In this document: positions 1 through 64,000 of the stretch, one piece after another
Numbering within the stretch: the first letter of the stretch is position 1
How the letters are laid out: every line of letters begins with the position of its first letter
DNA from: Oculina patagonica
Lineage: Eukaryota
Assembly: GCF_052425735.1 (NCBI RefSeq)
Contig: NC_135761.1
Span: 16,554,001 to 16,618,000 of the forward strand
DNA length: 64,000 nucleotides
Reading direction: 5' to 3'
Program-made: the position numbers and the translations under genes
The notes under the pieces: generated by a model
What the model was told of the DNA's origin: nothing
Database searches by the model: none
The model's input: the letters and a program-made list of their open reading frames with translations, nothing else

Positions 1-312
1 GTCTAGTATAGAAACGGGACGCCGTAAACTAGTATAAAAACGGTAAATAAGACAGACGCCTTTAACCTCTGATGGCTTTAACGCCTTCGTGTCCACTGTT
101 CTCCGACTGCAGAACCCAGTCTTTTTTTAAATTTTTTTTTCTGAAAACCGTCTACTAAATGCGTCCCGTTTTTATACTAGACGCCTTTAACGTCTAAGAC
201 GTTTAAAGACGACTATAGACAACTTTATCGTCTCTAGCATAAATACGGCCAATAGAAAGCAATGGGAGAACCAATGAGATTTACGGATTTCCAGTAGAAC
301 ACAGCTAAGTTA

Positions 313-618
313 AAGTAAATGAAGAAGCGTTCTCAAGTTGAATTCTCGGAAAAAAGATTTTCCGAGTACCCCCCCAACGGGAGTCGAACCCATGACCTTC
401 CAAGATTACCGGTTGGACGCTCTAACCACTGAGCTATGGGAGACTCGTGGTGAGCGAGGTCATATACTAGGTTCTTATGAGTGACACACGTCCTGCTAAC
501 TGCAAGGCTCAATATGTCGAATTGAATGTGGATAAATGTAAAGTGAAATTGCAACTTGGATAAAGTGAAAGTAAATGAAGAAGCGTTCTTCGCTTTATCC
601 AAGTTGCCATTTCACTTT
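313..618 (-). mobile_element. tRNA-containing SINE-like repeat with terminal direct and inverted repeats
   Basis: Minus-strand A box TAGCTCAGTGG and B box GGTTCGACTCC; 12-bp TSD ACAGCTAAGTTA (301-312, 619-630); 21-bp direct repeat at 313-333 and 569-589; 28-bp inverted repeat at ~538-565 and 593-620. Confidence 0.75.
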
Positions 619-1970
619 ACAGCTAAGTTACTATAAGCAAATGATAGTTGTTATGTTAACGTTACGTTTCTCCAACTGTCCGATTTTCTTTAATGAACAA
701 TATATTCGAGATTTTCTGGTAGATCGAAATAATTACATTCACAAACGGGAAGTCTCGACAAGACCAGCTAAAAAAGCCTCTGTCGGTCTGAAAATCAAGA
801 CGTTTTCATCATTAATCATTTATGCCATAAAAAAAAAACATTGAAAATGTTAAAATGTAAAAATATATTTCCGTTTAGCTTAAAAAAAAAGCTTAAAAAA
901 CTGTGGTAAAATCTTTTTATCGTCTCGTCGAGTTCCTTGTTCGTAATGAAAAAGTAAACTAGCCTGCACGAAGTAATAAAAAAAATCAATCCATCAGTTC
1001 CATTGCGTGAGAAAAATTGTAAATAAAAAGAGATATTTTGGGCGCGCTGCCGTTTTATCACGAAATGTGGTAATACGTTTTCTTTGAGTTTCGCAAATAA
1101 AGTGGGGCGTGTAATTAGAGATCAATTAAAGTTCAGTGAAAACATGTCACGACTAATTTGCGTCTAAAATGGTGGGGTGCCGGAAATTTATTTATTGAGT
1201 CTTTAAAAATAAATTGAGGCTGTCACAAAGGGAAAATATGGTCCATTTTATTTTCCTCCTACTTCTTTATTAATAAAGTTGGCGATATATATCATTTCCG
1301 TTAAATTCTGTCCTCTTGTCAGCCCAAAGGAAGCAAATATGCAAATAGCAGGTCTCGGCTGAATTTGACACACTACGAAAAACGATTGAATTCATCTTTT
1401 TAACCTTTAAGCAATAAAGAGATTTTTTAGATAAACCAGTAATTGTTTGTAGAATTATTCTGGTAGAAACCCGGTTCAGTGTATTTGTTTTTTATTTGTT
1501 TTATTTTTTTTTTGTATGTAAAATATTGTGATATTGTTAATGTTTTTTTTTTTATTTTTATCGAAACAGAAAATGTATTTTTTAGGAATACTGATAAAAG
1601 CATCGCTCGATCAAGCAGACTAGTCGCGCAGGCGTTAAATTTTAACGTGGTAAGTTTCGCGTCTTATTAAGCACATGGGCATTTTGTCTGCGCATGCGCA
1701 AGATAAATCAGAATTCCAGATCGGCGCCATTTTCAACGTGTGAGCGCGCTTCGGTGGATTTTCAGCTGAGTGATCTACGCACTTGGAAAGCTTTCATGAA
1801 CAGATATGAAAGAGAATAACTTTTTTACATAGTCGTCTAACACTATGGATACTCGTGGTGTTTACCGTGACTTCGGATGAGGATATTTTGACGATCAAAC
1901 TGCGAACAAAACAAGAAAAATCCCCAAAACTGTGAAGTTTGACTTTTGATTTACGAAAGTTCAAGATGTC

Positions 1971-3897
1971 CACAGGTAATTTGCCTGACGAATCACACAT
2001 TTGATTCTTGCGTTTGGTTCGGCACAGTTGTAGAATCATACGAATTATTCTTATGATTCTCCACAATTGTAGAATATGTCATTGTATTTGGAAATAATTT
2101 TGTTGTGTGTAGAATCAAACACTAACGATCTAGTGTATTTCACAGGTCTGTGGAATCAAGCGGGAATCACACGTATTATAACTTATCATTCTCCGCAAAA
2201 GAAGAATACATCGCCGTTGTATTCAGAAAATAATAATTGTGTATCCTGTAAAATAGTTAAAATAAATCCAGTTGTATCCCGAACAATTCGAACCTTCCGC
2301 TATCTCGAATCTTTTCAATTCCCCTCCAGCTCATTTTCCTACTACGTTTAACCATCGATAACTTTATCTTCCGTATACCGGTAATTCCAACCTTCTCGAT
2401 TTCCTCTGAAGGCTTGAATTGTCTGTAGAATCGAGCGGGATGACAAAATCGACCAGCTGCAGTTCTACAGAGAATATATTTCGCCATCAAAACTCAAAAG
2501 ATGTTACCCAAGAACGCATGGCTACAGAAGTGAGGCACTTACCACTTGACTGTTCGGCTACACAGTTGTTTGAGTCTTATAAACTACAGTAGCTACTAAA
2601 CATGCAAACAGTAATTTAAATAAAACGTGGAATACTTCGCGGAATACTGCGTGGAATACTGCCTGATTCTTCAGGTGGTTTGTCAAATGAATATTTATTC
2701 CAATGCTCGATTCGACAGATGAATGTTTGATTCTATTAAAGGAAGACAATCCGCCCAATGCTGCTTGTCGGCTGCGTTTGCGCGATGAAAGTCAGCAGTG
2801 GAAAGCTCCTCTTATTACTAGTCGCACTTTACCCCCATATATCAATAAAATAATCAGAACTCCTTCGCCGGTCCTTAGTCTGTTACCTTCACTGTCTACC
2901 TGCACTTCGTGTCCACAATACTCACACCAGGAAATTGAGCCAGCACTGCAGTAATCTGTAAAATGCGGTAATTTTCATTCGTGCCTCCGAGACCGGGAAA
3001 TATTAAAATGCGATGGCTTCAACTAAATCAGTGACTTATTACACAGGTATGTAGAATCAAACAACAGGCTAAAATATCTATATATTATACAATTATTCTT
3101 CGAGGCAATCCTATGCGGAATCACACGATTTATTTTCTAAGTTTACAACCATGTGTAGAATCGTTTGGATTTGATTCAGCCAAATTGTGTACGCAATATT
3201 ATTCACGCAACTGATAGAAGGGTACCTTTACGCACCTATTAATGCTCAGAGAAAATATCTGATTTGTTTATATGCACGCATGCTCAGTGATGTCATGGAC
3301 AGCATAGATGGTACCACAAGTGTTGCAGGTTTGTAGTCCTTATAACTCACAGGAACTTCACTGTTAAACATCGAAGATTAATGGATGTTCCAGACGAGTA
3401 CACTACTCAGGAGACCCATGCCCACTGCTGCAGCTTATGCGGAAACAGTGGCTCGCTCAAAGCAGGGGTAACTTTTTACATAACATACTTACCTACTTTG
3501 TGACTGATAACTCAGCAAAGAAAGCCACTAAATGATTTTTTTTAATAAACATTTAAGCTTATGCAATAGTCTCCAAATTTTCGGGTTTTGATTCAATAAT
3601 AATGACTATTTGATTCTTCGAATTCACCGTATGATTCTACACGAGATTTCATGTTTTTCGCACATGATTCTTCACATTGTTTCTCGAAAACGTTTGATTC
3701 CTCGCATGAACAAAATAATAGTTCACGTGTGATTCCACAAATGAACATTTGATTCTTCGAATATGCCGCATTCAAGCGCTTGATTTTTCAGCTGATTTCT
3801 GTGAAATCATACGCGTTTGATTCAACAGTGGATATTGAAACAACTGTAGAATCAATTGTGGAATACATCGATTGATTCATCAGGCAAATTACCTGTG
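1971..3897. mobile_element. Non-autonomous CACTA/EnSpm-like element nested in the large transposon
   Basis: 24-bp TIR CACAGGTAATTTGCCTGA(C/T)GAATC at 1971-1994 and 3874-3897; 3-bp TSD GTC (1968-1970, 3898-3900); many subterminal TGTAGAATCA/TGATTC repeats; no long ORF. Confidence 0.8.
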
Positions 3898-5583
3898 GTC
3901 CATAGGAGACGAACAACACCGAAGGATAATCTCAAGATGTTGAGGTTCTATGGGCTTAAATCATTGGTTGTATTGTTAAGACGATCGTCAGATACACGGC
4001 CCTATTCAAGGTAGGAAATTTGGAATTTGATCTGATTTTGTCTCCACTTCAAAGCGAATTTGCATTTTCTTTCCAACCGCCCCCAAGTTTCAAATCACTC
4101 CAGACAACATTGTCTTTTTTTTCTCTTTACAGCCGTGTAGGACTCCAGGCTTAAAAAAATGTTCCAGTGTGCAAGATTTTAATCTTCTTATGAGAGCTTT
4201 TGGTGAAGTTTAATTCGGCAAATTTTAGTAGTCTTTCCAGCCGTGGATCACAGAGGTCTTTGGTCTTGCAGCTCTACAAATCTCCTGTACAAGGTATGTA
4301 GTGATTCACCTTTGCCGTGGTTGCAGTCTCGTTATGTCACACTTTGACTTCAATTTATTTTTTCCTTCGTTTTAGCGGGAATTTTGTCGTTGCATTTTTT
4401 TGCCTTCAAGTGCTTTCTTGAGTAAAAACTGGTGAAAATCTCTTTTATTTGACTCGCCCCCAAGTTCCGCAATACTATCAAGACTTTCTTTGCTTGTTCC
4501 TCTTTCATTATGTCTAGTTTATTTATCCAAGAAAAATGTCTGCACCTTATTTTGTGAAGCAAAACTTCTGGCCTTCGCAGTCGAAGATGGCCACTCTGTG
4601 TACGAAATATGTAGATTTCGAACCGAATGGCGTAAGCTTTATTTCACTGGAATGCCTCTGACTTGCAAACGACTGGAGCTCTCTCGATTTTTATTTTTTA
4701 ACGACTACGGTTGTCATGCTAGGAAAATGTTTGGAGAATGCAGTCTGGTTTATAGCAGAAGAAAATGTTTTGGAACACGCTGTAATGCCCAAGTTTCCTC
4801 TCATTTTAAGGTATGAAGTTTTGGAAAAAAGGTGCTTATGTTTATAATTGGCATGTATGGCAAGATGTGTGTGCCTTCAGCACCTGTTTGTTTGGGTTTC
4901 AGTACTCGCAGGAGAGACGCCTTTTATAAGCAAAACTCCACACAGAGGTCAGAGTGAATTTCTGTTATTCACAATGCTTTTAAAGATATCCAAAAATACA
5001 ATAAGTTCTCAGCAAATACTACAAATAATTATTTAATTATATAAAAGTTTTTTTGCAAATGTTTTGTAGGCATTGGCTTCAAATGGAACCACTTATAAAC
5101 TTTGCCACAAACAAAATAAAAATAGATTGATAAAGGGCCTTTTACATATGTTAATTCATAGGCCATGTTAAATGACTCTTTTTAAGATACAATATAATAA
5201 ATTTTAGTATAAAAACATTAATCTACAGTGCATGAAATGTGCCAGGAAGGAAAGTTATTTCAACAGGCACAAACCAGCCATGGTATCAGTTTGTGTTCTC
5301 TTATTATTCTTGGAGCAAAACATTGCTAAGATAGGAAATATATCTACTAAGTATTTTGCAAAATAAAGTCACAAGAGAGGCTTTGTAATTTGATCTTAAC
5401 AAGGTTGCTGAAAGACTATTTAGCCTTACAATGTATTTTAAACTAAGAAAGAAGCCATACATGTGTCTTTTGGACTGAGAAATATTTTGAGTTTTAAAAG
5501 TTCAGAGCAGGAAAGTCACGCTTGTTATTTCCTTATAATAATGATAATCATGTGAATATGAATAATTTTCTTACAAAACTTAA

Positions 5584-5940
5584 AGGAGCCATATCACGGG
5601 GATTTCGCAGATTGTTGGTCAAAACTGTTCTCACGTTAGGTTAGGCAACTTTAACCATGAAAAACATTATCTTTGAACATCTAAAGAAAGATATAACCTT
5701 AATCTGCATATAAAAAATCAAGCTATGGTTATAAATAACGATTTTTTTTAAGTTGCACGGAAACAATTTGAAAAATTAAGCCTTAATTTTTAAAGCTGCA
5801 ATCTATTTCCATCTGAGCCATCCACAGCCAAAGACGCTCGTTAATAGTATCAGTGATCTAATAGACTATTATTTTTAGGTTTCCTGTGTTACAAATATAA
5901 ATTTTCGCTGTTCAAAAATCTGTTAAAATCCGAAGTTCCT
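5584..5940. mobile_element. TTAA-flanked MITE (Kolobok/piggyBac-like target), nested
   Basis: TTAA|AGGAGCCATATCACGG ... CCGAAGTTCCT|TTAA; a related, 5'-decayed copy lies at ~22960-23248. Confidence 0.6.
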
Positions 5941-5963
5941 TTAAGTGATACAATGTACATGTA

Positions 5964-6194
5964 CCATCTTTATTATTTACTACACATTTGATGATTTCGA
6001 CATTGCTGATCCTAGCAGTATGCAGGACGTGTGTCACATATCAACCTAGTAAATGGCCCAGCTCACAACGAGTCTCTCGTAGCTCAGTTGGTTAGAGCGC
6101 CCAACCAGTATCTGGGAGGCCATGCGTTCGATTCCCGTCGGGGACTCAGATTTTTTTTTTGTCCCACGCTTGTGTCATGTTGAATAATTTCTTC
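5964..6194 (+). mobile_element. tRNA-containing SINE-like repeat
   Basis: A box TAGCTCAGTTGG and B box GTTCGATTCC in a cloverleaf at ~6071-6147 followed by a T-run; TSD ACAATG(T/C)ACATGTA at 5950-5963 and 6195-6208. Confidence 0.75.
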
Positions 6195-6291
6195 ACAATG
6201 CACATGTAGTTTTAAGACTGTTAATTTTGGTTAGCTCCAGGTTTGTGCATGATCTTTGTTCAAGTGGAGGTGAGGTTTGGGTACTTGTACT

Positions 6292-9200
6292 TTACTTAAG
6301 GCCTAAGATAGCTAGGTTTGCACCTTGTAACTGCGTTTGCCAGTCTCTGATAACCATTATTTGAAGGTACCTCACAAAGTTGCTGATATTTCCAGAGACA
6401 CTAGTTGCAACAACACCTCCATGCAAGCCATGCTTGTGACTTTCAAACAGACAAATTTCTTTTTGGTTGAAGCATAATACCATTGTCTTGTCTGGCGGAA
6501 CAATCAATACTGCAGCAAAGTTTGGATGTAGTTGATGGTATTCTACAAGATAGTCCTCAAGGTCTTCAACAGAAAAGAAACCCATGTCTGCAATGATTTC
6601 AAGCTTCTGGAAATTCTGGTCATTTTGTTGAAGGACCTGTCTGACATCTAGGTTTGGTTGATGGGCTGGCATGTTGAATGAGCTGTAAATCTGATTTCCT
6701 TTTATCATTGCGCTAGTGTAAATTGGTATGACAAGGCTTAGATCTTGCAATTGTTTAGGTATTAAAAGAGACCCCTCCAAAAATTTTTTGTCCAGTTAGT
6801 GCAGAAATTACTGTACATGCGTTGCTTCCGCCCATTCTTCCACCCATTGATGACTGGGATACGTACGAGGGCATCAACCACTCTGTCACATCTAAATATT
6901 GCTTCTGTGTCACAGATATGCGAAGAGTATCTGATCTTGGTGTTGAGGCTGGTTGGTCATTGGTACTGCTCTGGCTACCCTGGTTGGCCTTGTGCCACGA
7001 ACAAGGACATTTGGAGCAATTAACATCATTACTGGCTGTGCATAGGCTGTTATCACAGAAATTACATTTAACCTGTGAGTTATTATTAAACCTCTTATGT
7101 CCACGGACAGGATGGTGACATTTTCTACAATGTGGTGGTGCCTTACTTGGAGAAGGTGTTCTGGTGCTAGGAATTGATCCTTGGCCAAGATCAGAACTGC
7201 TAAATGGTTGGGAAGCTGGATTGAGATTAGCAAGGTCGTTGTTAAGCTGCTGTATTATGTTATCATACTCCTCCCTCTCCATTTCCCTTAAACAAGTAAT
7301 TTCATTAGAATGATCATCATCTGCTGCCACTGGTGTTGTTTGGTTAGTGTGATCATTGCCAGACTCTGGTACGCCATGGGTGGTGGATGCAGGATGTAAA
7401 ATGGCTTGTTTTGCAATTTCACCCAGTTCATTTACTTTCTGTTTCAGGAAATCCTTACATAATGGGCATGACGTTGATCCAGCAAGACATCTGTCATGAA
7501 AAGAATGACAGCAACCATGCAAGATTGTCCAATTTTCCTCCTGGGTGGACATGTTACATTCAGGTAAGTCACATTTTTTTGTTGGATCTGGCTTGATGTC
7601 AGCATGATATCCTAGTGGCAAAACATTAGTTTTCATACTGCTGTTGGGGGCCATTGTTGGTAGTGTCACATGGGTTGGAGCACTGGTGCTGCTTCTGCTT
7701 TGTGAAGAAAACCGACTTTGTCCAGGACCCTGAGAGATTTTTCTGAACATTGTGGACAGTAATTGAGCACACTTGACTTTAAGAAACTGCAGCTGATTGT
7801 GCGAAAAAGAAAACTGTTTTGGTGCAGTAAAAAATGATCTAAAGTGGGACTGTTTTTCTTTTGACTGGAAAATGGATTTTGCTTTCTTTCTAAGGTCATC
7901 AGGCGTGTCATAGTCTTTTGTTTGTGACCGAAGTATGCTATGCGTGTTTTCAACAGGATATTCATCAAAGATTGTTATGTAATTCTTGAGCAGGTTATAC
8001 AATTGTGGTGCATACTTTCCCCAGTGAGAGCACATGTTGATCCAAACGAGCGGAGCTTTGTTGTAGTGCCTCCGGCTTAAGCAGGTGAACATAATCCAAA
8101 TTCTAATCATGGCTCTGAAGTACTCAGAGAACTTGTTGAGTTTAAAGGAAATACTGTATATTGACAATACCAAAGGTATATAATTGTCTAGCAAATTAAA
8201 AAGTGTCCCATACTCCACATCTTTGAACCTAGAGAACTTTGTTATCACCGTTCCTCGTATGAGAGTCCAACCTCCATACACAATTTCCAAAATCAGACTT
8301 ACTCTCCAGGGTTTTGGTTTGTCTGCTAATTTGCTCCTAGGAAAAATTGTTTCATAAACTGTTTTGAAAAATGGGTGATAGCAATTAACAATGTGTTCCC
8401 TGCTGTTTAAGGATATGTGAAGTGGCCCAATAGTTGGCACGATAGACAAGATGGATGGCTGTGATGTTGTATTCGTGGGCAAGCTGTCTTCAGTTGGATT
8501 GTTAACCGTACCAGTGGTCAATGGAAATGAGTAGGAGCAGTGATCAGCCAAAGTATTGTCATGTTCCTGAGGAGCATCAGTCAACCCAGGATGACAGCCA
8601 ATGAACTTCTGAAATGTTTCATATGCATTTTGCCTGCAATAGAATTGGCAAGGCCAATCCCCTGGCTGAAAAACAATAAACTTCCTCATATAAGCAGCCA
8701 AGCCAGTGTTCATTACAACATCATATGCAATATCAAAGTCCTCCTTTGACTTCAGTCTGAGCTCTATGAAATCCAACAAATGTAAATCATCCATTTTCCG
8801 CATTGTTCTAACATTATCATTGTCACAAATACTGATGTACATTGATCCTGTGTCTCTCAAGTTCGGGATTAAAAAATGCTTCGGTAAGCCAGTCTGGCAT
8901 CACAGACGCATAACTAGAACTGATATCATGCATGCATGACGCAGATGTAATTAATTGTTCGCAGGATTCAATGTCAATGCCATTTTGGTCATGAACACAA
9001 TTAGCTTGATCGACGGTTACTGCTGGGATATCCTTAAAGGCTTTCACAACGATTGTGCACATTCTCTTTGCCTCAGAAGACTCGTCGTTTTGTGGCCTTT
9101 TCTTTGTGTGCACCGATGTGTAGTCATCAATGATAAGTACAAGGAGCCACTTGAATTCTATTGCTTGTTTTACAAAATCCTCAAATGATTGGGAGTGACA

Positions 9201-11062
9201 TTCAGACATTGTGTTTAAGATATTATTTACAGTTCTTCTTGCACAGCAGTGCCCCATAATGTGTTGTGTTTCAATACCTTCTTGATTTATTTGATTGCTT
9301 CTGAGGTACAGTGCATGGTCTATTTGCAGAAGATTACATGTTTGGCTCAGACAGTAGCATAAGTTGTAAATGAATGAAACCACCCTCTTTTTGTTCAGAC
9401 AAACACGATCTGCTGAGTGCCTAGAACTTGTTATTGACTCCAGAATAGTGTCAAACAACTTTGTTGCACCAGCAGAAATACAAAACTCCCTAAAACTGTC
9501 TGGATCATACACAGTTTCTTTCTTGTTTGTTACCATCTCAGAGTAAATTCTCCTTTTGACCATCTCAATTTCCTTTTTCATGTCACACCCTGTAGTGGAT
9601 TGGTATAACATTTACAAAAAACACAAAGATTGTAAAAATATTTAGCCATATTTTTCTTGCAAAATACAAGAATTTGATAAAGCATCCGACAGAATACCCT
9701 GTAGCTGCTTGCTTAATAATGACTGTTTATTTTTTGTAAGAAGGGCAAGGCTGTGTTACAGGTATTCATGTTGTACGTGTGGCTCACAGATTGTTATGTG
9801 TTAGTTAAACCGAAAATATTTTATCAAAAAATAAGCTGAATAAATAAACGAAATTGAAAAATGTACTCGAGTGCTTATCTACACCTGAAATAGTTAGGGG
9901 CAAAACCATTTGACTTTGGAGAGGGGGGGGGGGGGGGGTGGTTGTTTGACATCAAAAGACAAACTTTCCTCCAAGCAAAGAAATAATGTACATCTTTTTA
10001 ACGAAGACAAAATATATCAGCCTTGTGTCTTTTTCATCAGTGGAAAAACGGAGAAGAGAATCTTTCAAATCAGAAATCTTCCAACCCTCCCCCCTTGGTG
10101 GTGAGGCACATTATTATTGCAAGTTTAGAGTAGGGAAAGAAACATCCATTTATTCTGGTCCAAAGCCGGCTGAGATGTAATGAGCCTGGTATCTCATAAA
10201 ACACTAGATTTGTATAAAGTGTTGTCTACTGCGTTTACACAGGTGTGGAGGGCAGGGGAAAAAGTGAATTGGATTTAAATGGCTTGCGACCGGTTATTCT
10301 TCATTGAAGTTCCTTCTAAAGTGTAAACGTATTTTTATTCTGCCGAGTAAATTGTAGCTTTTAGGTGTGATACTGTTTTTTTTTCAGTTATGCAGAGAAT
10401 GCTGTCTATACAATACAATGTAACTTATTCTTCCATTAAAAAGTCGAATGGTAGGAACCAAAAGCAAATAAATTAAATTACTTTCTGCTAAAATCTTCAA
10501 TTTTTCCTCCATTTCTAAAAACGTTTCCTTTGGTATAACTACCATTTCTTCTGTTCTACCTGTACATGAACTATCACTGGCTGACTTTTCTGTTCCTAAA
10601 TCTTTCTGTTTCTTTATTCTTCCTCTCTGATTGCGATTCATGCCAACAAACTTTCAACAAAAAAGTAAACTTTTGTCAAATTTTAAAGTTATTTATTGAA
10701 GCCTTTTTACAAAACGTATTTAAGTTCACAGGGAATGAAGCACACTGAATGTTCAATAATGTCTCGATATTATTACTAACGTGATGGAATCGTTTTCCAG
10801 TGCGTCGATGTTCCTGCACAGCTCGTCTGCATCCTTCACATATTACACCCGCGTTCGTACCATCTGTCAAAACTACACCAAAACAAAACTCCAACTCTTT
10901 CACATAGGCTTCTACCTTCTGAAATGGCCTCGATTGGGATTTCTTCCTGCACACCACACAACCATTTTCGGACTTCCCTGCACTATTACACAATTCACAA
11001 ACCAATAAAAGAACAGCAACAATTTGAAGGCGCCATCGAAAAGTTTTCGCGAAGATCGCCAT
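6292..11062 (-). CDS. Putative transposase: C4 Zn finger + DDE-like core + RING-H2 + Cys/His cluster + papain-like peptidase; two +1 frameshifts
   Basis: Phase-compatible exons 11062-10781 (CAC|gttagt), 10650-10482 (aag|...GAAA|gtaatt) and 9589-6292 (tacag|GG). ORFs 8823-9611, 6755-8860 and 6292-6780 join if one base is removed at 8827-8829 and one at 6784-6789, giving ~1248 aa. Motifs: CVVC..CEGC; IIDDY, PGDWP, IGPLH, DEYPVENTH; CDLPEC..CCHSFHDRC..CPLC; GSNACTVI..LFESH. Confidence 0.75.
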
Positions 11063-23345: not shown

Positions 23346-25452
23346 TTAGACAATAGCTCGTCTTGGGGACCCATCCCCGTTGCGACTGAAAATGATTCTC
23401 CGAAGTGCTTTTCGAAACTTCACGGTACGCAGCGAATATGCGATCGGATTGGCCAGCGGATGCAGAAATATCGCTGAAGCCTCAATAAAGGATAGGACAT
23501 CGCTATACTTGTCAGAAATACAGTCTTCACAAAATTCATGGACATTTTCCAATACGAATGGTGGAATCCAACACACAGCAAATAACCCAACCAGGATAAA
23601 CACAGAATATGCCACACTCCTTTCTCTTCTCTTTAATTTTTCAATGTATTGACCGTTTACTGTCAGACATTGTCGCTCTGCTGCGCACTCGGTTCCTTTT
23701 GACAAACCTTGACGCAAACTTTTTTTCACCAGAAAGTAGATTCTTGTGTAACAAGCGAATAATAAGATGATTATGGGAATGCCGATAGCGTCGCAGATAA
23801 ACAGTTCGTACTCTTCTTCAGGCATGATAAGAAACGCTATCAGCCCAGCAAAGAGCCAAATGGACAATATCCCAATTGCGCGATAAGTCGTCGTTAAGTA
23901 ATCTGCACTATTTAAGGATGAAATTACTATCAGCCGTTCAACAGCAAGGCCAAGGATTGTCAAAAATGAAGCAATGAAACCAAGATAGATCGTCGTATAC
24001 GCTGCATCGGTAATGCCAGATGCAGGTACCCAGTACCGAAGAGCGTAAAGGAACTCGCCTGGAATGCCCACCAACAAGTCACAAACGGCGAGGTTTAATA
24101 CGAGGCAGTTCGCGGTTCCTTTAAGTTCTTTGAATGGATCTTTTAAAATTGTTATGATTACCAAGAAGTTTCCCACCGCTGTTATCACAGAGAGCGGCAA
24201 AAAGACTGCAGTAACTGCTGATGGGTCTGAAAAACAAACAACACAATAAGTTTTAAGTTAGTGAGTTTCTAGAGCCGCTTGTCTCTCTTAGCCGGCTGAG
24301 CCCGAGTCACGAGGAACAGGTGGCTCTTGAGACACATGATTTGATTGGCTAGAATTTTAACAAGGATAATTTAATCTAGTCAAATCTGGTCAAGTTTGGT
24401 AAGTATCGTGTTAATCTACAGTTCTTGGAATATCTTGGAAACGACCCCCTGATATATACAGTTGAATCTCGAATTCACGAACCTCCCGACAGCTCGACCC
24501 AAAAGCAGTTTCCCTTGGATTTGCTTCATGTACTTAAGCCAGTCGCACACTAGAGCAACTAGCTGAGCTATTCACCTCACGTGCCTGTTTGCTCAGCCAT
24601 TTATTCACTGCACATTTTGCCGCAGACAGTGAGGAAAGTGCTTAGCAAGTTTGATTCGGAAGCCGCCATGTTGAAGCACGTGAGCATTCTGCGTGTGTTT
24701 ATTGGTCAGTTGATATATCTGGCTGAGCAAGTTTCTCATGTCGCCCGCACACATTGAGAATCTTGTCTCGCGAGGCAAAAAATATCAAACACGATAGATA
24801 TTTTCCTCAAGGCCTCGCGAGGCAAAATTCTCACGAAAAACGGTCCGCACACGAGAGAAATCTGCTGAGCAAACGGCACGCGAGGCGGTTAGCTCAGCTA
24901 GATGCTCTAGTGTGCGGTAGGTTTTAAGCTACCGCTTATCCCCGATTTCATGAACTCCCAAATTCTCTGAACCAATTTTCGTTTTCCTTGGAGGTTCGAC
25001 AAATTGGGATTCAACAGTATTTAAAATAAAGTACATGTAAAAGTACTGCATGTATATAAAGAACCTGATTTACTTCCTTAGGCTACCGGTAGGGCCAAAG
25101 TTTCCCATAAAGTTGCTTAAAATTTCTTGAAAAGTTGCCCGAAAGTTGCTACGAAAAATCCAAAAAGTTACTCGAAAGTCGATCCAAAAAGTCCAAAACG
25201 TTGCTTTTGAATAAAATTGTTGCAAATATATGCCTTTCTCGCGGGTCATATTAATTTTTGCAGGACGCAGCAAAAATAGCTAAGCGCTAGCGTATGACTA
25301 TTGATATTGTATTGTAAATACCCGTGAACGATCACTCCTGTGTTTCAGTCATTTAAAGAAGGCAACATCGTCGAGCCATAACTTAAACAACCCGCTTTTA
25401 AGAAGCCTGCATAACGACTGTTTAAAATTTATTAATATTTACCTTTATCCAT
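23346..25452 (-). CDS. Class A (rhodopsin-like) orphan GPCR, ~296 aa
   Basis: Micro-exon ATGGATAAAG|gt (25452-25443) plus exon 24226-23346; GN, NLAVCD, ERL, CWIP and NPIAY motifs; 7 hydrophobic segments. Confidence 0.85.
24459..25017. mobile_element. Tc1/mariner-like MITE with a nested Harbinger-like MITE (~24538-24923)
   Basis: Outer TA|CAGTTGAATC...GATTCAACAG|TA; inner CGCACACTAGAGCAACTAGCTGAGCTA / TAGCTCAGCTAGATGCTCTAGTGTGCG TIRs. Confidence 0.65.
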
Positions 25453-26398
25453 TCGAACTGTCGTATTACTGATATTGTTAAGGTGATCTAAGCCCTGGAA
25501 GCTGCTTGCGTTAGGAGTGCACATAATGTGGCGCAAACTTTGTATCTCTTTGTGATGACGGTAGTTTGAAGCTATCTTACTGCACCTGTTACTGTTCTAA
25601 AGTACTTAGAAATGCTGCAGTTTATATCCTGTCTCCCAACCGGATGCTCTCGCACGCTCTGCTTGTAAATTTCTTAGAAATTACAGGAGGAAATCCTTGA
25701 AATGTCACATGCTACGACGTATGTCACGAGAAGTTTCCGCCTAGATTAAGGTCACTTTACCTGTCGTTATTCTATAATAGAGATTTATTGTTTAAATACA
25801 ACTCTATTATAAAACGGTTAGCAAATACAAATCAACAGAAAGAACCAACAGCTTGTGCTTTTTTTCGTTTATTAATGTTATTATTTTGGGGTCAGTAGTA
25901 TAAACATTTAACGAGTACACATCAAAAACATTGCAACATAGGCGAATTTTTGTGTTTGGGCGTGCATAAGTTAAGGGACTTTCCCTTTTAATATCTCGTG
26001 CAAAGCATTGCATGAGGAGAGATGTAAATACATCCCACGCACTGCCGAGCAGTACGTGTACCAGCTCTATTAAAAAATAATAACAAAATTATTATTATAC
26101 TTACGCTATAATCAAGCTTTGGCTAAAAATGGGTCTTCACAGACCGACTTCCTGTTTGGAATCGTTTAGATTTTGCCACTTTATTTCGAGTAATAGCTAG
26201 TTTAATATGGTGTTAGATCTGAGTGACGATCTCCGTGACGACTAGAAGTGACGTGACGGTTTTAACAGGGTCTGAGGGTGAAATATAGATTTTACTATAA
26301 TATTATAGGTTATAGATTTTCCCGCAAATTGACGCGGTTCGCGGAAAAAAAATTAAAGACAAATGTATGGAAAATTAAAAACGCAACTGAACGCCTTC

Positions 26399-26986
26399 TA
26401 GGGCTTTCCACAAGTTGCTCGGCAACTTTTTGGCAACTTTTAATATTTCGAGCAACTTTTTCTCCTTCGAGCAACTTTTTTCCTCTCGAGCAACTTGTTA
26501 CATTTTGTGCAATTTCCAGACCGAAGATCTCCGAAGATTATCCGAGTGTTGTTCAAAGGGCATACGAACGTTTCCGAAGATTTACGAAGTTTGCCGAGGA
26601 TTTTCGAGGAACATCTAAAGACGTTTCAACTTTCGCCTCATTCTGCCGTCAGCAAACATGACGTCATCGATATCTTCGCGATTTTTCTCAATTAAAGAAA
26701 ACCTTGTTATTTAACAAATTTTCTCCTTAATATGTTATTTAAATACTTTTTTGCTGTAAAATTGCAGAAAACTGCTTAGGAATCTAACCCTCAAAGGGAA
26801 ATTAGCATATATTTAGAGAAATTATCTTCATTAGAAGCAACGTTTTGGATTTTTTTGGAGCAACTTTCGAGCAACTTTTATTGTCAGAAGCAACTTTTTT
26901 GAATTTTTGGAGCAACTTTTGAGCAACTTTTTGAGAAATTACGGGCAACTTTTTGGGAAATCTCGAGCAACTTGTGGAAAGCCCTA
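26399..26986. mobile_element. hAT-like non-autonomous element
   Basis: TIR TAGGGCTTTCCACAAGTTGCTCG; 8-bp TSD ACGCCTTC (26391-26398, 26987-26994); GCAACTTT subterminal repeats; decayed relatives at ~25090-25210 and ~43600-44465. Confidence 0.85.
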
Positions 26987-28100
26987 ACGCCTTCTAGCCC
27001 AGCTGCATCCTTCAAACTTGGCGAAAAGTATCTTAACTTTTCAATTCATAAGTTGTTCCGAGTTCTATTTTTGTAAAAGATATTGCCGTTGGATTCCCAT
27101 ACAAACGCTGTAATTTCTACCCGCTTTGCCTACTCGTCAAGATGGCGTCGAAAAGCGTGATAAGGCATATTCATTTGTGAATTAAAGCACCATTTACACG
27201 GCAGAAAACGTATGGCACGGCTCGGATAAAATTGGTACCCGTACCAAAAATAGCCTGACTGATACTCTGTTTACACGTACTTTTTTCTACCGTGCTAAAT
27301 TGCGTTGAATAATGTTTTGGTGCGGGTAAAAGCCTCAAAACCTTGGCCGGCGTACGCGATTCTGCCTTAGTGCGCTATTTCATTTAAACGTCACATACGA
27401 GTCGCGCATCTTTTCGCCTTGTTCACAGAAGACTAGAAGAGGCTTCAAATGGCAGCAGTAAATGGCAGCAGTGATGGCTTGCATCTCTTCTATTAACGAC
27501 GACGATTATTTTTATGATTATTTTATTCTTCTCGCATATTTGTATCAACTCCTTACATCATGTTCTTCCAAAGCAGAATCTCAATTTTCGACTCTGGACA
27601 CTAACGATCACGAACTCAGGAGAAAGTGACCAAAGAAGACTGCTGAAAGTCTCGCTAGTTTTTCCATGAATGTTCATGAGATTTTTTGGCAACTGTTTTT
27701 CATTTATAAATAAATGGAAACCTTTGATTGCCTTGACAACTGCTTAACGCAAGCTTACATATCAGCAAATTGATCTGAACTCATAACTTTCAATATTGTA
27801 AACCCATATAAGGAATTCGATATTAGACCCATCTTTTTCAAAGCTGTGGTGAAATTGTGTATAGCTGTCTCTGAATTTTGTACATTTATGTTTGTCAGTA
27901 GCTTATTTTTTTCTTTATTTTAATCAATAATATTTATGAACAAATAATGTAACTATGTAATTAAAATCAAACTGTTGTAAGTAAGTTGTGAGTATTGTAG
28001 ATGTCTGTTTTGTTTCAATAATAAAAAAAAATAAAAAAATAAAAATAAAAACTGTTTTTCTTAAAATAAATTTCTAAGACCCTCACGTCACGGATACATC

Positions 28101-28137
<37 letters not shown>
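28101..28137. repeat. (ACA)n microsatellite
   Basis: About 12 ACA units. Confidence 0.9.
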
Positions 28138-28138
<1 letters not shown>

Positions 28139-29568
28139 CTTTTATTTGTGCCCAGAAAAGTTACAATAAATAAATACAAGCAAGAGGAAAAATTTACAAT
28201 TTACAATCACGGATCCATCAAGGACATAGCTGTCACTGGTTATTTTGTTTTTTTAATTTTATTCTTTTCTGTATTGTAAATTTTATAAATAAAGTTGTTG
28301 TTGTTATTACTGTCACGGGTTTTACTGGTTACTTTGTACCAGTTTTATTAGAAAACCGCAGGTCATCTTAGGGGGGGGGGTGCACTCTCTGCTCCCTCCC
28401 CCTATATCAGTCCCTGGAGTACATTTTGAACACTATATCAGTAATGGGGGTAACGATAAGGTACAAACAAAGGCCTCTGCATTAAAAGCCCTGCACACCA
28501 AGGGACAAGAATACCCATTTGTTATTTTTCAAGCAAAAATTTTCACAGGTAGAAATAGTGAGTCAAAGATGTTGCTGTTATCTAGAACTGGCAGTACAAC
28601 AATTGAAAAGGTGATAGATGATGTATCAAGACGTACAATACAGAGCAAATCAAAATTGACATCATATCGAGTCTCGATTCATGTGAAACTCGACTCTAAA
28701 GTAAATGCAAAGACCTATTGGCTTAGTCTCTGTTCCTGATCTCTACCTTACTCGCTTTATGTTAGTAAGGTTTCAATTCCCATCTAGGGATGGGACGGGA
28801 GAGATCAGAGACTGGAGTACCCTGTACTGAGATCTTATTGGTACTGTAGGGAGACTACAGCTGGCAAAGGAACAATCTAATGCTGTATTATTTATACCAA
28901 CACACTGCCAACACAGTTAACGTTATGCCTGATTTTATTGTTCTTCTCAGAATATATACAGCACAACGTTTTATAGGATTTTCTCAGTCGATTACGAGTA
29001 CATTTTCTCTTCATGTTCAGCTAATACCTACATTCAATGTTGAAGAATGTTTTGATTATTTCCCAAACGAGACAATCTTAAAAGAGTTGCTTTTTATAAC
29101 AAAGCAACAAAGATATCATTTATGGAATGAAAAAAGTACAACACAGAAGCTTATAATGTGCTAGTGATAACCAATCCATATATAGAATTAGCTGCACAAC
29201 ACACATTGTTACATGAATATGGTCCCAAATTATGCAGAGAGTGAACACTCATACTTTACTTATTCAATTTTAGACAGCAAACCAGCATATCTCACTAGTG
29301 AAGACTAAAAATAATTTTAATTATTCTTTTAAGGTCCCTTCTCAAATGTTAAACTCGTCTGATCTGGACCCGGCTGAGAATGCATTTTCCATATAACTAC
29401 AATGGAGGTCAAAAATACTTGGGAGACTTATGGCGTTATGGCGATCTCTTAATCATACCATATAACCCTTTTCTCCGTCAAAAATTGGGTTTGGCACTGT
29501 GTTTGTTCATTTCTAGCTTACACCCCCCCCCCCCCCCCCCTCACCCATGAAACGTTGACAAACATATA

Positions 29569-29899
29569 CCGTAGAATTCCGGTTATAAGCCCTGGGCTTA
29601 TACAACTTCGTAAGGGGTTTTGAGTGGGCTTATAAGCGGAGGGGCTTATATTCGGGAGGGCTTATAAGCGGAATGAAAAAAACGTTTCAAAACGAGCCAC
29701 GGGAGTGTTGATGGAAATACGTTTTTAAGTTAAAAACACATAATAAAGCAACATTTAGCCCTATTCAGTACTGTTATCTGGTAGAGGGGGCTTATATCCG
29801 GGGAGGCTTATAACCGGATGTATTTTTTTGTTTCCAGGATGATGGGCCTATAACCGGGAGGGCTTATAAGCGGGGGGGCTTATAACCGGAATTCTTCGG
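29569..29899. mobile_element. Tc1/mariner-like MITE
   Basis: TA|CCGTAGAATTCCGGTTATAAGCCC ... GGGCTTATAACCGGAATTCTTCGG|TA; internal GGGCTTATA repeats. Confidence 0.75.
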
Positions 29900-30148
29900 T
29901 ATGCCCTGATCTTGGTGTGTGAGATGGTCAATTCTCAACATTGCGTGGGGGGAAGGGGGCTAGCAGTCATTTGGCCCAGAATTGTGCTAAGTGTCCCAAC
30001 ATTAATGTCCCGCATTGTAGGCTGGGATTGATTCGTTTAAGTGGTTTCTTTATTTTGGCTTTGAAATACCCCATTAACAGAGTGGTCAATTGCGATAGTT
30101 ATTTACTTATTTATTTATTTGTTTATTTATCTATTTTTAATAACTATT

Positions 30149-31993
30149 TTAGATAATAGCTCGTCTTTGAGAAGGATTGCTGTTGGAATTGAAAATTATC
30201 CTCCGAAGTGCTTTTCGAAACTTCACCGTGCGCAGCGAATAAGCGATCGGATTGACCAGCGGATGCAGAAATATTGTTGAAGCTTCAATAAAGGATAGAA
30301 GATCGTCATACTTGTCAGAAATACAATCTTCACAGAATTTATTGACATTTACTAACACGAATGGTGGAAGCCAACACACTGCAAATAACCCAACCAGGAT
30401 AAACACAGAATAAGCCACACCCCTTTCTTTTCTCTTTAGTTTTTCAATGTTCTGAGCGTTTACTGTTAGACATTGCCGCTCTGCATGCTCGGCTCCTGGC
30501 GACAAATCTCCACGCAAATTTTTCTTCACCAGAAAGTATATTCTTGCGTAACAAGCGGATAATAAGATGATTATGGGAATGACGATAGCATCGCAAATAA
30601 ACAGTCTGTACTCTTCAATAGAATTCCACCCAAGCTGGGGAAGAAACGCTATCAGCAAAGCAAAGAGCCAAATGGACAATATTCCAATTGCGCGATAAGT
30701 CGTCGTTAAGTAATCGCCACTATTTGAGGATGAAATTACTATCAGCCGTTCAACTGCAAGGCCAAGGATCGTCAGAAATGAGGCATTGAAACCAAGATAG
30801 ATCGTCGTGTACGCTGCTACAGTCATGATTCGATTGTCAGGTAGCCAGTGCAGAAGAGCGAAAAGGAACTCGCCTGGAATACCCACCAACAGGTCACAAA
30901 CGGCGAGGTTTAATATGAGGCAGTTCGCAGTTCCTTTGAGTTCTTTAAATGGATCTTTCAAAATTGTTATTATTACCAAAGAGTTTCCCACCGCTGTCAC
31001 CACAGAGAGCGGCATGAAAACTGCAGCGCCAGTTAAGGAAACTGGGTCTAAAAAACAAACAACACAAGAAGTTTAAAGTTTGCGAACGTAAATATAACAG
31101 ACGTGAGATGTCCCGCTCCCTGCACAGTAGACAACCTATGGTCCCCGGCATGGGAAGTGATAAGAAGAATAGATTATCCGGACGAATTATCTGGCTATCG
31201 GGTGACTATAAATGTAAACATGAAGTTTTTCCAAGAAGTCACGCAATTTTTAATTACATGCAAAAATCACTTCCGCCTTTATTAAACTAAGCGTTCTTTA
31301 TAGTTTATCCTGGTTTCTTGCTCGTCAATTTAGCTTTTCAAGTTATGCAAGTCTAGCTAGTGTTACTCTACAGTTCTTGGAATATCTTGGAAACGAACCG
31401 TAGAGAAATCGTAGAATCCCGATTTCTCGAATCGAGCCCCCAATATTAACGCGACCCAAAATGTCCATTCCCATGGATTTGCTTCACGAAGTTCGAACTA
31501 AGGCTAACGGCCTGGCAAACAAGCCTGAATCATGTCAGAAACACTCATAGCGCGCCCGATGTTTCTCAGTTTTGCCACATAAGAAAAAATTGCTTGTTTC
31601 CGCGCGGCATTGTATGGCAAGACAAAGAAAACAATTATGGAAACATGTTTCCGGAAAAATGTTTCATCGTTTTGCTGGGCCTTTAGGCTGCAATTTTAAC
31701 ACCCGATTTCTTGAACTTCTGATTTCTCGAGCCAATTTTCGTTTCCCTCAGAGATTCCAGAAATCGAAATAGTACGTGTAAACTGAAGTACTGCATGTAA
31801 ATACAACTTGACGACACTACATGTGGCACTGTGCATTTTCGATGCGATTTGATTCCAGAGTTTACTTTACAGTGCAAATAATCGTGAACAATCGCTCCTG
31901 TGTGTTATATGAAGAAGGCATCATTGAAACAAACCGCTTCAAAGAAGCCTGCATAACGACTGCTTAAATTATTTACTTACCGGTTAAATCCAT
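30149..31993 (-). CDS. Class A orphan GPCR, ~303 aa (tandem paralogue of 23346-25452)
   Basis: Micro-exon ATGGATTTAACCG|gtaagt (31993-31981) plus exon 31047-30149; same motifs as the paralogue; intron and upstream sequence are also homologous. Confidence 0.85.
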
Positions 31994-32868
31994 TCGAACG
32001 GTCGTACGGTGATCTAGGCCGGAAGCTCGTTGCCTCAGGAGCGCACACTAAATTCAAAATTTCTTTCGAAGTAAATAAGTTGTGGCTCAAATTGTGTTTT
32101 TCTTTGTGATCACGGTAGCTTATCTAACTGCACCAGCTACTGTTTAGAAGTATTTGTAAATGCTACAGTTTCCATGTTTCCTTAGACACCGGATATGCTC
32201 TCGCGTTCTCTGTTTGTCTGTTTCCCAGAAATTGCCGGAAGAAGCTCTTGAAATGTCACGTGATTACGTCACGAGAGGTTTCCGCCTGGTAACGGTCACT
32301 TCGCCAGCTGTTATTGTTTTTGTAATAAAGATTTATTGTTTATATACAATTCTAACGGTTAGCAAATACGAATAGCAAAAAGAAGCAACATTTTACTCCT
32401 GTATTTCGTTCATTATTTTGGGGTCAGTGGTAAACACATGTAACGAGAGAACATCAAATATATCGGAAGCTTTACAGCGAAATTTTTGTGTTTGGGTGTG
32501 CATAAGGGACTTTCCCTTTTAATATCTCGTGCAAAGCATGGGAAGACAACACGAGGTGTGAATACATCCCACGCACAGCTGACCAACACTAATAAAAAAT
32601 ATTAACCACAATTTTGAATATACTTACCCAAAATCGAGCTTTCAGTTAAAAAAAATCCTTTTACAAAACTACTCCCGGTTTGAAATTCCTAAGATTTTGA
32701 CTCGCGATGACTTAATTTTGAGTTAATTATGATTTAGTTTTGCCTCTTGGTGACTTAATTCACAAATGAATTGCATATTGAACCCATCACAAGGATAGTT
32801 TTCTTTCCTGAATATATTTCCGCATCCAGACTAAGTCACTATTGCTAACGACATCGCGAGAAAACAGA

Positions 32869-33618
32869 GGGTGCGTTTCTTTGGGAAAATCCAAAATTGG
32901 ATCATTGATCTCAGATCACACGGATACTTTGCTCCCAAAGAAACGAAGAATCCGAAAACGGATTTTTTGCCATGACAACCCCGTAAACACATTTCGCACA
33001 GAACATAAAATATCAGCACAAATTTATTTTTCGTCGAATGTGTCCTAGCTAAAATAATTTAAGCATACAAAATCTTTTGCAAAAACCACACGTCGAAGTA
33101 GATCTTCTTTAGCGTTAAGCACAATGTGGCGAGAAAGCATCTGAGCGCGAAGAATGATTGCGAAATTATCAGTGCAAATTTCACTCGTGACAATTTCAAA
33201 AGGATACAACTTCCGTAGGCACACAGTGGCTGTTCTAGAAAACCTGTATCCCGTTTAAAATGATACTACATACCTAGCTGAAGCTACCGTTTCCTTTTAA
33301 CGTGAACTATTTTTGTATTTTGATCGAAATAACCGCCTAAAACTTTCCGTATGGCAGTGTTTACAAAGAGCGAACCTGTATTTTCAAAGCAAAGACCGCT
33401 GGGCCAAGGTACTTTTTTCGAATCCTTTCCCAAAGAAACGCACGGATCATGAATCCTAAAAATCCGGATTCAGATATGATCTGATGTATCCACTCGAAGT
33501 GTGGATTCTTCAGATCATTGATCCAAGATTAATCCATTTTCGGATATAGGTAAAGAAACGCAAAATCCGTTTTTGGATCAAGAATCCGGATTTGGATTTT
33601 TCCCAAAGAAACGCACCC
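32869..33618. mobile_element. PIF/Harbinger-like MITE
   Basis: TIR GGGTGCGTTTCTTTGGGAAAA; 3-bp TSD AGA. Confidence 0.75.
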
Positions 33619-34839
33619 AGAGTTACGTTTCGCTTTGTCACGCGATCTGTCAATCATCAACATCATACTTCATTTGTCACGCACTCCTTTTTAGGGGGCT
33701 AGAAATTTCTGGAAGAGGCAATCGACACAACTTCGTCGAAGTATAAAGCTTAAATGTAGATTATGCTGCTTGGAGTTTCGTTCTTTTAGAAGAATCAAGG
33801 CAATGCTGTATTGTTTAGGCAAGTTTGTTTTAATATTTTATCTTTCTTGTGATCATTGACGTAATTACGTAGCTTAACTTTCCCAACTTACTGAATTCCA
33901 TTGTAATGCTTCATTATTAGTTAAGTAGCCTGATATCATAACTGACCTACCCATACAAGTTAACTTCGCGTTTATTCATTGAATAATATATTTAATTTTA
34001 ACGCACATTTTGAAGGACATGGGCTTCTTTTTGGTTATTTACAATCCGACGCCAGCCGAAATTATGAAGCCTTGCTTCGTTTATTTTTAATATCAATCGC
34101 GATTTCTTTCGAGCTAAGTCTACGATCTTGCTATAATTCATTGTAGCTTAGATTTAAATGACCGCTATATCGATCAATACAACATTGCATCGCTTGAAAT
34201 AGAAAAAATACGAAAAAAGTCCATCGATTGATCTCATGACTAGACTACAATGGCTGCCTCCCACGCAAAGATTGTCACGGTATCTTTCCAGGAAACATGG
34301 CGTGACGAGGCAAAGGCATGACGAGCCCAGGCGAGTCGCAATCAACGGTGGGAGAAAACCAGAAGTTGAGATATTTCATTTTGAGAATTCTATAGTAATA
34401 TCAAGCCACGGCTTTGCACCCCGGTCTCTTTTTCAATTGAGCCTTGTCAGACGTCAAAAAACAAAGGCCAGTGAAACGGGTAAACAGTGTCTTTACCCTG
34501 TAATTATTTAGAGTTTTGCGTGAAGTAACAGAAAAAAGTTCTAAGATTCTCACTTGAAATCTGACTGAGTGGTGAAGAAATTTATTTGTTGTATAGCGTA
34601 AGTACGTCTGCGATGGTCCTCTTTACGCGCAGCTACCTACTGCGTTGTCACGCAACGCTTCTCCTTGGTGTAACGCGTCGCGTGATGGTGACGACCCAAT
34701 GATCTGGAGCGCTTCGTTCGATAAAAACAAAGCTAGGAGATGCACGAGAGGGGAATTAAGAACACCACCTGAAATATTTATCTCCTTTATCTTTTGTAAC
34801 AGGGTTGTAATTGAGTTTCTGGAGCCCGCGAACGGCAAG

Positions 34840-35733
34840 ATGACAGGACACAGTCATCCCTTTTTGCCTGAGAAAGTCACACCCACAGAATTAGCCATTG
34901 CAATTGTGCTTGCTATAATAACTACAGTAGGGAACCTTCTGGTGATCGTAGCTGTGTACAAGGATCCATTTCGAGAGCTACGGACGACGTCCAACTACCT
35001 CTTGGTGAACCTTGCTGTGGCTGACCTGATAATGGGCCTTATAATTGAGCCTATTTGGGCCCTTCAGTACTGGGTGAAAGAAGATCGAACGAACTATTCC
35101 ATCGCAGCTAATGTCATTCTCGTCCTGGCAATTGAAGCCTCTTGTCTAACAGTGCTGTTTCTAACAATTGAGAGATACGTTGTCTTAGAAAGGCCTCTTA
35201 GGAGAGAAGCACTTTCTAACGGTGTAGCCGTCAAGATCTGCATTTTTCTAATATGGCTTACTGCATCCCTAATAAGCTCGCTTGTAATTCCATTTTGGGA
35301 GAAGCCTGCTTATACTCTGTTTCTATTTGCCGGTATTGGATTTTCCTTGCTATTGCTCATGCTCTGCATGTACATTCGCATGTTTATAATCATCCGAAAG
35401 TTCAACAAGGCACTTCTCGCACAAGGAGTGAACGCAACGCTTATCCAGCCCGGTCAGGCATGCATTACAGCTCGCGAACGAGAGCAACAAGTTGCCAAAG
35501 CCATCTTTCTATTTGTTGGAACGTTTGCGTTCTGCTGGCTTCCCTCTGTTATCACTGAAACTATCAAGTACAGCCACCCCATCAGTGAGCACGTTTGTCG
35601 AGGAGTTCTCTTCATTGGTCTTCTTAATTCTGCCCTCAATCCGATATTGTACACATTCAGAATGCCAAGTTTCCGAAGAGCAATTCAGAGCATGTTTGAA
35701 GAGTTTAAGCTTGATTGCCTACAGATTTTATAA
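34840..35733 (+). CDS. Class A orphan GPCR, ~297 aa
   Basis: MTGHSHPF start after acceptor ttttgtaacag (34802); GN, NLAVAD, ERY, CWLP and NPILY motifs. Confidence 0.88.
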   Translation: MTGHSHPFLPEKVTPTELAIAIVLAIITTVGNLLVIVAVYKDPFRELRTTSNYLLVNLAVADLIMGLIIEPIWALQYWVKEDRTNYSIAANVILVLAIEASCLTVLFLTIERYVVLERPLRREALSNGVAVKICIFLIWLTASLISSLVIPFWEKPAYTLFLFAGIGFSLLLLMLCMYIRMFIIIRKFNKALLAQGVNATLIQPGQACITAREREQQVAKAIFLFVGTFAFCWLPSVITETIKYSHPISEHVCRGVLFIGLLNSALNPILYTFRMPSFRRAIQSMFEEFKLDCLQIL

Positions 35734-37847
35734 GACATGTGATTAGTATCGAATAGTTTACTCGTAAAAAAAATGCCATGAAGTTCAGTCTTTGCGTAGG
35801 AATGGGATGTTAAATAATTTCCGTCCAAATTATTAATTACAGTACTGTAAGAAAGATACCTTGCAAAAAGGGATCAAATATGATGAAGTTTTTTATTTGT
35901 TTCCAGGTTTTGTAACTTTTTTCCCGAGAATTGACCATACAACGCGTTTGCCAGTCTTTTAAATACTGTTGCAAACAAGCTATAGAACAGCTTATATCGA
36001 CAATTAATTTTGTTTGATACTTTTTACTGCAATCATCATGTTCTAGGCGTCATTAGAGTGTATATTGCTTATAACATAAAAAGTCGAGTAGATTGCCTTA
36101 AGGGTGCGAGTAATAAATGGAAAAAATTGTGAACTGCAGGGTCCTACTTGTACACCTTAGTTTTTCCCCTCCCCACTCTCCCCGCGGTTTTGATATGCTC
36201 GGGTGAGCCAATTAGCCCCGTCCCGGGTCTTAGGGTAGGGTTAGCCCAACCCTAACCCAACGCCCCCTCTCGCTCTTGGGGGCGGTGAGAGAGAGACCCT
36301 GGGAACGAGGTTGCCAATTAGCCCGGCGACACAAGCTAAGCCGGTCCAGACGCCACGCACTTAACTCAATAGGACCAACTTAGCTCAAATACATGATTTT
36401 TGCACGGTTTGCATGGTTTGTTCCTTTGGTGATTAGCAACCCGGGATTAAAAAAGTTATAATTTTTAAGCAGGTTTTTCATGATTTTGCTTTCTGTGTCT
36501 GCCCTGAGAACCCTAGCCAACAACAATATGCCTTTTAGTTGGTTTTGAAATTGCGCAACTCTTTTGTCAATAAACCAAACAATAATATGAGTCATGCCAA
36601 TTAACTTGGCTTATCCTTATTCATGTCTTCAGTTGCCTCTACGCTTTTTCTAATGAGCGCCCCAACCAGTCAGTAAATACTAAATTTGCTTCGGAGCAAA
36701 AAAACCCACCTTAATTTCGACTAAGTATAACTATGGCATAGGTATAAGTAGGTAGAAAAGGGCGAGGTGCATATCATAGTTGAGGTCTGTTCTGTAGTCC
36801 TAGAACAAAAGTTTCAAAAGACCATTGTGTCATATTAGCGTCATACCATTATCTGACCACACACGCTCCCGACACGAAAAAGGAAGTCGTCACTCACTCT
36901 CTTATTTTGTTATTTTTTAACAAAAATGTTAGCTTGTATTGCTTTAAAGTGGGCCATGCGCATAAAAAAGAGGCAAAAACAAGAGACCAGATACTTTTTG
37001 TGTTACTTGGCAACGACTGGCCGGCTAATGGACAATTGTTATACTTGGCAATTTTGAATGACTAATGAATGTAGTGGTTGGCGTACAGTTCGTCATAATG
37101 AAAAAGCACAAAAGAGAAAGAAAGGTATTATGCTAAGAGAACAAAAGATACAGAAAAGTGTTATGCGGAGAACAAAAGACATAGAGATTATAGGCGCTTT
37201 ACATTCAAGCCAGTCCAGGTTTTAATCCTAACTATAGACTACTTTGTAGTATTAATTTGGCATTGATAACATAAAAATAAAACTGGCATCAAACAACAAA
37301 CATCTAGTAGATTTTGTCAGAGTCCTGAATATGACGAACAAAGGGGCCTAACGCTTGAAGCCTCAGCTGCTTAAATCTCACTTCTCTAATGGAAGTATAA
37401 ATTGCATTCACAACTTTTTCTGCCATGAATAACAATGTACAAAGCATTTTACTTGCCCACCGAAGCAGGACAAAAGTTTCTTTAGAAACCAATCCCTTAA
37501 ATCCATAATGCCGCATGTGCTACTTTGCAGACACCGTCCGTCTTGCATAATTTTTCACATTTTGGAACGACGAAAAGAAATATTCTGCACGAGCACTTTC
37601 TTATAACAGTCTTCTTATATACCCTTACTGTTATTACTAAACACTTATATCTAGATAACAAGAGGGCAGGTCTAATAGATATCAACCTACACTTTGATGC
37701 TCATCAGTATTCAAAATTGGTTCATTTTTCATTCCCCAAGGACCATTTCGATAAATTACTTTTAGGTGACTAATTTATTACTTCGCTTTACTTTCTTGTG
37801 GGGCTTGATACGGGAACACCTTCGCGAACTCGCTTGCTCTCTCCAAG

Positions 37848-40800
37848 ATGATTTCTCGTCACTTGTTCAAACTTGCTCTTGTGTTATCACTAGCCAACGT
37901 CAGTGGTAAGTACAAATAGTATACAAATATTTAAAGCAGGCCTTATTTCAGAGTCGATTTACACGGTACGGCTTTGCCGCGTGCGACAAGCTTTCGACAG
38001 GCCTACGACATGACTTAGAGCCACTTGCACGCGCGCGCGTCTGTCGTAAGGATGTAGTAGGTTGATTTATATCAACGCGATTCGTGTTAAAGTAGGCCAA
38101 GGCATAAGACGTGTCGCAAAGCGATAATCATAGGCAAAGCCGTACCGTCTAAGTCAGCCCTTAGATAGTACCAACCGGACCAAAAATTAACATTTACAAC
38201 TACAAAGAGCAAGGCGCGTCAATCTTAAAGTAATGTCAGAAATGGCCACTATCTAACAAGGTCAATGCAGCTAGGTATGTTAAACTTAGCTAAGTAAAAT
38301 ATTCATAATGGTTATTCGGGAAAATCAACAACCATTGATTCTTCAACTGTGCTTAATAAAGAAAAAGAAAGAAATTACAGTTAACCTGCCTTGAGACACG
38401 TGTTTTACTCTTTCCGGGCAAAGGAAAATTTTTTAGTCATTTATTATGTGATAGCCTGCTTTGCAGACGAGCTAAATCCCGGTATAGTCCGGGATTAGTT
38501 CGTCTTCAACGCAGGCTAATAAAGGAGAAAGAGGCTGATGTTTCATTCGGCTTCAAACATGCACTAATTAGAAGCGAACAACCGTCTCAAACACACAATA
38601 GGCACATTGCGAGGCCATTCAGGGCAGACTCAGCCGATTCGCAACGAGCGTTGTGTATTCACAGTTAATGACAGTGGTTTCAAGCCGTTTCAACGACAAC
38701 TGGTTATAGGAATTTTGAACTTGTATTTTATTTGTTTTCTCTGTGGAAAGATGCAATGATAAAGCACCCCAAGTTAAGTGATCGTTACGCATATAGAGCT
38801 CAAGATATAAAAGAAAGAATCAACTTTCATCATCCTTCCAAACAACAGAGTTCGATCAGCTTAATAACGTGACTTTATCATTTAATTTCATAACCTGTGT
38901 TCAGCTAGCGAGTAGGTTGCTGTACAAAGGGTAGTCAGTCTAACGCCGTTTTCGAGATTCAAGCTTAGAAACGAAAAGAAACTATACCTGAATTTTGGTA
39001 CCTAAGCATTACCTATTGTTAGCAGATACTATTTTTAGCGATTTTGTCTGAGCAAGAGTTTAACAGCTATTTAATTTAGCGATTTTCTGAAACTTTTTTC
39101 TGAAACGTTTTTTTTTTAAGAGTATTTGAATTTGGCCGAGACAAATTGTGGCGAGTACTTCAAGTTTAGCGATTTTAATTCGCCCAGCTCGCTAAAATAA
39201 CAAAAAGTAGTAACCGCTAACAATAGTAACCTTAAGGTAGCTGCGGGAATAGTGACATGGGATTGCAACGGTATCTGTGATCAGGAATCAAATAGCGAGG
39301 GGATCAGAGGATTCAAACCCCGGGGCACTTCTGAAGCGACTAAGAATATTTTCTACTCCTCCTTGGATAGGATGCTAGTCCATCGCAGGATTATCCCGGA
39401 CATTATAATATAATATAATAAGCGTTATCATATCACGCCTTAAAAATATTATTTTTGGCCTTCCCCATTCGATTCTTTGAGATTCTTTTTTTAGTCCAGA
39501 GAGTTAATGGTTAATCTAAAGCACTGGCCAAACGGTAACGCAAGTGCATGGGCGCAAGTAGTCGTAAGTTCAACTTGCGTACAGACTTGCGTTGGGTGGC
39601 CAAACGGACACACAAGTTTAGTCGCAAGTGTACGCAAGTTTGCAAAAAGTCATTTAAAATGCTGCATCGTGCAATTCAGCATTTGAAGTGTAAACTGCAA
39701 AAAAAGCGTTGACTTGCGTTGAGTAACCAAACGGTGAAAAACTTGCGTTAACTTAAGTGCAAATTTAATCTAGACCAAAGTGAACGCAAGTCAACGCAAT
39801 TGTACGCAAGTCCTGGCGAAACGGAGAGGCAAGTTTTCAAGTGGCGTTTACTTGTGTTGCCGGTTGGTCAGGGCTTACAAGAACTGTGTCACGGATTTTA
39901 GCTAAATTTAGGCATGGGAAAATGGCCATCAAATTCAGATAAATATAAAACTAATTTCTAAAAACAGTGAACGAACATTCAATAACACAGTAAATACAAA
40001 ACAACGTACGGATGGCCAAAATTGACGAAGATTGAAATGAATTGCAATATGAGTTTTTGAAATATTGTTGGGCTGAACAGTTTTCAAAGTTATTCTCGTT
40101 TTCGTGTGACTTTAACGCCCGGGAGGCACATTTGGTTGCAATGAAGCTATGGTTTTGCCATTTAGATCAATAGAAATAATTATTTGCAAACATTACGCTT
40201 CATAGCGAATATTTGACAAAACTTAACACAGCCCTTTTAACGTCAGCCAAATTTCGTGTCTCGTAGAAAACGCTAATTTTGTTATGTTTTGCTTTGTTTT
40301 TTTCCTACGCTCAGTGGCGATGGTTGTGAACATGACGTGGTGTACATCTGAAATGGAAGCACGAAAATGCAATAACATGATGCAGAATTTAATGGATCAA
40401 AACGTATCTGCTATATTGGGAAAGGGTGCTCAATTAAACGCAGAGTGCGCAGTTGGTCAAGATGACGTCAATTGCATCAAAATGATTGAGGAGGGGAAAG
40501 CTGACCTCATGACATTGGATGGTGGACACATTTTTACTGCAGGTATGGCTTACCTTTAGTGACTGTTAAAGGAGCAATGTCATGGTATATTATTAAGTCA
40601 TTTTTCTGATTTCTTTTAATTTGAAGGAAACTTCCAAATAATAGATTTTTTAACATAGAAAACAAGGAAGGAGTAAAAATAGGCGAAAACAACCAAGAAT
40701 GGTTTCCACTGATAAGATTAAGTGTGTAGTGTGCTTTTCTTTTTCTTTTTCTTTTTTATGTGTGAATCTGTTCTTTTACCGACCTGTTCATTTATTTTCA

Positions 40801-43800
40801 TTTAATGCTATTATCAACTGGCCGCCTGGCTCCACTAGCCCTTATGGTTATTACAGGCAGCCAGTACTCTTACTTTGTTTAATTTCCTCTCTGTATTAAT
40901 CTTTTCGTGTAGGTGCAAGAGTACGTACATTAAAGGTTGTTGTTGTTGTTGTAAAGACAAATTTTGGACGACAAAAGTGAAACATTCTGCCAATTTAAAC
41001 AGCAAATTTTATTTCTAAGAGCATCTCGCTTTTGAATGTTGTTATGTCATATTGGTTGATAAAAAGCCCGGGGGGGGGGGTGGGGGTACTCCCATATGTG
41101 GCCTATATAGGTATGTGCCGCCCGATAGGGTATGGTTTTTGAGGTTCTCGGTCCTTAAATAGGGTATCATTTTTGCTACTTTTCGCAATGTGTTCCCGCT
41201 GTGATCCTTAGATAGGGTACCTAAATTCTATTAGCTAAAATAAACGCCCAGCTAAACGAGAAAAAGATATCTGAAAACTGAATTTTCAGTTCAGGTATTA
41301 GAAAAGCGATTTTATAAAGATTTGTGTCTTGCCGTGCGCGGTTTGCCTTTATTTGGGTCGTCACGGAACGTTTCTCCTCCCCTTAAATAGGGTGTCATTT
41401 TTCGGTTTTGGGCCTTAAAAAGGCTATCAATTTTCGCTTTCTTTATCCTTAAATAGGGTCAGGGTTTAAGAACCTTGGCGGCACACCCCTATCCGAAATT
41501 TATGGGAGTACCCCCCCCCCCCCGGGATAAAAAGTAATCATTTACACCACCAATAAACATGACACACAACTATACACAGTACTCTACTTCTCGACTGCAA
41601 ATCTCTGAAAAACAATTTCTCGGAACAATGTACACCGTTCGCCATAAACAAAGCACTCGCACTCGGTCGCGAATCCCGCCAGCTACGCAGGCTACCAATG
41701 ACGATGCATTTCTGTTTTAGGAAAATACAATAACCTTGTTCCGGTGGTGGCGGAAGATTATGGTGTTGAGTTCGGAACAAGCTACTATGGTGTGGCTGTC
41801 GTTAGAAAGAACAACACTGGTTTTGACATCAAGTCCCTGAAAGGAAGAAAGTCGTGCCACACTGGAGCGAACAAGACGGCCGGCTGGAACATCCCTGTTG
41901 GTTTCCTGTTGGCGAACAAGTTGATGAAAATGGACGAGAGTTGTAACCCGTTTACCTCCGTCGCAAACTTCTTTTCCAATAGCTGTGTCCCGGGTAAGAA
42001 CATTTTTTAGTTTCCCATGTTGTAGGCAATAAAAGAAAAGCACGCTCTTTCAGAGATAAACAACACTGAAAAATTTTGCTTCTTCATGTTATCTCATAAG
42101 AAACTAGAGAAAGTCACACGAGAACTACAAATTCGAGCTGGCGCGCGACATTGACATTAACATATATTGCCGAGAGAGTAAAAACGGGGGCCTAATCAGC
42201 TACTGGATACGGGATTACATATTAACCAGTACTTATTCCCCCGCTGAGACAGGTTAAAAAAGACAAATATGATAATTGTACTGCTAGGATTTTTTTAAGC
42301 CCTGCAGGCTGAGTCTAGATATATCTATTTTTCTTTCGGTCTCGTCGATCGTTTAAATTTTCCCCCTTGTATGCTAATCAGAAATTTCGAAAAATTTCTC
42401 GAGTGTTAAGAAGTTAGTTGCTGCTGCCATTGCACCAAAATAGCCATATAAGGTCATTTTTGACCGTATGACAAAGCCTATTGCTATAAACTTTAATTTG
42501 CATTTCTTGATACGAGTTCGAGTTATCGGTTTGCCTCGGTGTAAGAACCTGTAAAAGTTTCTTTGTTGGAGCTATTGGTTTCCTCCTTTATATATTGTTT
42601 CGAGGCTATTTGTTGTCTTGGTCGTTCTTTGTTCCATGTCACTGGTGAGTATCAGTGGTTCTTACACCAAGGCTGAGCCAGAAATCGAGGGTCCGAGGAA
42701 TCTGGATTCCACTGTAATACTTTTTTTTCAAAAAACATTTTCACCTTTAACACGATGAAAGAAAATATAACTACCAGCGAAAACAAAATAAATAAATTTA
42801 TCCCTTAATTCAAGTGTCAAAGTATTTTGCACTGCGCGCTGTGCTCATTTGGGACATTGTAAATAAACAAACAAATGTTGTAAATCAACAGAAACGTGTT
42901 AAAAATCCCAGCTGGCAGGAAACTGACCTGTTGGCTATTTACAAAGCGCGGAGGAGTTGAATTCAGGGCCACCGAACGCAAATCCATCTAGTTATCGGGT
43001 GGAGGATTTGAACCCTGGACCTCCGGATTACAAGTCCAGCGCCCTGACCACTAGGCCACACCGCCTCCCTATATGAAATCAACAAGCCTTAGTTAACCAA
43101 ATAACATAAGTAATGTTACATTTGTAATAGGTGCTCTGTCCGAGTCATTTAACAAAGCAAAAGGTCCTAGCAGCTTGTGCAGCTTGTGTAGCTATGGCAG
43201 TGAAGGAAACAACTGTGACATCAAGTACGACCCTTTCTCTGGTTACGGTGGGGCGTTCGAGTGCATGGCAAAAGGTTATGGATGTGTGGCATTTGTCAAG
43301 CACACAACAGTGCATGAAATGGTTACTAAGGATCCAGCAACATACGGGAATGCGAGTGATTACCAGATCCTCTGTCCTGGTGGCGGAAGGAAAGGTAGGC
43401 CTGTTGTGCAGTGTAATTTCTCTTCTAGTGTCATCATCATCATATTTATTTTATCACATAAGGTTATTAACAGCTGTTTCTTTTTGGTTTAACAACTGGA
43501 TTAACACGTGGCCGATTTCTTGTCAGCCCGCAGGCGTAAAAAGAGGGAAATGATGGGGGGGGGGGGGGGGGGGAATAAGCGGAGAAGGGGAGGGAATATG
43601 CCTGTCCCAAAGATGCTCGGCAACTTTTCATCTTTTGATCAACTTTCGAGCAACTTTTTACAATTTCTAGACCGACGATTGCAGATATGTCCAGGATTGA
43701 ACGCTAATGAGATGCGCGTTCCTCATGACAGGCATCACAAAGTGTTATCATTAACAAACGTTCGCCAAAACACAACAAATTCTGTCAAATATGAAGTAAT

Positions 43801-45139
43801 ATGGAAATGTCAAATAACACAGTCAAACATGAAGTACTCATTAAACAATTCTTGCGTTAAATCCTCCCCTGGACATAAGTGGAAGATTGTCCGAGTGTTG
43901 TTAGAAGGTCATACAAGCGTTCCCGAGAACTTTTCGAACTTCTCCGGAGATAAACGAAATTTGCCGAAGATTTCCAACAAAGTTCAGAGATGCTTCAACT
44001 TTCGGATCATTCACAGTAAAAACTCGTCAGTAAACATGACGTCATCGGTATCTTCACGATTGTTCTTTGTGAAAGAAATCATAGGCCATTTTCAAAAGTA
44101 CCATAATACTCTTTGTTGTCCCTCCAAAATTTTGCATAAGCATTGTTTTCATTTCTCATGGGACAACAAAACAATGCTTATGCAAGTTTTGGAGGGACAA
44201 CAAAGAGTATTATGGCATTTTTAAAAATGGCCTATTGTAATTCAACAAATCTTAGCCTTAAAATAATATTCAGATATTTCTGTTTCAGTTGAATTGCATG
44301 AAAATGCTTAGAAATTTTACCTTCAAAGGAAAATAAGAATTTATAGCTGGAGAATTTTCTTCTTTAAAGCAACCTTTTGGATCTTTTGGAGCAACTTTCG
44401 AGCAGCTTTGTATAAAATTTTGAGCAACTTTTTTGGAAAATTTCATGCATCTATGGGACAGCCCAAGGAGGAAACCCTTTTCCATCTCCCTTCTCATCCG
44501 TTTTCTCTTCTCGAATTCTCTCAATCCTCCCCTCCCCCCTTTTTTTGCAGGCTAATTTCTTGTAAATCAGCGTGATGGCTTGAATTTGTTTCTCGTATAT
44601 TGTTGGTCACTACTATAACCTCTCTATATAGAATAAGCATAGAAGAATCTGATATAAATTAATATAATTAATATTGTGATCATTGTTAGGTTTCGAAAGA
44701 AAATAATTTAGATTTTACACCCGTAGATATCGGAGAGTACAAGTCATGCAACCTTGGTCGAGTCTCGTCCCATGCTGTCATGACCAGAAAAGGGAACACT
44801 TTGCTGGCACATTACAAGAAACTTCTGCTGTTTATGTCAGAAAAATTCGGAATAAACCAGACGAATCCGCAACAATTCCAAATGTTCAACTCCACCAAGT
44901 ATGGTGGGTATAAAGATCAAATTTTTTCGGATTCCACCGTGAAGCTTGTCGATGTCGGTGGAAAGGATTCCTATGACAAGTGGCTGGGGCTACAGTACCA
45001 AAGCGATCTCAAGGCGCTGCACTACTGCGACAAACCCGTCGACCCTACCGACGACGATCCTAAAGCCTCCGCTGGGACAGTTTCTTCTCTGGTCGTCCTT
45101 GTCGTCTCCGCCGCCGTGTTTACGGTCCTGACTGCCTGA
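37848..45139 (+). CDS. Single-lobe transferrin-family protein 1 (melanotransferrin-like, predicted GPI anchor), ~411 aa
   Basis: Exons 37848-37905 (signal peptide), 40315-40542, 41721-41993, 43131-43394 and 44727-45139, all introns phase 1. Motifs WC..E..KC, TLDGG, YYGVAV, KSCHTG..TAGW, GYGGAFECM, VAFVKH, SHAV; hydrophobic C-terminus. Confidence 0.9.
39519..39874. mobile_element. Harbinger-like MITE (intronic)
   Basis: AGCACTGGCCAAACGG ... CCGGTTGGTCAGGGCT ends; internal CGCAAGT repeats. Confidence 0.6.
41067..41526. mobile_element. CCCGGG-terminal MITE
   Basis: CCCGGGGG..TACTCCCATA / TATGGGAGTACCCC..CCGGG; 8-bp TSD ATAAAAAG. Confidence 0.8.
42860..43069 (-). mobile_element. tRNA-derived SINE
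   Basis: Minus-strand 5' head GGGAGGCGGTGTGGCCTAGTGG (A box) ... GGTTCAAATCC (B box); simple-repeat tail. Confidence 0.75.
44083..44233. mobile_element. Palindromic MITE
   Basis: AGGCCATTTT..CCATAATACTCTTTGTTGTCCCTCCAAAA is inverted at the other end; TA flanks. Confidence 0.7.
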
Positions 45140-45895
45140 ATTCCCCCAGTGAATCGGTGCTTTGGTGGTGTTAGTGCATAAGTTAAGACTGGTAGACCTT
45201 GTTAGTATGTTATTTATATAGACCAGCTCGCAATATTTTCAATTCTCCCCTTATGGTGCCAAGACTTTAATAGCAAGACTTAGAAGGATAAACCAAAAGA
45301 AATTAGATCAAGGTTAAGGGATCAAAAGCACTTTTGTTATCAGCTGTTTTGCCAAGTTAGAGTTGTTATGTATCGAAACATTGGTCTTACTATAATCTCT
45401 CGGCCTAGAAACGCCTTATGCTTGAATTTTAATCAGGATTCTATGCTACTATACTTCAACCTGTAACCACACTTGTAAATGCCATGTCTAACTAACCATA
45501 AACATGTACATCACCAGAAAAAAAAACGTTTTATTTGTTACACTTTTGTTCAACTAATGCCTCTATCGAGGAGCGCAAAAACGAGGTAAGATGAGCGACC
45601 GCGCGAGTCCTGGGGATAGCTTGGAGCCTTTCTCGGCAGAGTTGTTCATAATGCTTTACGGTGGGACGGCCGGACGGACGGTGGTTCCAAGCGAAATGTC
45701 CGGATCTGAAGAGAGGTATTTCCGCCCTTGCGTCTCTTCCATGCGCTTCGCTGATGACAAAAAAAAGGGACAAAACCCCGTAGCGACTTGCAAGATAAGT
45801 CAAGGAATTATGCTATAGGCAAAGGGGTATTCTACTGAATCCCGATGTGCGGATGACCGTGTGCTTTACGTAATATATCAATCACGAGAGGCAGT

Positions 45896-46201
45896 CCCGG
45901 GGGGGACTCCCATTTCAAAGGAACGGGGATGCTCGTCGGAAATTTTGAAAAGAACCCCTAAAAGAGACCCATCTAGGCGTGGCTCAAGCTATTTTAGACT
46001 CCCGAAAAGATACCAAAATTCTGTAAAAAGAACTGATATTTGTATATTTCTTCACATGTAACCGTAAACGAGACCCTGACGGCTTAAAATATTGCCATTT
46101 TGCTCAGAACACCCTAAGCGAGACCCAAAGTCCGAAATTCATACCCCTAAGCGAGACGACGAGCATACTCGTCACTTTCATGTGGGAGTCCCCCCCCCGG
46201 G
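45896..46201. mobile_element. CCCGGG-terminal MITE (truncated sister copy at 46414-46674)
   Basis: CCCGGGGGGGACTCCC / GGGAGTCCCCCCCCCGGG; TSD AGGCAGT; inserted into a hairpin-bearing repeat (~45872-46410). Confidence 0.8.
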
Positions 46202-47732
46202 AGGCAGTGTTTCATCGGGATATCCAGGCACCGAGAAGAGAGTTAAAAATACGACGCGCAGCGGAGTATTTTTGACGAAATTCGAGGTTTTTGGATAGCC
46301 GATGAAACACTGTCTCGAGTGTTTGATATATCTTCTCAATCGAAACAAAAACTGCGGAGTGAACGGAGAAATAAAATCGTAAAAATCTATGCTAATTAAG
46401 ATCGGGTTTCCAACCCGGGGGGGGGGGGGACTCCTATATGAAACAGACGGGGATGCTCGTCGGAAATTTTTAAAAGAACCCCTAAAAGAGACCCATCTGG
46501 GTGTGGCTCATCCTTTTGTTGACCCCTTAAAGATAAAAAACTAAGAATAGAATTTATATCTGTATATTTCTTCGTGTGTAACCCTAAACGAGACCATTAT
46601 GGCTAAAAATATTGGCGTTTTGCCCCAAACACCCTAAGCGAGACCAAAAATCCGAAATTTACACCCCTAAGCGACTGGGGCAAGACTGGGGCAAGCGAAG
46701 CAAACCACAATTACACTCAAAACCATTTTGCTTTATCACAAAGCTTTGTTCATAAATTTTTTTCATCTTCGTGCCGTCATTAAGTTCACCCAGTATTTAC
46801 TAACCCTAACCTGCAATAAAACATTTTGTTCATAACAATACAAATAAAAGAGATAAGTTCACAGACTCGAGAGGTCAGTTTTCACGTCTGGCGATCGCAT
46901 TCATATCAAATTGCTATATTGCGTGACAGTCCTTTGTCAGTTTCTTGATCATGTTCGCATTTGAAATGTTCATCCATCGAGCAAATTGGAAGCTCTTACA
47001 ATGCGCTTTTTATGTTTGAAATATTAAATGTTTAGCGATAAGCACCACGTGCGTGTTAGTGTAAGGGATTTCGGCGCGTGTTCGGTTCTAAGAAAAATTG
47101 CGCGGACTTGAATCAAACGGTTTGTATAGCTTTGCGAATATTTGCGAAGTCGTCAATACTGTTTGCTAAGAACGATTAAATTTATGAAGACAATGCTTTC
47201 TCATAAGGCAAAATGGTTTTTGAATGGAATTGTGGTTTGTGCCCCAGTCTGCTGTTAGTGATCTTGGCATCCCCTCAGGGGATGCCAAATTCACTAGGGA
47301 TCTTGGGACGGGGGTGCCTAAATTTGGGGGATGCCAAGATCACTGCGACAGCGGCGCGAAGCGACGCAAAACCTGCGACACGATTGGTTTTAGTTGTAAT
47401 TCTTCGATTAGCTGAGAACGTGGCGCCAGATTTATTTATCAATCACTTAGTGTAGCCATACAAAACCAAACCATAAGTTAATAACTTTCGACAATCAAAT
47501 GAAAACTGCTCTAAGCGCGAACTTAGAACTAACAAAAAGAAACAATAGCGATCGCAAGGTGTTTTCAACTCAATCCATCATGATCCACCCCGTTTCGCGT
47601 TTCGCTTACATTTCAAGCGCACGTCAGTCGACTTCAATCTTGTTCCCAAGCCCCACGCTCTCCTGCCTGATTGGACTGCAACTGTCACTGCGACTCTAAT
47701 ACTGTTTTTTCCCTGTTTTTCAATCGTCTTAA

Positions 47733-49306
47733 GGTGGCTCGATACAGTTTTTTCTGGGCCATACCTACAATTTGCAATTGGCCTTTAAACGATCTTCCCT
47801 GACTCGGATCGATATGAAAATTATACCATATATTGGTTTTAGATTGAAGTTTACTTTAATATATATTTTAAGGTAATCGATATTTCCATGGCAACGATAA
47901 ACAGAAAACCGCAAAATCAGTAAAACCTGATTTTTGCGTGAATCAGATTTGCCGCTTAAAAACTAATACCAGCATCTTAAACTATGATGTACTGCAAATA
48001 AAATATTCAAGAATTAAAAGATTCTGTGTGTTTGATTTCGAATAAATCGCAAAAATGTTTCAAATCGTAGTTTTTGCATAGCGATAATAAATTAGCCGAG
48101 ACACAAACACTGCGTAGACGAAGTAATCTCAAAAAACAGTAAAATGTGTATTAAACTTATCTTTCGACGTCGTGAAAGTTTTGTTGAGTTTCCACAGCGC
48201 AATGCCGAGAATTTGTTTTTTTCTTGCGACCACTCGTATTGTAATTTTTAAGTAAGTTTATAGTTTGAAGCGTTTTTTAAAAAATCTATAAAACGGCTCG
48301 ATAGATTTTCTTTAGACTTTCAGCACGCGTACTTGATTATGTAAACTATTTTATCGCAAAGTTTTATTATCATTGATTCACTGGAACGTTTTCAAATTAA
48401 ACGATAAAGGAGGCCTTCGAATCGACGAAAATCTTGCGTTACAATTCACGGTTTATAAAATCATGCTAAAATATTCAAATTAATGTGCACTACATTCTGT
48501 GCTTTGTTACCCGTGGTGGAGCTTTTTGTATTTCTCACAAAGGAATGTAGTGCACATTAATTTGAATATTTTAACACGATTTTATAAACCGTGAATTGTA
48601 ACGCAAGTTTTTCGTCCATTCGAAGGACTCCTTTATCGTTTAATTTGAAAACGTTCCAGTGAATCAATGATAATAAAACTTTGCGACTAAATAGTTTACA
48701 TAATCAAGTACGCGTGCTGAAAGTCTAAAGAAAATCTATCGAGCCGTTTTATAGATTTTTCAAAAAACGCTTAAAACCGAAAATTACTTAAAAATAACAA
48801 TACGAGTGGTCGCAAGAAAAAAACAAAATCTAGGCATTGCGCTGTGGAAACTCAACAAAACTTTCACAGCGTCGAAAGATAAGTTTAATACACATTTTAC
48901 CGTTTTTTGAGATTACTTTGTCTAGGTAGTGTTTGTTTCTCGGCTCATTTATTATCGCTGTGCAAAAACTACGATTTGAAACATTTTTGCGATTTATTCG
49001 AAATCAAACATACAGAATCTTTTAATTCTTGAATATTTTATTTGCAGTACATCATAGTTTAAGATGCTGATATTAGTTTTTTAGCGGTAAATCTGATTCA
49101 CGCAAAAATCAGGATTTACTCATTTGACGATTTTCTGTTTACCGTTGCCATGGAAATATCGATTACCTTAAAAAGTATATTAAATCAAATTTCAATCTAA
49201 AACCAATATATGGTGTAATTTTCATATCGATCCGAGTCAGGGAAGATCGTTTAAAGGCCAATTGCAAATTGTAGGTATGGCCCAGAAAAAACTATATCGA
49301 GCCACC
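47733..49306. mobile_element. Foldback-type element: ~765-bp inverted arms, 45-bp spacer, TTAA flanks
   Basis: 47733-48497 is the reverse complement of 48543-49306 with scattered mismatches; TTAA|GGTGGCTCGATA ... TATCGAGCCACC|TTAA. Confidence 0.9.
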
Positions 49307-49753
49307 TTAAATTTTTTACAAACTGTTATAAAACTTTTGCATTTAAGTGACAGTTCTTGCGCAAAGCATTATTGCCTCCACTGTTTTGGCGTTATTTTCA
49401 CTCAAAGGCCTTTCGAGGAACTAGGAAATGGCCTATTAGGACTTACACGAAGAACAATAACGATCGCGAGGTGATTTTCAATCAATCATGTTCGTTTTCA
49501 TTTTGGCGTTGTGCGCTGCCCGCTCGCGCTACTTCGCGATACCCAGACCCCTCGTCTCCCGCATGCATGATTGGACTCAAACTTGAACAAATATTATTTC
49601 TTCCATTGCCAAAAAAATGTCACAAACTGTCATATAGCTTTTGCCCTTGACTGATAGCTCCTGCGCAATACTTCCGCAACGCTTGATTGCTTTGCGCTTG
49701 GTGTTAGTTTCACTCCGAAGGCGTTGTCTGGGTGCTTCAACTGTTCAGCAACA

Positions 49754-52700
49754 ATGGCGAAATCTTTGTTCGTTTTCCTGGCCTTGGTGACAATCCAGTG
49801 TGCTTTTTCAGGTGAGGAGATTAACTCTACCTTTGTAGCTAGACCTGAGACGCGTATTTGAAATATACAGTCCATTCTGTTGATTGCAAATTTTAGTCAC
49901 AACGTTTCTGCTGTTTCAGCTGCCTCCATTTCATATTTATTTTACTGAGTGATTCTAGCTGCAGCTTTTTCCTTTTCCACTTTGCGTGGCCAATTCGATC
50001 TCCTGCATTTTCCCTTTGCTAGTCTTAAGATAATAACTTAAGCTTCAGATAATCGACTTTTTAGACATCAAAAGCACTGAATCTTGTCGAAACTACGTGG
50101 AAGTCCTGAGATGCGACGATTCCTAGGTGCACTCTATATTTGCACTCTGTATTTGCTCGTGTCGGATTTTGCACCACCAGAAATTAAATTTGTTTTATTT
50201 TAAGTGATTTTCCTCTTGGAAAGACCAAGGCGAATAAGGGAAAGAGTTTACAATGTAAATATGGCGTTTGCATTTTTCATAAAGGACCACAAAGGTATTA
50301 TCTATAGGCTATAGTTTGTGTTTTTCATGCAGAGGCACCCATGGCAACAGTTAAAGTTGTTTCAAATTGAGGTATGCTGTTTTAGCCGTTTCCCCTGCAA
50401 TAAAGCAACTTGAAAAGACCACGATCTCAGTTTTATTTAGATGATGGACCGTGGATGGGAAATGTTTGATGTCTATCAGTCGTGGTACCATAGAAGCGAG
50501 CAATGTTGGGCCATTTCGATTTCCTTTATGTACCTAGTGTCCGTCATAGCTTTTTCAAGTGTCCTCGAAGAGAATATGTAGATTACTTTTAATGTTATGA
50601 TATTGATGCAACCTTCTCCATACATTTTCCATTTTGGAATAAACGTATCAAAGAAAAACATGCAACCTCAGATATTTTATTTTACGGTATGTCGAATCAC
50701 GAGTCGTGTGTTTATTTTTATTATTTTTTTAAAAATTCCCTTTGTCCACGGGATAAAGACGATAAAGGAATCGGAAGGCAAGAAAAAAACATTTAAGATC
50801 TGACCGAAATCTTCCTGTCTATTCCTTTCTTTCGGTCTTTAAGGAGGTTTTTTTCTACAAGTAAATAGTTATTATCAAAAGAATAAAGAATGTAAATATT
50901 GTTGCAACTACGCTTCATTCTCGGTAAAAGGCGCCCACGTATCGTTGAAGGGTTGACCTATATAACTGATAAAAGACCCACTGGTCGCGCGCTCATTGGC
51001 TATTTGTGTGGGTGGTTTAGGCTCGAAAGTGGCATGATATGTAACTCAAGAAGCCAGCTCTCAATCTGTCTCGTCTCCAGGTGCTGCAGCACACATCGAA
51101 TACAAATAGATGCCCCGGGGGGGGGGGGGGGTACTCCCTATAATGGCCTATACGGGGAGGCTCCGCCCGAAAGGGGTACCTTTTTCAGGCTCCAGGTATA
51201 TAAAAGGGTAGGGATTTCACAAGTTTAGGTATATGAAAGGGTAGGGAAATCTGCCATAATGATATTTAAAAAGGCCTTTACATTAAATATTCCGAGCAGA
51301 CGCAACTTTTGGCTGTATCGTCTTAATTTATTAAGCGCTACATAAAAATGACAAGAAAACTTCCTGTTTTAGGTAAATGTGATGTTGTGTAGGTATATGA
51401 AAGGGGTGACTTTTTGCAATAAAAGGTATACAAAAGGGGTACCTTTTCTATCAAAATGGTATATAAAAGGGTAAGGGGTTGGATCTCCGGGCGGAGCCTC
51501 CCCGTACAAAACTTTTTCGAGTACCCCCCCCGGGATAGATGCATGCTGACTATCATGAACTAACTTTGTGTCTCAACAGTAGACCTTATCGAAACGTATA
51601 ATATTTCCGTCAGTACCATAATAGATATCCCTTACCCCCTCCCATGCGGTATCAACGTGCCGCGCCGAAAAAGGGAAAACTCCACTTGTGAAGTAGATAA
51701 ACAAGTTTATTATTAGCCACTGATATCAGCTTGACATCAGTGAGTACTTTTATGTGTTCGTGCGGTAATACATGCTCGCTCTCTCTAAACTTGCGTGACC
51801 TCCTTTCAAAACGAACCTTGTTTTTGAAACGCACTCCTTATCGGCTTTGGTCTCTCGACCTTCGTTATCTCTCATTAAAACGTACTTTTAATCTGGGTGC
51901 AGTATTTCTAAATTGGTTTTGGCTTTGGTCTTCGAATGTAAGCAAATTTTCGGTCACGTTCAAAGTTGAATGTATTGAATGAGGTGGGACAACAGGGAGC
52001 CTGGGTCTTGACGGGATGGCAAAAAGCGAACGCCTTTTTAATAGAGGTCTTTCTTTCAAAATGGCGAAAAAAGAAATGTCTGCACTGATCCTAAAAGAGA
52101 AATATTTTTTGTCCGGGCGCAAGGTCAATATCTCAATATCCGGGAGTTTTGTTTTGCCATTCTAACAATTGAACGGCTCAAAAAAAGGTGCAGCATTTTT
52201 CCTTTCCACCTTTCAAACTGTCCTCGCCTGGTTTATTTTTCCACCAAAGCCTAACTTGTTTTAAAACCTGGATGAATGACATATTTCACTCATCAGGTTA
52301 CTGAAAGAAAAGGGCTAAAAATGATACACCGTATATATACTAAGTCATACAAGCTTTTAACCCAAACAGAAGAATCCCCAGGGTCTTGCAAGATAGCAGC
52401 CTCCGTCGAGGATTTTGTGACACGTCCGTCTGCAACGCAGGATAGCAAGATATAGAAATGTCATAAGTTTCCTTCTTTTGTGATGTTGGAGCTATTTTTC
52501 CATGCAAACAAAACAGTATTACTGAGAAATTCTGGTACCTCGAGTTGAAATGATGTTTAAAAACTAATCTTTTTCAGCATCGTTCGACTTCAGATGGTGT
52601 ACCTTGTCGACAGAAAAGGCAAAGTGTGCTGACTTCATAAAATATGTTAACATGACTGCACGGAATAATCTAAGCATGGACGTGACTGTGGATTGTGTTA

Positions 52701-64000: not shown

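Follow-up and report, generated by a model that had tools for sequence, protein, structure and literature searches.

The superfamilies of eukaryotic cut-and-paste transposons are few in number. MULE, hAT, and P elements generate target-site duplications (TSDs) of 8–10 bp and carry a C/DxxH motif after strand 5, and AcademX transposases have their catalytic residues in the order D..D..E. In PMC10045372, TSDs of 9–10 bp are given for AcademH and of 3–4 bp for AcademX, and a suggestion is quoted that the helicase is the source of the long AcademH TSD. The hosts of AcademH, according to PMC10799480, are animals, Basidiomycota, Ascomycota, and Mucoromycota. The Asp-x-His signature of the viral-tegument-like deubiquitinase (VTD) domain has been described elsewhere, together with cnidarian VTDs fused to transposon-associated domains (PMC9741609).

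We analyzed a window of 64,000 nucleotides from Oculina patagonica, for which an earlier note had proposed a DDE core with an Academ-like motif order and no nuclease or helicase partner. This core, encoded on the minus strand, very probably is that of the transposase of an autonomous cut-and-paste DNA transposon, whose features are listed in Table 1.

Boundaries of the element and its other copies

A generic inverted-repeat search of the window did not find the terminal inverted repeats (TIRs), and the ends of the element were located via a paralogous empty site. The flanks (1–1670 and 11192–12214) are collinear with 18626–21347 in the same window, and the empty site therein, at about 20279–20288, holds a single copy of GTCTAATTA(A); the window copy was inserted after a local segmental duplication. 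The TIRs are 29 bp long, start with AGCA, and are bordered by the TSD, so that the element has both the inverted repeats and the fixed-length duplication that are the marks of cut-and-paste transposons. Contigs from other sequencing runs diverge from the window at 11190–11193, which indicates that other copies end there and have different flanks. Activity is suggested by structure and by the insertion polymorphism between the paralogous segments.

A second copy, of 6.6 kb, was found in another coral assembly (locus L001, 8495–15137); it shares the asymmetric pair of ends with the window copy and is bordered by a TSD of 9 bp. Only 1670–1969, 3923–4283, and 4610–4642 of the 3' part of the window copy align with it. 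This non-coding part, in which a domain search found no protein domain, has been enlarged by nested repeats, one of them a tRNA-Thr-like SINE (5994–6147). Counting both copies, a TSD of 9–10 bp was seen in five insertions: GTCTTATTA(A) in the window, CCGATATTA at L001, AGCCTACTGT at L008, (A)GATGGGGCT at L006, and AGAAGGTAT(A) in the soil contig L038. The latter is one of the soil-metagenome contigs, closest to glomeromycete proteins, that hold compact copies of 3.8–4.1 kb with the same AGCA ends. In several of the soil contigs, the TIRs are not accompanied by a TSD; the flanking sequence there is probably a product of chimeric metagenome assembly. At a locus of a more distant cnidarian subfamily (L005), no clear TIRs were found.

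The reading frame of the window copy is broken at two places, near 8827 and near 6784, each time by a shift of one base, and because of this the core is split over two ORFs (8823–9611 and 6755–8860). The letter at 8827 is missing from every contig covering the site in four of four other sequencing runs, and that at 6784 is missing in contigs of all four, with one X1 contig having the window form. The contigs without frameshifts are near-identical to the window copy; since several data sets hold such unshifted copies, the family may still be active, and it is a possible candidate tool for cnidarian transgenesis.

Table 1. Features of the transposon, in positions of the window
Feature	Positions	Strand	Details
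Whole transposon	1670–11191	gene on (-)	9.5 kb
Left TSD copy	1661–1669	.	GTCTTATTA; 9 bp, or 10 bp counting the next A
3' TIR	1670–1698	(-)	AGCACATGGGCAT...GCATGCG; 27/29 positions complementary to the other end
3' non-coding part	1699–6291	(-)	swollen by nested repeats
VTD domain, C-terminal	6292–6900	(-)	Cys in GSNAC; E/D-S-H motif
Second frameshift	6780–6790	(-)	within an A6/T5 run
RING-H2 finger	7457–7573	(-)	C-x4-C-x14-C-x-H-x2-H-x2-C-x6-C-x2-C
DDE catalytic core, RNase H-like with all-alpha insertion domain	7900–9589	(-)	from alignments, predicted structure, and codon mapping
Core, first Asp	9128–9126	(-)	GAT; D152 of P0002
Core, second Asp	8659–8657	(-)	GAT; D308 of P0002
Core, GPLH	8428–8417	(-)	His at 8419–8417, CAC; H387 of P0002
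Core, Glu	7951–7949	(-)	GAA; E543 of P0002
Core, Arg (E+7)	7930–7928	(-)	
First frameshift	8825–8829	(-)	one extra T; TATTTGTGA where homologues have TAT TGT GAC
Probable first exon, C4 zinc finger of FAM60A / zf-AD type	10676–11062	(-)	FAM60A E 7.9e-6; zf-AD E 6.6e-4
5' TIR	11163–11191	(-)	AGCAGAGGGGCAT...GCATGCG
Right TSD copy	11192–11200	.	GTCTTATTA

The catalytic core and its accessory domains

Translation of the minus strand gives the motifs LVLIIDDY, FQPGDWP, IGPLHISLN, KPKP, RRHYNKAPL, and FDEYPVENTHS. Mapping onto the intact homologue P0002 placed the four key residues exactly at the codons to which the earlier note had assigned them. The D, D, G..H, N, E, E, and H columns, and with them the D/D/E triad (D113, D269, and E504 in alignment numbering), are invariant in an alignment of 56 sequences from cnidarians, a sponge, a brachiopod, a protist, and fungi, and again in one of 12 sequences comprising distant members only. 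Judged from these alignments, the conservation of the motifs is far beyond chance.

The RNase H-like fold anticipated for this protein is indeed predicted, with high confidence and with the acidic residues at the canonical positions. In the AlphaFold model of the core (pLDDT 87.8, pTM 0.87), the first Asp (D152) is located on strand 1 and the second (D308) immediately behind strand 4; strand 5 is immediately followed by the invariant GPLH and then by an all-helical insertion. The next core helix carries E543 and, seven residues further on, a conserved Arg. The clustering of the acidic residues would follow from these topological positions and from the alignment spans, the integrase and transposase cores aligning over model residues 106–542. 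Structural comparison with VIA-align gave Z scores of 10.1 for Hermes, 10.0 for Tn5, 9.6 for the P element, 8.3 for ISCth4, about 8 for retroviral integrases, and 7.0 for RAG1. The top rows of a Foldseek search were RAG1, Hermes, and the P element, with weak E-values (0.06–0.3).

Along the protein, which is the product of a single gene, the order of domains is zinc finger, DDE core, RING-H2, and VTD. The C4 zinc finger is presumed to be the DNA-binding domain; the stretch is conserved in L001, and upstream ORFs of relatives match FAM60A, with E-values down to 2e-8. None of the contigs examined showed a splice junction between the zinc-finger exon and the main exon. The RING-H2 finger, recognized from its sequence, has the C3H2C3 ligands, all eight of them at least 90% conserved, and a profile likeness to RING-H2 E3 ligases in the PDB (RNF38, E 3.6e-5; also Arkadia and RNF165). 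The C-terminal domain is modeled with a papain-like VTD fold (pLDDT 92.8; Foldseek matches to 8adc, E 5e-7, and M48, 3e-4), has a profile match to 8adb (E 1e-3), and retains the catalytic Cys and the Asp-x-His motif, which is DSH in the family consensus and ESH in the window copy and P0002. It is a predicted deubiquitinase.

In the mechanism that we propose, the zinc finger would bind a conserved subterminal sequence, a multimer of the transposase would pair the AGCA ends, and the D/D/E triad would cut with two metal ions, the strand transfer being staggered by 9–10 bp. The role of the C/DxxH region in the hAT, P, and RAG enzymes could here fall to the insertion domain together with the invariant His. 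The RING finger and the deubiquitinase may tune ubiquitination, the target being either the transposase or chromatin or repair factors in its vicinity.

Spread and classification of the family

At E<=1e-3, the family comprises 1140 representatives, with homologues in many cnidarians, Oscarella, Lingula, a rotosphaerid, and Glomeromycotina. The arbuscular-mycorrhizal homologues mentioned in the earlier note proved to be real (Gigaspora, Diversispora, and Entrophospora), and the patchy distribution suggested with them holds for animals and Holomycota. The family is large and poorly catalogued, and the literature searched yielded no account of it.

Domain searches of the element bore out that neither a helicase nor an XPG nuclease lies between the TIRs, and neither was found at about 20 related loci, where called genes and flanking ORFs were searched. 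In 18 loci, the called genes and all ORFs of at least 110 aa showed only retrotransposon and unrelated host domains, and XPG_N and XPG_I had no match in any family member scanned. Thus, the SF2 helicase of AcademH was not seen in the element or in these loci, and neither the XPG nuclease fusion nor the 3–4-bp TSD of AcademX is present.

Despite this, the family could be an Academ sub-lineage, closest to AcademH and lacking the helicase gene, a reading to which we give slightly less than an even chance. The 9–10-bp TSD and the occurrence in animals and Glomeromycotina are consistent with AcademH, a resemblance in described features (TSD and hosts). Also, the RING of one member (P0139) scores weakly as a PHD finger, and the RING here may correspond to the PHD finger that has been reported for certain animal AcademH transposases. 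A weak match to PF20231 (DUF6589), obtained for Oscarella P0234 (17.7 bits, E 7e-4 to 1.6e-3), points in the same direction, as DUF6589 has been reported to be enriched in a rust fungus and Academ is most abundant in Pucciniomycotina. However, this match is below the gathering threshold of 27 bits and the only one among more than 150 members scanned, and the link between PF20231 and Academ is one that we infer. Besides the missing helicase, the soil-contig copies speak against an Academ placement, since they are too short for a helicase gene. If the family is nevertheless sister to AcademH or inside it, the long TSD of AcademH would stem from the transposase rather than the helicase, in contradiction to the suggestion cited by PMC10045372.

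More doubtful, and proposed tentatively, is that the family forms a eukaryotic DDE lineage of its own, at superfamily level and as yet unnamed, Academ-like in motif order and TSD length only. Pfam searches of the three ORF pieces and about 200 members returned only RING models and the sub-threshold DUF6589 match; the MULE, hAT, P, CACTA, KDZ, piggyBac, and Harbinger models had no match in any scan (E<=0.05–10). A sequence search of the core against the PDB also gave no match, and the structural matches fall evenly on hAT, Tn5, P, and RAG, none of which stands out as the nearest relative. Conservation of the RING-H2 and VTD set and of the AGCA termini extends from corals to the fungal-type soil contigs, and the absence of a description in the literature agrees with an unnamed lineage, although repeat libraries of corals, anemones, and Rhizophagus may already list such elements under Academ or another name. 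With the same reserve, the lineage would be ancient, possibly a superfamily, and would combine a ubiquitin "writer" (RING-H2), in cnidarian transposases also an "eraser" (VTD), and a 9–10-bp TSD made without a helicase.

It is improbable that the family is a highly diverged member of Mutator/MULE, hAT, or P. In favor of this reading, MULE elements typically have a TSD of 9–10 bp, the best structural matches include Hermes, the P element, and the IS256-family ISCth4, and GPLH stands at the C/DxxH position. Still, Gly takes the place of the Cys or Asp of that motif, the shared fold alone would be expected to give Z scores of about 8–10, and no member matched PF10551 or the hAT or P models even at E<=1–10. 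Finally, a domesticated host gene instead of a mobile element, as implied by the protein-coding annotation in the O. patagonica assembly (P0001, NCBI model ACROYT_G012677), was rejected as extremely unlikely in view of the TIRs, the TSD, the empty paralogous site, the copies with other flanks, and the frameshifts in the assembly, the first of which precedes the model and the second of which the model splices around.

A widespread lineage that Pfam models do not see represents a gap in the annotation of transposable elements in corals, sponges, and mycorrhizal fungi, and genes of the family are now annotated as hypothetical host proteins, ACROYT_G012677 being an example. The fusion of a DDE transposase with RING-H2 and deubiquitinase domains suggests that the element manipulates ubiquitin signaling during transposition, a link with parallels in the RING of RAG1 and in the VTD and OTU domains of Helitrons.

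Comparison with known systems

With AcademX, the family shares the D..D..E order, and differs from it in having no XPG nuclease domain and a TSD of 9–10 bp instead of 3–4 bp. The likeness to AcademH, as described in PMC10045372 and PMC10799480, extends to TSD length, to animal and fungal hosts including Mucoromycota, to a large DDE transposase, and to a cross-brace zinc finger (PHD), reported in one animal sub-lineage. In contrast, the defining SF2 helicase gene is absent here from every locus examined, and the RING-H2 and VTD deubiquitinase set the family apart from AcademH as described there. MULE elements are likewise bounded by TIRs, have a 9–10-bp TSD, and encode a single DDE transposase that has a zinc finger at its N terminus, whereas the present family matches no MULE Pfam model and has other motifs and accessory domains.

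The closest structural parallels are with hAT (Hermes), the P element, and RAG1/Transib (Z 7–10), in which the RNase H-like core is also split after strand 5 by an all-alpha insertion and a conserved His follows just after that strand. There is no sequence similarity to them; GxxH replaces C/DxxH, and the TSD is 9–10 bp, compared with 8 bp in hAT and P and 5 bp in Transib. RAG1 also has a RING finger, which is N-terminal, while that of the family is C-terminal to the core. Lastly, the VTDs of Helentron-type transposons and herpesviral tegument proteins have the same fold, catalytic Cys, and Asp/Glu-x-His motif (PMC9741609), but in Helentrons the domain is fused to RepHel, and here to a RING-bearing DDE cut-and-paste transposase.

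Insertion site, copies and coding capacity

The sequences on either side of the element are collinear with a stretch further along the window (~95% identity), and therefore ~9.5 kb were inserted in one paralogue and are absent from the other, the transposon's empty site being supplied by a local segmental duplication. On both sides of the insertion is the 9-bp sequence GTCTTATTA (10 bp with the shared A), which is single at the empty site. The ends are 29-bp inverted repeats (5', AGCAGAGGGGCAT...; 3', AGCACATGGGCAT...). A 6.6-kb copy in another coral assembly (L001:8495–15137) shares both asymmetric ends and is flanked by a 9-bp target-site duplication (TSD), CCGATATTA; over 28 nt, the ends of the two copies match at 100% identity, against just 78% in the coding region. 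The ~2.9 kb by which the window copy is longer consist of nested repeats in its 3' part, among them a tRNA-Thr-like SINE, one of three in the window. Two coral-metagenome copies (L006 and L008) also have TSDs of 9–10 bp. Contigs of other sequencing runs part from the window sequence at 11190–11193, and therefore other copies stop at the same nucleotide and have different flanks. Just beyond the duplicated flank, a hairpin of 65-nt arms (95% complementary, 69-nt spacing), which looks perfect, may be a MITE or foldback element.

Features of the element and its surroundings (window positions)
Feature	Position	Strand	Remark
Transposon	1670–11191	minus	
Duplicated flanks	1–1670; 11192–12214		
Paralogous stretch	18626–21347		empty site
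Transposase ORFs	8823–9611; 6755–8860; 6292–6780	minus	adjoining
D152 codon	9128–9126	minus	P0002 numbering
D308 codon	8659–8657	minus	P0002 numbering
H387 codon	8419–8417	minus	P0002 numbering
E543 codon	7951–7949	minus	P0002 numbering
Frameshift 1	~8827		extra T, homopolymer context
Frameshift 2	~6784		single base, A6/T5 run
ACROYT_G012677 (P0001)	6292–8800		NCBI gene model
Zinc-finger ORF	10676–11062		probable upstream exon
Antisense junction	7563–8412	plus	AG/GTAAGT...AG
Antisense exons	7446–7563; 8412–9853	plus	
SINE copies	5994–6147; 372–521; 18996–19147		first nested in transposon 3' region
tRNA-Thr (AGT)	6072–6147		ARAGORN; within first SINE copy
Hairpin	12440–12638		

The three adjoining ORFs translate as one protein of ~1100 residues with two frame changes. 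All the motifs from which the earlier note had read an atypical Academ-like DDE core at 7900–9589 are in this translation, and alignment to P0002, an intact 1088-residue homologue 74% identical to the window protein, placed the four key codons exactly where they had been reported. Four further public runs, labelled as several organisms, contain near-identical contigs; the extra base of frameshift 1 is absent from every one of them, and that of frameshift 2 from all except one X1 contig. These contigs show that intact reading frames exist in nature, and the first shift, at least, may be peculiar to this copy or stem from faulty assembly. Sequence near-identical to 6200–11200 (53–84% of its 31-mers) is present in a coral metagenome and in runs of four organisms with different codes (nine studies); either the corals are close relatives or the element spread very recently. 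The protein ACROYT_G012677 of the coral Oculina patagonica, the source of the window, is 100% identical to the window protein, and its gene model, which bypasses the second frameshift by splicing, begins just past the first; thus, a broken transposase is annotated as a 782-residue hypothetical host protein.

The gene is also overlapped by an antisense spliced transcript, whose junction, with a perfect splice boundary, was present in two runs guessed to be RNA and absent from two DNA runs. Contig depth over its exons is ~10 times that of the unspliced parts. It may reflect a host or lncRNA exonisation of one of the copies.

Predicted fold of the core and accessory domains

The core matched no Pfam model and no PDB sequence. 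In an alignment of 56 sequences covering the core and the RING (residue n is P0002 residue n+39), D113, D269, G345, H348, N352, E355, E504, and H507 are invariant, and D114, R511, and the eight RING ligands nearly so. The invariant set, which includes the proposed D/D/E residues (D113, D269, E504), holds in the 12 most distant members as well. In the AlphaFold2 model built from this alignment (pLDDT 87.8, pTM 0.87), strand 106–120 bears D113, D269 directly follows strand 264–268, GPLH directly follows strand 340–344, residues 346–500 are entirely helical, and helix 501–512 holds E504, with R511 seven residues further on. The predicted core follows the canonical RNase H-like arrangement, interrupted after strand 5 by an insertion domain, and the modelled acidic residues occupy the canonical positions, in agreement with the fold anticipated earlier. 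An exhaustive structural search returned DDE enzymes alone at the top: Hermes (Z 10.1), Tn5 (10.0), P element (9.6), the IS256-family ISCth4 (8.3), retroviral integrases (~8, aligned across model residues 106–542), and RAG1 (7.0). The best Foldseek rows, which were weak (E 0.06–0.3), were RAG1, Hermes, and the P element.

A profile match to RING-H2 E3 ligases (RNF38, E 3.6e-5) lies C-terminal to the core. The final ~230 residues were modelled as a viral-tegument-like deubiquitinase (VTD; pLDDT 92.8), the model matching 8adc (E 5e-7) and MCMV M48 (3e-4) and the profile 8adb (E 1e-3), and have a conserved Cys together with the VTD-defining motif Asp/Glu-x-His (PMC9741609); fusions of cnidarian VTDs to transposon-associated domains are mentioned in passing in the same work. 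The conserved upstream ORF, probably spliced to the main exon, encodes a C4 zinc finger resembling FAM60A/zf-AD, and equivalent ORFs of relatives match FAM60A at up to E 2e-8. The likeness of this finger, here and in loci L001 and L006–L009, to the FAM60A/SINHCAF N-terminus hints at a shared origin.

Distribution and search for partner genes

The family comprised 1140 cluster representatives at E<=1e-3 in an exhaustive HMMER search, 178 of them at E<=1e-30. Named members are cnidarian (Scleractinia, Actiniaria, Octocorallia, Scyphozoa), or from the sponge Oscarella pearsei, the brachiopod Lingula anatina, the rotosphaerid Pompholyxophrys, and the Glomeromycotina Gigaspora, Diversispora, and Entrophospora, the last three bearing out the arbuscular-mycorrhizal homologues mentioned in the earlier note. 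A metagenome scan added 252 loci, many of them AT-rich soil contigs closest to glomeromycete proteins. There the element is compact (3.8–4.1 kb, a single gene with core and RING), and its ~50-bp terminal inverted repeats (TIRs), starting AGCAGGGTGGACAT or AGCATAGCGGACAT, have the AGCA...G-rich...CAT terminus of the corals. One of these contigs, L038, shows a TSD (9–10 bp). Many soil contigs (L023–L085) break off no more than a few bases from the ends of the TIRs; several have flanks with no TSD and so probably arose by chimeric assembly of an element present in many copies.

In a rapid maximum-likelihood tree, given a midpoint root for display only, fungal and rotosphaerid sequences group with two of unknown source, while Lingula, Oscarella, and one unknown form a second group adjoining a large cnidarian clade. 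Tentatively, in view of the long branches, old and patchy inheritance seems a better reading than a recent animal–fungus transfer.

No XPG or helicase domain was found in called genes or in any ORF of at least 110 aa at ~20 related loci (corals, other cnidarians, Lingula, Gigaspora, Diversispora, and metagenome contigs), where only retrotransposon genes and unrelated host genes turned up. The remainder of the window element contains no ORF with any domain, and the absence of either partner between the TIRs, as first read, was confirmed.

Affiliation and proposed mechanism

The element may belong to a helicase-less lineage related to Academ, a reading slightly less likely than not. TSD length and host range fit the published descriptions of AcademH (PMC10045372; PMC10799480), but the helicase that defines AcademH is absent, and the element lacks both the XPG domain and the short TSD of AcademX. 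The sole hint of any Pfam family is a sub-threshold DUF6589 match in one member, from Oscarella (P0234), and DUF6589 may be connected with Academ, as both are common in rust fungi. That the element represents a separate, unnamed lineage is somewhat less likely. No description of a DDE architecture with RING and VTD was found in the literature searched; the family may already stand in Repbase/Dfam.

The element encodes a DDE enzyme of RNase H fold, has conserved AGCA termini, and duplicates 9–10 bp. The N-terminal zinc finger would bind a conserved subterminal sequence and the ends would be paired, after which the D/D/E triad would perform two-metal cleavage and strand transfer with a 9–10-bp stagger. 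RING-H2 and VTD might tune how far the transposase or host factors are ubiquitinated. The invariant His, together with the insertion domain, would have its role at the cleaved end, just as in the enzymes of hAT, P, and RAG. The element would work like the insertion-domain DDE transposases hAT, P, RAG/Transib, and MULE/IS256.
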